Origin: a virus
DNA length: 64,000 bases
Virus record (IMG/VR): IMGVR_UViG_3300025759_000076
Span: 10,609-74,608 of that record
Reading direction: 5' to 3' (one strand)
Part shown: in pieces, positions 1 to 64,000 of the stretch
How the letters are laid out: each line of letters begins with the position of its first letter
Position numbering within the stretch: position 1 is the first letter of the stretch
Translations under genes and position numbers: made by a program
Notes under the pieces: model-generated
What the model saw: the letters and a program-made list of their open reading frames with translations, nothing else
Told to the model about the DNA's origin: nothing
The model's database searches: none

Positions 1-194
1 ATATACTGAAGAAGTTCTCTTACAATCTCTTCTTCATTATACTTCCATGGTCTACTACTAACACTAAGGTTTGGTTCAACTTTTTTGGATTCGGTCAATT
101 CAATTTTGTCCTCATTAGAAACAAGAGGGGTCCATTCGTACCCCTCCTCTGGTAAAGAATTCATGTGATCATATAATAAACTCCATGCGGTCAT
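1..194 (-). CDS. Hypothetical protein, runs off window edge (MTAWSLLYDHMNSLPEEG...WKYNEEEIVRELLQY)
   Basis: Manually translated open frame from ATG at 194, 4 nt after the cobS stop; resembles the conserved ORF that follows cobS in cyanomyoviruses. Confidence 0.7.
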   Translation of the reverse strand, partial: MTAWSLLYDHMNSLPEEGYEWTPLVSNEDKIELTESKKVEPNLSVSSRPWKYNEEEIVRELLQY

Positions 195-198
195 TCTA

Positions 199-1278
199 TC
201 AATTATCCTCCTTGTTGTCAACTTTCATCTCAAAATCTACATCAACTTTATCGTAAAGTTCTAAAAAAGAAGACTTGGTTTCTTCATCAAAACGATTTAT
301 ACAGACTTGAATTGCTTTACTCTTGTCACCAAAGATACTATAAGCACGGACGATATGAATCAAACGACGGGTCGAGATAACATCTTCAATACCACCATCA
401 TAGAATGTCTTACGAATGATGTCAGCCCAGTCACAGAGATGCTTACAGAACTGTCGGTCTTCAATACTAAGGTCTAAAGCAATCCCTTCTAGAATTCTCT
501 GTTCAGTCTTGGCCGTTGGATATTCTTGCTCAAGAGTAATACAGAAACGTTCTAGGAATGCCTCATTGAGAACGTTAGTTCCAATAAACCGACCGTCATC
601 GCTGCCTTTACCTTTAGTATTTGCAGTTGCAATAACATTGAATCCCTCCTTGGGCTGTACAAACTTACCGGTCTTCTTCAAGAAAACACCTGTACCTTCA
701 AGAATAGATTGAAGACATAGGATTTTATTAGATGCCAGGTCAACTTCGTCTAGAAGCAACACTGCTCCACGTTCCAGAGCCTCGATGACTGGACCGTTAT
801 GCCAAACAGTTTCGCCATTAACAAGACGAAAGCCACCAATAAGATCGTCTTCGTCAGTCTCGATAGTAATGTTGACACGGATTAGTTCTCTCTTGAGTTG
901 AGCACAAGCCTGTTCAACCAAAAACGTTTTACCATTACCAGAAAGACCCGTGATGAATGATGGATAGAACAGACGGGACTGAATAATCTTTTTGATGTCT
1001 GTAAAATTACCAAACTTGACGAAGGTATTATCTTTTACAGGAATGAGATCTTGTTCGACTGCAGGAGTTGCAGGAGTTGCTTGATAGGTTTGTTCTAGTT
1101 GTTCTTGAACGGTAAGATTCCACTTACCCCGACCAGTCTTATATTCGTCTAGTTTTTTAGTTACAGTCTGATAATTACAGTCATTCATTGAACACCAGGC
1201 ACGAAGGTCACCAGAAGTAACATTTTCACCGTACAGTGCTTGAAGAGAAGTGACTACGTATTCTTTTGATAGTGTCAT
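199..1278 (-). CDS. cobS: CobS-like MoxR-family AAA+ ATPase
   Basis: Walker A GLSGNGKT, Walker B LLLDEVD, ATANTKG and NEAFLERF motifs; start set at MTLSKEY because the track start at 1323 overlaps the promoter. Confidence 0.9.
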   Translation of the reverse strand: MTLSKEYVVTSLQALYGENVTSGDLRAWCSMNDCNYQTVTKKLDEYKTGRGKWNLTVQEQLEQTYQATPATPAVEQDLIPVKDNTFVKFGNFTDIKKIIQSRLFYPSFITGLSGNGKTFLVEQACAQLKRELIRVNITIETDEDDLIGGFRLVNGETVWHNGPVIEALERGAVLLLDEVDLASNKILCLQSILEGTGVFLKKTGKFVQPKEGFNVIATANTKGKGSDDGRFIGTNVLNEAFLERFCITLEQEYPTAKTEQRILEGIALDLSIEDRQFCKHLCDWADIIRKTFYDGGIEDVISTRRLIHIVRAYSIFGDKSKAIQVCINRFDEETKSSFLELYDKVDVDFEMKVDNKEDN

Positions 1279-1305
1279 GATGTATGTGGTGTGGTCAACA
1301 AAGCT

Positions 1306-1362
1306 AATATAGTCCAAAACCACCCGTAGTGGTGGGTGGTTGGGACAGTTGTCAAACTGGTC
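1306..1362 (-). promoter_or_regulatory. Palindrome + hairpin + -10 promoter element upstream of cobS
   Basis: Minus strand GACCAGTTTGACAACTGTC, then hairpin AACCACCC..GGGTGGTT, then TATATT; same architecture at 3512-3569. Confidence 0.6.
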
Positions 1363-3493
1363 AGGAGATCAGGTTGACGAATTGACTAAGTACTTTTCTA
1401 TTTAGAGACTTAGCCTTAAGATTTTTGGCAAATGCCGATTTGATTTTTGATTTAGATGCTCCCTCATCAACTTCAAATTCAATGTCATTATTCAGACCAG
1501 TATCTAACATACCAAAGTAAGAAGTATAACCTGAGTTCTTAATCTCATAGAACTTTTCTTTGCGAACAACTTTCATAAGTTCATCGTTCACTTCCATGTA
1601 CCGATGTAAGAAAGGTTTGAATTCATAATTAGAAGCAATACGAATACCGATAAGATTTACATCAGGAAAACTTTCTTTCAAGTCTTTCAATAGAAGTTCT
1701 GTGAATTCATAGTATTGACTAGGAACTTTATAAGTGTGTCCAGTCTTACGATTACGAATATAATCAATAGGACTCATTCGAGCAATAGACATCTTACCAC
1801 CCATGTAATCACAAGTTCTGAATACTGGTAAGTGATTGGCTTCACCGTCAGTCAGAATAACTGTATTGACTTTTTGAACTTTATTCTTCATTTGAAATTG
1901 AGGAATAATCTGATGAAGACAAACAATTGCTTCATTCAATGGAGTACCAGAAAGAGAGAAGTTCAATGGAGGTTCATAGTTTACATTCATTGAACAGGAA
2001 TATGCGATTCGATACAAAGACAACATCTGCTTATCAAGTTCTGCCTTTCTTGTGTCACTAGTAAAGAAGTGAAGAAGATTGAAGTCAGGAGAAACTACCA
2101 ACATGTTATCTTTCACATCTTGATATTCGATATCTTCAAATTTAACACTTTGAGTGTACCGCTTTTCTGTATGTCGGTTTTCGATGTAGTTGTTACTGAA
2201 TGCATATACATCGAATGGAATATTTACTTTCTTACAGAACCAAATCAAATTGAAGAGTTGCTTTATGGTAGAAAGAAGAGTAGTAGCCATAGAACCTGAC
2301 CAGTCAAGAATAAAGATAAGACCATGATTCTTACCGTCAGGTAGTACATTTACCTTCTTGAATAGGTCTTCATTGTATTTGTAGGTATGAAGTTTAGTAC
2401 AATCTAATACACCAGTCTTTGCAGTCAGAGACCGTGTGTATGCATCTGCAGACTTCTTACATTCAAACTCCTTTACAAGATAGTTGACTTCTTTTTGAGT
2501 AGATGATTTGAACTTAATATACTCACTGTCAACATAGGTAAAATCTGTTGCTTGGATTTTACGGTATGTTCTTGAGTACTCGTCCCAATAAGTTTCTTCA
2601 GTAGACAGTTTTGTCCAGTGTTCACTTATCTCTTTGTGACATTCAGTATTTGAAATGATAAGTTGTTCTACATCAACTTCAGGAACCTCATGGTATTCAG
2701 GATTTCTACCCTGTTCAGTTATACCATTGAGTTCTTGAGTACCTTCATTGAAAGTTTGGTCTGTCTGAACTTGAGGTTCTTCCTTAACAGTATCATCACT
2801 GGAACCTTCGGTAGAACCTTCTGTAGAACCTGAAACTTCTGGTGTTTCAGTACCAGAGGTTTCTTCTTTCTCCGGTTCACTATCAACAGAACCTTCTCTG
2901 TTTTGAGTGGTAGGTACATTTTTAACTGTCTGTTGTTCTTCTACCTCACCAATACAATACTTATAAAGAACTTCTGCTGCAAGAACTGCTTCGTCAAAAG
3001 TTTCTGTCTTACCTACAATGTCTAGAATATCTTTCTCTTCACCATCATCAATAGGTACATTGATGAAGTTACCAATCTTATAGTAAAGGTTGATACGATC
3101 AGCAAGATTCATATCTCCAAGATCTTTATCCCCAAGTTCAAAGAAGTCTTGGTCAGATAGTTCTTTATAACCTTTATAGAAACTCTTTGCTAGACCAGGA
3201 TACCGACGTTTCATCAGTTTCTCAATACGAGCATCTTCGGTCACGTTTACAAACTGTTGAGGAACTCTATCTTCCCAATCCCATTCATTAGCTGTATAAA
3301 GTGCGTGCCCAACTTCGTGACCCACCAACATATCATAGACACTCTCACTTGCCCTTTTCCACATAGGAAGAGTCAGTACCCTATTCTCTACATCAAACTG
3401 TGCAGTTTTAATATTACGATTCTCAACTAAAATATCTTCAGTGGCAAGAAGTTTTGCAAGTTGTGATTTGATTTCATAGTTGACCATAGTCAT
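1361..3493 (-). CDS. CobT-like protein: N-terminal metallopeptidase-like domain, acidic linker, C-terminal vWA domain
   Basis: HEVGH (HExxH) and EDARIE motifs; vWA MIDAS DWSGSM, SGTPL, LTDGE; adjacent to cobS (MoxR/vWA pair). Confidence 0.85.
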   Translation of the reverse strand: MTMVNYEIKSQLAKLLATEDILVENRNIKTAQFDVENRVLTLPMWKRASESVYDMLVGHEVGHALYTANEWDWEDRVPQQFVNVTEDARIEKLMKRRYPGLAKSFYKGYKELSDQDFFELGDKDLGDMNLADRINLYYKIGNFINVPIDDGEEKDILDIVGKTETFDEAVLAAEVLYKYCIGEVEEQQTVKNVPTTQNREGSVDSEPEKEETSGTETPEVSGSTEGSTEGSSDDTVKEEPQVQTDQTFNEGTQELNGITEQGRNPEYHEVPEVDVEQLIISNTECHKEISEHWTKLSTEETYWDEYSRTYRKIQATDFTYVDSEYIKFKSSTQKEVNYLVKEFECKKSADAYTRSLTAKTGVLDCTKLHTYKYNEDLFKKVNVLPDGKNHGLIFILDWSGSMATTLLSTIKQLFNLIWFCKKVNIPFDVYAFSNNYIENRHTEKRYTQSVKFEDIEYQDVKDNMLVVSPDFNLLHFFTSDTRKAELDKQMLSLYRIAYSCSMNVNYEPPLNFSLSGTPLNEAIVCLHQIIPQFQMKNKVQKVNTVILTDGEANHLPVFRTCDYMGGKMSIARMSPIDYIRNRKTGHTYKVPSQYYEFTELLLKDLKESFPDVNLIGIRIASNYEFKPFLHRYMEVNDELMKVVRKEKFYEIKNSGYTSYFGMLDTGLNNDIEFEVDEGASKSKIKSAFAKNLKAKSLNRKVLSQFVNLIS

Positions 3494-3511
3494 TTCGTTT
3501 CCGATAGACAT

Positions 3512-3569
3512 AGTATATAACAAAACCCGACCAAAAAATGGACGGGGTGTACAGTTCTATTATTGGCAC
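3512..3569 (-). promoter_or_regulatory. Palindrome + hairpin + -10 promoter element upstream of cobT-like gene
   Basis: Minus strand GTGCCAATAATAGAACTGTACAC, hairpin CCCG..CGGG, then TATACT. Confidence 0.55.
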
Positions 3570-3576
3570 ATACATC

Positions 3577-3609
3577 AATCCCCTCCACTTATTAGGTGAA
3601 GGGGACTTT
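3577..3609 (-). terminator. Putative terminator hairpin
   Basis: tcccctccac-ttattag-gtgaagggga stem-loop after the 55-aa ORF; no strong U tail. Confidence 0.4.
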
Positions 3610-3632
3610 GGTTTTAAACTCATTGATCGTTT

Positions 3633-3800
3633 TTATTCGGTAAGAATGTGACGACAGAACCTCCTTGCGGTACTATCGATAATTTCACAATCGGAAATAC
3701 ATTGAAAGTAATCTGTGACTTGATCTCGTGTCTCCTCGTTAGTTGATTTTTCGTCCCATTTCCAAGATGCTAGTTCGTTCCGTGATAAAAGATCTTTCAT
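3633..3800 (-). CDS. Small 55-aa hypothetical protein (MKDLLSRNELASWKW...DYFQCISDCEIIDSTARRFCRHILTE)
   Basis: Manual translation; GGAG RBS and upstream TATAAT; Cys pattern like small proteins shared by cyanophages and picocyanobacteria. Confidence 0.75.
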   Translation of the reverse strand: MKDLLSRNELASWKWDEKSTNEETRDQVTDYFQCISDCEIIDSTARRFCRHILTE

Positions 3801-3874
3801 GGTATTCTCCGTATCAATATATTATATAGTATACTTTGTGTTAGTTTACTAACATTTGTATAGTCTTAATATAA

Positions 3875-5584
3875 CTATTCCTTTCTTGAAAATCCTTTAT
3901 GTTTAGAAAATCGAATGACTTGATCAAACTTATCCTCCAATCCCTCCTTATGAGATATTACGAAGACGTTGACATCTTTTAGATTATATCTAATGATTTT
4001 CATAAAGTCATCTGATCCACTTCCATCCAGACTACTATCACAAACCTCGTCGAGTAATAGTAAATTACAATTGACAGAGTTTTTAACTCTAGAGATTTCT
4101 CTCCAGGTAAAGAGGAGGGATAAATCAATTCTGAGTTTTTCTCCTTCTGAGAAACTACTATAAGTAAAATCCTCATGTATTGGAGATTTTATACTCTCAT
4201 TGAATTCACTATCCAATGAAAAATTAATGTAGAAGTCCATCATCTGAAGGTAGTTATTTACCTGTTGATTGATGAGAGGAAGATACTTCTTAATAATCTT
4301 TGCCTTGACTCCACCGTCTTTAAGAAGACTATATACGAAATCATGGTAGGAAATATTCTCTTTCCGTTTAGTAAGTTCATCATATGTTTGATCAAGGGTA
4401 CTTCTTAATGTTTCTAACTTTTCATGCTCAGTATTTCTGTTCTGGATCTGACTGGTAACAGTTTGAATTTCTGATTCCAGTCCCCTAACCTGTTTCTGTA
4501 AGCTAGAGATCTGTACATTGAAAGAAGAAATTTCATTAAGTACTTTTGTAGTGTCCTTGGTGAGTTGATTAAATTGTGATTCTCTCAACTCTTCGTCTTT
4601 AATTGCACCTTGGAGTTGTTCATACCCCTCACGCAACTCTTCTGCTTTATTTTGAGAATCAATAATTCTATTTACACGGAATGATTCTTCAATTTCCTGG
4701 TCACAGGTGGGACAAACCGTATTTTCACTGAAGAATTTATGTTCCTTTACAATAGTCTGTATTCGTTGTGACAATTTACCTTTGACATTACCAAACTCAC
4801 GAAGTCTTTGTTGAACTCCTTCAAAGTTTTCTAAAGATTTATTGAGTTCTGCAAGTCTATCTTCTTCAGTCAAACTTTTCTTGAACAAAGTTTCGATTTC
4901 AGTATTGATAGAATTAATACTATTAGTCTTTACGGTAATGTCGTCTTTACTTTGACTCTCAAGTTTATCGATAAAGTCTTTTTGCATATCGACTTTATCT
5001 TGAATCGACTCTTTCTTCAACTGTAGAGTCTTCGTCTCTTCACGAATAACACGAATCTTGGATTTGATTAAGTCATTCATCGATGAGAAGATTTTAATGT
5101 CGAGAAGATCTTCCACAACTTCTCTACGACTAGATGCAGACAGTTGCATAAAGGGTACAAAGGTAGAAGAACCCAAGATCACGATCTGTGTGAAACTTTT
5201 ATAGTTCATCTTGAGAACATTCTGTTCTAACCACTTCTGTTGGTCTATAGCAGAGTGTGATTGGTCTAACTCCTCACCATTGCGAGTAATCTTAAAAATG
5301 TTTGGTTTGATACCTCTTTGAATTTTCCACTCTACACTATTAACATCAAACTCAATTTTTACGAGTGCACCTTTATCATTTGTAGAGTTGATAAGTTGAT
5401 TTTTATTGATTTTTCTAAAACTTTTTCCATACAAAACAAAGGTAAGTGCATCCAAGATGGTTGACTTACCTGCCCCATTAGCACCGATGATAAGTGTGGT
5501 TGCAGTCTCATCAAGAATAACTTCTGTTGGTTGATTACCGGTACTTAAAAAGTTGGCCCAGGAGATTTTCTTAAAGGTTATCAT
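3875..5584 (-). CDS. gp46: Recombination endonuclease subunit, SbcC/Rad50-like ATPase
   Basis: Walker A GANGAGKS, zinc hook CPTC, signature FSEGEK, Walker B LLLDE; next to gp47. Confidence 0.95.
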   Translation of the reverse strand: MITFKKISWANFLSTGNQPTEVILDETATTLIIGANGAGKSTILDALTFVLYGKSFRKINKNQLINSTNDKGALVKIEFDVNSVEWKIQRGIKPNIFKITRNGEELDQSHSAIDQQKWLEQNVLKMNYKSFTQIVILGSSTFVPFMQLSASSRREVVEDLLDIKIFSSMNDLIKSKIRVIREETKTLQLKKESIQDKVDMQKDFIDKLESQSKDDITVKTNSINSINTEIETLFKKSLTEEDRLAELNKSLENFEGVQQRLREFGNVKGKLSQRIQTIVKEHKFFSENTVCPTCDQEIEESFRVNRIIDSQNKAEELREGYEQLQGAIKDEELRESQFNQLTKDTTKVLNEISSFNVQISSLQKQVRGLESEIQTVTSQIQNRNTEHEKLETLRSTLDQTYDELTKRKENISYHDFVYSLLKDGGVKAKIIKKYLPLINQQVNNYLQMMDFYINFSLDSEFNESIKSPIHEDFTYSSFSEGEKLRIDLSLLFTWREISRVKNSVNCNLLLLDEVCDSSLDGSGSDDFMKIIRYNLKDVNVFVISHKEGLEDKFDQVIRFSKHKGFSRKE

Positions 5585-5846
5585 ATTCTTCGTCAGGTGG
5601 AATTACAATGTCATTGGAGGTAATCACAGTATAACGGTGATCGTGCATTTCACAAGTTTTTATCATTACTTCATCATCTACTTCTAACACAGTCATTTTA
5701 GGATAACCAAGTTCTTCTAATTGCATAGAATATCTTGTTGCATCATCCTCCTGAATAAAGATATAAAGAACCTGTTCCCCATCTTCATCAATAACAGAAT
5801 ATGCTCCTTCTTTTTCCTTACCTACGACTGTGATAATGTACATCAA
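5571..5846 (-). CDS. Conserved hypothetical protein between gp47 and gp46
   Basis: Overlaps both neighbours; typical synteny. Confidence 0.8.
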   Translation of the reverse strand: MMYIITVVGKEKEGAYSVIDEDGEQVLYIFIQEDDATRYSMQLEELGYPKMTVLEVDDEVMIKTCEMHDHRYTVITSNDIVIPPDEEYDNL

Positions 5847-6883
5847 ATAACCTCACATGCTTCCTGATATATCTCTTTAATCAGGGACTGAATCAATGGT
5901 TTATTTAACTCGGTTTCAGACTCATCAATATATCTACTTAAGATAGACATAGTGTCTTCTGATTCTTCTGTTTCAAACTCTTCACTCTCAATGAGTTGAA
6001 AGTTCTCTACAATCTTAAGGTCTGCAACACCAGTTGCATAAAGTTTGTCAATAAATTTTTCAAACTTCTTGATGTCACTTTTTTTTCTTACGATAACCTT
6101 GACAATCTTATTCTCATACTCTGTGGTATTGAATGTTTGATGGTCTGTGTCTTCGTAATAGATGTTATAGAAGAGTCTGTGAGGATTATTTACAGGGGTG
6201 TGTTCTAGAGATTCTGTATCAAAAAGAGTGAAACCTCTGGAATCTTTGACATCACTCCAGAACATTTCATAGGGATTACCGAGATAATAAACGGTCCCAT
6301 TGTCGGATCGAGTGTGATAATGTCCCGAGAATACTTTTTCGAACTTATCAAAGGATCTACTGTCGTGACCGTGGTCCATGACGATTTGGTTATTGACTTT
6401 GAACCCGTTGAGCTCAAGGTGTCCCATTGCGACTGAACACTTGGTCTTACTGATAATCTTATCGGTTTCTTTCTGGTTGTCTTCATTGATCCAAGGAATA
6501 AAGAGAGTTTTAAGACCACCCAATGACACCTCTGTAGGAGAAGAATAAACCTCAACATTATCATATTCTTTCAGTAGAAGGTCTACTGCATTAACTTCGT
6601 TTGTGTTCTTGTAATATGCGTCATGGTTACCAACCATAAGATGCATTTTGATACCACGTTCCTTAAGAGGGTCAAACACAACTCTCTTGGACCACTTTAG
6701 TGCTTTGAATTCAATACTCTTACGACTATCAAATGCATCACCCATATGTACTACAGTATCGATACCTTCCTTTTCTAGTGTAGGGAAGAAGACATCTTGA
6801 TAGAACTTTTCAAAGTAATCGTGAAAGAGTTTAGAGTTTTTACGAGCGCCGTAGTGCGTGTCGCTGATTATCGCTACTTGCAT
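5843..6883 (-). CDS. gp47: Recombination endonuclease subunit, SbcD/Mre11-like
   Basis: Metallophosphoesterase motifs DTHYG, GDAFD, GNHD, SGHYH. Confidence 0.95.
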   Translation of the reverse strand: MQVAIISDTHYGARKNSKLFHDYFEKFYQDVFFPTLEKEGIDTVVHMGDAFDSRKSIEFKALKWSKRVVFDPLKERGIKMHLMVGNHDAYYKNTNEVNAVDLLLKEYDNVEVYSSPTEVSLGGLKTLFIPWINEDNQKETDKIISKTKCSVAMGHLELNGFKVNNQIVMDHGHDSRSFDKFEKVFSGHYHTRSDNGTVYYLGNPYEMFWSDVKDSRGFTLFDTESLEHTPVNNPHRLFYNIYYEDTDHQTFNTTEYENKIVKVIVRKKSDIKKFEKFIDKLYATGVADLKIVENFQLIESEEFETEESEDTMSILSRYIDESETELNKPLIQSLIKEIYQEACEVI

Positions 6884-7178
6884 GATGAGGTTTGTGTTCT
6901 CTGTCTAAAGGTTGTGATTTGGTGAGGTCTCTACGTGATTGGTTTTTGATAACGATGAAACAATCTTTATTATACTTACGAGTACCGATAGGTGACTGCC
7001 ACTTTCTGTTATACTCTTCACCAACATCAATACCTGAGATTTGAGTACCACCGAGTTCTACAGTAATCTCATCATCTACAGACCAACCAAGTTTTTCTAC
7101 ATAACCAGCAACGAGTTCGTTGATAGTTGGTTTATCCAGAATACGCTCTTCTGGGTCAAGACTTCCATTCATAATCAA
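6840..7178 (-). CDS. Hypothetical phage protein
   Basis: 112-aa ORF coupled to the gp55 stop and overlapping the gp47 start by 44 nt. Confidence 0.7.
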   Translation of the reverse strand: MIMNGSLDPEERILDKPTINELVAGYVEKLGWSVDDEITVELGGTQISGIDVGEEYNRKWQSPIGTRKYNKDCFIVIKNQSRRDLTKSQPLDREHKPHHASSDNQRHALRRS

Positions 7179-7654
7179 CCACCTCTCAGTTTCTGATGCA
7201 CTGCATCTTTAATACTGTTATAGTCGGAATAGTTACCACTGTCAAGTTCATTGGAATCAAAGACCTCATCGAAGTCACTCTTCTCAAGAATCTTGTTTTT
7301 AATTTCTAGTTGCTTTTTCTCTTGAGAGATACGTCTCAGAAATGCATAGTAGATAATCTGAGTGAAGTATGCAAAGGGGTTCTTTGACTTTTCTGGATTA
7401 AAGTTATGAATGTATCTTACGCAGTTCTCAATACCATCACAAATCATATCATCCTTGAACATGTAGTTCACGAAGTTAGGTTTGTATGATAGATGGTTTG
7501 CAATCTTCAGGAAACATTCACCAATATACCTAGGAATAACTGGTTTGGGTTGGTCATTGAGTTTTGCTGTTGCAACCTGTGCAAAGTAATTCTCAAGAGC
7601 ATTCAGAAATTCCTTATTGTTTACATAGTGTTCTGTACTTCTTGGTTTTGGCAT
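7175..7654 (-). CDS. gp55: Late transcription sigma factor
   Basis: HYVNNKEF, YIGECFLKIA, NPFAYFTQIIYYAFLRRI motifs. Confidence 0.95.
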   Translation of the reverse strand: MPKPRSTEHYVNNKEFLNALENYFAQVATAKLNDQPKPVIPRYIGECFLKIANHLSYKPNFVNYMFKDDMICDGIENCVRYIHNFNPEKSKNPFAYFTQIIYYAFLRRISQEKKQLEIKNKILEKSDFDEVFDSNELDSGNYSDYNSIKDAVHQKLRGG

Positions 7655-7694
7655 AATGGTTTCAAGTCTTTAACCCGAATAATGTGTTGTACTT

Positions 7695-7723
7695 ATTATA
7701 ACATGACTTTATCAGTTCGACAA
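7695..7723 (-). promoter_or_regulatory. Sigma70-type extended -10 promoter for gp55
   Basis: TTGTCG-17 nt-TATAAT with the TG extension (TGTTATAAT). Confidence 0.6.
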
Positions 7724-7726
7724 GAG

Positions 7727-7755
7727 TTGACAAGAATACAAATGTCGTATAGACT
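7727..7755 (+). promoter_or_regulatory. Divergent sigma70-type promoter pointing antisense into the uvsW operon
   Basis: TTGACA-17 nt-TAGACT. Confidence 0.55.
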
Positions 7756-7790
7756 AGGCTTGTCCCGGTTGATAGATAAGCTATAGGTTC

Positions 7791-8174
7791 TTAGAGATTA
7801 TAGAGTTTCTCTAGAACTTCTTTAGCATCATGGACACTAGAAATGTAACCCATCTTTCTATCTAACTTATGAAAGTTACCTTTAGTAGATTTTCTTATGT
7901 ACTCTTGATAGTTCATAATCATCTCAAGATTCTCTGATTCAGACATCGTAAGAACATCATCTAGATTAATTACAAATAAGTCTTCATGGGAAGTCTTTAA
8001 CCATGGTTCAAACTTATATCCAGTAATAGAACCTCTACTCTTCACAGGTTCTATCATAATAGGATTTGATACCAGTAACATAGTTCTATCATCTTCATCA
8101 GATGCTGCTACCTTGGCAAATATCTCATCACCACATTTAAGTTTTATGGTGGCAAAGAAATCGTCTTCAAGCAT
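7791..8174 (-). CDS. Conserved hypothetical protein (Sm-like fold suspected)
   Basis: Conserved position between uvsW and gp55 in cyanomyoviruses. Confidence 0.75.
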   Translation of the reverse strand: MLEDDFFATIKLKCGDEIFAKVAASDEDDRTMLLVSNPIMIEPVKSRGSITGYKFEPWLKTSHEDLFVINLDDVLTMSESENLEMIMNYQEYIRKSTKGNFHKLDRKMGYISSVHDAKEVLEKLYNL

Positions 8175-8187
8175 ATACTCTCCTTGT

Positions 8188-9654
8188 TTAGTCTTTTATA
8201 TCAATAGTTAAAATATCGTAGTTGAACTGTTCAGATACGTAAATTTTAATCCTCTCAATAAAATGATTTAGTGTATAGTTTTTTCTTGAGTTAATCGTAA
8301 AATCGTCAGCAATATCATAAAGTTTAGCACTCACTTTATCTTTGCCTTTCCTCAATACCCTTCCTATACTTTGAAGGTTTCTGATTCTTGATTTAGAAGG
8401 AGAGGCAAATATCACATTGTGAAGTCGTTTGATATTTACCCCCGTGCTAAATGTCCCATATGATGCAACAATGATAGCGTCTTGTTGTGATTCTGTAATG
8501 AGTCTGACTTGTTCCCTATCTTCGGCATCTACACCACCGTGAATAAAGAATACTCTTCTTCCTTCACTTACCTTATTATTTATCATCTCATATAAAATTG
8601 CACCATGAGATTCAACTCGACTGAATAAGACGAGAGTATTACCTTTCATATCACAGGAAAGATTTGTAATAAATTTATTTCTCATCTCGTGAGAGATGAG
8701 ATGCTGAATCTCATCTTCGTATGTATCAAACCTCTTTGGTCGATACTTCAAGACTAAACATTGAATATCAAGTGACGCAAGATGACCTTCATCAATGAGT
8801 TTCTTTGTTCCAGTAACTTTATATGATGGTCCAAACAACCCCTCTAACACCCATTTATGGGTCTGTGAGCCATCTAAAGTTCCTGTAAACCCATATCTAT
8901 ACTTTGCATGATGTAACTTATCCATGATACTGATAAGAGACTTAGATTTGAAGTTATGTGCCTCATCCCCTATAACAACCTCATATGGTTCAAAGAACTT
9001 TCTATCTAACTGATATACAGACTGCCAGGTAGTTATAGTTACAGAGTTTGTATTGACCCTCTCACGCCCTGCGTAGATACGGTGACAGTGATTTGCAACA
9101 TCCCAACCATAACTTTCAAAATCTTTTTGCATTTGTTCAACCAGAGATGTTGTAGGGACTACCAATAATACTTTCTTTTTGCGGGCAACAAAATATCTTA
9201 CAATGCAGTAAATCATAAATGACTTACCAGAGCCAGTAGGGCTAATCAGTAATTTTCTGTTATATCTCAGTGCATCAAATACACCATCTACTTGATAGTC
9301 TCTTGGCGTTATGGAGGGTGCAATGGACTGCATATAGTCCTTTACTCCACCCTTACTTACAAAGTCATTGACTTCAAAAGGTGGTCCATAATACTTATTA
9401 TTTTCGAATTGATATGTATATCCTGCAGTCTCACAGAATGCTACAACTTTATCTAATAGACCAACATAAATTCGCTTGGTCTTCATATTATATAAATGCA
9501 CATACCCGTCCCAATGCCTACTACGGTATTGGGGCATAAATTTATTATTCTCGACCTCGAAGCTGAATTTATCCCGCAACTCATGCTCAACATGCGGTTC
9601 AGTTGTTATTTTTAGATATACTTCATTTACCTTCTCAATAATCAAATGAGACAT
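8188..9654 (-). CDS. uvsW: SF2 DNA/RNA helicase UvsW
   Basis: PRDYQ, SPTGSGKS, DEAH, TGT, QSIGRVLR motifs. Confidence 0.95.
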   Translation of the reverse strand: MSHLIIEKVNEVYLKITTEPHVEHELRDKFSFEVENNKFMPQYRSRHWDGYVHLYNMKTKRIYVGLLDKVVAFCETAGYTYQFENNKYYGPPFEVNDFVSKGGVKDYMQSIAPSITPRDYQVDGVFDALRYNRKLLISPTGSGKSFMIYCIVRYFVARKKKVLLVVPTTSLVEQMQKDFESYGWDVANHCHRIYAGRERVNTNSVTITTWQSVYQLDRKFFEPYEVVIGDEAHNFKSKSLISIMDKLHHAKYRYGFTGTLDGSQTHKWVLEGLFGPSYKVTGTKKLIDEGHLASLDIQCLVLKYRPKRFDTYEDEIQHLISHEMRNKFITNLSCDMKGNTLVLFSRVESHGAILYEMINNKVSEGRRVFFIHGGVDAEDREQVRLITESQQDAIIVASYGTFSTGVNIKRLHNVIFASPSKSRIRNLQSIGRVLRKGKDKVSAKLYDIADDFTINSRKNYTLNHFIERIKIYVSEQFNYDILTIDIKD

Positions 9655-9682
9655 AATGTAACTTTTCAGTTACTATTATTTA

Positions 9683-9865
9683 TTACATATTGTCAAACCT
9701 ATGTTCTAACATAATCTTATAGAAATTATCTCTCATCATAATTAAATCTAATTGTTCTGTCGGATCACCTCCAGGCCATCTCTCAACTGCTTGTGATAGA
9801 CCGGTATGGATCAGACGAATACCTTCTATGGGTAATTCTATATGATAGTAACCTTCATCATCCAT
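9683..9865 (-). CDS. Small hypothetical protein
   Basis: 60-aa ORF coupled to uvsY via TAATG. Confidence 0.7.
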   Translation of the reverse strand: MDDEGYYHIELPIEGIRLIHTGLSQAVERWPGGDPTEQLDLIMMRDNFYKIMLEHRFDNM

Positions 9866-10299
9866 TACCCTGCTCCAGAACTAAATCGCATAAAATCTAT
9901 ACTATTTTTAATTTGATATGTTCTATTACTTATCTGTTTTAAAATTTCTTCTATATATTTGAGCATAACTTCGTAGTAGTCAATCTTCAACGAAACTCCT
10001 GAGAGTTTCTCATCTGCGTCAAGATATTTTTGAAGAGTGTCTTTATCTCGGATCTTTTTGGGAAAAGGAGTTTCGATATAAACATCGGGATCTGCCTTAC
10101 CTGAATAAAATTCATATCTTTCGTGACGAATATTCTTCTTCTGTTGTTCTGCTTTTTTCCTTAGTAACATAAGGTTATTATATATGTCATAATATTTTGC
10201 GTGTAAAACGGGAATGTTTATGGATTCTGTATGTAAGTTATCAATATCAATTTTAGAATCCTTTTCCCACATCTCTTGGATTCCAGTCAAGTCAATCAT
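9865..10299 (-). CDS. uvsY: Recombination mediator UvsY
   Basis: IPVLHAKY, YSGKA, RTYQIKNSIDF motifs; synteny gp3-uvsY-uvsW. Confidence 0.9.
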   Translation of the reverse strand: MIDLTGIQEMWEKDSKIDIDNLHTESINIPVLHAKYYDIYNNLMLLRKKAEQQKKNIRHERYEFYSGKADPDVYIETPFPKKIRDKDTLQKYLDADEKLSGVSLKIDYYEVMLKYIEEILKQISNRTYQIKNSIDFMRFSSGAG

Positions 10300-10848
10300 T
10301 TAACAACAATCAAATGGTTCTATAGTATAGTTAAGATACTTGAAAGTGACATCAGCTGTCAAGTATTCCACATCAGTCAATGTTGAGTCAAATCTGATGT
10401 CAGAAAGACTAGTCGGAAACATGTCTAAGAATTTGACTACAAACAGTGGTGTATTTATTGCACTGAGTATCGTCAGAGTTCCATCAGAAGTTAAGTTAAT
10501 CTCACTTCGTTCTTCTTTAGGTACATCCCAAGAGTTTTGAAACTTATAAATCTCATCTAGACTATCTGGAAACCCAAGACCCCTCATCCAGTTTTGGATT
10601 TGCATATAGTTCTCAAGATTTTGATCGATCAAAAATCTTATTCTTAAATCATTAAAATCTAAGATATCACCAACTCTAGGTATCATCTTGAGATAACTAG
10701 GTTGATCTGGAGAACCGAGTGTAAATCCAGGAACATTAATTGCGTTACCGAAAAAACCAACCTTATCAGCTCTTGCTACTGAAAATCTAAATCCAGTAGC
10801 CTGTAGAAAGTTTCTATCGGTAACTTGTCCTGCGAATGAGTTTGTCAT
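10300..10848 (-). CDS. gp3: Tail completion / tube terminator protein
   Basis: RNFL..GFRF, NLENY, FPTSLS, ADVTFKY motifs; synteny. Confidence 0.85.
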   Translation of the reverse strand: MTNSFAGQVTDRNFLQATGFRFSVARADKVGFFGNAINVPGFTLGSPDQPSYLKMIPRVGDILDFNDLRIRFLIDQNLENYMQIQNWMRGLGFPDSLDEIYKFQNSWDVPKEERSEINLTSDGTLTILSAINTPLFVVKFLDMFPTSLSDIRFDSTLTDVEYLTADVTFKYLNYTIEPFDCC

Positions 10849-10891
10849 TTATTATTTGATTTTAACAACATAACATCTTATATACTATTTA

Positions 10892-11458
10892 TCAACAACC
10901 CTTTATTGTTGATGCTATTTCACTACCGACAGATGAACCTACATCTTGACCCAACATAAGTAACCAACCAGATGCTAAGAATCCAATATAAGGAATATTT
11001 GTAACTAATGGTACTATACTAGTGGCGACACTAGCTCCCACCAGAGCACCGCTTGACTCTCCTCCACCTTCCGCCTTGATACACTCTTCCGATCTTACAG
11101 GCTTTCCCTCGCCATCTACTCCTGTATGAGTCTCAGATTGAGTACCAGGAACATATTGTCTACTTCTTGTAGTCGTTGATCTACCACCAATACCAAATAC
11201 TCCGTTAGATTTATCGACATATGTGTCAGAACCTAGAACTGTAGGATCATGTCTCTTATAATCTACACTATAACTTCCATCTGGATTTACTTTTACAGTA
11301 TAAGATGAATAATCACCTACAGGAGGATAGTCAATCCTTGGAGTTTCTGTCTTAACTACTTTAGGTCCTTCTTTATTGAGTAGATGGCCAACAATACCCA
11401 GATGCCCTACTACAATAATAACACCAACTCCTCCTGCAAACCATTTTAGAATTTTCAT
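10892..11458 (-). CDS. Hypothetical membrane protein with N-terminal hydrophobic helix and C-terminal glycine-zipper-like segment
   Basis: Hydrophobic N-terminus; GALVGASVA...GQDVGSSVG; own TAAATA at 11481-11486. Confidence 0.7.
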   Translation of the reverse strand: MKILKWFAGGVGVIIVVGHLGIVGHLLNKEGPKVVKTETPRIDYPPVGDYSSYTVKVNPDGSYSVDYKRHDPTVLGSDTYVDKSNGVFGIGGRSTTTRSRQYVPGTQSETHTGVDGEGKPVRSEECIKAEGGGESSGALVGASVATSIVPLVTNIPYIGFLASGWLLMLGQDVGSSVGSEIASTIKGC

Positions 11459-11498
11459 GGTGTAATTTTAGTGATAATCCTATTTAGAAAAAACCCAT

Positions 11499-11525
11499 AA
11501 AAAAAGACCCCTGTAAAGGGGTCTT
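11499..11525 (-). terminator. Rho-independent terminator after gp23
   Basis: Minus strand AAGACCCC-TTTACA-GGGGTCTT followed by a T run. Confidence 0.9.
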
Positions 11526-11547
11526 GATAAACTGATGAAGCCGAAGC

Positions 11548-12972
11548 TTACATTAAGTTTCTGACTGCAACGCGTCTGTAGTAACGGTTGGAGTTGAGGC
11601 GGAGACGGCCAAGACCGACTGTAGTGCCTTCTGCAAATGGGTTTGCAACCATACCATAACGCGTCTTAAAGCCGATTTTGGGCTGGAAGGTGTTCTCTCC
11701 AACTGCACGAACCATCTGAAGAGGAACGTATGGGCAGTAGAATAGACCTGCGTCATAAGGTGAAGAACCCTTATAACCAACGACATAGTACTGGTTACCA
11801 CCAGATGCATTAGCAGAGGTGAGGTTAGCAGAATAGGGGTCGATGTAGACACGGAACTTGCCGTTAATTGTACCAGCAAAGGTGTTACCGGTGTCATCAA
11901 CGTTCAAGTTAGCGTTGAGTGCTGGGGTGTAATCAAGGATACCAGCCATGGTCAGTGCGGAAGCAACGTCTGCGGAACACAGAACCATGTTGCCCTTTCC
12001 TCTACGAGTTCTTTGAGCAATCGCGTTAGCGTCTCTCTCGATTTGGAACAGAAGACCTTTGAACTTCTCAACAGACCAACGACCGTTAGAGTCAACGTCA
12101 AGGTCGAAAATACCAGCAGTAGCTGTATTGGTGACAGCACCTTGCTCAGCAATTTTGTAGATGGTACGGATAACTTCTCTGTTGATTTCCGCAAGGATTT
12201 CAGTAGAGAGGATGTTAGCCAGTTCGGCTTCTGCATTCAGACCATGAATAGCCTTAAGGTCTTGTGCCAGTTCCAAGGAGTACTCAGCCTTGAGTGCTCT
12301 AGACTTGGCAGTTACAGTGACTTTCTCAATCGAGAAGGCCATCTGGTTGAACTGATCACCGGTACCAGTGCCGAGATTCTCAGCATCACCAGTCTGCATT
12401 CCCTGACCAACATTATATGGTGAGGGGTTCGTGGTTGCAGTACCAACGGGGTTCAGTACAGAAGGGTTAGCACCATTTTGTGCAGTGGTACCAAAACCGA
12501 CAGGACCATCGGAGAAACCACCTTCTAGGTTGAAACCGTCATCCTGACCAGAGAATGCTGTATTTGCCTCGTCGAACAGAGCTTCTGTACCACTCTGATT
12601 CTCGTAACGAGAACGCATTGCGAAGATAAGTCCGGTAGGACCGTTCATTGGTTGAACACCAGCCAAGTCATATGCGACCAGGTTAGGCATTGAACGTCTG
12701 ATCAAGGAGATCAGTACGGGGTCGAAACCAGCAACAGGACCAGCTGCGGCTGCACTACCACTGAAACCAGCAGGGTTACTACCTGCAGAGTTAGTGGGGG
12801 ATTCCATCAGGTTGATACCCTGACTGAATGCTGCTTCCTCACGGAGGAATTTTTCTTGGTTCTCGAGCAGGACTGCGGTTACGCTTCTACGGTGTGAATC
12901 CTTGATTGGATCAAGGCCTTCATAGTCGAGAAGTGGACTCCACTTTTCCTGCAGATGTTCAGATTGAAACAT
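11548..12972 (-). CDS. gp23: Major capsid protein
   Basis: GVQPMNGPTGLIFAMR, KSRALKAEYS, YCPYVPLQM, FQPKIGFKTRYG. Confidence 0.98.
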   Translation of the reverse strand: MFQSEHLQEKWSPLLDYEGLDPIKDSHRRSVTAVLLENQEKFLREEAAFSQGINLMESPTNSAGSNPAGFSGSAAAAGPVAGFDPVLISLIRRSMPNLVAYDLAGVQPMNGPTGLIFAMRSRYENQSGTEALFDEANTAFSGQDDGFNLEGGFSDGPVGFGTTAQNGANPSVLNPVGTATTNPSPYNVGQGMQTGDAENLGTGTGDQFNQMAFSIEKVTVTAKSRALKAEYSLELAQDLKAIHGLNAEAELANILSTEILAEINREVIRTIYKIAEQGAVTNTATAGIFDLDVDSNGRWSVEKFKGLLFQIERDANAIAQRTRRGKGNMVLCSADVASALTMAGILDYTPALNANLNVDDTGNTFAGTINGKFRVYIDPYSANLTSANASGGNQYYVVGYKGSSPYDAGLFYCPYVPLQMVRAVGENTFQPKIGFKTRYGMVANPFAEGTTVGLGRLRLNSNRYYRRVAVRNLM

Positions 12973-13016
12973 TTGCTTTTACCTAATAGTTAGTTTTGTT
13001 TGAATGAATGTTAAAT

Positions 13017-14069
13017 TCAGCTTTTGAATGCACCCAATGTTCTGAGATATGCTTCCATGCTGGAACCAACAGGAGCAGGAGTTGAATCAACTCCTTCAGA
13101 AAGGGTTTGGGGAGCTTCAGATTTTGTAGTTGGAGTTCTAGAGAAGTATGACTCCTTCAGAGTTTCCAGCTTTTCACGATATTCTTCTTCACTTTCAAAC
13201 TCAATACTTTCAGCTAGTGAAGCGAGCTTCTCTTTCTGTGTAGCGGCAAGGCCTTCAGAAACGTTATCAAGAATATTATCAGAAACTGATTCGGCAAGAC
13301 GCTTGTTCAGGCCGATATTCTTATCGATTTGCTCGTTGAGTTTTGTCTCCATATCATCAAGTTTGTCTACCATGCTCTCAAGAACATCATATTTCTCTTC
13401 AGGGATAGTTACATAATGTTCTTCAAATAGACCCTTCATTCCAGAGAGGAAGGATTCTGTCATTTCGGTCTTGAGACCATGTTCGATTGCCAACTCATTC
13501 TCTTTCATCCACTCTTCGCAGACGTACTCAAGATAAGAGTCAACTCTTTCAGTAAGAGATTCTTTAAGGGTTTCTCTTTCTTCGTCCAGTTTGACTTCAA
13601 ACTGAACTTCCAGGGTTTCCTGGATTTCTTTGATTTTTGAGGTTAATGCGGCTTCAAAGATGACCTTAGCCTTTTCTTTGAATTCTTCGGAGAGCTCTTC
13701 GCCACCGAGAAGTGCGTTTACATCTTCTTCAATGTCAATGCCTTCGTCTTCAGAAACAATCTCTTCTTCTTCAAGAACTTCTTCTTCTACAGATTCGATT
13801 TCTTCTTTAGCCATTTTCTTCATTGCATCAGCTTTAGCAGCTTTTGAATTGACTACATCACTAACTGTTTTGATCGTAGGCTCTTTGAGCTTTGCAGGAC
13901 CGTCAGGGTCATTGGTATAGTTCTCAGGGGTAGGACCACCAAGATCTTCGTATGAACCAGACAACCCTTCGCCAGGATTTGAAAGCTTCGGCATACCCTC
14001 AGCAGGTTTTGCGTTCGCATTCACAGCAGTCTTAGATTGCTCCATTTCTTGTAAATCTCCACGAGACAT
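13017..14069 (-). CDS. gp22: Prohead core scaffold protein
   Basis: Acidic coiled coil, LSEEFKEKAKVIFEAA; lies between gp21 and gp23. Confidence 0.93.
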   Translation of the reverse strand: MSRGDLQEMEQSKTAVNANAKPAEGMPKLSNPGEGLSGSYEDLGGPTPENYTNDPDGPAKLKEPTIKTVSDVVNSKAAKADAMKKMAKEEIESVEEEVLEEEEIVSEDEGIDIEEDVNALLGGEELSEEFKEKAKVIFEAALTSKIKEIQETLEVQFEVKLDEERETLKESLTERVDSYLEYVCEEWMKENELAIEHGLKTEMTESFLSGMKGLFEEHYVTIPEEKYDVLESMVDKLDDMETKLNEQIDKNIGLNKRLAESVSDNILDNVSEGLAATQKEKLASLAESIEFESEEEYREKLETLKESYFSRTPTTKSEAPQTLSEGVDSTPAPVGSSMEAYLRTLGAFKS

Positions 14070-14107
14070 TTGAACTTACTCCGATTAACCTATGTATAAT
14101 CTATATT

Positions 14108-14115
14108 TATTTATA
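14108..14115 (-). promoter_or_regulatory. T4-type late promoter TATAAATA
   Basis: Exact consensus upstream of gp22. Also exact at 25754-25761, 26137-26144 and 31719-31726; TAAATA cores precede many other late genes. Confidence 0.8.
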
Positions 14116-14129
14116 ATTTGTTATTCTTA

Positions 14130-14780
14130 TCACAGATTGTTTAAAAAATCGTTAAACAGATTAAGTTTCTGTTCGTCCAATTGTTTTTGTGTGACAAGAG
14201 TATTAATATGCTTGTAAGTTTTGGCGGCTTGTTGTTCTCTAAGGATGCCACCATCCCAGATCCATTCCTTACCTTCCATGATACCTTCAACGAAAGCATC
14301 AGGTGCAGAAGGGTCTGCTACAATATCAGCAGCAGTGGCCAACATAAAGTCGGAACCAACAACGTTGATACCATCTCTAGTTTTAGTCAGTGATCCGATG
14401 CCTCTAGAAGAAACCCCCAGTTTGACACCTTCACCAATAAGTGATTGTGCAATCTGACCCATTGGGGTTGAGAGGATCTTGGCCTTACCAATGAAGTTTG
14501 TTCCACTTTCTTTGAGTGAAACAATTTTGTGACTGACACGATCCAAGTTAACTGTTGGACCATCTGGGTGTCCAAGTTCCCCAAGGGCCCTTCCACACTC
14601 AATATGGTTTTCTGTGTATCGTTGGACTTCCTTTCTCAAGCCCTCCATCTGATACATTCTTCCATTACGATTACAGATGTCACCTTGAAGGAAGATACCT
14701 TCAATGAACATACTCTTTTTACCGTTCTTTTCTTCGACGATAAAATCAACTGTTTCGATTTCTTCTCTGATAAGTTGCAT
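14130..14780 (-). CDS. gp21: Prohead protease
   Basis: NRNGRMY, ALGELGHP, GVSSRGIGS, DIVADPSAPDAFV. Confidence 0.97.
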   Translation of the reverse strand: MQLIREEIETVDFIVEEKNGKKSMFIEGIFLQGDICNRNGRMYQMEGLRKEVQRYTENHIECGRALGELGHPDGPTVNLDRVSHKIVSLKESGTNFIGKAKILSTPMGQIAQSLIGEGVKLGVSSRGIGSLTKTRDGINVVGSDFMLATAADIVADPSAPDAFVEGIMEGKEWIWDGGILREQQAAKTYKHINTLVTQKQLDEQKLNLFNDFLNNL

Positions 14781-14786
14781 GGATCT

Positions 14787-15335
14787 TCAGGATGTTTGTA
14801 CTTGTTGGATTTGAGCTGTGCCAGTTCCAGATGTAGTAACCGCAGCTACCTTAATTGACCTTCTCAATGTTGCGTAGTTAGAAGTAAAGTCTCCAATAAC
14901 AGATGATGAGTTATAATCAATAACACATCTTGTACCAAAAAATCCACCAACACCGGCAGTATTATTCACTGATAGAACGTTTTGATGTGTAAAATCAAAT
15001 GCAGCTTGACCAGTAACAGTCAACGATACAGCTTCTCCTACACCAAAAGGACATCCAGTCCCTTCAGGGAAATCTAGAGTTGTAGTAGTTCCTTTGGTAT
15101 ATGCAACAACTCTTTGAGAAGCTACAGGTCCAAGTGAAATCTCTGAAGTATCCGTTGTAGATACAAAGAAGTCTGAAGTAGTTGCAGTTGGATTATTACC
15201 ATATGCAACGTGAATTCCTGTTCCTATTGCTACGACTCTGAGAGTATCAGATTGCTGTGCAATTGCTGCTGTTTGAGCTGAAGAATTACTAGTTGCTAAA
15301 GTAGTATTGATTCCTACTGGTCGTAATGCGCCCAT
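14787..15335 (-). CDS. Hypothetical virion structural protein
   Basis: Thr/Gly/Val-rich 182-aa ORF in the head module, late promoter upstream. Confidence 0.7.
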   Translation of the reverse strand: MGALRPVGINTTLATSNSSAQTAAIAQQSDTLRVVAIGTGIHVAYGNNPTATTSDFFVSTTDTSEISLGPVASQRVVAYTKGTTTTLDFPEGTGCPFGVGEAVSLTVTGQAAFDFTHQNVLSVNNTAGVGGFFGTRCVIDYNSSSVIGDFTSNYATLRRSIKVAAVTTSGTGTAQIQQVQTS

Positions 15336-15374
15336 TATTTTAAATTACAATAGTTACTTATAAAGTATTTAGTA

Positions 15375-15578
15375 TTACTCTTCTTCAGAAGGGTATACTT
15401 CTGTCTCAGATTCAATTTCTTCATCAGAAACTGACTCATCAAAAATTGATGCAGCAACGTTTGGTCTAACAATTTCAATCTGTTCCGCACTCTTTGCAAA
15501 CAAAATGTCTTTGATTTTATCACTGATTTGTGATGCAGACTCGTCATCTTTGACGAGCATGTCCATAAGGTCATCCAT
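15375..15578 (-). CDS. Small acidic prohead-core protein (gp67-like position)
   Basis: Very acidic 67-aa ORF immediately after gp20. Confidence 0.65.
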   Translation of the reverse strand: MDDLMDMLVKDDESASQISDKIKDILFAKSAEQIEIVRPNVAASIFDESVSDEEIESETEVYPSEEE

Positions 15579-15606
15579 GTGAATTAATAATTACGTTAAA
15601 AGTTAT

Positions 15607-17283
15607 TTAGATTACACCACCGGCTGGGTTTTTTGGAGCCGCTGGATCTTTGGGTACTTCTGGTGATTGAATTGCATCACCACCACCCATATCAGGTGGA
15701 ATTGCACCACCCATTCCTGGTGCACCACCCATTTCAGGATCCATTGCAATTGCATTAGGATCGGGAATGATACCATTCTCAATCTCTTTTTCAATCAACG
15801 TATCCTGCTCAATAATCTCATCATCAGTCTGACGGAAGATATTTCTTCTTACATACTCAGAAGAGTAATACTTACCAATATATGGTTCCATCAGTGTTGC
15901 CAGGTTGATTCTCTCTGTCATCAACTCTGCATTTTTAAGTTCTGCAAAGTGATTGTCATACAGGAAGTCATATTGAATATGGTCTGCCATGTACTCCCAA
16001 TCTTCAGGAGTCACAATGTTCTTCAATATAAGTTGAGTTCTCAACATGTCGTTAAACATATCAGAGAATCTCTTCCTCATTCTTCCAACAAACTTGGAGA
16101 ACTTAACTTCGTCCCTCAAGATTTCTGAAGAACGACCCAGTGACATACCAGAACCTTCACCTTCAATTCTGGTCTCAGGAACATTCAATGCTCTATAAAG
16201 CTTTCTCTGGAAGTAGTTGATGTCAGTAATTTCACCAAGGTTCTGACCACCAGGAAGTGTAGTAATTTCAGTACCACGACCACCTTCTCTACGAGGCAGC
16301 CAGAAGTCTTCCATCATAGACATGAACTTCTTATCATCACGAAGTTCACCAGTGTTTGCATCATAGACTAACTTGTTTCTATAACGCATCATGACATCAC
16401 GCAGATACTGTTCTGCTTTCTGCTTGGGAAGATTGCCAACGTCAATGTAGAAGATTCTGCGTTCGGGTGCTCTTGATAGACGATAGATAACCAGTGAGTC
16501 CTCAATCATCATCAACTGATTGAGTGGTTTGATTGCCTTATGCATCCAGGACAATGTAAGTCCTTTGTTTCTATCTACCAGACCAGAGGTGCAATAGGTA
16601 ACAGAATCACGAGTCATCTTGACTCCCTTCTGTGGATTACCACCGTACCCATTACCAGTACGAGCATCTGGAGTATAGATGAAGAACTCTTCTATCTCTG
16701 GAAAATCGTATGCAGTTTCGTTAGAATTTGTAAATGCGGTTTGTGCGGTCTGAACACTATCAGGACCTTTCTTCTTCAACTTACGAACATAACGCATTTT
16801 GGCTGAGTCAATATACCTCAGTTCTTGAATACCCTCTTGTGGTTTCTTTTGGTCAATGACTTTATTGTAGTAAAGTCTTCCGTCAATATACCAATTCCTA
16901 AAGATTTCGTGTGCCTTCTTATCAAAGTCAAGAAGTTCGAGAATATATCTAAACTCTTCTCTTACCTTTTTCTTGATATTATCACTTGCACTTAGATTGG
17001 ACAGTTCGATTGATACTGGAGTATCATTTGTATCTGAAACAATTGCTTCATTTACAATGTCTTCAATTGCACTATCACATTCTGGATAGAGTGCCATCTG
17101 ACGATATCGTCTGATTAGATCAGTCTCATTTTTATATACCCCTTCAATATCTACGTAGCTACCAAAAAAACCACTACTGACATAGTTCTCCGATCCATCC
17201 TGATTATTGGGTGGAATCGGAGATACTACGCCAGGCGGTGTTTTTTCGGTATCTTCAATTGAGTAACCAAATAGTCTCGCCAT
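15607..17283 (-). CDS. gp20: Portal vertex protein
   Basis: YRLSRAPERRIFYIDVGNLP, EDFWLPRREGGRGTEITTLPGG. Confidence 0.98.
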   Translation of the reverse strand: MARLFGYSIEDTEKTPPGVVSPIPPNNQDGSENYVSSGFFGSYVDIEGVYKNETDLIRRYRQMALYPECDSAIEDIVNEAIVSDTNDTPVSIELSNLSASDNIKKKVREEFRYILELLDFDKKAHEIFRNWYIDGRLYYNKVIDQKKPQEGIQELRYIDSAKMRYVRKLKKKGPDSVQTAQTAFTNSNETAYDFPEIEEFFIYTPDARTGNGYGGNPQKGVKMTRDSVTYCTSGLVDRNKGLTLSWMHKAIKPLNQLMMIEDSLVIYRLSRAPERRIFYIDVGNLPKQKAEQYLRDVMMRYRNKLVYDANTGELRDDKKFMSMMEDFWLPRREGGRGTEITTLPGGQNLGEITDINYFQRKLYRALNVPETRIEGEGSGMSLGRSSEILRDEVKFSKFVGRMRKRFSDMFNDMLRTQLILKNIVTPEDWEYMADHIQYDFLYDNHFAELKNAELMTERINLATLMEPYIGKYYSSEYVRRNIFRQTDDEIIEQDTLIEKEIENGIIPDPNAIAMDPEMGGAPGMGGAIPPDMGGGDAIQSPEVPKDPAAPKNPAGGVI

Positions 17284-17322
17284 TGCAATATATTTACTAG
17301 AAGTGTATCTCCTAGTTATTTA

Positions 17323-17955
17323 TCATTCAATCAAAACTTCACCAGCACCACTACCAGAAGACTCCAGTGAGTTACCGATTGTATAATATTGAACATCGAA
17401 TGATACCGTAAATTCTTCTAACTGATCCCCACTACCATATGCAAGGTCAATTTGACTGATATTCGTTGGGAAAATATCGAAGAACTTATACGTCCTCAGA
17501 ACCGCGGACTGACCACCTTCATTGGTGGTTACAAATCTTTCAGCACCTCTACCGAGTTGTTGAACATATGCGTCGGTCATGTATGATGATGGGTTGGTAA
17601 CACCAGTTGCATCATCAAGTTTACTGATAACGTTTGCCCATCTTTCGAACGCTGTTCTAAGTTGGAAATCCTCATCATTGATGATTGTAACTTCCCATGC
17701 ATCGAACGTTCTGTCTCCAGCAACCTTCAATTGTCTACCTCTAAAAGGTACATTAAATGAAGGTGTATTTGAAGCAGGAAGGGCTGCAGCCTTACAAAGG
17801 AACTTAAATGTTCCATTCTCCGACTGGTCGCCACTACCCCATGCATCAGAAATTGCCGATGGGAATGATGGAATTGAAACTTCAAATAGATTGGGGCGGG
17901 CGCCACCGCCCGCTAATCTGGATTTGAATTGTGAAAGTGATTTGGTCTCTGCCAT
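17323..17955 (-). CDS. gp19: Tail tube protein
   Basis: GGGARPNLFEV, VPFRGRQLKVAGDRTF. Confidence 0.95.
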   Translation of the reverse strand: MAETKSLSQFKSRLAGGGARPNLFEVSIPSFPSAISDAWGSGDQSENGTFKFLCKAAALPASNTPSFNVPFRGRQLKVAGDRTFDAWEVTIINDEDFQLRTAFERWANVISKLDDATGVTNPSSYMTDAYVQQLGRGAERFVTTNEGGQSAVLRTYKFFDIFPTNISQIDLAYGSGDQLEEFTVSFDVQYYTIGNSLESSGSGAGEVLIE

Positions 17956-17987
17956 TAGTTGATCCTCCTAGTAGTTATTTAATATAA

Positions 17988-20408
17988 TCAAACAGTACCA
18001 ATTACTTCTTCGAAGTCAACACCAGTTCTAGTAGCAACGAACGTCAAGGTGACGAAGTTGATAGACTTGGTTGGCTTCAGGAAGATATCAGCTCTAAACT
18101 CATTGTTGTCAATGACATCTGGAGTGTTATTGGATTCGTCACAAATAACTCTGAAATCGTAAACACCTCTCTTAGCTTGAACATCTCTCAAATAGGGTTC
18201 GACAATGTTAACAAAGTTTGCTCTAGTGTTAGAGTCATTGAGTTCGAACAACTGGTCATTCGCAGCTCCCTCAAGAGCTTGTTCTACAGTCAAGAACAAT
18301 CTTCTTACATTAATTCTATCGAAGGCCGAAGAATAAGCAAGAGCAGTCTTGTCACCGTAAAGTGCAATACCAGAACCTCTTTGGTTAATGATTGAGTTAA
18401 CTCTAGCACCATAGAGTTCGTCTCTTTGATTCTTGGATGGGTTGTATGCCATCTTAACTGCATTGTTCAGAACACCTCTCTGGAGACCAGCAGGTGAGAA
18501 CCAAGGATACGCATTAAGTGCAGTTCTTACCATCAAACCAGCAATATCACCATTAGTTGGGATATAACGGAATGCGTTATTGAATCTATCGTAAGTGTAC
18601 TTATAACCTGTATCAAACACCGCATAAGACGATGATTGAAGAGGTGAATAGAAACCTAATACGTTTGCTGTTTGTGTAGTAGAATTGGTTACATTTACAA
18701 CGTTAGCTCTATGTGGAGAGATAGTCGCAATACAATCCTTTCTCTGTTCTGCAATAGAAATCAGAAGATTTGCTTTTGCTTGCGATTCATTTTCTACCGC
18801 AAGTCCAGGACCCATGATTAGATAATCAACAGCAATCTCATCTTTGTTAGCAAATAGATTGTAACCTTGTAACAGACCAGCAAGGTCAGCAGTCATACCC
18901 TTATTGGCACTATAGTCAACACCACCAGTCAGTGTATAACTTACATTTCCCAGTGAGGAGAAACTAATACCTTGTGCTTCTTGACCCCAAAGGCCTTCGG
19001 CATTTGTATAAGGTGTGAAGGAAGTCGAGAAACCAGATGCTGTTGGAATCGTATTCCAATAAGTATCTTGTGCATTCGATGGGTTAAACCCAGCAAAAGC
19101 AAACTTCGAATTGTTTGCAATGAAGTCCTTGTAGTAAGTCCTAGTAGGATTGTCTCCATCAGCAGTAGCATCAGAAGCCTTAGACAACGATACAAACCTT
19201 TCAACAATATTACCCTGAACTCCGGTAACATCTCCACTGTCGTCTACAACCACTACGTGAATTGCATCGTTTGCACCAGATCTTTCAGTTGCAAATCTGT
19301 TGGATACTGGTCTTGGTGCTACATTTCTCCAGTAAACTATAGAATTTGTAAGACCAAGAGTTTGTTGATCGTACCAGTCAGATACTGTAGAAGTACTAGA
19401 AGTGGTTGGGGTTCCACCAGTTCCTGGAGTGATAGTGAGTATATCACCATCAGAGAATGAATTTGCTGGATTATAATTCTGATAAGTAATCGGAGTTTCA
19501 GTTCCTGCAATCGATGTCAGTGTTTGATAGGTAACAGCTGTACCAACCAATGCAGATTGAGCAATACCTACGGACAATGTGACTGTAGAAGAACCAAAAC
19601 TTACAACATCAATACCACTATTATTCTGTGTAACACAAATCGTTCCTGTAGTAATACCAGATGTACTATCGACAGAAAGTATTGTTGTACCTGCTGTTCC
19701 AATACTACTTATTGTAGTAAAACCAATGTTTGTGGTAGATTCTGTAGTCGGGTTAACCCTTGCAAGTACCTTAACTTCAATCGAACTATTTCCGTTTACT
19801 GCATCCGTGGTAACTCCAGTGATAATACCCTTCAGGTTGCCATTGAACTGAATTAGTGAACCATTACCTGGGATAGTAGTTCCAACCTTTGGTGTAGAAA
19901 CACCATAACCAACAACAAATCCTGATGCACCTGGATTAGTAGTAGCGACACTAATAATCTGATCTGATAGATTGTCAATCACACAAACTTTCAGACTGTT
20001 CGACCATGTACCGGGATTTCTTGCTGCCCAGTAGAAACTGGAGTCTGTCTGATGATTCTGTTCGTAATCATCTAGATTATCAATTCTAACAGCTTCCGAA
20101 GCTTGTTGAGTTCCGGCATTACCATTATTAAGGGTGTCTCCACCGACTCTAACAACTTTTAAAATACCACCGTAGGAGAGGAATGAATTTCCAGACATCC
20201 AGTACTCGTACTGTCTATCAGTTCCAATTGGCTTACCAAAAGTATCAAGGAATTGTTGCTGTGTCTCAATCGTAATTGGTTCATTTACTGGTCCCAATGA
20301 AAAGGGTCCTGCAATTGCACCAATGTTGTCAAGAACGTTCTCAGCTCTTCCAACAGTTAAGTCAACTTCCCTGACTAAAACTCCTGGAGATAGTTGAGGA
20401 GTAGCCAT
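17988..20408 (-). CDS. gp18: Tail sheath protein
   Basis: SPGVLVREVD, PWFSPAG, DRINVRRLF, KPTKSINFV. Confidence 0.97.
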   Translation of the reverse strand: MATPQLSPGVLVREVDLTVGRAENVLDNIGAIAGPFSLGPVNEPITIETQQQFLDTFGKPIGTDRQYEYWMSGNSFLSYGGILKVVRVGGDTLNNGNAGTQQASEAVRIDNLDDYEQNHQTDSSFYWAARNPGTWSNSLKVCVIDNLSDQIISVATTNPGASGFVVGYGVSTPKVGTTIPGNGSLIQFNGNLKGIITGVTTDAVNGNSSIEVKVLARVNPTTESTTNIGFTTISSIGTAGTTILSVDSTSGITTGTICVTQNNSGIDVVSFGSSTVTLSVGIAQSALVGTAVTYQTLTSIAGTETPITYQNYNPANSFSDGDILTITPGTGGTPTTSSTSTVSDWYDQQTLGLTNSIVYWRNVAPRPVSNRFATERSGANDAIHVVVVDDSGDVTGVQGNIVERFVSLSKASDATADGDNPTRTYYKDFIANNSKFAFAGFNPSNAQDTYWNTIPTASGFSTSFTPYTNAEGLWGQEAQGISFSSLGNVSYTLTGGVDYSANKGMTADLAGLLQGYNLFANKDEIAVDYLIMGPGLAVENESQAKANLLISIAEQRKDCIATISPHRANVVNVTNSTTQTANVLGFYSPLQSSSYAVFDTGYKYTYDRFNNAFRYIPTNGDIAGLMVRTALNAYPWFSPAGLQRGVLNNAVKMAYNPSKNQRDELYGARVNSIINQRGSGIALYGDKTALAYSSAFDRINVRRLFLTVEQALEGAANDQLFELNDSNTRANFVNIVEPYLRDVQAKRGVYDFRVICDESNNTPDVIDNNEFRADIFLKPTKSINFVTLTFVATRTGVDFEEVIGTV

Positions 20409-20490
20409 GTTTTCTCTCTCCTTTTTTACTCATTTAACTAAAAATATTTATGAATATCCCGGTTTTGATAGGGTAAACAGGAAGTAAACC

Positions 20491-20721
20491 CTACCAATCA
20501 GGGTATTCCCACCTTGATTTCGGAGTTCTATCTTTCTTCTTCTCCTTTACATACTCAATAAAACACTCTTTACAGACATATGAATAGGAAGAAGGAACTG
20601 CTCCTCTATCCTTTCTTGTCCTATAAAAATCGTCTACAAGATTTTTGAACTCACCACAACTTTTACATCTCCTGTCATTTAAAAGTAAATGACCCAGTTC
20701 TAGTTGCTCATCAAAGTCCAT
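20491..20721 (-). CDS. Small putative zinc-binding protein (CxxC...CxxC)
   Basis: Start reassigned to MDFDEQ (TAATG overlap with the gp17C stop); CKSC and CKEC motifs. Confidence 0.75.
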   Translation of the reverse strand: MDFDEQLELGHLLLNDRRCKSCGEFKNLVDDFYRTRKDRGAVPSSYSYVCKECFIEYVKEKKKDRTPKSRWEYPDW

Positions 20722-21905
20722 TAGTAGTTCCAGAGTTCCCAACCACCTGCAGCAGTTCCATACTCATCATACTCATTACTCTTGGTATACCACCTATCTC
20801 CTTCATTATCTACAAAGGTTCCTTCATCTAAACCATCATTCATAAAACCAAACGGTGCCATGTCTTGTTCGATTTGGTTCTTCTGTTCTTCATACAGTCT
20901 CTTACGAACATCTTGGTCAGTTAGTTCTTTAAAGTAATCCTGTGCAACTAACCATGCATAAATGACTAGACACATTGCAAGGTCATCATTACAACCTTCT
21001 TCTGCCTCAAATGAATTACTCTTTGAGATAAATGTAGTCAGTTCTGAAATAATCTCATAGTCATTGAAGATAAGTTTATCTTCTTCAATCATTGTCTTAA
21101 GATTAAGTGACCCAATCTTTTTGACAGTCTTGGACATCTTGACACCAAGTTGGGTTTTAGTTCCAGAGAAACCCTGTCCTACAACTTGTCCTGCCCTACC
21201 CCTCATTGCACACATCAGAACATTCTGATATTCCAAGTCATATTGAAGAATACTTGCAACCTGGTCTCCAATATCATTGACCTCACAAAGAACAAATGCA
21301 TTGTTATATTTCTTTGCTAACTGAAAAATGATGTTAGGGAACAACATCGGTTTGATTTCATTGTTCCTATACTTCGCCACAACTCTATGTGGGAATGTAG
21401 TAATATCAGTAATAATAAATGCAGAGTAGTCATTACCTACTCCTCTTGCAACGTCAACAGTTACAATATAATCGTGGTCAGGAATTGGTGCAACATGAAC
21501 ATCTAGTCCTGCACTTGTTTGAATTGGATTATCATACACCAGAGTTTTGAGTTTACTTGGTGCAATCAATGTATCAACAGACCCAAGGAATTCACAATTA
21601 TGTGAAACTATTTTATTGGTAATGTATAGGTTTTCTTCCCCTACGTCCAATAAATCATATAAGTATATTCCTTCCTCAACTATTTCATTATATACAACTT
21701 TTTTTCCTTGAATAATATCATCAAGTTTTAGAGAAGATGCCTTTATCTTTTCACTCCCAAATGAATGATTATCAGAACATTTTATCTCACTTCCATCATC
21801 AAAAATAATCCAATGATAAAATGGTTTGAAAACTTTCTGTATTCCACTAAATGATTGAAATCCAGTTGGTGTCTTTACTTTTATATTGTTGTTTATTTTA
21901 TACAT
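20721..21905 (-). CDS. gp17: Terminase large subunit, C-terminal nuclease part, fused to split-intein IntC
   Basis: After ...IVSHN the frame continues CEFLGSVDTLI...DVARGVGNDYSAF...CNDDLAM (RNase H-like nuclease domain). Confidence 0.95.
   Translation of the reverse strand: MYKINNNIKVKTPTGFQSFSGIQKVFKPFYHWIIFDDGSEIKCSDNHSFGSEKIKASSLKLDDIIQGKKVVYNEIVEEGIYLYDLLDVGEENLYITNKIVSHNCEFLGSVDTLIAPSKLKTLVYDNPIQTSAGLDVHVAPIPDHDYIVTVDVARGVGNDYSAFIITDITTFPHRVVAKYRNNEIKPMLFPNIIFQLAKKYNNAFVLCEVNDIGDQVASILQYDLEYQNVLMCAMRGRAGQVVGQGFSGTKTQLGVKMSKTVKKIGSLNLKTMIEEDKLIFNDYEIISELTTFISKSNSFEAEEGCNDDLAMCLVIYAWLVAQDYFKELTDQDVRKRLYEEQKNQIEQDMAPFGFMNDGLDEGTFVDNEGDRWYTKSNEYDEYGTAAGGWELWNY
21597..21905 (-). mobile_element. 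Split intein C-fragment (IntC, 103 aa)
   Basis: Block B-like CSDNH, block F LYDLLDV..NLY, terminal SHN followed by Cys+1. Confidence 0.93.
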
Positions 21906-21911
21906 TTGCCC

Positions 21912-22790
21912 TCACATTGTATTGTATAAATCCTCTATCCTCATCTTACTGATAACATCATCTTTCTCAACTTCTACCAATGTATCACCTCCAACGCACT
22001 CAAACTCAATCTTGAACTGTTGTTCAGAAGTGTTCTTGATTGTCTGTTCTTTCCAGACTTCATCCCTACCAGGAACTTCTGACCAGTGAACATCAGTTGG
22101 AATATATTCGTTCTTTGCCCTCTCTGCATCATGCCACATTCGATAGAAGTGGTTCATCCCGTGAGGGGTAGAAACAATAATTACCTTCGTTGATTTACCA
22201 GAAGTAATCGTAGGATAAACAGATGCAAAGAATGCATCAGCAACATGATTTGGGACGAATGCAAATTCGTCCAAGAAGAGGATGTTAAAAGACATACCTC
22301 GAACAGCTGATGCTGAGGTAGAAGCTGCAAGTATCTTACTACCGTTCTCTAATTCAATATTACCTTTGTTCCATACAAGAATACCCTGTTGCATCCACTT
22401 GGGTAAGTTCTCATATGCAGTAGCCAGTCTTGCTAATAGTTCTCTTGCCGTTGTGGCTTTGTTTGCCAGGATACCAATGTTGACACTATCATTAAAGATA
22501 GCATAATGAAGTAGATACGACACACAGGTGGTTGACTTACCAGTCTGTCTAGGCATCTTACAGATATTAAATCTGTTCTCGTGGAAATTATTGATTAACT
22601 TTTCTTGGAAATCATAAGTCTTGAATGGCTGAAGACCATGGTCCAAGGTCACAATCTTTACATAATTATTTGCAAAGTATACCGGATCCTGTTTACATTT
22701 GATATACTCTTCAATATTCTCTTGTGTAAACTCAATCGCGGTATTCGCCTTTTTCAGCAGCGGATTTCCTAAATAAACATCATTACTCAT
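21912..22790 (-). CDS. gp17: Terminase large subunit, N-terminal ATPase part, fused to split-intein IntN
   Basis: Walker A PRQTGKST, Walker B FLDEFAF, VSTPHG; extein ends FKIEFE. Confidence 0.95.
   Translation of the reverse strand: MSNDVYLGNPLLKKANTAIEFTQENIEEYIKCKQDPVYFANNYVKIVTLDHGLQPFKTYDFQEKLINNFHENRFNICKMPRQTGKSTTCVSYLLHYAIFNDSVNIGILANKATTARELLARLATAYENLPKWMQQGILVWNKGNIELENGSKILAASTSASAVRGMSFNILFLDEFAFVPNHVADAFFASVYPTITSGKSTKVIIVSTPHGMNHFYRMWHDAERAKNEYIPTDVHWSEVPGRDEVWKEQTIKNTSEQQFKIEFECVGGDTLVEVEKDDVISKMRIEDLYNTM
21915..21998 (-). mobile_element. Split intein N-fragment (IntN, 28 aa: CVGGDTLVEVEKDDVISKMRIEDLYNTM)
   Basis: Block A CxxGDTxV and IEDLY motif, then stop. Confidence 0.93.
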
Positions 22791-22795
22791 AAAAA

Positions 22796-24151
22796 TTACC
22801 TAGTTTCTCTCCACTGAAATGCATTGTAAATATCTGTATCAGTATTATCAGACAAATTTGTTACAATAATAGCAAAGATGTTACTATCATCGGCATCAAT
22901 GTTTTGTGCAATATAAGATCTTTTAGCCGAGGTTGGATCAAACGCAACTGTGGATGATGCTTGTTTTCCTGATGGATTATTTGCAGCAAGTAATGATGCG
23001 TTTTTCAAGTCTCCACCAGTTGTTGTAAAATTAGTTCCTGCTGTAACATTATATTCAACTGCAGAATCATCGTTAGTACTTTCCCAAGTTCCACCTGTAA
23101 TATTATCGTTACTTGGTAATCTCCAAATCTCAAGTCTACAACTTGTGGAAGCACTCAATACTTCAATATCAGTCAATCTAACTGTTGTTCTATTTGGAAT
23201 TCCTTTGAATGTATTAGATAGTCTAATAGCACCTACACATTGTCTAAATGTGCTTTGTGTATTTCTTGATAAGGTAATTGGTCCATTAAACGCTGCAAAT
23301 TCAACACCTGTTTCTTTATATCCACCTTCACTCAATACAGTGGAACAGATTTGTTCCATTGATGTAATACCAACAGCAGCTCCTGTATTAGCAATCTCAC
23401 ATCTAATTGGAAGTGATGGAAGTGACCAATATGCATGTTCTTCAATATTTGAATGATTGAATTCGTGGAAGTATATAGTTCTCCCACCCAGAACAAATCC
23501 ACATCTTATCCTACCCACACCCAACCACTGAAAGTCTGTTGCAAACAACTGTGTTTTAGTGAAGTCCAAAGATATACTGGTAATACCAGTACCATCCATA
23601 GGATCTAAATTCCAATTAACCTGATTAACAACTGTATCACTGGCAATTCCAGTATTAAAAGATCTTTTTACAACAGAAACAGTTCCGTCTCCTTCTTGTT
23701 GAACAAATATACCATTTCTATCATCATAATATCCCACTTTCTTTGTTGTATTTTCTCTTACATCAAGAAAATTAAAACTTGTCATTATAGATTGAGACTT
23801 ACCTGGCATGTAATGGTGATACATTCTAGATTGGTGAATAACCTGATCCGTTGCACCAGTTCCAACAATTAATGCAATAGATGCTGTATTTGGATTTACT
23901 TCGGTTGTAGCACCAGCACCAACAGTTTTCGTAAGAAGTTCTACTTCTTCACCATAAATGTGTGTATAGTCGGCAAGAGTATATGGCATCGATACTCTTG
24001 ATCTTCCAAAAGCATCAACTGATCCACCACTTGTGCCAGTAGTTACTCCACAATCACCAATGTTGCCGTATCTGTCGGCACACATGTAAACTTCGTGAAG
24101 TGTTCTCTCCTGGTTTAGATAATCTTGTGTATTCTTATTCCACTGTGCCAT
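22796..24151 (-). CDS. Hypothetical virion structural protein
   Basis: DAFGRSRVS, DFQWLGVGRIRCGF, SLPIRCEI motifs; in the late operon. Confidence 0.75.
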   Translation of the reverse strand: MAQWNKNTQDYLNQERTLHEVYMCADRYGNIGDCGVTTGTSGGSVDAFGRSRVSMPYTLADYTHIYGEEVELLTKTVGAGATTEVNPNTASIALIVGTGATDQVIHQSRMYHHYMPGKSQSIMTSFNFLDVRENTTKKVGYYDDRNGIFVQQEGDGTVSVVKRSFNTGIASDTVVNQVNWNLDPMDGTGITSISLDFTKTQLFATDFQWLGVGRIRCGFVLGGRTIYFHEFNHSNIEEHAYWSLPSLPIRCEIANTGAAVGITSMEQICSTVLSEGGYKETGVEFAAFNGPITLSRNTQSTFRQCVGAIRLSNTFKGIPNRTTVRLTDIEVLSASTSCRLEIWRLPSNDNITGGTWESTNDDSAVEYNVTAGTNFTTTGGDLKNASLLAANNPSGKQASSTVAFDPTSAKRSYIAQNIDADDSNIFAIIVTNLSDNTDTDIYNAFQWRETR

Positions 24152-24491
24152 AATTTTCCCACTGTAATTTGCCAGGGTGATATCTTCTTACATCACCAAA
24201 TTTCACTGTTGGTTTTTGTTCTACTGGATATACTCTTTGAACAATTGCTCCAGGATATTCACCTTGAAGTTGTTCTGCTAATTCCTGATTAGTTGGTAGT
24301 CTTACTGAGTCAGCCTGTTCTAACTGTACTCTGTAAATACTACCCATCCAAACAAAGTCTGCAAGATACTTATAGTTCTCTTCCACCTGCTGTTCTGGAG
24401 AGACAGAATTATCACCACCTACATTGAGTGTTCCATTAAAGTCACCATGAATAGTGACTGATTCCTGTATAAAATCTTTAAAGTCTTTCAT
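24135..24491 (-). CDS. Putative capsid-internal protein with T4-type capsid-targeting sequence
   Basis: Start reassigned to MKDFKDFIQE-S (TGATG overlap), similar to the T4 internal-protein leader MKTYQEFIAE. Confidence 0.65.
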   Translation of the reverse strand: MKDFKDFIQESVTIHGDFNGTLNVGGDNSVSPEQQVEENYKYLADFVWMGSIYRVQLEQADSVRLPTNQELAEQLQGEYPGAIVQRVYPVEQKPTVKFGDVRRYHPGKLQWENYGTVE

Positions 24492-25729
24492 CAGCACTTC
24501 CACTTTCTAAGAGCAAGAGCCTTACGAGTGGGTTCGCCATTAGGTTTCTTCATTGGTCCCTTGACTCCACCCATTCTTGCACAGAAGGATCTTTTTCTAG
24601 GACCCCCTTCAGGTTGAGGAGCCTTGAGATCAGAACCAGGATTTTCACGTTCGTAAGACTTACGTCCTTTCTCGTTCAATCCACCTTCTTTGTTCTTACC
24701 TTCCTTTCTCTGCCATGCAGCAGACTTCTCTTCGAGTTCTTCTACTTCTTCACGGACACCTACATTAATCATAGGCTCACTTGGGTTGTATGGTGCAAGG
24801 TCAAATCTTTGAAGATAACAACCAGGATAAATCTTCTCAAGAGCACTAGTAACTTCTTTTCTAGATGGTCTCTTAACTTCAGGGAAGAAGAGTTTCATCA
24901 TCATATACTTACCTCTCCAGGTAAAACCTACCAAGTAAACATTACCATTCTGTGCAGGAACTCTGGTTGCTTCTTCAATCTCAACTTCTTCCTTCTTCAT
25001 TTTTGCCTTTGTCTTGGCAAGTAATCTTGCTCTGGCAGCATCTTGTTCGCTCTTAGGAATAGCAGTGACAGCACCGACTTTCTGATCTACATCACCAGGT
25101 GCATATCCTTCACCAACAGGAACACAATTAGGGACTACTTTTTTACCCTTCTTCTTCATACCCTTCTGGGTATACCCAACCCAACACTTCTCATCAAGAA
25201 CTTCTACTTCAACACCTGCGGCTTTCATACATCTGATTTGAAGGTCAGTGAATTCTGGAAGAGCCATGAATTCTTCGTTCTTCTTTGACTTACCATAGTT
25301 GGCAGCACCTTTCTTACGACACTGAACCAAACGACCAGAAGCATAAGCAGAAGGCCATACAGAAGCAGATGCCTTTACCTTGTGGTAACATGCATCCTTC
25401 TTACCACTACTTTTACCCTTTTTGTCCGCTTCGTTGATTTCCATTTCTTCCTTCATTTTCTTCTTTGGTTTGTCAGTTGAAACGTAAGTTGGTTTTGCAG
25501 CACCAGACTTTGATTGTTGGTTTGGGTCTGCAGCTTTCTTTCTTCTTTGTGCAGACTTCCTTTCGGCAGGAGTCATACTGGCCCTCTTTGAAGAAGATAC
25601 ACATTTAGGTGTTCCTTCACCTGGTTTATCACTAGCACAAGTACCACCAGTGACTACATTGACCCAACCAGACTTACCGTCTTTAGACTTGGATCCCTTA
25701 AACCACTTATGTAGATTACCTTCCTGCAT
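24491..25729 (-). CDS. Modular basic protein, putative capsid-internal polyprotein
   Basis: Lys/Arg-rich modules separated by Glu-rich linkers; TATAAATA upstream. Confidence 0.7.
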   Translation of the reverse strand: MQEGNLHKWFKGSKSKDGKSGWVNVVTGGTCASDKPGEGTPKCVSSSKRASMTPAERKSAQRRKKAADPNQQSKSGAAKPTYVSTDKPKKKMKEEMEINEADKKGKSSGKKDACYHKVKASASVWPSAYASGRLVQCRKKGAANYGKSKKNEEFMALPEFTDLQIRCMKAAGVEVEVLDEKCWVGYTQKGMKKKGKKVVPNCVPVGEGYAPGDVDQKVGAVTAIPKSEQDAARARLLAKTKAKMKKEEVEIEEATRVPAQNGNVYLVGFTWRGKYMMMKLFFPEVKRPSRKEVTSALEKIYPGCYLQRFDLAPYNPSEPMINVGVREEVEELEEKSAAWQRKEGKNKEGGLNEKGRKSYERENPGSDLKAPQPEGGPRKRSFCARMGGVKGPMKKPNGEPTRKALALRKWKC

Positions 25730-25795
25730 ATCAAAGAAAGAGTTCTGTTTTATTATTTATAACTAAATACTAATACTAACAGATACCTAATAAAG

Positions 25796-26083
25796 ATGGC
25801 GAGACTTGGTATTAATACCGGTACTGCTCCAAATGACGGAACCGGAGATACCCTTTTTCAAGCAGGAGATAAGACAAATAAAAATTTTAGTGAGTTATAT
25901 AACTTTTTAGGTAATGGTACAGACCTTGCGTCTGGGTTTGTTACTTCAATTACTGCAGGAGACAATATCAGAGATATTTTTGCAGTAGTTCCATTACCTG
26001 CAAAAAGTTTCATCTGTCCAGCATTCAACTGGATTTTTGTGTTTGTACTATTGCCAGTCTTTCTTCTAATCTGGTCTACATAA
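25796..26083 (+). pseudogene. Inverted 5' fragment of a baseplate/tail-fibre gene (gp9/gp10-type N-terminus) running into antisense sequence
   Basis: INTGTAPNDGTGDTL..GDKTNKNFSELY motif for about 58 aa, opposite to the operon; remainder is the reverse complement of another coding fragment. Confidence 0.7.
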
Positions 26084-26100
26084 ATGTCATTATTGAATGT
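25970..26100 (-). pseudogene. Start-less internal tail-fibre-like fragment (TFNNDIYVDQIRRKTGNSTNTKIQLNAGQMKLFAGNGTTAKISL)
   Basis: Manual translation gives a protein-like beta-rich segment with no in-frame ATG upstream. Confidence 0.55.
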
Positions 26101-26146
26101 ACATACAAAATAAACTACATCAAGTAGTTCATTATATATTTATATT

Positions 26147-27535
26147 CTATCTTGCTTCGAGTTTATCTAACCTAGATTTGAGAAGTTCATTCTCATCTTT
26201 GAGCTCTTTAACAGACTCAATCAATAGACCAATCAAACCATTGTAGTTCACTGATTTGGGGAAAGAACCTGCAATTAGCTCGGGGAATACCTCTTCAACT
26301 TCCTGAGCAATAACACCCATAGAAGGCTTATGGGTGTTAATGAAGTCAAAGTGAACACCATTCAACTTGGAAACCTTATCCAGTGGACTAGCAATAACTC
26401 TTATATTCTCCTTAACACGCCTATCTGATAAAGAATCAAAGCTCTGTGAAGTAATAATACCAGAAATAGTAGCATTACTAGCTGAAATAAAGCCAACAGT
26501 AGCAATACCAGTTATGTTGATATTACTTATGATGTCCGCCTTTTGTGCAGTCAGACTATTAACAATAATATTTGGTATGCCAGTCAGACCTTGTGCATTA
26601 GTTGCAACTCCTGCAGTGGTCGCATAAGTTGCAATACCAGCAACATGGGCATAACTTGAGTTAGTTGCAAATTCTGATGTTGTGGAGATACCTGCAGTAT
26701 GTGCATAACCTGCATCAGCACCAACCCACTTACCAGTAGATGTTTGATATTTAAGTACTTTGTCATTGACCTTGGCACTGTCTCTGTCAACATCATCCAA
26801 GAATTCAAGTCTGACTTCACCACCACCACCTTGGACTTCAACCTTCTGAATGGTTTGATAAAACATCTTACGAAGTTGGCCAACCTCACGCTTCATTCGA
26901 GCCATCTCAGTTTCAGACTCATTGAGTTGTTCTTCTTCTGGAATCAATTGTTCCAAAATCTCAAGAGTTTTATCAATAGTACTTTCTTCTTTAGATACTA
27001 TCTCACTACCAAGACCTTCTGTTGGTTTTAATGGTTCTGGTGTGATAATATCTTCAGTTTCTATCTTAAGTGGTTTATAATCATCCTTCCAGTTACTAGT
27101 ATCTACTTCTTCCTTCTGTTGTTTTACCCAATCATCAGGTATAAGATTATGTTTTTCTTTAAATTGATTATGTAATTTGGTTGGTGTAATATTATACTCT
27201 GCACTAATCCCTCTCATAAGTCTATCAATTGACTTATAAGATGTACTTTTAAGATTTACCAGTTCAGTTTCTAAAACCTTTACTGCTTTTATCGCACTTT
27301 GTTCTACCTTCGGGGTTTCATTGAACAAAAATGCTTCAAAAATCTTAGCATCTTTTTTAATTTTATCTAGTTCTTTTTCTTTTTTTAAGTTTTTTTCTTT
27401 AACCTTCCGTTTTTCTTCACTCAAACTTGAGAAAAGGTCTCCAAGGGATACCTCCCCAAGTATTTCTTTATTCTTTTCTTTACTTTTTTTCTTCTCTTCA
27501 CCAATAAGAGAAAAGAAATCTCCTAAGTTATCCAT
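26147..27535 (-). CDS. Fibre-like protein with C-terminal intramolecular chaperone (peptidase S74) domain
   Basis: GGGGEVRLEFLDDVD motif, AGIATYA repeats, SDRRVKENI...GVIAQEVEEVFPEL...VNYNGLIGLLIESVKEL. Confidence 0.8.
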   Translation of the reverse strand: MDNLGDFFSLIGEEKKKSKEKNKEILGEVSLGDLFSSLSEEKRKVKEKNLKKEKELDKIKKDAKIFEAFLFNETPKVEQSAIKAVKVLETELVNLKSTSYKSIDRLMRGISAEYNITPTKLHNQFKEKHNLIPDDWVKQQKEEVDTSNWKDDYKPLKIETEDIITPEPLKPTEGLGSEIVSKEESTIDKTLEILEQLIPEEEQLNESETEMARMKREVGQLRKMFYQTIQKVEVQGGGGEVRLEFLDDVDRDSAKVNDKVLKYQTSTGKWVGADAGYAHTAGISTTSEFATNSSYAHVAGIATYATTAGVATNAQGLTGIPNIIVNSLTAQKADIISNINITGIATVGFISASNATISGIITSQSFDSLSDRRVKENIRVIASPLDKVSKLNGVHFDFINTHKPSMGVIAQEVEEVFPELIAGSFPKSVNYNGLIGLLIESVKELKDENELLKSRLDKLEAR

Positions 27536-27537
27536 TT

Positions 27538-27873
27538 TTACACAGATATAGTTGAATTCACAATAACTGAACCCTCAAAAACCTTCGATACTACATTCGA
27601 ACCAGAGGTTACAAGAATATCATAGTAGTTTCTACCTACAGTCAAATTCGATGTAATTGAAGTTCCCATCGACAACGTAATTGTTCCGGTAGTTGATGCA
27701 ATACCTACAGTAAAACTCTGAACATTGAGTACATCTTCTGGATATTTTCTAATTTTAGAAACCCCAGTGTAACCAGTCAAATCGATAATAGTCTGGTCAG
27801 GATTTTTCATCACAAAATTCTGTGAAAAATCTGTACCTTTGTCGATTTGTATATTTACTGATTCAGCAGCCAT
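27538..27873 (-). CDS. Hypothetical virion protein (BppU-like beta sandwich suspected)
   Basis: IDKGTDF, DLTGYT, GRNYYDILV motifs. Confidence 0.7.
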   Translation of the reverse strand: MAAESVNIQIDKGTDFSQNFVMKNPDQTIIDLTGYTGVSKIRKYPEDVLNVQSFTVGIASTTGTITLSMGTSITSNLTVGRNYYDILVTSGSNVVSKVFEGSVIVNSTISV

Positions 27874-27882
27874 TGTATTTTT

Positions 27883-28308
27883 TTAAGTATTTAGGTCCTT
27901 ACCTGCATTCTTTAACATCTTCTGAAGGTCTGCAGTTGAACCAACAAAAAGAGCATTATTGACGGTTGTTGGTCCTTTCAATTCCTCTTCCTTATTAACA
28001 TCTTTCAACTTCTTCTGAAGGTCCATCAACTTATCAGTTGCATCAGAGACACTCTTAATTAATTGACCAGCAACTTCATATGCTCTCGGCATCTCACTTT
28101 CTTGAGCTAGTTCAAGAATACCATTGATTGCTTCCTGACCCTTTTCAATGATTGAGTATAAATTACCTCTGGTATATTCGTAGTCTTTACGAATATCTTC
28201 CTTGGAATTTTCATACCTTTCAATTCTCTTCTCAATAACATTCTTTTCTGGTGTTACCTCTATTGGTTCAACATCAAAAGTTTCATTGAGCTTTTCATAC
28301 TTATCCAT
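27883..28308 (-). CDS. gp16: Terminase small subunit
   Basis: DYEYTRGNLY, PRAYEVAGQLIK, NNALFVGSTADLQKML. Confidence 0.95.
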   Translation of the reverse strand: MDKYEKLNETFDVEPIEVTPEKNVIEKRIERYENSKEDIRKDYEYTRGNLYSIIEKGQEAINGILELAQESEMPRAYEVAGQLIKSVSDATDKLMDLQKKLKDVNKEEELKGPTTVNNALFVGSTADLQKMLKNAGKDLNT

Positions 28309-28316
28309 GATTTACC

Positions 28317-29318
28317 TCAGAAAAGATTTCCATCAAAACCGAAATTGTCACCAACTTCAATTTGTTCATTATCCGATTGAGTTATTGTATATACTTTCTC
28401 TCCAAGTAAATGATTTTGTAGTGGTGACTTATCTTGAGCTCTCTTAACTACTAGTCTATTTCCTGTCACATTCTCCACATACATTTCTTCTTGACCAATG
28501 TAAATATATGACTTCTCTGGAATCTTAGTTCCATCATCAACATCAATGATGGTTTCTACCATATCAACATTCTCCGAAAGTAGAGTTGCAACTACACCAT
28601 CATAATCTTTAACTGCCCTTGGAGTAACTTGATATGTAACATCTCTTTCATATGAATTACCACTGGTGGAACCAGCAACATAACCAATAGAAACCTTTTT
28701 GATGATGTCCGAAGAAACATCCTTAAGAGGACCAAAGACATAAGTCTTTGCCGTAAATGTCAGAGTGTATATAAGTGCTCTTCTTGTATCAAAATTACCT
28801 TCATAATCATCACTCATAACAATGTTATCCAGTTGAACCGGAACATTGATTACTTCATTCAGATTACCCAAGAACTTGATAGGAAGGGTATATCCTGGTT
28901 GAAAGTAAGGAACAATTTGTTCAATAATTTGAAGCATATCATCATTCAATTTGGTGTAAATTGAAAGAGTGATTGTCATGTTATATGGAACAGGAAGATA
29001 TCCTTTCTTCGTCTCTGTTCCATCAGAACTTGTATAAACTACTGTCTGCGTTTGTGTTGATTTTCTTGAGGAATCATATGCCAGATTTGTAAATTCAAAT
29101 GACATCCTCGGAAGTGTCATTTGAACTGGTGCATTCAAGTCTGGGTTCTGTTTCAGTCTTGCAAGAAATTTTTGAGTAGGTCCGTAAGCAAGAGGAACTT
29201 TGATGACACTAAAGGTGGAGTCATTCTCATCTTTATGTTGAATTTGGATTCCATTGAATAAAGAACCAAATCCAATAATTACAGATCTAAAGATCTCATT
29301 GTAAAAATATTCAAACAT
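28317..29318 (-). CDS. gp15: Tail sheath stabiliser / tail terminator
   Basis: VPLAYGPTQKFLARL, LPRMSFE, QIIEQIVPYF. Confidence 0.95.
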   Translation of the reverse strand: MFEYFYNEIFRSVIIGFGSLFNGIQIQHKDENDSTFSVIKVPLAYGPTQKFLARLKQNPDLNAPVQMTLPRMSFEFTNLAYDSSRKSTQTQTVVYTSSDGTETKKGYLPVPYNMTITLSIYTKLNDDMLQIIEQIVPYFQPGYTLPIKFLGNLNEVINVPVQLDNIVMSDDYEGNFDTRRALIYTLTFTAKTYVFGPLKDVSSDIIKKVSIGYVAGSTSGNSYERDVTYQVTPRAVKDYDGVVATLLSENVDMVETIIDVDDGTKIPEKSYIYIGQEEMYVENVTGNRLVVKRAQDKSPLQNHLLGEKVYTITQSDNEQIEVGDNFGFDGNLF

Positions 29319-29345
29319 TACTTTGAAGACATATACTTCTATTTA

Positions 29346-30815
29346 TCAGGGCATACCAAATGGATTGGATGTTGAGAAATCTAAAATTGTTTTTGCTTCT
29401 GACTCAATGTTATCATTATCTGCAAATGGTGTGACTAAATCATCAGTATTTACAGAACCAATTACATACTTTGCTCCAGATGTACTACCGGTTATATATT
29501 CTTGTGGAACAAAATTACCACTTACAATACTGATCTCCATAATATTTGTAACACCATTCCATTCCTTGACCCTTGCAGTTGTACCAGATAGAGAACCGGT
29601 TACAATCTCATTAAATACGAACATTCCACCAACACTAATATCAGGATTATCGACAAACGGCGGATCAATAATTACGACTGGGTTGGTGTCATATCCAGAA
29701 CCACCATCAATAACATAAATTGCTGTAACAATACCTGCACTAATTGTAGCAAGACCAACTGCATATCTAGATGGTGATGGGTAGAATGAATCGAATGTTG
29801 TAACAGAAGAATCCCAATAATAATTAGTATCACTGAATAGTGGATAGGTACCTGCGGTCAAACCAATAGAAACATTAGGTGGTTTGATATATCCAGAACC
29901 ACCATCGGTAACTGTGATTTTACGAACAGAACCGTCTGTAGAAATACCAGTAGTTGCAGCTGCACCAACACCAGTATCTCCAGTTATTGATACCCAAGGT
30001 GCAACATTATATCCACAACCAGCATCTGTCATATGAATAGCAGAAATTCTACCACCTATACCATTGCAATTTGGATAGTTGTAAGATAGTGATGCAATAC
30101 CTGTAGCAGTAATTCCTCCTGGAGGTGCTGAAGAGAAACCAACTTGAGGTTGTGTCACATAATCCTTACCCATATTGGTAATGGTTACCTGACTCACTGC
30201 ACCTGCTGGACATACCTGTGCGGTTGCTGTTGCAGATCTACCAGCACCAATTAGTGTTAGTGTCTGAATGTAACCAATCTGTGCAATCTCATCATCAATA
30301 TCTTCAATACCAGTATCAATAACTTCGTCTTCATAACGGAAGAGTTCACATCTTAACTCATAGACATATGTCTTCTTGAGTTGATAGAAGGGTTGTTCAT
30401 GTTCTACAAACTTAATTTCAAATAACCTATCCCCAAGAGGGAAGTATATTAAGTCACCCTCTTTTGGTCGTGTCGAAAGTTCAATATCTGGAACATCTTT
30501 AATCAGTGGTGTAATATAATTCTCATATCTTTCTTTTGAAATGACAAGTTGTAAGTCATCTCTATTTTCAATACCAAATTTCGAGAGAATACTTCCCTGA
30601 CCAGTATATCCTTCATAGTTATCTACATACGCTTCAATAGGATATGCATTAGTGAAGTCAGATTGAATAACTTCTTTGATAACAGTATTCGTTGTAACAT
30701 ACCTTCTGGGTAAGTAATAGACTTCTATTCCATACATCCTCAACTGTTCGTTGACAAGACTCTGGACTAGATTCTGCTCAGTTTTACTACCGTTCAGGAA
30801 AAATGGGTTGAGCAT
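29346..30815 (-). CDS. gp14: Neck protein with inserted Gly-rich repeat domains
   Basis: MLNPFF, RPKEGDLIYFP, FEIKFVEHEQPFYQL, C-terminal DFSTSNPFG. Confidence 0.93.
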   Translation of the reverse strand: MLNPFFLNGSKTEQNLVQSLVNEQLRMYGIEVYYLPRRYVTTNTVIKEVIQSDFTNAYPIEAYVDNYEGYTGQGSILSKFGIENRDDLQLVISKERYENYITPLIKDVPDIELSTRPKEGDLIYFPLGDRLFEIKFVEHEQPFYQLKKTYVYELRCELFRYEDEVIDTGIEDIDDEIAQIGYIQTLTLIGAGRSATATAQVCPAGAVSQVTITNMGKDYVTQPQVGFSSAPPGGITATGIASLSYNYPNCNGIGGRISAIHMTDAGCGYNVAPWVSITGDTGVGAAATTGISTDGSVRKITVTDGGSGYIKPPNVSIGLTAGTYPLFSDTNYYWDSSVTTFDSFYPSPSRYAVGLATISAGIVTAIYVIDGGSGYDTNPVVIIDPPFVDNPDISVGGMFVFNEIVTGSLSGTTARVKEWNGVTNIMEISIVSGNFVPQEYITGSTSGAKYVIGSVNTDDLVTPFADNDNIESEAKTILDFSTSNPFGMP

Positions 30816-30821
30816 AATGTA

Positions 30822-31694
30822 TTAGCCAATAAGATCTAAAGGTGGAAGTTCATATGTACTCATCATCTTCTCTTGGATCTTATCAAGATCTGCTTGACCG
30901 TCTTCATATATTTGTCTTCCATTAAATTCAATACCACCTGGAAGTTTCACACCCTGGAACTTAATCAAATTCTGACCCCACTGTTTTTTAACAAGGGCAG
31001 TTACATATGGTTTCAAGAACGAATCGTTCCAAATTCTCGAATACTCATTAGGGTCATTTGCTGCCCAACAATCAAGAACAAGAAACTCACCAACCTGTAA
31101 CTCACTCCAATCAATATCCAAATACAACCTATCAGTTCTCTGATTAAATCTAATCTGTTTGTGAGTGTTTAGAATAAAGTTAACTGTCTCCAAATAACTC
31201 ATCGTCATCGAGTACGATGTCAAATCATACCCCGAAGCACCCCATCCATTGAGACCAATAAAATCATTCAACATCATTTGATACTTGACATTGAACATTC
31301 CTTGTCCCATTCCACCACCAAACTGAAATGCTTTATTCACTCCAATGATTGAGGGTGGAAGTTGTATATAATTACTGTTTTGATAGTATGTAAATGTTGT
31401 TGCAGTTCCTACAATATTTGCAGTAGCTGATGTTGACGCAATACCAGTAGTTCCACTCTCGTTTTGAGGAGCACCAGGTGGTCTTGCTCTTCCCCTGTTA
31501 ACATCGTCTTGAGTTATCTGATACTTCAAATATACCTGGGTAACACCATCAAAGTGTCTCTCATTGAAATATTGAATTGCATCATCAATAAGATCTTGAA
31601 CCTGTTCGTCAGCAACATTGACCTCCAAAACAGGAGCACCAAGTTGTCTCAAAACATAATCGGTAAATTCTTGTCTGGTGGTAGGCTGAGCCAT
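30822..31694 (-). CDS. gp13: Neck protein
   Basis: LRQLGAPVLEVNV, KKQWGQNLIKFQGVKLPGG. Confidence 0.95.
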   Translation of the reverse strand: MAQPTTRQEFTDYVLRQLGAPVLEVNVADEQVQDLIDDAIQYFNERHFDGVTQVYLKYQITQDDVNRGRARPPGAPQNESGTTGIASTSATANIVGTATTFTYYQNSNYIQLPPSIIGVNKAFQFGGGMGQGMFNVKYQMMLNDFIGLNGWGASGYDLTSYSMTMSYLETVNFILNTHKQIRFNQRTDRLYLDIDWSELQVGEFLVLDCWAANDPNEYSRIWNDSFLKPYVTALVKKQWGQNLIKFQGVKLPGGIEFNGRQIYEDGQADLDKIQEKMMSTYELPPLDLIG

Positions 31695-31717
31695 TTATAT
31701 AAGAACTTCTATATTGA

Positions 31718-31960
31718 CTATTTATAGTCTGGTCTTAACATCGATGTAATATCTGAAAGCAAATTCTTAATATCACTCATATCACCTTTTAGAGACAACA
31801 CTTCACTCTGAAGAGAATCAATTCTTTGTCTCTCCTTAGTCATGTTATCCCTATTTTTTACATAAGCTTGGAACTCAAGGTTATTTTTATTAAGAATGGC
31901 TCCGGTTGAGGAGTCTCTAAAATAACCTTCCATTCCTTCTACTGGTATCAACTGTTTCAT
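31718..31960 (-). CDS. Small conserved coiled-coil hypothetical protein
   Basis: Start reassigned to MKQLIPVEG; RDSSTGAILN motif. Confidence 0.75.
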   Translation of the reverse strand: MKQLIPVEGMEGYFRDSSTGAILNKNNLEFQAYVKNRDNMTKERQRIDSLQSEVLSLKGDMSDIKNLLSDITSMLRPDYK

Positions 31961-31961
31961 A

Positions 31962-34900
31962 TCAAGCGAACGAAATTGCACGAAGGTTTCTTATCAGTGG
32001 AGCATTGGACTGATCAGTCGATGTACCCACTATCTTGATACGGAAAGAACCAAATGGTACTAAGTCATTTATTGTGAATTTATACTCCTTGTAGAGGTTC
32101 ACAGACGGCTCTGGTTGATAGGAATCAATCTTAGGTACTTTTACATCAGATGTACCATTATTGTTTGAGATATCAATAATAGCACCATTACTTGCAACAT
32201 TCGAATATCCTGGGAATGGGATAAAGACTGTCTCTTCCGGTTTAGTGTCTTGATTCACCGCATAGAACAATCTAATATCATTGTTATTAGAAATGTATGC
32301 ATCCAATATAACTTGAAGAGAAGTTGCAGGATTCTCAAGAACAATATTCTTGGAAACATATACGAACGAGTTTGGGTCAGTCTCCGTACCATTGACTCTA
32401 AAGTCAGATGCATAATTAGTAACTGGTTTATTTACTCTATTTGAAGTAAAGACTACAGAAGCGTTATCCAGGTCAATTGCAGGACTCAATCTGTCATCAG
32501 TACTAAACATACTGAACAACATGGAGAATGATTTCTGACCAGGATATGTGTCACTATTCAAATATAGAGACTCATTCAGTGGTGATGCAATCATTCTCTG
32601 AGAGTTGAAGTAATTTTTACTGAAGATATTGATTTGTTCGTAACCCTCATCGACATATGACTGTTGATTTCCAGAAATACTTGATGCAGAGACTGTTCTT
32701 ACTTGAGTGATAATATTAGTACCAGTTGGTGTGATTGTAGTCACTTTTGGTGTAATCAACGAGAAAGGTAGGTTATAGGAACCTGTGACATCTGGACCAC
32801 CACCAACAGTTCTTTCATTGAAGTATAAAGGTGGGAAACCATCTGCATTACCAGGTGCTCTATTCACACCACCAACATTCATCTGAACTTTGATGTAATA
32901 GTAATCCAAACCAATAGGTGCCTCTACCAAATCACTTGCATTGACATTTGAAAGTAGATGTTGTCTATTAATTCTTCTCAGCGAAACACCATTCAATTGA
33001 TACTTAGTAACAAGTTCTCCCATATCATGAGTTGCAATCGTCGTATTATCTACTCCTCTTACAATACCCGTCAATGTTCTACCATTAATACCATTGTAAC
33101 TGATAATTTCATCTCCGATCTTAATGTAACCGGGGTTAGTAGCACCAACTCCAATATTTTCAAATGTAGTGAATTCACTTTCTCCACCATCAAGAACAAT
33201 AAATGAAGTTGAATTGAACGAATATTCTTGAGCAAGACCGGTTGGTATAGTATCTGAAGCTACTTCGGCGAGATCAAGTCTATTTACATTCGAGTATAGA
33301 CCATGATTTCTTTGGAACACCTTAATATAATCACCATTGGTTACGACGTTTATTGGAGAAACTGGAATTACATCTCCACCAACACTAGAATTAAGTTCTG
33401 TCGTAATACCACTATTGTTATCATAGTATAGTGGGTAACTTGCATTAGCGATAAAGTTGCCTTGAACATTATCCAATATCAAAGTGTTATTTCCAAGAAT
33501 TGCATTAACAGAAAGTTGCATTCCAGAACCAAGATTAACACCACCCAAGTTGACTGGGGTTAATACGTCCCCAACAACATAACCAACACCACCATTGTTT
33601 ATAGTTGCCGCAGTAGCAGAACCATCAGTAATAGTAATATTTGCAGTAGCATTCAATCCCTTACCGGTAATCGAAGTTAGTGCAACTCCAGTATAAGATT
33701 GACTACCACTTGCCGGTACATATCCACTACCAGTGTTTGTAAGTGAAAGACTTGATGTTGCAGATCCTGCAAATGCGACCAACGTACCAGTTGCGCCAAT
33801 ATTGAGTTGTTTAACAGTATTACCTACAGTTAGGTCAGTATCTTGAACTGTAGTTCCAAGACCAACCCTAATTTCTCTAGAATTCATAGAGAGACCAGTT
33901 GGATCAATCTGTGAAAGTGATGTGGGTAGATTTGGATTAAAGAACTGAACGTTACCAGATGGACTAAACGAAGCTCTAAACATCTCAAACTTAAGGTCTT
34001 CATACTGACTTGGAGTCCATACTGAAGCATTTTGAGATTTAAACAAAGAACCAAGAAGAGGTTGTTCTGTTACAAGAATCTGACCAGCCTCTTGGTCTAC
34101 AGTTCTTACGTCAGCCTCACCTAATCTACTAATCCATACTCTCCACTCAACCGAGTGTGACAGTAGAACCATAGCGTATTCAGTTCCACCGTTTAGGTAT
34201 ACTGGAGATGGTAATGTAATAGTATATGGAACAGAACCATCATCACTGACTGTTACGTCTGCAGGTTCAATATCAACTTCAGAGAAAGCAAGAACAGTCT
34301 CTGTTGGTGTTCCAAGTTTACATTCTCTCAACTGGAAAGTTGCTGGAGTGTTTGCATCTTTTGACTGGAAGAATACATTGACTTTGGTGATAAAAATTCC
34401 AGTCTCATCATCAACACGGAATGTTTGTGCGAGAGGGTCTCGTGCATTATTTTGCGGCCGAGGTGGTGGAGTTGGTCTTCGTATAACATTGGTAATAAAA
34501 TTTTGCCCGATATTAGATGTGAAATTATTACCAAGACTTCTCGATTGACTGGAGTCTACAGTTTCAACAGTAGTATTTCTCAAAGAGAGTGTTGATTCTT
34601 GAGTAGTATCTACATTACCCTGTGAATAGAATGTTCCCTCTCCTGCAGTGGTTGTTGCCCCTTCAATTTGACTGTTAATCTTACTACTGGTAAGTCTAAA
34701 TCTTGACCTACCAGTTTCAAACGTTGGGTTGGCATTATTTGCACCATCAGGTACTCTGAATGATGCCTGTAGAGTACCAACAGTATCACTGATAAGTCTT
34801 ACGTTAGTGATTTTTGCTTGAGCACCACTAGTCCTACCCGTCAGAATCATTCCCTTTGTGATGTAACCACTAAACTGTGGAAAATCTTCAGAAGAAAGAC

Positions 34901-37900
34901 TGAATGTGTCTACGTTTACAGTACTAGACGATTCTGAATAAACAGAATTGACAGAAACGTTTCTATCATATGGACTTTGATCATATAGATCTGTTGGATT
35001 ATTATATGGACCGTACTTATGGTCAGACTTTGCAACTCTAAAGTCGATACGTGGAACAGAACTAGAATTATTTCTTCTAGAACCACCGTCATTCAATCTA
35101 CCATTAACAGTTTCACCGATAACGAATGCACCATGAGTCATTTCAATTTCAATCAACTTAGGTACAACAAACTTGTTGACATCTACTTGATCAAAGAATG
35201 AATAAAGTCTAGTGTAAGGTCTGAATTTTGTTGCAGTAACTTCAATATTTCGAGATCTCATGAAGTGAATGATATCTCTTCTTACAACTCTATCTCCAAG
35301 AGATTCTGTCTCAATTACTTCATTAACTGTTAATTGTGTTCCAGATCTTTGTTGATCCTGTGTAATTCCACCCCTTGCAGAAATATTATTGACAATTGCA
35401 TCACTTGCATCAATGATCTGGTCAACCCCAACATCTCTTCCACGAAGAAGATTGTCTACAAGACCATTTGATATTACATCAGATGCACCTTGAAGGAATT
35501 GTTGAACATTTGACAATGACATGTCTATATTGACACCAACAGTTTCCCATGAATTCCAAAGAACAGGACTTACACCAGTTCTTGAACCATCAGCATTGGT
35601 TGTGACTTCTGCGCTAAGAGATTCTGCAATACCTTGGAAAGAACCTTCCATCATTACATTATTAATCTCAAGTCTATTGACATCAATCCAAACATCAACA
35701 TCTGGAGTCAACTCAATGGTGCCTTGCCAGAACTGAATTAGGAAAGGAGTGACACTTTCAATTCTTGTTGCATATGGTTGTGTCAACCAAGATTGATCAG
35801 TATAGTCAAGAGTAATAATTCTTCCTGTTTGTTTGATACCATTACCAAAAATCTCTGCAAATTGGGAATCTTGGTTTGCGTCAGAAGTTGCCCCAATTCC
35901 AGGAATTGCAGTTGTTCCTAGCTGAAGATTAATTGCAGTAGTGTAATGGGAGGGTCTTAGAATACCTTTCTTAGTATCAATACTATTCTTGATACCAATC
36001 GTAGAATCTTGTGGTTCAAGAGAAGAGAAGTTATCTACAAAAATACCAGACTTAAACTTATTATTACCATTTACATCTTCTACAAACAAATTGAGAGTAT
36101 TTGTCTCAATCTGACTCAAGGAAGTGTAGTACTCAAGATTTTTAATTCTCTGTTCAAGTTTAGCGATATCAGTCATCTGATATCTCTTATGCTCTACAAA
36201 ATTAATTTTTGCATCAGATGTATTGTATAAGTATGCGGGTAGGAAAACATTCGCAATATTCATTGCTCCACTGATACTATCAGGAAGTCTTGGTTGGTCC
36301 TGAGGAGTACCTTGAATTACACTTATAGAACCAGATTTATCAATATAAACCCTATCTGCTCTCGGAAGATAATATTCATAACCAAGAGTCATTACTTCAT
36401 CAGAAGCGATAATATGGGTAGAACTGTGTTGATTCCCATCAACATCATCTGCAAAGTTTCTACCATCAAATTCTAGTGGTGATCTTGCACCAGCAACAAC
36501 AGTATAATCAGTTACTCTAGGTCTTGCATCAATAATATCAGAATTTCTATGTCCATTTACTGTGGACAATTTTGCATAATCAAAATTATTATACGAGTTT
36601 ACTGTGGTGATATCACCTTGGTCCGCAGGATCATAATGGGCATTTTGATAGTAAACTCTCAGTCTTCTAGAAGGAATTCCTGCAGAACCCTTTCTGATAA
36701 TTCTTGAATAATCATAATATCCACCTTTCTGTCCATTAGAGAACTTGAAATCTTTGGTAATATTTTTGGAACCCAATTTTACAGTATTTGCAATACCATT
36801 GGTTGAAGATAGATTACCCGATACAACTTCTCCATTTTGGAAAGTTGAACTATTTAAGTAGATAAAATATACTTTAGTATCTGTAAATTTCTCAATATAT
36901 ATTGCCTTAGCACCACTAGTTTGACCAGTCAGAGTCTCGCCGATAAACAAATCATTAGTTGTACCACTAACACCATTCATTTGAGATAGTGTCATATATG
37001 GGGCAGTAGGATCTCCTACATCATCAGACTGAAATACACCATAAATCTTAGTCACATCTGGGATATTCAGACAAATAACTTCGTCTTGTACTCTTGTTCC
37101 GAATGGATAATCTCCTGCAACCAATCCATCATCTAGAGTTGTAGAACCAATACCAGATGCAGATGAACTTGACTTGTCAATAATAAGACTGTTAGAGACA
37201 GAATTTAGTTTAGTTTTAGATGTAACATTACTTTTTTTAATTGTAGTAATGAGTTGAGTGTTAACATCGTTTGCACCCAGACCAGTAATTTGAACTGATG
37301 CAAATCCATTAGTAAATACAAATCTATCTTGGGTGAGAACTTCCGTCTGACCATTTGACCTGATTAAAGTATATCTTTCTTCGTCAAAGGGTAAGAATAC
37401 TTCGTTATCTCCTGCATTGATAACCGCAGTAGAGTTAGATGTGATATTTGTATTATACTGTCTTCTGATGATAATATCAGAATTAATTAAATCTACAGAT
37501 GCGACATTACTCTTGGGGAATGCACTATACAGTGATTCGTTATCGGTAATATTACCAGAACCGGCGTTTCTTTGGGCTCTAGTACTAATTATTTGTACAT
37601 TAGAAATAGCTTCACTACTTCCTGTAGGAAGATTACCATCACAAATACCGGGAACTGTTGTTACACCCTCGACTGTAATATTGGTTCTACCAACTCCAGT
37701 CACTCTTGTAAATGTTACGGTATCCAGATTAGTTCTAGAGAATCTTACGAGGTTACCAACAGTGACAATACCAACAAAAGAGAAACCCGGATCTACTGGA
37801 ATTGAAATTCTTGAAGAATTACCAACTTCTGGTGAACATGTTGCATTACCGATATCATAAACTGGGGTCTGAATAATATCCGCAGTAAATGTATTACCAG

Positions 37901-39563
37901 TTCCTACAATACCAAATACTGATTTAGTATCTGACAGTGAGAAGTTAGTTGACTCAGTAACAAATCTTGCATTCTCAAGAACACCATTGAATAGAAGTCT
38001 TTCACCTTTAAAGAAATCACCCTCAACACTGTATGCAGTAATTGCTGTTCCTGCATTTACAGAATACTTAAGGAACCCAGTTGCACCACTTGACTCACCT
38101 TTCACATAGGAAGATGTGTTAAGTGTTACTGGCTCATTGAGTGTGATATCAGTGTATGTCTGAACATCAAAAAGTGATAGATCCCAAACATTTAAGTCTG
38201 GGAAATTTGTGTCGTAAGAACCAGACTCAAGTGCAAAGTCATAGATTCTTGCAATACCAATTTCTTTACCTGGTGCAGTTTCTTGATTTGAACCAACTCT
38301 TCTACTTCTAAGACTCAGAGTATTTGTGGTATTAATACCAATAGTCGGAGATCCAAAGACTCTATTAAGTGCTATAGTTGGACCGAAACCAAAATTAAGA
38401 CCTTGATTCTTTAATTGCTTAGTTGCTCTTGGTTTTGGAAAATCAATTAGAGAAGGTACGATAGTTTCTACTTCATAACCTTTGACATATGCCTTACCAG
38501 GAGAAATTTTATAGACTCCGATATTGTCATCAGGTGTATTTCCAGACTCGGTAGTTTGGCCGGGATTATATATTCCTCGGTTTCCTTCTTCATTGTTCAG
38601 ACTGTTTTTTACAGTAGTAACAAATTCTTTTACATAATAATGACCAGATTCATCAAAAGTTCTTTTTGCAAACTCATCACCTAGAAAATTATATTCAGTA
38701 TCTCTATTGATTAGTCTTAGAGTACCATTACTGACTTCTGAAAGTTGAACAAAGTTACTTTCATCAAAATTGTCGAGAGGCTTTTTAGCCAATACTGCGG
38801 TTATCTTAAGTCTATCTGCACCAGGTGCAGTATAGTTATTAAATCCTTGTGCATTATCATTCAGTAATGGGTCAACATCGGAAGAAATAATCTCCTCAAC
38901 AACATCAAGACCAACTCTATAAGATGGAGTATTACTATACTGATCAAGAATTAGAGTCTGAGTTGCAACATCAACAAAATAACCTCTCAGGAAATAAATT
39001 CCTTGTGAAAGGTTAAAGGACGAACCGATAACAGGAGCATTCTGGGGGATTGTAGAACAGAATCCTTCACCAGATGCAATGAAAGTCGATGCGTAATTAA
39101 TATTTGTACTTGTGGTTAAAACTTCTCCACTGATAAAAGTACTTACATCTTCCTCAGAAGATGAGTTTTCGTAGTTAACATATAAGGTATAAGTTCCTCT
39201 ATCTGATTCATCCTCAGTGATATACGTTACAACACGTGCAGTTACATTTGACGATTGTCCAGTAATAATCGTCCCAACTATCTGATCAAGATATACACTT
39301 ACAGGTATACCAAGAAACTCGGGTTCAATCTGAATTCCATAAAAGTCTTTGACATAAGTCAAATCACCAGGAATAACCTTAGCACCTTCTTTGAAGAAAT
39401 GGTTACCCATGTCTTCGACTTGATTCTGAAGAATTGACTGCAGACCAGTTAATTCTCTAGCCTGAACTGGATAGCCAGGTTTGAAAAGAATCTTATAATA
39501 ATTTTGTTTAGGATCAAAATCGTCAAAATATGGAGCGACGTTTAGATTAGTTTCCTGTGGCAT
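31962..39563 (-). CDS. Large virion structural protein (VrlC/DUF4815-like)
   Basis: NVAPYFDDFD, PVQARELT, APGADR, RIKNLEYYTSL, DPLAQTF; follows gp8. Confidence 0.85.
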   Translation of the reverse strand: MPQETNLNVAPYFDDFDPKQNYYKILFKPGYPVQARELTGLQSILQNQVEDMGNHFFKEGAKVIPGDLTYVKDFYGIQIEPEFLGIPVSVYLDQIVGTIITGQSSNVTARVVTYITEDESDRGTYTLYVNYENSSSEEDVSTFISGEVLTTSTNINYASTFIASGEGFCSTIPQNAPVIGSSFNLSQGIYFLRGYFVDVATQTLILDQYSNTPSYRVGLDVVEEIISSDVDPLLNDNAQGFNNYTAPGADRLKITAVLAKKPLDNFDESNFVQLSEVSNGTLRLINRDTEYNFLGDEFAKRTFDESGHYYVKEFVTTVKNSLNNEEGNRGIYNPGQTTESGNTPDDNIGVYKISPGKAYVKGYEVETIVPSLIDFPKPRATKQLKNQGLNFGFGPTIALNRVFGSPTIGINTTNTLSLRSRRVGSNQETAPGKEIGIARIYDFALESGSYDTNFPDLNVWDLSLFDVQTYTDITLNEPVTLNTSSYVKGESSGATGFLKYSVNAGTAITAYSVEGDFFKGERLLFNGVLENARFVTESTNFSLSDTKSVFGIVGTGNTFTADIIQTPVYDIGNATCSPEVGNSSRISIPVDPGFSFVGIVTVGNLVRFSRTNLDTVTFTRVTGVGRTNITVEGVTTVPGICDGNLPTGSSEAISNVQIISTRAQRNAGSGNITDNESLYSAFPKSNVASVDLINSDIIIRRQYNTNITSNSTAVINAGDNEVFLPFDEERYTLIRSNGQTEVLTQDRFVFTNGFASVQITGLGANDVNTQLITTIKKSNVTSKTKLNSVSNSLIIDKSSSSASGIGSTTLDDGLVAGDYPFGTRVQDEVICLNIPDVTKIYGVFQSDDVGDPTAPYMTLSQMNGVSGTTNDLFIGETLTGQTSGAKAIYIEKFTDTKVYFIYLNSSTFQNGEVVSGNLSSTNGIANTVKLGSKNITKDFKFSNGQKGGYYDYSRIIRKGSAGIPSRRLRVYYQNAHYDPADQGDITTVNSYNNFDYAKLSTVNGHRNSDIIDARPRVTDYTVVAGARSPLEFDGRNFADDVDGNQHSSTHIIASDEVMTLGYEYYLPRADRVYIDKSGSISVIQGTPQDQPRLPDSISGAMNIANVFLPAYLYNTSDAKINFVEHKRYQMTDIAKLEQRIKNLEYYTSLSQIETNTLNLFVEDVNGNNKFKSGIFVDNFSSLEPQDSTIGIKNSIDTKKGILRPSHYTTAINLQLGTTAIPGIGATSDANQDSQFAEIFGNGIKQTGRIITLDYTDQSWLTQPYATRIESVTPFLIQFWQGTIELTPDVDVWIDVNRLEINNVMMEGSFQGIAESLSAEVTTNADGSRTGVSPVLWNSWETVGVNIDMSLSNVQQFLQGASDVISNGLVDNLLRGRDVGVDQIIDASDAIVNNISARGGITQDQQRSGTQLTVNEVIETESLGDRVVRRDIIHFMRSRNIEVTATKFRPYTRLYSFFDQVDVNKFVVPKLIEIEMTHGAFVIGETVNGRLNDGGSRRNNSSSVPRIDFRVAKSDHKYGPYNNPTDLYDQSPYDRNVSVNSVYSESSSTVNVDTFSLSSEDFPQFSGYITKGMILTGRTSGAQAKITNVRLISDTVGTLQASFRVPDGANNANPTFETGRSRFRLTSSKINSQIEGATTTAGEGTFYSQGNVDTTQESTLSLRNTTVETVDSSQSRSLGNNFTSNIGQNFITNVIRRPTPPPRPQNNARDPLAQTFRVDDETGIFITKVNVFFQSKDANTPATFQLRECKLGTPTETVLAFSEVDIEPADVTVSDDGSVPYTITLPSPVYLNGGTEYAMVLLSHSVEWRVWISRLGEADVRTVDQEAGQILVTEQPLLGSLFKSQNASVWTPSQYEDLKFEMFRASFSPSGNVQFFNPNLPTSLSQIDPTGLSMNSREIRVGLGTTVQDTDLTVGNTVKQLNIGATGTLVAFAGSATSSLSLTNTGSGYVPASGSQSYTGVALTSITGKGLNATANITITDGSATAATINNGGVGYVVGDVLTPVNLGGVNLGSGMQLSVNAILGNNTLILDNVQGNFIANASYPLYYDNNSGITTELNSSVGGDVIPVSPINVVTNGDYIKVFQRNHGLYSNVNRLDLAEVASDTIPTGLAQEYSFNSTSFIVLDGGESEFTTFENIGVGATNPGYIKIGDEIISYNGINGRTLTGIVRGVDNTTIATHDMGELVTKYQLNGVSLRRINRQHLLSNVNASDLVEAPIGLDYYYIKVQMNVGGVNRAPGNADGFPPLYFNERTVGGGPDVTGSYNLPFSLITPKVTTITPTGTNIITQVRTVSASSISGNQQSYVDEGYEQINIFSKNYFNSQRMIASPLNESLYLNSDTYPGQKSFSMLFSMFSTDDRLSPAIDLDNASVVFTSNRVNKPVTNYASDFRVNGTETDPNSFVYVSKNIVLENPATSLQVILDAYISNNNDIRLFYAVNQDTKPEETVFIPFPGYSNVASNGAIIDISNNNGTSDVKVPKIDSYQPEPSVNLYKEYKFTINDLVPFGSFRIKIVGTSTDQSNAPLIRNLRAISFA

Positions 39564-39568
39564 ATCTC

Positions 39569-41128
39569 TTAGAATTGCAAGATAACTTTAACATCTTCTT
39601 TCTGAGAAGAGGATCGGGTAACAGAAGGTCTATTATCAACATAAACGATATCACCAGAATATTTTTGAGATTCTGGATTTGATACTCCTTTTGCGAATTC
39701 CTGACCCAAGTAGTATGTCCTACTATTTATTGCCGTTGAAACACCTGTAAAGTTCACATCAATATTTAAAGTATTACCCGAAGTAGGAACAATGCTAATG
39801 GTACCACCGTTAGTAGGAGATGCGGTAAATTCTAGTTGATTGAATCCATATACAGGAACAGTATTTTTTGTTCCATCACTATTAAAACCTGCAGTTCGTC
39901 TGTCTTGCCAATACTTCAGAACACCAGTCTGATTGTCATAAGAAATAACTTTTCCTACAGCAGTAGAACCAAGACCAACTGTTTGGGTTACAAACGAGTC
40001 TGCAGTAAATACTGCTTCACTGTAACCAGTGCCTACCAATTTAAGTGCATACAAAGCACTTGCTTTATCTTTGGTAAGAAATGACGAAGAATTGTAGTTT
40101 GTTGGATTTTTTACAATTCCTACTCTGGCAAATTGGTTACCAGTAATAAAGTCGGGGTTTTGAGTATCATTTTCAAATCTTGCATAAGATAGAACATTGT
40201 ATGCACCCAGTTCAGAGTAAATATCAGCACCATGACCTCCAGGAGGAGGAATGATTACATCAAAGATTGGGGCAATTGTTCCATCTGGTACACCACCACT
40301 CTTCAAATCTAGTGTACCAAAGGTATAACCATTACCACCTCTAGAAACAGTAACAGATTCTACCTTTGCGTCATTGTTAATAACAACAGTAGCTTCCGCA
40401 CCTCTACCATTACCTAGAATAGGTACTCCGGTATAGGTAACATTTGCGGTTCCAATACCAACACCACGATTTCTGATAGTTACAATCTTAATTTCACCAC
40501 TATTTGCAGCATTCTCTCTTACTGGAGCATAAGATGCATTAGTATCCCAATCAGTTGGTACAGCGATATAACTTGTAGAATCAAATTTGATGATTTGATT
40601 TGGTTTGATTGTGTAAAGATACTTCCAGATATATCCATCACCACTACTACCAGCTTCTCTAGGCTCTAGGTCAGTAAAGTTTGGTTCGTCTAGTGATGGA
40701 CCACCTCTGTAACTATTCTCTGGGTTTGCATTATTAAACAAACAAATATAAACTTTATACTCACTATTCATTACATAGAAGTTTGAGTCATAAATGTCAT
40801 ATGAGTTGGATGGAAGAGATGGGTTATCCCTTGTAATATCATTTCTCCACATATCATATGTGGTTCCAGACTGCCATACAATCTTTCTAACAACCTGACT
40901 TACATCAGTAGAGTTGATTCTCTTAAGAGCCAACATCGTATCCCAATAATCATTGGATTGATCTAAACTATCCTTGGGTGCTGGAGGATTCGAGTCCCAG
41001 TCACTTTGAAAATCAGCAGGATCTGGTAAACCAATCCAAGCGTAATAAGAATTAGAAGAATTCTGGACATCATCCACAAAATTCTTCGCATTCAAAATAC
41101 GTAATTGATCTGTAATTATCGCAGCCAT
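39569..41128 (-). CDS. gp8: Baseplate wedge subunit
   Basis: FYVMNSEYKVYICL, DGYIWKYLYTI, GGHGAD, QKEDVKVILQF. Confidence 0.92.
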   Translation of the reverse strand: MAAIITDQLRILNAKNFVDDVQNSSNSYYAWIGLPDPADFQSDWDSNPPAPKDSLDQSNDYWDTMLALKRINSTDVSQVVRKIVWQSGTTYDMWRNDITRDNPSLPSNSYDIYDSNFYVMNSEYKVYICLFNNANPENSYRGGPSLDEPNFTDLEPREAGSSGDGYIWKYLYTIKPNQIIKFDSTSYIAVPTDWDTNASYAPVRENAANSGEIKIVTIRNRGVGIGTANVTYTGVPILGNGRGAEATVVINNDAKVESVTVSRGGNGYTFGTLDLKSGGVPDGTIAPIFDVIIPPPGGHGADIYSELGAYNVLSYARFENDTQNPDFITGNQFARVGIVKNPTNYNSSSFLTKDKASALYALKLVGTGYSEAVFTADSFVTQTVGLGSTAVGKVISYDNQTGVLKYWQDRRTAGFNSDGTKNTVPVYGFNQLEFTASPTNGGTISIVPTSGNTLNIDVNFTGVSTAINSRTYYLGQEFAKGVSNPESQKYSGDIVYVDNRPSVTRSSSQKEDVKVILQF

Positions 41129-41153
41129 TTTTACCGGACTTTTTTCTTATTTA

Positions 41154-41447
41154 TTATGATAATGTAAGTGTTGTTGAACCAACCCCAACAACACTAAATA
41201 TGAGTTGGTTTCCAGAGAAATCAATCTTAACTGCTTGCGTAGAAATTCCACTAACAAAACCTCCAACAGCAGTTACAATACCTGTATTATACTGTGAAGT
41301 TGCAGTAACAACACCTAGTGTAGTACCATTACCAACAACATTGTACAGTTCAAGAAAATTACTATTAATCTTTTCGGCACCTTCAATAAGTGAGTCACCT
41401 GTTCCACTATTAGGAGATGAACCCGTATTAATACCTTGATATGCCAT
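41154..41447 (-). CDS. Small protein with gp9/gp10-type N-terminal motif
   Basis: INTGSSPNSGTGDSL..AEKINSNFLELY; paralogous to 25796-25970. Confidence 0.7.
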   Translation of the reverse strand: MAYQGINTGSSPNSGTGDSLIEGAEKINSNFLELYNVVGNGTTLGVVTATSQYNTGIVTAVGGFVSGISTQAVKIDFSGNQLIFSVVGVGSTTLTLS

Positions 41448-41483
41448 CTTTTATACAGAATCTTTTTCTATGTTTGTATTTAT

Positions 41484-44400
41484 CTAGACATTATAATTAT
41501 TGAATTTCAAAGGTTCAAATCTTTGTACAAGAGGTGATGATGATAATCCACTATATCCTTCAGGGAAGAATTCTAGAGCCATTGTAGGAACTCTGTTTAT
41601 GAACTGTAGTTTACCCCATGTATATTCACCGAAAATACGAGAGTTATCAAATGTACCAGAACCAGAAGAATATCCTTGACTTGTAAACTCAATTCTTCGA
41701 ACAACAGTGACACCAAGACCAATACTTGAAAGATTCTTGGTTATATTTTCTGCATTCTTAACATAGTATATTCCATCAAAGTTATTGTCAGTAAATATAC
41801 CCACATTTGATTCATTGACGACGAAGAAATCACCAGGACTCAATTGACTAACCGTAACGGCAAAACCCACAATAGATGCATCTCTCATGTAAGAATCTTC
41901 TGGGATATGTAGTTCAATAAAAGCAGTATTGATGTCAGAATGTGCATAACCAACAATATTACCATAATCACCAAAGTATGAGGTAATTCCAATCTTCTCT
42001 CTTCTAATAGAAGGTTGTTGAATAAGAACATTAGGTGCCTGAGTGTATCCTGTTCCTGCATTAGATACCGAAATCGATACTACACCATCACCAGTTACTG
42101 AAGCAATACCTGTTGCTCTGGTTCCATTGAGTTCATCTGGTAAAGAAACTGATACTACAGGAGTTGTTAAGTAGGAATAACCTGCACCAACATTACTTAC
42201 CGTAAATGATGTGATTATTCCACCAGTACCGGTAGATGCCGTAGCAGTTGCAACATCGATATTTCCCTGGTCAATAATTACAACCTTATCTTGATAATCT
42301 AAAAGATTTGTTTCACTTCTAGAATTAAACAATGGTATAATACTGTCAACATAACCAGATGTACTAGTAAACCCAACATAAGATGTTAGATATGCCGTAG
42401 GGTAAATATAAGGTTCTTGGTCAATTCTATCCTTGGTTACAAAGTCACCATTAATTGTAATATCATCAGTTTGCTTACACCAAGTAACAGGTCTTACAAG
42501 AGCAGTATTTTTAGTAACACCAGGACCGTTGTAAGCAAGAGTAGTTACAGTATCCAGAGTGGTAATACCTGTCACTACTCTTGGGTCTTGATATAAACCA
42601 AAAGTTTGACCTTTTGCGATGTCATTTTTCAGTTGTAATGTATCACCAATTTTAACGGTTTCGAGAATGTCAACAAAAACAACGTCAACATCTGGAGTAC
42701 CCTTATAGAAGATAATTTTACAAGTGTCACCCTTTCTAGGAGGTTCTGTAAATTCTACATAACCACCACCCGTGAAGGTATATGAAATTTCAGGAACTTG
42801 TAAAACATCATTGATTGTTATGATTAATGCTTGAGCAAGATTAATGTTGGAACCTTTCTTGGCTTCAATCGCAAATTGTTGATTTGCAATCGTAAGTGGG
42901 AATTTTGTAGCCAACCCATCAAACAACTCATTAATACTATCAAATACCTCAAGTTCACCAATAGTAAACCCATTAAAAGTATCCCGATATACATCAGTGA
43001 CACTTAATTCAAACGGAATGAACGGAAGACTTGAATCAGTGTTAATACCTGTTGTACCACCAATAGCAATATTGAGTTTATCGCCAACATTATACCCAAA
43101 ACCACCACTTACAATATCAAAATTGATAACACTAGAACCTTGTCCAACAATAATATCAACTCTTGCACCAGTACCAACTCCAGGTGCAGAATTAGAACTA
43201 TAGACTAGAGGAATATTTGAGTAACCAAGAGGTTTGTCTATAACAACAATGGGTGGATTGCCGGAGTCAAGATTAGAACCTAGGTTATAAAGGTCAATAC
43301 TATCTACATGACCATCTACAATGTTTGCAGTACCAATACCAATAACTCGAACATCTCCAGTAGAAGATGTGATAATACCCACACCTACATTAGTTTGAAT
43401 ACCAGTTCTATAGCCAGAACCACTATTACCAATGCTAATAGCGCTAATTGTACCGGAGTTGACAAATACTGATGCACCAGCACCAACTAATGGTTGGAAA
43501 CCAGAACCTGAAGTAGAACCAACAGAAATAATTGTTCCTCCTCTAGGAATTGAAGCTTTATTCGGGTCTTCTTCAGATGAGATACTATCACCAAGATATG
43601 TAATACTCGTAACACCTGCAACTTCAAGGAAACTATAATCGCCAGATGTTATCTGACCCCCCAATGGTTCTTGAAGAATATTTGAATTCAATACGATCGC
43701 CTTGTTGGTTGCAAATCCGACTAAGTTCTCACCGTTCTGAGTCAAAGTAAATACACTTCTCTGACCATTGAACCCACTTTGAATATTATCAAATGTGTAG
43801 TTGGTCGCATAGGTGTCAAGGTCATCATTAAGAATACCACTTCTCATAAAGGTTCTACCTTGGAAACTTGAGTATGTGGTAACACCAGTCCAATCTACAT
43901 TATCAGGTCCTGCAGTAGTAGTTCCAATTGGAGTTGCTCCAAATGGTGCAGATGCAAAGTGAACAGTATTATCAACAATATTGTAGTTACCACCAAGTAA
44001 ATTAACTGAGGTTCCTATATTGTGTGATGCAACCTGTGTTCCCATCTGTGCTCGTAGAACTTTGAGACTATTCTCAGAAGAAACTCCCGTGTTCTGAACA
44101 AGCATAATCTCATTATCAATCTTAAGTAAATCATTTGCCTTGAATGAAGTAACTCCAACAACATCAAAATCTACATCAAATACAATACTTTCAGACAACT
44201 GCGTTTCAATATTCACTTCAGTTACTGGTGACTGAACCATATTATCAATTGCCAACAATGCTCTAGCATTTTGATTAGTTGCGGTAATTTTATGGAATGT
44301 TCCAATACCAATAGATGTTAAGTCAAATACAACAGGAACTGCACTCAATGCATCTGTTGCACTTTTTGCAAACCCTACAGATTTTTCACTATACTTGACA

Positions 44401-47400
44401 ATATACAAAGTAGACGGAAGTTTGTCAGTAGATACACCGGCAACACTTGTCGTTCCAATCCCAATGGCGTTTGCAGTTGATAGAATAGAGTTTTCATAAT
44501 CGTAGGTAACTTTCTCCCCGGTCACAAAGAAGTGGTCTTCCAAAATAACTTGATTACCAGTAGTATTAACTACAGAAGTACTGTTCCCCACAAAACTTCT
44601 TTGGAATACATCTAGATTATTTGATTGTAACTTGAATGAGGTCTTTTTATCGAACTCTGTACCAGTGTATGTTCCGTATTCAGAGAATAGAATGTTATTA
44701 TTGAGGTCAATTGAAGAAATACCAACGATATTGTTGAAATTCTTAAGAGAAATACCAAATGCTCTTACTTCAACATTGATATTCGGATTTGGTGTGTATA
44801 CGAGATGAGTTTCGGTACTACTATTCGTAACACCAACTGTTCCAAGACCTACATTAGTTCTAATATCACCATATTTTACAATTCTGTTTACAGTATCATT
44901 ATCAAGGACATTTACCTCAAACATCTCATATTCGTTGTTTGTAGTGTCCTCTACCGATACAATAAAGTATTCTGAATTGAATGGAGATGAGTAAGATGCA
45001 ACAATATTTTCAACAGGAGTTCCTGAAGATGTAATAGACTTGGAATAAGACGATAGATTAGTAACTACAAGATTTGATGTGGAAACTCCAGAAGCACTAT
45101 TGTCAGCAATAGATACGATACTTACATTTGCAGTAACCGCAGTCCCTACAGTTGGAATAATGTCGACTTTTACAAGTCCACCAGAAATGTATGCATTATA
45201 TGTTCCAAATCCAGAACTTGGTAGACCCGCAAGACCAACCTTATTGTCATTTGCCCCATATTGAAGAGTGGTTACATTTGTTCCGTCGTGAAGGATATTA
45301 AGTTCATTACCATAATAGTTATTTTCTGCATCTTCCATTTGAATGAGAAGTTTTGCAGCTCTGTAGGTAGAAGAAATTGATACTAGATTGGTAGTGGTTG
45401 CAACAGATACATTAGTACTTGCAGTAGAAATTTTAACTACATTACCGATTTGTTGAGTTCCAATTCCGGTTACATTATTCAATCCACTGAAAGTGAAGTA
45501 AGAAATGTCATAGTTATTGTACTTAAACAGAGTTGGATAGAAGGTTAGACCCCATGTACTAGTTCCTGCGCCAATATAGTCGAAATAACCTAAAGACATT
45601 GCAGTGTCTAAAGTACCATATTGATTAATATAACCTCTAGTTCCATCTTGTACAACAGAAACAATACTAGACTGTTTTCTGTTTCTAACTTCTCTATCCT
45701 GAACCAAAGTAAAGAACTTATTGAAGTAGAATTTATTATCAAAGAAGTCTACAATAGAATATCTTGTATCTCTTGCATTACTGTTAAATTGACTGCTAAT
45801 ATCATCCAGTTCTAATACTCTATTACCTCTAGATTCGAAGTAATCTAGTAAAATTCGATTTTCAAATATAATTTGGTCTGATACAGTCTTACCATTGACA
45901 ACATCAATAGTAGTTTCTGTTGCACCATCAAAATCTGGGAAACAATAGAGATTACCCTCGCCAATAAGATCAACCACCGTATCGATAGTTACTTCTTTTG
46001 GTGAAGTATCACTAGCGGCATTGTTGTCGATGACCAAATCTGCAAATTTATCAAAACCTGCAGTGTGATTAAGAGAACTTACTGGGTCATCCCAAGTTTT
46101 ATAAGGAATTCTAGATTTGAGTGAATATGAGAAGTTCTGATAGTACTCATTATTAGGAATAACTTGTAAATTGTCATTCAAGAAACCAGAATTTGACTGC
46201 CAACCGTCGATAAATGTTGTTCCTGTACCAATAGTGATAGTTGAGTTAAAATCAATCTTAGATCTAACTATAGACTTAATTTGAGAAGTTTCGGACTCAA
46301 TGATACTACCAACTTCGAAATCTGAATTGGTAGAAACGAACAAATATTCACTAACAGGATCCCATCTCTCTACTATACCTACACTATCTTCATTTGAAAC
46401 CTTTTCTCCATCAAAGAAATCTGAAATTTTGAGTTTAATGTCAAAAATTGGGAAATATGTCTTTGGAGTTACTTTTCCTACTGTAAAATTTGTTACTTCA
46501 CCAGGGAATTCTCCCTCACCAAGATAATCTGAAAGATCATATTCGATATATGAACCAGATCCACCAAGATTACTATCAGTTGCAGTTAGAGTGAATAATG
46601 CATAATCATAATTCTCTGAATTATAACCTTTTCCTGTAGTATTAAAACCAATTGCTATATTTTCAACAATCACTGTCTCACCAACCTTAAATGGCCAGTC
46701 TTGAGGATCACTAAACTGTTTAGATAGTGATAGTCTTACAATTTTTGATGCAGAGTTGTAACTAATAGAACTAATACCAAATCCATTCGAATTATTGATA
46801 GGAATAATTTCTGGAGTGACATTGTTCAGTGAGATAGTGTTCTCTACAATAGTAACTTCAGTGTCATCTAAATCATAAACTAGTTTTACATCAGTTATCT
46901 GTAGTTTTGATACACTATCAACTACAACAAGTTCAGGAGCCTCATAATAATTCAAACCAGTAGAACTAATACCAATAGACTTGAATGTCGCCAAAGGTTC
47001 AATTCTTAAAATTTCTGGTAAGTTACCAGAAGCATTCAGAGTTGTGTCCGATGGATAACCAAAACCAATGTAGTTAACTTTTGTTGATATGATATTACCA
47101 ATCGTAGTACTTGATGGTTGTAGTAGAGCACCAGTACCAGTAGAACTTCTTACAGAAGTAAAACCAGGAAGAGATCTGTAACCTCTACCACCATTCAAAA
47201 TAGTCAATCTCGAAATAGGACCAACGGTATTAGAGGAATTCGTAGTGTAACTGAGAATTGCATTGGTTGGGTCATACGAATTAGTAGTATCTCTATTATA
47301 AGGTATGTTATAGTCGAAAGTCATAGATGTTACACCTACAACATTATACCTACCATCAAATTTATTATCAGTGACATTAATTTGGTTGTTATTATAAACT

Positions 47401-50400
47401 GAAGTGTCCGTATACTTTCTCATCTTCACTGGAAGATTGATATCAATGTTATCAACCTCAAAGTTATACCACAGATTAGTGGGAATATTTTCACTAACAT
47501 AAAGAGTTAGGTTTGCATTGGTATCAATACCAACAGTTCCAGATTTAGTAACTTCAAATGAATCTGAATTTGGTGCAATCCAGAATTTATTTGCATATGA
47601 TAAGTCACTATAGACAAACATATCAAATGCTGCAAATTTGGTACCAGCACTAACAAATGATAGAGAATTATCTGAAAGATTAAATTTTAAATTCTGATTT
47701 TTTTGAACTTTTATTGCAGGGTTAATCCTAGAGATTGTTGTTGTATGTGCGGTTCCAATATTGACAAATGTTGGGTTCTCTTTTCCTAATTCGGAAGCAT
47801 ACTCAACAAGTTTAATCTGGTCATTCTTAAAGACATAGACATAGTAAAGACCTTTGTTAGAGAGACTAGGATCAGGTACTATTGAACTATAGATGACCTT
47901 ATCACCGATCTGATACTTATTCTCGGGAACAGTAAAAGTATTAGATACTGTATTAATTCCTACTGGTTCAATGGTGTCAGGATCAAATACCATTCTTCGG
48001 TTATAATCGTCATAAACGACCGATATTTCTGTGGTCGTAATTGGTTTTACCTCACTAGTAATACTGTCACCAGGTTTTATACCATGAGTACTCGCGGTAG
48101 AAACAGTAACAACATTTTTAGAGAATCTACCATTCAATACTGAAGGAATATTGGTCTTAAAACTATGGTAACTACCAAGACCGACTGAAGTAGTAAAGTA
48201 AAGAAGACCACCTGTCTCACTATTAACCCCTACATATTGTCCAGAAATACTATCAATACCAACACGAACTGTTGCAATACCAATTACATCCTTATTAATG
48301 GGAACTGCAAAAAGATTTCTGTTCGATTCCAGTTGGAATATATTAGAACTAGTAATACCACTCCATGCACTAATACTCGTTCCACCATTAGTATAATAGA
48401 TGATAGGGGTGTTCAATCCCAATCTATGATCTGGGATATAGATTTGTTGTTGATCAACTCTCTGTTGAGTCTGACCTACACCTGGATTGGCAAAAACCAA
48501 TGTTGTTGCAGTACCAACAGTTTCGGTACCAAGACCTATTGCCTCGTTTGGTTGAAAATAAAGTTGTCTATTTGTTGTTAGTTCTTTTGTAGTAACAATA
48601 CCTGTTGCGGTAAATGCTAGTTTTCTGGGATCATTTCGAACTAATGTACCGGCACTATGTACAACTGCAAAAGTATTGTCATATCCTCTTATAACTCTAA
48701 TTCTACTCGAAAGTTTATCGATGTTTAGAACCTTAAGTTTTTCAGATTCAATTCTTAGAATATCGTCAGGTTCTATAATGGATTCATCAAGTGAACCAGA
48801 AACATACACATAGGTCACAATACCCGTTACAGGACCGGTAGAGATACCTAATGAAGTGTACCATCTGTCACTACTTACACCAACACTGTAAGAACCCTGT
48901 AGGTTCTTATAGGTATCAGACAGACCATCAATGTAGATAATGTTACCTGGAAGGAAACTGTGTGGTGCTGAAGTTAAACCAATAAATTCATTACTATTAG
49001 AACTAGAATTTGAATAGATCTCAACATCTTCAATAGAAGTTGTTGCAAGACTTACATTATCTACTTTCTTACCACCAACCTGAGAAACCTTAACATTTAA
49101 GTTACTACCATTAGTTTTAGTGTTATTGAATATAACCTTGTCATTAACTCTGTAACCACTACCTTGATCTAAGATTGTAACTGCGTCAATACTTCCTGCG
49201 GATGTTGCAGTAACATCAATAGTCTGTTTTCTTACCGTGTTAGAGTTGAAGATATAATCATATCCACTCTGTCCACCATTCGTATAGTAATACTTGGTAT
49301 TTCTAAACCAACCTTTGTCTTCAATATCATAATCAGTCTGATTAGATCTTGCTAAGAAGTTGAATGGAATAGGTGTTGACTTATAGGTATCACCAATTAC
49401 ATAAGGGAATACAGGTCTTCTGTAATTGTTGAATGGTCCACCAGAGTCATTTCCTTCGGAGATAGTACAGAAGTATGCATATATTCCATTTGGATAATCA
49501 GGTGTTACGCAGAATCTTCCATTATGAATATCTAAATCGCCTTCTCCAGTAAATATGTAATCATTTGTAAAAAATCCATTGGGGAATGAATCATATGGAG
49601 GTCTACTCTTTTGAACTCTCTGCAATTTATAACCAGATTTCATTCGTGAAATATCACCAGTACCATCAATATTCTTAAATCCGTATGGTCCATAGATTGG
49701 ATTTCCATCATACGCCCATCCAACAATAGGTGAGTGATAAGTGTTACTAATTTCTCCACCAGTCTGTGGATCAAAACTCAAGTCAAAAGTACCATACCGT
49801 TCATTATCTTTATCAAAACCATTAATTACATTCAAAGTCCTACGAAGAGGTCTGGGCAGATATGTCGCACAATATTCCAGTGACTTATTAGAAAGATTCT
49901 CTTCAATAACACCATCATCATCGAGTATGTTATTGAAGTTTTTTTCAAACAAGTTTAAATTCCAAGCCTGAATATTTGCATTTACTCTAGCACCACCACC
50001 AGGTGGTACCACATTAACTGAAGTTTTTCCAGAAACATAACCAACACCACCTTTTGATATAATTATATTTTTAATAGAACCATTTTCAATGATTGGAATT
50101 AGAACAGCATAGTTACCAGTCTCACTGACAATTTGTAAGTCTGGTGGAGAATTGTATCCACTACCTGGAGTATTAACAACAACTTCCACAATTTCACCAT
50201 TATTGATGATAGGAGTCAATTTTGCGTTAATCCCAGCATCAAATGTAATTTCTGGTTGTCTTACAAAATCGATAATATCCGAAGAACCATAACCAACACC
50301 ATTTGAAGTTAAATCGATAGTCTCGATAGACCCTCTAAAAATTGGTTGCAGTTTGGCATCATACAAAAGAATGTTACCAATGAATGGAGTATCACTAATC

Positions 50401-53400
50401 AACCAATCAGTATCCTCATTTACATCCACATAAAATTCGTCTGTTACTATACCATTATTTGTAATCTCAGCTTCAGTATCTGTCCACGCAAGAACGAATA
50501 CTGGAGTGGTAATATTTTCTTCAATCGGAGATTCGATTATAAAAAGTTCCTGAAAATCTTCAACAAAAGTCTTATCGTAAGATGCTGCAGCCCCTTCAAC
50601 GGTTACTGTAATTGGTGGATAGTTGAAAGAACCCAATCCTTCATTACTAAAGTTAATGATAATACCGTTGTCGAAATAATAATCTGTTGCAACGGGATCA
50701 ACTCCAACCTTTGTCAGGGAGAATGCATCGTCATTAACTTTGACAACATAATAATCAGCAGTTTCGGATAATCCAATAACCCTATCACCAGTCTCAGGTC
50801 TCGTATATCTTATAATTTCTTTTGATTCATAACCATGATTTACAATCTCGACTTGATTAGATACCGTATTAACACCTACGGCAGGAATTGTTCTTCTTTT
50901 GTTCTCGTAGTTTTGTCCTGGATTAGTAATTACGACAGAAGATACAACTTGTTTTAGATCTGATGCAACAAAGTATTGTGTACCGGAACCATATTTGGTA
51001 AGATTGACCGTGTTAATACCAACAAAGGCATCACCTTCAGTGATATGAAGTTTAATTGCAGTTCGACTAACAACTTTAGTATAGTAAGAACCTCCAGTGG
51101 AAAGTCCCGTAATGATCTTGTCTCCTCTTGGTTCATAGATTATCTCTTCGCCATCCAAAAACTTATGGTCACTTGGGAAAGTAATTGTATTATTGACAAG
51201 ATCAACTTGAGATGGAAAGTCTGAAAAGAATGAATTTTCATGTTTGATTGAAATCATTCTTGGTTCAGCTTGAGCACCAAACCCATTACCACCACTAATG
51301 GAGATTGTGGGTGGTTCATAATAACCAAGACCGGAATCTATGACATCAAGTCTTATGAGTGACCCTTTTACATTACAGAATCCAGTGGCACCATATCCAA
51401 CTTCATCCTTAATTGACAATACGGGTGGATTAATAATGTCATATCCACTACCACCAGCGGTCATGGACAAAGTATTGATCGTACCATAATAAACACTACT
51501 TTGTGCTTTGTAGTTTAATAGTTCAACACCATTAACAAACATACCGGTATAGCCGGCTCTAGTACTATAATTCCTGTCATCATTGATTGGTTCTAAAATC
51601 TGTCTATACAGACCTTGAGGTTCGATGTTTTTATCGTAGAAATCTAGATATGCAAGAGAAGCATCAACTACAGAACCATTAAATGTAATATAGATTTTTC
51701 TAGATAGGTCAGCTTTACTTCTAGAAAGTTTAATAGTCTCCTCATCAACTCTAAAAACAAAATACGATGCTGATGGCATACCCTCAAAACCATTTCCGGC
51801 AGAGGTAAAATACACTGCATCACCAGTATAATACCCGTGATCAGGTCTTGATGTTGGGTTAACTGGTAATTTTAGTTCATCTGTTAAACGAAGATTTGCA
51901 CTAAAAGTTATTTTCTTGTCATATGGATTAGTTTCAAGGTTATCATAGTTTGCAATAGAGTTTGATGCAATGACTAAATCATTATTATACTTAGAATATG
52001 TGTTCTGAACATTCGCAATATAGTCATTCAAGTAAGGATAGACCTGAGATTCACCTTTCAATGTCTGATTTTCGATTACAAACTGACCTTTTAGGTTAAT
52101 TTGCTGTGAAAAAGTTACTATAATACTTGTTGAAGAAAGAACTCTGGAAACTGTACCAAAAATAGAGTAAGTTCCGTCGAAATTTTCATATCTTACGGCA
52201 TAACCCTCTCTTAAAAAGTGGTCTTTTGCAAATTCGAACTCATATACAAAGGCATTTGCGTCAATAACACTAGATTTTATAACATCCCAGTTAGTTTTTA
52301 CATTTAAGACGTAATTATTTGACTTTTTCGTGTCAGATTCCCATCCAAGAGACTTCAGTTCTATGGTATCGTGCGGTTTGTAGTAAGAATTGGGCCCGTT
52401 GGGGATAAAATCCTTCACTGCAGAAGTAAATCTGACTCTTATCTCCTGACTGGTGTCAATACCAACGTACGCATACGAATATGTGTCTAAAGTTATGTCA
52501 GTTTTCTTTGCAATTTGACCAATAATACCACTTGTATTAAAAAATTGGTTTAGAGTCTTGCCAGTATATGCAATTGATATTTCATTATCATCAATATCCA
52601 ATACACTAAGACTACCAAACTCGGGAAAACCGATTGTAGAGTCAACATCAATGATAGTTGAACCAACACTTACGTCATTTAAGACTTTTGTGAGTGGATT
52701 TGACTTGAATTGTCCGTAGATAGAACCACTTACATCACTATCTCGGTCAAAACCGGAGTCAATACTGATCTGATAGAACTGAAAATTCTCATAAGGTATC
52801 TGTTGAACGTTAGTAACAGAACCTCGGGCACTAGTTAGGTCTTGATATATCGTAAGATTCTTCAAATCAAGAGGATCACCTTGAAGTTGTTCTACGATAA
52901 AGTCTTTAGTGACCTTATAATTTGCATTAGATGGTGTAAAAAGAAATCTTGATGGACGAATAAGCTCTACATCTTCCCCATATAGTGCTCGGAAGAGTAT
53001 TTCGTAAGATTGTTCAGTACCTTTTGACTTATAAAAACTATCAGAGTTGATTATAAAGTTTCTTTTATCCAATCCTGTATAGAAATTCCTATCAGTAAAC
53101 CCTGGAGTTACCTGTCTCTTGAGTTTAGTGAGAAATTCTTTGAGAAAAAGTATGTTTAAATTCTTAACAGTTGCACCGGTGGTGTGAGATTCTGCAATTG
53201 TTGAAGAAAATGTCAGTTCATCGGGTGAACCAGAAGTAATATATGTTGTAACTCCACTAAAACCTCTAGAACACTCTACAAAGGTATTCGAAGTTTTGGA
53301 TTGATATAATATAATTTCGTTATCAATTTGAATGATACCATTATTATCTGAAAATCCTTCAGTAGAACTTACAACAATAGTAGTGTCAACAGTATCTAAT

Positions 53401-53615
53401 GAACCAATAAGTTTAGTAGAATCAACAACATCACATAATTGATCAACTTTTACGTACTGATCAATATTATTGAGGATATCAATAGGACCACTTTCAAATT
53501 CCTGAGAGATGTAATATTGTTTAATGAAATCACCTAGTAGTGGAAAGTCTTCCCTAACATACCTAGGGAGTTGACTTTCAACGATTTCTTGAAATTTAAC
53601 TCTATCTACTGTCAT
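41484..53615 (-). CDS. gp7: Giant baseplate wedge initiator (4043 aa)
   Basis: FYKSKGT..SYEILFRALYG, HSPIVGWAYDGNPIYGPYG (YHYH-like), YYQNFSYSLKS..HTAGF; between gp6 and gp8. Confidence 0.85.
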   Translation of the reverse strand: MTVDRVKFQEIVESQLPRYVREDFPLLGDFIKQYYISQEFESGPIDILNNIDQYVKVDQLCDVVDSTKLIGSLDTVDTTIVVSSTEGFSDNNGIIQIDNEIILYQSKTSNTFVECSRGFSGVTTYITSGSPDELTFSSTIAESHTTGATVKNLNILFLKEFLTKLKRQVTPGFTDRNFYTGLDKRNFIINSDSFYKSKGTEQSYEILFRALYGEDVELIRPSRFLFTPSNANYKVTKDFIVEQLQGDPLDLKNLTIYQDLTSARGSVTNVQQIPYENFQFYQISIDSGFDRDSDVSGSIYGQFKSNPLTKVLNDVSVGSTIIDVDSTIGFPEFGSLSVLDIDDNEISIAYTGKTLNQFFNTSGIIGQIAKKTDITLDTYSYAYVGIDTSQEIRVRFTSAVKDFIPNGPNSYYKPHDTIELKSLGWESDTKKSNNYVLNVKTNWDVIKSSVIDANAFVYEFEFAKDHFLREGYAVRYENFDGTYSIFGTVSRVLSSTSIIVTFSQQINLKGQFVIENQTLKGESQVYPYLNDYIANVQNTYSKYNNDLVIASNSIANYDNLETNPYDKKITFSANLRLTDELKLPVNPTSRPDHGYYTGDAVYFTSAGNGFEGMPSASYFVFRVDEETIKLSRSKADLSRKIYITFNGSVVDASLAYLDFYDKNIEPQGLYRQILEPINDDRNYSTRAGYTGMFVNGVELLNYKAQSSVYYGTINTLSMTAGGSGYDIINPPVLSIKDEVGYGATGFCNVKGSLIRLDVIDSGLGYYEPPTISISGGNGFGAQAEPRMISIKHENSFFSDFPSQVDLVNNTITFPSDHKFLDGEEIIYEPRGDKIITGLSTGGSYYTKVVSRTAIKLHITEGDAFVGINTVNLTKYGSGTQYFVASDLKQVVSSVVITNPGQNYENKRRTIPAVGVNTVSNQVEIVNHGYESKEIIRYTRPETGDRVIGLSETADYYVVKVNDDAFSLTKVGVDPVATDYYFDNGIIINFSNEGLGSFNYPPITVTVEGAAASYDKTFVEDFQELFIIESPIEENITTPVFVLAWTDTEAEITNNGIVTDEFYVDVNEDTDWLISDTPFIGNILLYDAKLQPIFRGSIETIDLTSNGVGYGSSDIIDFVRQPEITFDAGINAKLTPIINNGEIVEVVVNTPGSGYNSPPDLQIVSETGNYAVLIPIIENGSIKNIIISKGGVGYVSGKTSVNVVPPGGGARVNANIQAWNLNLFEKNFNNILDDDGVIEENLSNKSLEYCATYLPRPLRRTLNVINGFDKDNERYGTFDLSFDPQTGGEISNTYHSPIVGWAYDGNPIYGPYGFKNIDGTGDISRMKSGYKLQRVQKSRPPYDSFPNGFFTNDYIFTGEGDLDIHNGRFCVTPDYPNGIYAYFCTISEGNDSGGPFNNYRRPVFPYVIGDTYKSTPIPFNFLARSNQTDYDIEDKGWFRNTKYYYTNGGQSGYDYIFNSNTVRKQTIDVTATSAGSIDAVTILDQGSGYRVNDKVIFNNTKTNGSNLNVKVSQVGGKKVDNVSLATTSIEDVEIYSNSSSNSNEFIGLTSAPHSFLPGNIIYIDGLSDTYKNLQGSYSVGVSSDRWYTSLGISTGPVTGIVTYVYVSGSLDESIIEPDDILRIESEKLKVLNIDKLSSRIRVIRGYDNTFAVVHSAGTLVRNDPRKLAFTATGIVTTKELTTNRQLYFQPNEAIGLGTETVGTATTLVFANPGVGQTQQRVDQQQIYIPDHRLGLNTPIIYYTNGGTSISAWSGITSSNIFQLESNRNLFAVPINKDVIGIATVRVGIDSISGQYVGVNSETGGLLYFTTSVGLGSYHSFKTNIPSVLNGRFSKNVVTVSTASTHGIKPGDSITSEVKPITTTEISVVYDDYNRRMVFDPDTIEPVGINTVSNTFTVPENKYQIGDKVIYSSIVPDPSLSNKGLYYVYVFKNDQIKLVEYASELGKENPTFVNIGTAHTTTISRINPAIKVQKNQNLKFNLSDNSLSFVSAGTKFAAFDMFVYSDLSYANKFWIAPNSDSFEVTKSGTVGIDTNANLTLYVSENIPTNLWYNFEVDNIDINLPVKMRKYTDTSVYNNNQINVTDNKFDGRYNVVGVTSMTFDYNIPYNRDTTNSYDPTNAILSYTTNSSNTVGPISRLTILNGGRGYRSLPGFTSVRSSTGTGALLQPSSTTIGNIISTKVNYIGFGYPSDTTLNASGNLPEILRIEPLATFKSIGISSTGLNYYEAPELVVVDSVSKLQITDVKLVYDLDDTEVTIVENTISLNNVTPEIIPINNSNGFGISSISYNSASKIVRLSLSKQFSDPQDWPFKVGETVIVENIAIGFNTTGKGYNSENYDYALFTLTATDSNLGGSGSYIEYDLSDYLGEGEFPGEVTNFTVGKVTPKTYFPIFDIKLKISDFFDGEKVSNEDSVGIVERWDPVSEYLFVSTNSDFEVGSIIESETSQIKSIVRSKIDFNSTITIGTGTTFIDGWQSNSGFLNDNLQVIPNNEYYQNFSYSLKSRIPYKTWDDPVSSLNHTAGFDKFADLVIDNNAASDTSPKEVTIDTVVDLIGEGNLYCFPDFDGATETTIDVVNGKTVSDQIIFENRILLDYFESRGNRVLELDDISSQFNSNARDTRYSIVDFFDNKFYFNKFFTLVQDREVRNRKQSSIVSVVQDGTRGYINQYGTLDTAMSLGYFDYIGAGTSTWGLTFYPTLFKYNNYDISYFTFSGLNNVTGIGTQQIGNVVKISTASTNVSVATTTNLVSISSTYRAAKLLIQMEDAENNYYGNELNILHDGTNVTTLQYGANDNKVGLAGLPSSGFGTYNAYISGGLVKVDIIPTVGTAVTANVSIVSIADNSASGVSTSNLVVTNLSSYSKSITSSGTPVENIVASYSSPFNSEYFIVSVEDTTNNEYEMFEVNVLDNDTVNRIVKYGDIRTNVGLGTVGVTNSSTETHLVYTPNPNINVEVRAFGISLKNFNNIVGISSIDLNNNILFSEYGTYTGTEFDKKTSFKLQSNNLDVFQRSFVGNSTSVVNTTGNQVILEDHFFVTGEKVTYDYENSILSTANAIGIGTTSVAGVSTDKLPSTLYIVKYSEKSVGFAKSATDALSAVPVVFDLTSIGIGTFHKITATNQNARALLAIDNMVQSPVTEVNIETQLSESIVFDVDFDVVGVTSFKANDLLKIDNEIMLVQNTGVSSENSLKVLRAQMGTQVASHNIGTSVNLLGGNYNIVDNTVHFASAPFGATPIGTTTAGPDNVDWTGVTTYSSFQGRTFMRSGILNDDLDTYATNYTFDNIQSGFNGQRSVFTLTQNGENLVGFATNKAIVLNSNILQEPLGGQITSGDYSFLEVAGVTSITYLGDSISSEEDPNKASIPRGGTIISVGSTSGSGFQPLVGAGASVFVNSGTISAISIGNSGSGYRTGIQTNVGVGIITSSTGDVRVIGIGTANIVDGHVDSIDLYNLGSNLDSGNPPIVVIDKPLGYSNIPLVYSSNSAPGVGTGARVDIIVGQGSSVINFDIVSGGFGYNVGDKLNIAIGGTTGINTDSSLPFIPFELSVTDVYRDTFNGFTIGELEVFDSINELFDGLATKFPLTIANQQFAIEAKKGSNINLAQALIITINDVLQVPEISYTFTGGGYVEFTEPPRKGDTCKIIFYKGTPDVDVVFVDILETVKIGDTLQLKNDIAKGQTFGLYQDPRVVTGITTLDTVTTLAYNGPGVTKNTALVRPVTWCKQTDDITINGDFVTKDRIDQEPYIYPTAYLTSYVGFTSTSGYVDSIIPLFNSRSETNLLDYQDKVVIIDQGNIDVATATASTGTGGIITSFTVSNVGAGYSYLTTPVVSVSLPDELNGTRATGIASVTGDGVVSISVSNAGTGYTQAPNVLIQQPSIRREKIGITSYFGDYGNIVGYAHSDINTAFIELHIPEDSYMRDASIVGFAVTVSQLSPGDFFVVNESNVGIFTDNNFDGIYYVKNAENITKNLSSIGLGVTVVRRIEFTSQGYSSGSGTFDNSRIFGEYTWGKLQFINRVPTMALEFFPEGYSGLSSSPLVQRFEPLKFNNYNV

Positions 53616-53633
53616 TTGTATTCTGACTTCTTA

Positions 53634-55700
53634 TTAGTAAGATGATGGTACTGATGATCTGGTTCTTCTATTTGTATTAGATACCCCATCCACTGATGTA
53701 ATTACATTAGGAGGAGTGAATTGTGTAGATAGAGTATCTACGTCAGTTTGGAATACGGACTGACCCCTAACCAAAACGTTAGAGCCGTAACTAGAAGAAA
53801 CAATATAGTTGGTTCCTGATACATCATTTCCAGAAGAAATGTTGTCAGCAACAACGTTAACTACTGTATTATTTACATCCAGTTGTAGATAGAGATCTTG
53901 AAGACCAATCACGTCATTTGAGTATGGAGATGCAGAAACTTCGATCAAAGGAGTTCCTCTATTTACCAATGTTGATATGATATTAATTGGGTTAAGTCTA
54001 ATCTCACCCTTTTCATAATCAATGGTACCTACATTCTGTCTGACGATATATGGTTCTGACGAAGATTTCAGTTTGAATAGAAATACAGTTCCCTTACTTA
54101 AGTTACCAACTGGACTATCCCCAAGGTATACAGTTCCACTAATACCACTGACAGTAAAACCGGATGATTTAATATTGTACCCAATGAGATTTCCATTGAA
54201 ATTTGCCCCATGTCCATGGTTTCTTATATAGAACCGGTTACCGAAGCACAATTCATACTCAGCAAAAGTATTCAGTTGAACATTAATGTCCCTTCTAATA
54301 TCAATATTGGTAATGTTTGACATTATTGATTCATGACTCTGGTCAATTACCTTTTGGAATTGGGAGTATTTGAATCTTCCACCAAACTTATTGACATCCG
54401 ATGACTCGGAATACTTGACAATATTAGTTGTAGCTAAGTTTTGAACGAATGATGCAGTTGGTGCTAGATTTGAATCGTAGTATACTTTACAGTTTGATTC
54501 GATATACAGATACTTCAGGTCAACAATTTCAGATAAAATACCAGCAACAGAGTATTTCCTCATCTGTTGTTGTAAGTTTTGTTTGATAGCACTCGATAAG
54601 AAGACACCATTATATGGTTTGATACTTACAAATACCTTACCATATGAAGGTGGAGTCAAATCCTCACCACCAAAAGCCGAAACTGATTCTGCTTCAGGAT
54701 AAATCTGTGGAATCAATGCTTCATAATCAGCAGCAGTAACAGCTCTATTCTGTGATGCATAGATTTGAGGAGCATACTTCTTGACAGAATCAACCGATTC
54801 GATTGGTTTACCACCACCAGAAGATACTTCCGTAGTTACAATCGATACACCAGAACTAATCGTGTCTCCAGAACTAGATTTTAGATTACCTATAAATGCA
54901 AATTTATTAATATTATTAGCTGATTGACCATTAGTAATAATATAACTTGCTTCAACAAAGTTATCATTATCTAATTTGACACCAAATATACCATCACCAA
55001 ATAGTAGTTCGTATCTTTCTTGCCCAATCTCTTGAATAAAGTATGCTCTAGTTGATGCAGTAACATCAAACAAACTATTGAATAGTTCGAACTTTCGAGT
55101 TACAGTTGATTCTTGTGTATCTCTTACGACAACAGATAACAAATCAGTATCAATACCAGAGTTAGGTAATACAAATTTCTGATTTACATTAGCACTATCA
55201 ACAGTAAATGTTTGTGTAACATATGTTCCTTCATATATCTCGATATTATAGAAGTCTGCAAATCCAGAAGAGTTCACTGGAACTGTAATATCGTTTGGAA
55301 TTGAGAATATAAAATTCTTCGTACTATTCACACCAACTGACCTAGATGCCATGACTGCACCTGCTTTAAGTGTGACTGCTACAGCTGTGGTGTTTGAAAC
55401 GTTGACTGTAAAAGAAACTGTTGCGACAGAAGCTTTCTTGGATCTCGGTACATACCCTATATTGCGTGCTAGAGATACCACATTCTCTCTTAACGTGGCA
55501 CTATCGATGAATACCTCATTAGATACCATATTGGCATTATAAGAGGTTATATACGTGTTGTAAGCTAACGTATCAAGAATAGTTGATAGATTAGATCCCT
55601 CAAAGTCATAGTCCGTGAAGTTTGAATTCGCACGGAGATAATCCTTGATTGAAGTCTTTATCTGATCAAAATCTAAGTTGCTAAAATTGACTAAGGGCAT
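53634..55700 (-). CDS. gp6: Baseplate wedge subunit
   Basis: LDFDQIK, FTDYDFEGS, FGDGIFG, QNRAVTAADY. Confidence 0.95.
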   Translation of the reverse strand: MPLVNFSNLDFDQIKTSIKDYLRANSNFTDYDFEGSNLSTILDTLAYNTYITSYNANMVSNEVFIDSATLRENVVSLARNIGYVPRSKKASVATVSFTVNVSNTTAVAVTLKAGAVMASRSVGVNSTKNFIFSIPNDITVPVNSSGFADFYNIEIYEGTYVTQTFTVDSANVNQKFVLPNSGIDTDLLSVVVRDTQESTVTRKFELFNSLFDVTASTRAYFIQEIGQERYELLFGDGIFGVKLDNDNFVEASYIITNGQSANNINKFAFIGNLKSSSGDTISSGVSIVTTEVSSGGGKPIESVDSVKKYAPQIYASQNRAVTAADYEALIPQIYPEAESVSAFGGEDLTPPSYGKVFVSIKPYNGVFLSSAIKQNLQQQMRKYSVAGILSEIVDLKYLYIESNCKVYYDSNLAPTASFVQNLATTNIVKYSESSDVNKFGGRFKYSQFQKVIDQSHESIMSNITNIDIRRDINVQLNTFAEYELCFGNRFYIRNHGHGANFNGNLIGYNIKSSGFTVSGISGTVYLGDSPVGNLSKGTVFLFKLKSSSEPYIVRQNVGTIDYEKGEIRLNPINIISTLVNRGTPLIEVSASPYSNDVIGLQDLYLQLDVNNTVVNVVADNISSGNDVSGTNYIVSSSYGSNVLVRGQSVFQTDVDTLSTQFTPPNVITSVDGVSNTNRRTRSSVPSSY

Positions 55701-56102
55701 TTACCTAGTGGGCTGTAATGCAAATAATAATTGTTGTCGAGGAAGATCGATACCTACAATGTCATACTTAAGAGTAACTTCAAAGAGATTATCATCAAAG
55801 TTTGGATTGACGATAACAGCAGTTAAACGGACTCTCGGTTCAAAGTTATTCACTGTGTTCCTAATTTCCGATTCAATCGAACTGGCTGTAAGTCTATCTA
55901 AATTTTCAAATAACAGGTTAGTGACATTACAACCAATATTAGGTTGAAATGGTTTCTCACCAGGTATTGTAAAAATTAAGTTACGAATTGATCGTGCAAT
56001 AGCATTCTCATTTCTCAATGCAATTAAATCAAGATTTAATGGGTTAATCTTGAATGATGCACTGATATCTTTAAAACCTTGACTGACTCTTTGGACAGGC
56101 AC
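55701..56102 (-). CDS. gp25: Baseplate wedge subunit
   Basis: AIARSIRNL, GEKPFQPNIG, FEPRV. Confidence 0.93.
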   Translation of the reverse strand: MPVQRVSQGFKDISASFKINPLNLDLIALRNENAIARSIRNLIFTIPGEKPFQPNIGCNVTNLLFENLDRLTASSIESEIRNTVNNFEPRVRLTAVIVNPNFDDNLFEVTLKYDIVGIDLPRQQLLFALQPTR

Positions 56103-56153
56103 TTGATTTTTCTACAACAATTATGAGTTATTTATTACACCAAACCCAATCTT

Positions 56154-56306
56154 TTAATCAATCAATGTTTGCTTGGTATCTTCATTCTCCCAGAAGTCTT
56201 TATAGTCAGCTTCACTCGCTTCATAGAATCCATCCTCACGAACCTTCTTCTTATTCTTTGGTGTCTTCTGATCGTGATTAATCTCTCTTAAAAAGTTTTG
56301 ATCCAT
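56154..56306 (-). CDS. 50-aa hypothetical protein (MDQNFLREINHDQKTPK...)
   Basis: Manual translation; fills the intergenic gap in operon orientation. Confidence 0.65.
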   Translation of the reverse strand: MDQNFLREINHDQKTPKNKKKVREDGFYEASEADYKDFWENEDTKQTLID

Positions 56307-56321
56307 GATGAATGCCTTTCT

Positions 56322-56948
56322 TTATATATCTGTAATCTCGTACATATAATGATCTGATGTTTCTATACGTCTCTTGTTCTCTACGCTATATACAGTGGTA
56401 TCAATCTCAAATCCAGGGTTCTTTTCAATACGATTAAATGTCCATGCATTATCATACCAAATAATACGATTATTGGGATATGCATAATAGTTACCAGTTT
56501 CTACCTTAAACAAATGAGCACACTTATGTTCTGGTGTCTCTGAATAGTTTAAATCAGGTATACTCTTATTCTCCCATGACCAATCCATAGTAAACATATA
56601 ATCACCTAATACCTTCTTACCATCAGGACGAATTAATTGTGCCTGCAGTCCTTCTAACCTATGTCTCTTCTGTACGTCAATATAAGGACTAAAACAGTCC
56701 CAGTACATTATGTCCTCTAATGGTTCTATCTCTGCTTCAGGGTCCCAACAGAAGGCGTGTAGAGGTCTTCTTGTCCAGTTCACACCATTCTCTAGAAATC
56801 CTTCGAATAATGGTACTCTCTTCTCAATACTAGCTACACTATGTACATCAGCCTTGGTGACTTCACCATGACCTTTCTTATGATTGAATAAAAACTCATT
56901 ACGAATATAACAAGACCAATCTGGTAAACTATGATTCAAATACGCCAT
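56322..56948 (-). CDS. Conserved hypothetical phage protein
   Basis: YIRNEFL, EHKCAH, YAYPNNRI motifs. Confidence 0.8.
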   Translation of the reverse strand: MAYLNHSLPDWSCYIRNEFLFNHKKGHGEVTKADVHSVASIEKRVPLFEGFLENGVNWTRRPLHAFCWDPEAEIEPLEDIMYWDCFSPYIDVQKRHRLEGLQAQLIRPDGKKVLGDYMFTMDWSWENKSIPDLNYSETPEHKCAHLFKVETGNYYAYPNNRIIWYDNAWTFNRIEKNPGFEIDTTVYSVENKRRIETSDHYMYEITDI

Positions 56949-56961
56949 AATTCCTCACATT

Positions 56962-56989
56962 AAAAAAAGGTCCCTATTAGAGACCTTTT
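56962..56989 (-). terminator. Rho-independent terminator
   Basis: Minus strand AAAAGGTCTC-TAATA-GGGACCTTTTTTT. Confidence 0.8.
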
Positions 56990-56998
56990 ATATATTAT

Positions 56999-57148
56999 CT
57001 ATCCCCTTCCTTGTCCACGATAACGCTTCCTTTTACTATTACGACTACTTGCGGCGTACTTAGTATGAGCACCACAACCTTGTCGTGTTTTCTTTGGTTG
57101 AGATTCAATCATCGTTTGTCCCAATAGAGACTTTCGAAGTTTTGCCAT
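56999..57148 (-). CDS. 49-aa basic hypothetical protein (...KKTRQG...KRKRYRGQGRG)
   Basis: Manual translation; AGGAG RBS; KRYRGQG-type small phage protein. Confidence 0.8.
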   Translation of the reverse strand: MAKLRKSLLGQTMIESQPKKTRQGCGAHTKYAASSRNSKRKRYRGQGRG

Positions 57149-57151
57149 AAT

Positions 57152-57301
57152 TTAATTCTCCTTATAAATTGATTCTAGTTGAGCTTGGTTTTGTAGATGT
57201 TGACGATATTGCTTCAAATACTTCTCACTACTTACATCAGTAATTAATGTCATCTTTGAAGCAAAGTCCTTTGATTGATCAACCTTAAATTGATTTGCCA
57301 T
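57152..57301 (-). CDS. 49-aa hypothetical protein (MANQFKVDQSKDFASKM...)
   Basis: Manual translation; tightly packed between neighbours. Confidence 0.65.
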   Translation of the reverse strand: MANQFKVDQSKDFASKMTLITDVSSEKYLKQYRQHLQNQAQLESIYKEN

Positions 57302-57308
57302 TCGTACC

Positions 57309-58088
57309 TTAGATAACTCGGGTTTTTTCATGTCCTACACGGATACGAGGGTCGCACCAAATCTCATAACCAGCTTCAATTGCATCAAGACAGAATGATA
57401 CATCCTCTCCACACATATCCTGTACTGCACCACTCTCAAATACTTGCATCTTTGGAGCAAACCATGGATACTTCATACCTTCATTCTCAAATACACCCTT
57501 CTGAATTAAGACCCATCCAAAACCAGTATAGTCAACAGTAAATGGCTTCTTACGCTTCGAAATACCATCAACCATCTCATGATTCATCACTCCACCATTA
57601 TTACGGAAATCATCTTCCTCAAGCCAGTGTGCAACAGAGGTAGTCCGTCCATCTTCAGTTGAATACCACCCCGCACTAATAGGCCTCTCCGTCCCATCAG
57701 CACCTAATGCTACATCACATAATTGCCAGAACTTCTCAGTATTAAAAATAATATCTGAGTCAATCCACAACTGATAATCATACTGTAACTTACCATCCCA
57801 TGGAATTTGGTCAGGCCCTCTCAAGACATTTGCGCCGAGACACTTACATCGTGCGAAATTCACCATGCTTGAGTAATCCTGACTAATCTGAATACTCATC
57901 TGATTCTGTACAAGATCAAAACATAATTGTACAAAATTCTTCATGAATGCATAACTACATCCCCTTCCAGGTAGACAAAATACAATTGCCTTCCCTCTCA
58001 TTCTTTCCTTGATTGCATCATAGTCCCACTCTGGACCTTCTTCCTTTTTCTTTGGTGTTGATGCCTTGACTGTAAATCCCTTGGCCAT
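57309..58088 (-). CDS. GT-A fold glycosyltransferase-like protein
   Basis: WIDSD (DxD), TGFGWVLI, GEDVSFC, VGHEK. Confidence 0.8.
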   Translation of the reverse strand: MAKGFTVKASTPKKKEEGPEWDYDAIKERMRGKAIVFCLPGRGCSYAFMKNFVQLCFDLVQNQMSIQISQDYSSMVNFARCKCLGANVLRGPDQIPWDGKLQYDYQLWIDSDIIFNTEKFWQLCDVALGADGTERPISAGWYSTEDGRTTSVAHWLEEDDFRNNGGVMNHEMVDGISKRKKPFTVDYTGFGWVLIQKGVFENEGMKYPWFAPKMQVFESGAVQDMCGEDVSFCLDAIEAGYEIWCDPRIRVGHEKTRVI

Positions 58089-58094
58089 TGATCA

Positions 58095-58565
58095 CTACTC
58101 CAATAAATGTTTGTATGTTTTGTTGTTGACTATGTAAGAAATAGTAGAAAGATTTACCCCATACTTCTCACCAAGTTGGATTGTTGTATATCCACCAGTA
58201 TTATACAACAATCTTATCTCTTTGACAACATCGTCTGACAATTTAGAATTACCGTTATTCTGGCCTTGTTGATTACCAGTATAAGCTCTCCCTTTCATTA
58301 CCTTATCATTCATATTATCTGTATTAGTTCCAGAAAATAAATGAAAAGGATTTACACAAGAAGGGTTGTCACATCTATGTAGACAATGTAAATCACTTAA
58401 AGATTCTGCATAATGAATCTCATACGAAACCCTATGCGCCCTCAACTTCTTACCATGGTGTAATATTCCATATCCACCTTTATCCTTACATCCTTGCCAT
58501 TCCCAACATTCATCCTCTGGTAATTGATCAGGTAATCTATTATTAAATTTTTCAAGTAGATCCAT
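58095..58565 (-). CDS. HNH homing endonuclease with C-terminal HTH
   Basis: CWEWQG, AHRVSY, HRCDNPSCVNPFHL, NMND; start reassigned to MDLLEKF. Confidence 0.9.
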   Translation of the reverse strand: MDLLEKFNNRLPDQLPEDECWEWQGCKDKGGYGILHHGKKLRAHRVSYEIHYAESLSDLHCLHRCDNPSCVNPFHLFSGTNTDNMNDKVMKGRAYTGNQQGQNNGNSKLSDDVVKEIRLLYNTGGYTTIQLGEKYGVNLSTISYIVNNKTYKHLLE

Positions 58566-58609
58566 ATTAGTACGAGGCTTCTTCGGTCGAGTAGACGCGA
58601 TCCACCAGC

Positions 58610-58863
58610 TCATATGAGAGATCCTCAGCTACATAGTCAGTCTTCATAAACCCTACCATCATATTCAAATACTCCCAGTTCAACTTTTATTATACTTCGA
58701 TATTTAGTGTCTGTCAACCTCAGATAACTTTCACCCCTACGGATTAAAAATTATTCTCTGACAGATTACTGATATCCTCTCGTTCGACTACTTCATATGA
58801 GAGATCCTCAGCTACATAGTCAGTCTTCATAAACCCTACCATCATATTCAAATACTCCCAGTT
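58610..58863. repeat. Exact 71-bp direct repeat (58610-58680 and 58793-58863)
   Basis: tcatatgagagatcctcagctacatagtcagtcttcataaaccctaccatcatattcaaatactcccagtt present twice. Confidence 0.95.
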
Positions 58864-58944
58864 ATACTTAAATTTCTCCTTGTCTAACGAAGACATGATA
58901 CATTCATCCCTCAAATATATGTGATATAATTTCGAAATACTCAT
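58744..58944 (-). CDS. Conserved small hypothetical protein (MSISKLYHIYL...MVGFMKTDY..EDLSYE)
   Basis: Start reassigned; the upstream part of the track ORF runs through A-tract non-coding sequence. Confidence 0.75.
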   Translation of the reverse strand: MSISKLYHIYLRDECIMSSLDKEKFKYNWEYLNMMVGFMKTDYVAEDLSYEVVEREDISNLSENNF

Positions 58945-59160
58945 AGGGTCTGCGAACCTCTGGGGGATTTTTTTATATAGAAACTTTTTTTTATTCTGCA
59001 AATATAACAAGGCCGGATTGTCACCTTTATAGATTGACTTTGCCGCATTTTCTTTAAGGGGGCGCATAATCCTTATTGGGCTTATTTACTATGCGGCCAT
59101 AAGGATAACATCGAAAACCCCAAAACACTGTCGCTATGTATTAATAACTGTCCCTCACTA

Positions 59161-59189
59161 ATTATAACATAAGGACTGTAATCTGTCAA
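59161..59189 (-). promoter_or_regulatory. Perfect sigma70 consensus promoter
   Basis: TTGACA-17 nt-TATAAT, with TG extension. Confidence 0.85.
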
Positions 59190-59226
59190 GTTGTTAACAC
59201 TAACTGTTTCGATAGTGTTATATCTG

Positions 59227-59249
59227 AGGGAGGAGAGATTGTCCTCCCT
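59227..59249 (-). terminator. GC-rich hairpin downstream of the pentapeptide gene
   Basis: agggagga-gagattg-tcctccct inverted repeat; no U tail. Confidence 0.45.
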
Positions 59250-59311
59250 ATGTGTTACTTACATCACTGTGTTCTGATTACATCCACCTCCCTTTTCGTA
59301 TCCGTTGACTA

Positions 59312-59782
59312 TCATAGTTTAAGTCCTTCTAAAATAGTTCCCTCAAGATTAGCATCCTCAAGGTTAGCAAACTTTAGATCAGCACCCTTAAGATTAGCAC
59401 CCTCAAGATTAGCACCCTTAAGATTAGCATCCTTAAGATTAGCACCCTCAAGATTAGCGCCACTTAGATTAGCGCCACTTAGATCAGCACCCTCAAGATT
59501 AGTATACCTTAGATTAGTATACCTTAGATCAGCACCCTTAAGATTAGCATTCCAAAGATTAGCGCCACTTAGATCAGCACCCTCAAGATCAGCACCCTCA
59601 AGATTAGTATACCTTAGATCAGCACCCTTAAGATCAGCATCCCAAAGATTAGCGCCACTTAGATCAGCACCCTCAAGATCAGCACCCTCAAGATTAGTAT
59701 ACCTTAGATCAGCACCACTTAAATCAGCATCCTTAAGATTAGCACCTGGTTTGATTTCGTATCCGTTGTATGTGGTGATCAT
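59312..59782 (-). CDS. Pentapeptide repeat protein
   Basis: Uninterrupted A(D/N)LxG repeats. Confidence 0.92.
59340..59745. repeat. 15-bp tandem repeats with a 90-bp higher-order duplication
   Basis: 59521-59610 and 59611-59700 are near-identical; basic unit like agattagcaccctca. Confidence 0.9.
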
Positions 59783-59800
59783 AAAATTGTGGTGTCTATA

Positions 59801-59833
59801 CTATAGTGGTCAATTGGAGGTGAGTAACTATAA
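59801..59833 (-). repeat. Early-region ~35-bp element, copy 1
   Basis: ctatagtggtcaattggaggtgagtaactataa upstream of the pentapeptide gene. Confidence 0.9.
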
Positions 59834-59852
59834 CACCCACCTCCCTATATGT

Positions 59853-60002
59853 CTAGAACTCCAATTCTATAAGTGTTGGTTCTGCAGCGACTTGTGCGAC
59901 TTGTTGTTCATTAGCGCCACTGACCAAACTATCAAGAATCTCAAGAATCTGTGAACCATTGTTACCCTTACGAAGCAGTGAAATCATTACAGATTTGGTC
60001 AT
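59853..60002 (-). CDS. 49-aa hypothetical protein ([24 protein letters not shown]...)
   Basis: Manual translation. Confidence 0.7.
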
Positions 60003-60086
60003 AATCAAAGTGTTACTTAGTGTTGTTTGAGTAAGTGTTAGTTTAGAGTCATTGCGGACTATTAGATAGTGTGAGATGAGTAAGTG

Positions 60087-60239
60087 TCACTCAGGACGAA
60101 GTTTGACTGTAATAATCTCAAAGTTTGGATGCAATTCTTTGCATCTTGCATATGCTTCGGCAGCAGTTTCTCTCATATAAGAGAGCACATCGTGCATCTC
60201 TTTTTTGTTGTCGTAACCGTAGCAATTCCAGATAGGCAT
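60087..60239 (-). CDS. 50-aa hypothetical protein (MPIWNCYGYD...ARCKELHPNF...)
   Basis: Manual translation. Confidence 0.65.
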   Translation of the reverse strand: MPIWNCYGYDNKKEMHDVLSYMRETAAEAYARCKELHPNFEIITVKLRPE

Positions 60240-60304
60240 GTAATTTAGTGGATGAATGAGTGATTGTTAATTAGTTGAGAATATAAGTGCTCAGATCATT
60301 ACGA

Positions 60305-60469
60305 TTATTTTGCGAGGAAGGTTTTCATAGCTCCACACTTTTTGCATCGTAAAGTGTACTTAACAGCAGTTCCATTACACCAACCAAGATTAAAATTTGT
60401 TAGTGCCTGGTTAATAACTTTCCATTGATGGAAGCATCCAGAGAAAAGGAATTTAATTAGCCTAATCAT
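60305..60469 (-). CDS. 54-aa putative zinc-ribbon protein (CFH...CKKCG)
   Basis: Manual translation; TGATG coupling to the upstream ORF. Confidence 0.65.
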   Translation of the reverse strand: MIRLIKFLFSGCFHQWKVINQALTNFNLGWCNGTAVKYTLRCKKCGAMKTFLAK

Positions 60470-60738
60470 CAGTTGTCCTGTGTGTTTGTTGGGCGCATTG
60501 CTTTATTTAAGTCATCAAGAAAAGCTTCCGTGAGAAAATAAGTCTTGTAATAATCTTCTAATAAGTAATCATCAGTATTAGTTTTTAACCACTCAACCAC
60601 CTGCTCCAACTGCCAATCAGCAGCGGCTCGCATCTCGATGTAGTCGTGTTCCGATTCGAGAGGGAAGGTCACAAGTCCTTCGCAGATCTTGTCAGTCAGT
60701 GGGTGTTGGTTGGACATGTTTGTTTGAGTTGTATTCAT
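60469..60738 (-). CDS. Hypothetical protein (AAADWQLEQV motif)
   Basis: ORF track; directly downstream of repeat copy 2. Confidence 0.75.
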   Translation of the reverse strand: MNTTQTNMSNQHPLTDKICEGLVTFPLESEHDYIEMRAAADWQLEQVVEWLKTNTDDYLLEDYYKTYFLTEAFLDDLNKAMRPTNTQDN

Positions 60739-60739
60739 A

Positions 60740-60774
60740 CTATAGGGGTCAATTGGAGGTGAGTAACTTTAATA
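60740..60774 (-). repeat. Early-region ~35-bp element, copy 2
   Basis: ctataggggtcaattggaggtgagtaactttaata. Confidence 0.9.
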
Positions 60775-60819
60775 GGTTGTATTAAGTGTTAATTAGTTTT
60801 TATACTAAATAATACTGTT

Positions 60820-60936
60820 ATGTGTTCCGCGAGTTCACTTATCGGCGCTTAAGTTATTACCACTGAACTCTCCTGCGGGGTAAAGAGTCAGATACAACTA
60901 AGCACAACCGGTAAGTAACGCATAGGAGAGACACAT
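60820..60936 (+). ncRNA. Candidate rod-like structured small RNA (~117 nt)
   Basis: End-to-end nested complementarity found by eye; TAAATA at 60806-60811; no long ORF. Confidence 0.45.
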
Positions 60937-60979
60937 CAGCAGACAATAGTATACAAAAGGTTTTTGGAGAGATATGCCT

Positions 60980-61025
60980 TAACTCTATTTTTTAGTGCGT
61001 ATATATAACACATAAAAATAGAGTT
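60980..61025. terminator. 12-bp-stem hairpin, possible bidirectional terminator
   Basis: aactctattttt...aaaaatagagtt between the candidate RNA and the convergent ORF 61034-61153. Confidence 0.5.
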
Positions 61026-61033
61026 TGTGCGAA

Positions 61034-61153
61034 TCAAAGCACAGATTTACGTTGACGCTTAATCTGTGAGGGGAGCACGGTGACTGTTACTTTAGTGTGA
61101 CCATTTGCTTTGAGAGTGTCAATGGTCTGTAGCAGTTGCTGTGTAGAACTCAT
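61034..61153 (-). CDS. 39-aa hypothetical protein (MSSTQQLLQTIDTLKANG...KRQRKSVL)
   Basis: Manual translation. Confidence 0.55.
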   Translation of the reverse strand: MSSTQQLLQTIDTLKANGHTKVTVTVLPSQIKRQRKSVL

Positions 61154-61197
61154 AGTTGGAGTAAGTGTTACTTAAGAGGTGTTTGAGTAGTGTTTAC

Positions 61198-61398
61198 TTA
61201 ACCGTGAAAATCTAACTCCTCCCAATCCCATTGAACGCCGTCTGGTGAACACTCAGGCTGATTCATAGATTTACAATAATTAACTGCTGCTTCTTGAGTT
61301 GAGAAGATTTTAGCAGCACGATTGCCTCTCAAAATAATTGTTTCACGAATGCTATCAGGGTTAGTGAGGAAAGGAAAGGTGATAAAGGCTGAAGTCAT
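61198..61398 (-). CDS. Hypothetical protein
   Basis: ORF track; downstream of repeat copy 3. Confidence 0.65.
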   Translation of the reverse strand: MTSAFITFPFLTNPDSIRETIILRGNRAAKIFSTQEAAVNYCKSMNQPECSPDGVQWDWEELDFHG

Positions 61399-61418
61399 AA
61401 GTCGATTGTGTGGTTACA

Positions 61419-61453
61419 CTATAGGGGTCAATTGGAGGTGAGTAACTTTAATA
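61419..61453 (-). repeat. Early-region ~35-bp element, copy 3
   Basis: ctataggggtcaattggaggtgagtaactttaata. Confidence 0.9.
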
Positions 61454-61494
61454 GACTGTACTTTGAGGGTTTCAGAGTATTTTGGGGGAGGGGG

Positions 61495-61523
61495 TTGACA
61501 TTATGAGAAAGGCCTGATATGAT
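61495..61523 (+). promoter_or_regulatory. Sigma70-type promoter toward the GIY-YIG gene
   Basis: TTGACA-17 nt-TATGAT. Confidence 0.7.
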
Positions 61524-61662
61524 ACGATCTTACGTAACAACAACTGAAGGGCTTTATAGGCATTTCTACAAAACACTTAGCTTATATTTATTATACCATT
61601 TCTCAAAGGTTTCAATCAATATTCTATCACTAAATAACACCATTATATCAAAACAAAGTATA

Positions 61663-62451
61663 ATGGAGACTGGGCTAATCTATACCATCATTTGTAAGGC
61701 CAATAAGAAGCGATATATCGGACAAACTGTAAAGAATGTAGCGACACGTTGGAAAGAACATTTGAAAGAAAGTGTGAGGAATGAGAGTAACCGACCATTG
61801 TATAATGCGCTCAAAAAGTATGGTCAATCGATGTTCAATATTCGTATCTTAGAAGAGGATATTCCCGTTAGTAAGTTATCAGAACGTGAGGTCTATTGGA
61901 TACAACAATTCGACACATATAACAGTGGTTATAATGCAACAACTGGTGGTGAGAGGAGTTATACATTTAGAGAGGATGTGAAAGAAAAGATATCATCTTC
62001 TATGAGAGGATTACAACGTAGTGATGAGACAATCAAGAGGCATAAGTTAGCTCAAAAGAAAAGAGAAAATCACTTTAGCGTAAGGGGAGATGGTAAACAC
62101 CTTAGAGTAAAGATTAGGGCGACATTGTTATCAACTGGTGAAGTCTTTGACTATAACTCATTGACTGAATTCTGTAAAGAGACTAACATCGCAAATGGTA
62201 ATGTATCAAGGGCGATAAAACGTGGGCTCACATGTGGTGGATACAAAGTGGAGCGGATTAGCGACAATTTGAATAGAATTGGTTGTGTTGGTTATGATTG
62301 TCAAACTGGACGGATGTTGCATGAGTTTAGGTCAATGAGACAAGCTGGGTTAGTGTTAGGAGGTCAAGGAAAAGGCATATCTAAATCTATCAACAATCCA
62401 GGATTACGCTCTTATAAAGGTTGTTACTGGTATAGCTGTTGTTCTCTCTAA
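61663..62451 (+). CDS. Free-standing GIY-YIG (Seg-like) homing endonuclease with NUMOD-type DNA-binding repeats
   Basis: GLIYTI...RYIGQT, RWKEH, EREVYWI, GYNATTGG; start reassigned to METGLIY; opposite strand to neighbours. Confidence 0.9.
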   Translation: METGLIYTIICKANKKRYIGQTVKNVATRWKEHLKESVRNESNRPLYNALKKYGQSMFNIRILEEDIPVSKLSEREVYWIQQFDTYNSGYNATTGGERSYTFREDVKEKISSSMRGLQRSDETIKRHKLAQKKRENHFSVRGDGKHLRVKIRATLLSTGEVFDYNSLTEFCKETNIANGNVSRAIKRGLTCGGYKVERISDNLNRIGCVGYDCQTGRMLHEFRSMRQAGLVLGGQGKGISKSINNPGLRSYKGCYWYSCCSL

Positions 62452-62602
62452 TTGAAAGGATTACACTTGGTGCGTTGTATTGGTTCACCTAATTCGGCTT
62501 TGGATGGTGGACAATCATGAGGACGATATGCATAAATGATTGAACTTAACTGAGCTTGTAGTTTATCATCCATCCGTGTATTGCGTAGGTGATAGATGTC
62601 AT
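62448..62602 (-). pseudogene. Possible frameshifted small ORF (MTSITY / QYTDDDKLQAQLSS...KCNPFN)
   Basis: ATG frame stops after 10 codons, while a +1 frame stays open for 44 codons to the stop. Confidence 0.3.
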
Positions 62603-62605
62603 AAT

Positions 62606-62929
62606 TCATGAGAAGATATAACCATTAGTGAACTCTTTGGTGACATTGTTATCTTTTACATACCAGGTGCAATTCTTTTGAAAGACACCATCAGTTGTGG
62701 GTTCGCAGAACTCATTGATAATTGCATTCAATCTTGACTTAGTAGTTTTTGACTGATAACCACCATCAAAGATTTCAACATAATCATCACCTACAGTAGC
62801 GATCTTGTTACCATGAAGACGTACAATAGAAACATTATCTTCTTCATTGAATGATACTGATGTGTTTGCATTTGACCAGTTCTCAGAGTTGTGAACTGCG
62901 GAACACATTTGGGTTTCAATCTTTCTCAT
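62606..62929 (-). CDS. Conserved hypothetical phage protein
   Basis: MRKIETQM, LHGNKIA, TTKSRLNA motifs. Confidence 0.8.
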   Translation of the reverse strand: MRKIETQMCSAVHNSENWSNANTSVSFNEEDNVSIVRLHGNKIATVGDDYVEIFDGGYQSKTTKSRLNAIINEFCEPTTDGVFQKNCTWYVKDNNVTKEFTNGYIFS

Positions 62930-62966
62930 GATGGGTGATTGTGTGGGATGCCGTATGGCGGTTACA

Positions 62967-63001
62967 CTATAGGGGTCAATTGGAGGTGAGTAACTTTAAT
63001 A
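62967..63001 (-). repeat. Early-region ~35-bp element, copy 4
   Basis: ctataggggtcaattggaggtgagtaactttaata. Confidence 0.9.
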
Positions 63002-63016
63002 CCAGGGCCCTATGTG

Positions 63017-63184
63017 TTAAAAAGGGTTTGTCCATGCATGATGTTTAGCAGAACTAATTCTACCATCTTTAAGTAATCCATCACATACACGACAAAATAC
63101 TTCAAACTTTTCCAATCTTGTCATGTTAGGATCAATGTCTCTTGCAACTTCACCAACGATTTTTAAAACTTGTCCTTTGAGCAT
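63017..63184 (-). CDS. 55-aa hypothetical protein (MLKGQVLKIVGE...DGLLKDGRIS..HHAWTNPF)
   Basis: Manual translation. Confidence 0.75.
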   Translation of the reverse strand: MLKGQVLKIVGEVARDIDPNMTRLEKFEVFCRVCDGLLKDGRISSAKHHAWTNPF

Positions 63185-63219
63185 GATTGTTACTTAGTGA
63201 GTGAGTGAGTGAGTGTTAC

Positions 63220-63417
63220 TTATGAATTCATATCAGTCCAAGTTTCTTCGCCATAGCAATCGATAATCTCTTCTTTTAAATCTTCCATATCATAATCTTT
63301 GATATTCTGCTCAATACTTTCAACAGCAAGTGTAATCAAAGATTTCATATCCATTCCCTCTACAATCATCTGTGCATAATCACTCTTGAGTTGATCGATT
63401 TGATTGATAGTCATCAT
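63220..63417 (-). CDS. Hypothetical acidic protein
   Basis: ORF track. Confidence 0.7.
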   Translation of the reverse strand: MMTINQIDQLKSDYAQMIVEGMDMKSLITLAVESIEQNIKDYDMEDLKEEIIDCYGEETWTDMNS

Positions 63418-63490
63418 TTTAAAAAAGTGTTAGTTAGTGAGGTGATTGTCTGGGACTTACCGATGCAACGCTAACGTGCCCAGGTGTTAA

Positions 63491-63736
63491 TTAAGCGACC
63501 AATTCTTTCATCATTTCATTTACTTCTAATCCGTTTATCTTAACATCATCCCACTTACATCCGTCTGGTGTTTCTTTACTTCCGGCATCGTGAATCATAC
63601 TTACCAGATGTCCATAAGTTCCACCATCCCTTGCAACATCACAGGCAAGTTCATACAAACCAGGATCATTTGCAATCCAGAGAGTAACATTCCAGGTCTC
63701 CCAAGTGCTCCATCCATTGTAAGTTTCAGTAGCCAT
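63491..63736 (-). CDS. Conserved hypothetical protein (YNGWSTWETWNV.LW motif)
   Basis: ORF track; recognisable phage motif. Confidence 0.8.
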   Translation of the reverse strand: MATETYNGWSTWETWNVTLWIANDPGLYELACDVARDGGTYGHLVSMIHDAGSKETPDGCKWDDVKINGLEVNEMMKELVA

Positions 63737-63838
63737 GATTAAAAGAAGAAAAAAGATTTAGTGGTGATGAGTTCAGTGAAACAAACTCTCTGAAGCAATC
63801 TTAAAGAGAATAGAGAGTGAGAAGACTGAACCCTTACA

Positions 63839-63873
63839 CCTATGTGGTCAATTGGAGGTGAGTAACTTTAATA
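63839..63873 (-). repeat. Early-region ~35-bp element, copy 5
   Basis: cctatgtggtcaattggaggtgagtaactttaata. Confidence 0.9.
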
Positions 63874-64000
63874 CCATTGATTGGTTTGTATCAAATAACT
63901 ACGAATCTCATTATATGCAAACCTCTGTATCTTAACATCAGTTGCATTATCTAATACCTCATACATTCTCTGAATATATTCACTCTTCGTTGTCACTGGT
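63868..64000 (-). CDS. 3' end of a hypothetical protein (...SEYIQRMYEVLD...QTNQWY)
   Basis: Open frame from the window edge; its TAA lies inside repeat copy 5. Confidence 0.6.
   Translation of the reverse strand, partial: PVTTKSEYIQRMYEVLDNATDVKIQRFAYNEIRSYLIQTNQWY

Follow-up and report, generated by a model that had tools for sequence, protein, structure and literature searches.

In T4-like phages the hyperplastic early regions are as a rule taken for strings of ORFan protein cassettes, and the RNase III processing hairpins of phage early transcripts, of which R1.1 of phage T7 is the type, are irregular long hairpins with internal loops that lie between early genes. To our knowledge, very few non-coding RNAs of cyanophages are known, the main example being CfrI. 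This RNA is described as a cis-antisense transcript of about 225 nt, encoded by cyanomyophage S-PM2 between psbA and F-CphI, whose expression has been demonstrated (Millard et al. 2010, as cited in PMC5931967). T4-type phages also carry PeSLs, composite terminator-promoter cassettes whose stem-loops are short, G+C-rich and present many times per genome (PMC2839356, PMC4122927).

The element described here, a rod-shaped inverted repeat, comes from a T4-like Synechococcus myophage, where it is central to a self-contained, ~220-bp non-coding cassette within the mosaic early region. It is real, conserved and modular, it has a rod-like RNA fold that is undescribed in Rfam, and the rod module is a probable new phage non-coding RNA element. 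The cassette is without a convincing protein and yet is conserved, is shuffled like a gene and has a late promoter. If expressed as a discrete RNA, it would provide a tractable example of an accessory RNA with a regulatory role, from a Synechococcus phage lineage that is abundant in estuaries and freshwater, as well as a new candidate RNA family.

The source phage and its early region

The stretch of DNA analysed (the window, 64,000 nucleotides) is part of a 74.6-kb viral contig with genes for a T4-type gp6 baseplate wedge and for HNH and GIY-YIG endonucleases, a 4043-aa ORF and numerous small ORFs. Among isolates, DNA matches were to Synechococcus myophages only, the best being to S-SKS1 (Llyrvirus), at 96% across one small gene, with weaker matches to S-B43, RB11-B, RN05-S and Sf-FR1. 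The source is a fragment of a T4-like Synechococcus myophage with S-SKS1-like stretches. Nearly all genes of the contig are carried by the minus strand, and from 59.8 kb to the contig end the sequence is organized as cassettes of small ORFs, each of which starts with one of five near-identical elements of ~40 bp, the early promoter cassettes of Table 1.

Several features of this region deserve mention in their own right. In the first copy of the early promoter, as in many contigs from metatranscriptomes, the spacer sequence CTCACCTCC base-pairs with GGGAGGTGGGTG located upstream, giving a PeSL-like stem-loop that overlaps the promoter. An 89-aa ORF on the minus strand has its ATG (60738) directly against the -10 TATAGT of a promoter cassette, so that the ATG at 60717 (82 aa) is more likely to be the true start. 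A pentapeptide-repeat gene on the minus strand (59280-59789, 156 aa) appears as 22 overlapping repeats with a 15-nt period, and it also gives rise to a spurious 234-aa ORF on the plus strand. Finally, a GIY-YIG homing-endonuclease gene (61495-62451, plus strand, ATG at 61660) lies in the opposite orientation to all of its neighbours and is preceded by a near-consensus sigma-70-type promoter (TTGACA, 17 nt, TATGAT, 61495-61523) and by a late CTAAATA at 61630. Because this gene is found nearby in just two groups, the window's own lineage and that of L028, the idea that the rod is a homing-endonuclease target or relic was dropped.

Table 1. Positions of the rod, its module and neighbouring features in the window
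Feature	Position	Strand	Description
Rod core	60820-60936		117-nt imperfect inverted repeat, one interrupted hairpin on either strand; conserved in 14 variants
Extended rod	60799-60956		Two outer helices added by the relatives' consensus fold
Non-coding module (cassette)	60787-61004 (approx.)		~220 bp; homology to group-2 relatives starts and stops here, flanks unrelated
T4-type (gp55) late-promoter core, CTAAATA	60805-60811	+	Faces into the rod; predicted start ~60817-60820
Five early promoter cassettes	59791-59842, 60730-60781, 61409-61460, 62957-63008, 63829-63880	-	-35-like GTTACT, 17 nt, TATAGT at the end; invariant spacer CTCACCTCCAATTGACC
Early promoter cassette, copy 2	60730-60781	-	-35-like GTTACT, 17 nt, -10 TATAGT; downstream limit of the module in the window
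A/T-rich hairpin	60980-61025		12-bp stem; only the rod-proximal arm lies within the conserved module, the far arm is missing from group 2
Hairpin antisense to the 39-aa gene	61053-61172	+	-47.5 kcal/mol on plus versus -18.6 on minus, z -4.6
Candidate 25-aa ORF	60937-61013	-	Its stop codon and the first base of the rod overlap; in group 2 the ORF has 36 aa and another N-terminus

A rod-like fold in a gap between genes

A gap free of called genes, put at about 260 bp in a first-pass annotation of the sequence, spans 295 nt (60739-61033) and holds only an ORF of 25-33 aa. Within this gap, positions 60820-60936, the rod, do pair from end to end, as that annotation had proposed, and form one interrupted hairpin on either strand. 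The fold is more stable than that of shuffled sequences, with energies of -33.6 kcal/mol on the plus strand (z -2.7) and -37.6 kcal/mol on the minus strand (z -3.3), and in both cases 0 of 200 shuffles were as good. By energy alone the rod is notable, not exceptional: when the contig was scanned from end to end in 120-nt windows, it did not come among the 40 most extreme folds.

When the whole window was compared with Rfam 15 at the gathering score, no family matched, whether 6S, Y RNA, tRNA-like, riboswitch or cyanophage and marine motif, and the rod is without a known RNA family. The best matches of a permissive local Rfam scan had E values of at least 0.8 and amount to microRNA and snoRNA noise, and ARAGORN found no tRNA or tmRNA. 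At the rod a promoter and terminator scan called no site, the sole nearby match being a weak 5-bp hairpin after the 39-aa gene. The rod is not confined to its core. Its extended form has two further helices on the outside, which reach into the late-promoter core at one end and into the last part of the small ORF at the other. One helix of a competing fold, from which a two-state switch had been suggested, is not conserved: CTCTCCT/AGGAGAG is broken in most relatives, where the second arm reads AGGACAG or AGGACAA. A plus-strand mini-ORF (ATG-CCT-TAA, after GGAGAG) was also considered and rejected, its ATG not being conserved.

A module with changing flanks

Relatives were retrieved from viral and metagenome contigs by means of the flanking 66-aa protein and three short DNA anchors, and this search recovered 14 distinct sequence variants of the element, 89-100% identical, in other contigs of both kinds. 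Alignment shows that the flanks of the module are non-homologous between contigs, with two upstream contexts and at least four downstream contexts. Upstream, in the minus sense, group 1 has the same 39-aa gene as the window, and group 2 has a different gene followed by a strong intrinsic terminator (a C5...G5 stem and a T-run of five to seven) and then an ATG. Downstream, the module is followed by the repeated early promoter, by a variant of it, by a directly following gene or by the leader of a 51-aa gene. An empty site for this last arrangement is present in contig L012, where both flanks are joined precisely without the module (TTCACA followed directly by GTCCGCAATGAC), and only ACA is shared between the filled and the empty site. 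The non-homologous flanks and the precise empty site indicate that the module is a unit of its own. Judged from these alignments, it behaves like the shuffled cassettes of the early region, but without a convincing gene.

The module is single-copy in the genome fragments searched, namely its own contig and two related contigs of 60-70 kb, in which a covariance model built from 12 variants found no further copy. The same model found no remote homologue in the corresponding loci of S-SKS1, S-B43, RB11-B, RN05-S and Sf-FR1 or in module-less relatives (best E = 0.26), and a blastn search of the gap against 50,697 phage records gave no match. Matches to two viral contigs, L049 and L051, proved to be chance matches in an unrelated phage. 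Nor does the module have the hallmarks of a MITE-like or mobile element: it is single-copy, its junction shows only the 3-nt ACA microhomology, and no clear terminal inverted repeats were seen by eye. The element is restricted to a narrow clade and absent from the loci searched in the five isolates named above. In S-B43 an unannotated ORF takes the place of the rod in the equivalent gap; this ORF, of ~75 aa (L045:1600-1830, minus), occupies part of the 400 nt that the annotation leaves empty between genes. With so narrow a distribution and no carrier isolate, the immediate value of the element is limited.

Two assemblies show further arrangements around the module. A 1283-nt metagenome contig (L030; 1194-1283 and 514-773) has a second, partial copy 680 nt from the first, a distance of one cassette's length, which reflects a tandem duplication of the cassette or else a loop in the assembly. 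A contig joint from 60771 to 61410, seen in RNA runs X15 and X17, may be a cassette-less form or an artefact of the repeated promoter.

A late promoter facing into the rod

The sequence [A/C]TAAATA is found 14-40 nt upstream of 17 late genes in the contig and, on the plus strand, also in front of two further ORFs, one of them the GIY-YIG gene, which identifies it as the late promoter of the phage. The TAAATA at 60806-60811, already picked out as a late-promoter core in the first-pass annotation, lies inside a CTAAATA (60805-60811) and can be accepted as a true core: it shares its motif with the 17 late genes and is placed for an RNA start at the foot of the rod. Of the 13 variants checked, 12 have CTAAATA and one, L017, has CTATATA; the sequence just beyond the motif varies. 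The element thus has a late-type core upstream of it, as is characteristic of a T4-type late transcription unit. In group 2, moreover, the module directly follows a strong sense terminator; sense read-through should be low there, and a promoter of its own would be needed.

The first-ranked reading, favoured only tentatively, is that the element is transcribed late, from the plus strand, as an antisense RNA. The gp55-type promoter would start this RNA at the foot of the rod late in infection, the first 117 nt would fold into the rod, and a conserved, mostly single-stranded stretch of ~70 nt would follow, the whole being antisense to the early cassette. The rod may then serve as a 5' stabilising duplex, or as a duplex recognised by a protein or by RNase III. 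The conserved ~70-nt flank may be the working single strand, and it, or pairing with the sense early transcripts, could do the regulation, in the form of early-transcript shut-off late in infection.

Inside the module there is no convincing terminator on the plus strand. The 12-bp-stem hairpin reported earlier at 60980-61025 is present, but it is limited to one of the two context groups: its rod-distal arm lies outside the module and is missing in group 2, and it is therefore not a conserved terminator of the proposed RNA. A strongly plus-strand-specific hairpin antisense to the 39-aa gene (61053-61172) is found 117 nt past the rod, and only two 120-nt windows of the contig have a more extreme fold. 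It is kept in 9 of 11 aligned sequences, a core of ~11-12 bp persists in the S-B43 and RN05-S sequences, and one of its pairs (position 53/108) occurs in G-U, A-U and C-G states. This hairpin may be part of the same antisense transcript as the rod. The earlier proposal of a late antisense RNA stands in part: its promoter is valid and conserved and a plus-strand hairpin does lie beyond the rod, but there is a mild preference for the minus strand in wobble pairs, in the compatibility of pairs and in raw energy.

The case for the minus strand

It is possible, if less favoured, that the functional strand is the minus (sense, early) one, on which the rod would be an intercistronic or 3' element of early transcripts or else part of a sense small RNA of ~170 nt. 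In the former case it would be comparable to an outsized PeSL stem-loop and would stabilise the transcript, be cut by RNase III or terminate weakly before the next early promoter is reached. In the latter case the RNA would start from a weak promoter of early type within the module (GTTACA, 16-18 nt, TAGAGT) and end in a U-rich run past the extended stem. The pairing pattern among the variants points this way. Over the same 55 pairs, 95% of cells are paired on minus versus 82% on plus; variable pairs that are tolerated on one strand only number six for minus and two for plus; and five G-U pairs are invariant on the minus strand. One compensatory pair in the rod occurs as C-G, U-G and U-A, several other states are G-U on the minus strand only, and in the outer helix of the extended rod the changes from A-U to G-U and from C-G to U-G keep pairing on minus only. 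Raw folding energy is also lower on minus in 12 of 13 variants, but composition-corrected z-scores do not separate the strands and so do not favour minus.

The surroundings of the rod provide evidence of a different kind. The neighbouring genes are all on the minus strand, and two DNase-treated marsh metatranscriptomes from one study, runs X15 and X16, contain contigs, without strand or end information, that span 60746-61439 and 60855-61439 unbroken and join the rod to the upstream sense genes; these contigs end at repeated promoters, as expected from assembly. No contig of RNA runs X17 and X19 covers the rod, an absence that is uninformative on expression because contigs drop low coverage and the phages are mosaic. 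The 5' edge of the module falls on a hexamer similar to GTTACT, the -35-like element of the repeated early promoter, and TAGAGT does not vary, yet the internal promoter is weak (8/12 to consensus), its spacing is variable and it is without the invariant spacer of true early cassettes. At the other end, a U-rich run does follow the extended stem, but no terminator-like site is called at the rod, and the base of the stem is A/U- and G-U-rich. Since the group-2 module lies just past a strong sense terminator, a plain 3'-UTR role fits poorly, and transcription of the minus strand would leave the conserved CTAAATA unexplained.

Constraint on the rod and its origin

Variable sites were compared in five syntenic sequences. 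They make up 11% of the rod columns and 9% of the 97 nt preceding the rod; the corresponding values for third codon positions are 28% (19/67) in the 66-aa gene and 50% (20/40) in the 39-aa gene, both of which have a clear coding pattern. With the window's own fold as reference, 9 of 31 unpaired positions in the rod are variable versus 9 of 86 paired positions (p = 0.02). Evidence from these alignments that selection acts on rod structure is good but not conclusive, because recent spread of the module could equally lower divergence. Formal covariation was not significant, the observed score being reached in 315 of 500 shuffles, because sequence diversity among the variants (at least 89% identical) is too low. 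That the shape of the rod is conserved while its loops are variable points to recognition of the duplex, whether for stability, by RNase III or by a protein, rather than to a loop seed.

The rod itself probably originated, to judge from its sequence, by inverted duplication of a leader/junction motif. Its 3' arm reads TAAGTAACGC (TAAGTAACAC in most variants) and then ATAGGAG, which is this motif in inverted form, and the leader motif TAAGTAACAC, with 0-1 mismatch, otherwise occurs nine times on the minus strand between 59252 and 63493. Copies of TAAGTAACAC stand mostly shortly before early-gene start codons, and the motif is one base different from the late-promoter context CTAAATAACAC. On another reading the rod acts at the level of DNA or is an evolutionary scar, a quasi-palindrome derived from TAAGTAACAC-ATAGG... 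by such a duplication; it would lack any function as RNA and would be maintained or spread by recombination within the hyperplastic region. The cassettes of the region are shuffled at repeated motifs, the empty site of L012 shows ACA microhomology, and the low divergence of the module could have come from recent spread and not from selection. L012 has, in addition, a second small insertion (1490-1560), a CTGGG...CCCAG hairpin between direct repeats of ACTAAGTAACAC, which suggests that indels of the region arise by leader-motif recombination. A purely DNA-level explanation is nonetheless unlikely: variation is concentrated at unpaired positions, changes at paired sites mostly preserve the pair, bulges and G-U pairs would make a poor cruciform, and the rod is intact in 14 variants despite recombination within it.

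A more far-reaching proposal, and a rather improbable one, is that the module is a gene for a non-coding RNA which brings its own promoter and travels as a separate cassette between the early regions of cyanophages that circulate together, and that the rod duplex is the active part, either as a decoy or inhibitor of a host dsRNA-recognising nuclease or defence protein or as a late switch that destroys early transcripts. A decoy role of the rod RNA is pure speculation. If the proposal were true, a mobile, promoter-bearing non-coding RNA cassette would constitute a new class of phage accessory 'RNA moron'. Least probable of all is that the module is a tiny protein gene on the minus strand (25-36 aa, with the C-terminal part ...IYALKNRVKAYLSKNLLYTIVC) and the rod its 3' hairpin, for although 4 of 5 substitution events in the 23 shared codons are synonymous third-position changes (a bias with p only ~0.045) and the group-2 ATG stands directly after a G-rich stretch, coding is doubtful because a 2-nt indel breaks the frame in L036 and the N-terminus is non-homologous between groups 1 and 2, while a longer group-1 ORF is ruled out by an upstream 2-nt indel, the start codon lies within a hairpin, no ribosome-binding site was seen, and 117 nt of conserved rod would go unexplained.

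Comparison with known systems

By analogy, the rod would resemble RNase III hairpins of the T7 R1.1 type in being irregular, long and interrupted by internal loops, in lying between early genes, and in keeping its shape while its loops vary. It is about twice as long, however, and its host is a cyanobacterium. The likeness to PeSLs is one of setting, in that the rod, too, is found in a hyperplastic early region, has a repeated early promoter just downstream of it and stands among neighbours that are shuffled by recombination at repeated regulatory motifs, and the five repeated promoter cassettes near the rod do fit the PeSL idea. The rod itself is not a PeSL: at 117-158 nt (117 nt for the core) it is irregular, single-copy and conserved as a module that is separable from the promoter, being found with or without one adjacent to it, and it has no called terminator-like site.

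The promoter in front of the rod has the [A/C]TAAATA core of a T4-type late promoter (TATAAATA, gp55), at the start distance seen for 17 late genes; at the rod, however, it has no ORF behind it and points in the opposite direction to all neighbouring genes. With respect to CfrI, the comparison is one by description, as CfrI is presented in the citing article. CfrI lies between psbA and F-CphI and its expression has been demonstrated, whereas the rod lies among early ORFan cassettes and the rod RNA is a candidate with a predicted strand. Read as a late antisense RNA, the rod transcript would share with CfrI the character of a T4-like cyanophage non-coding RNA antisense to its neighbours, in a region that also harbours a free-standing homing endonuclease gene.
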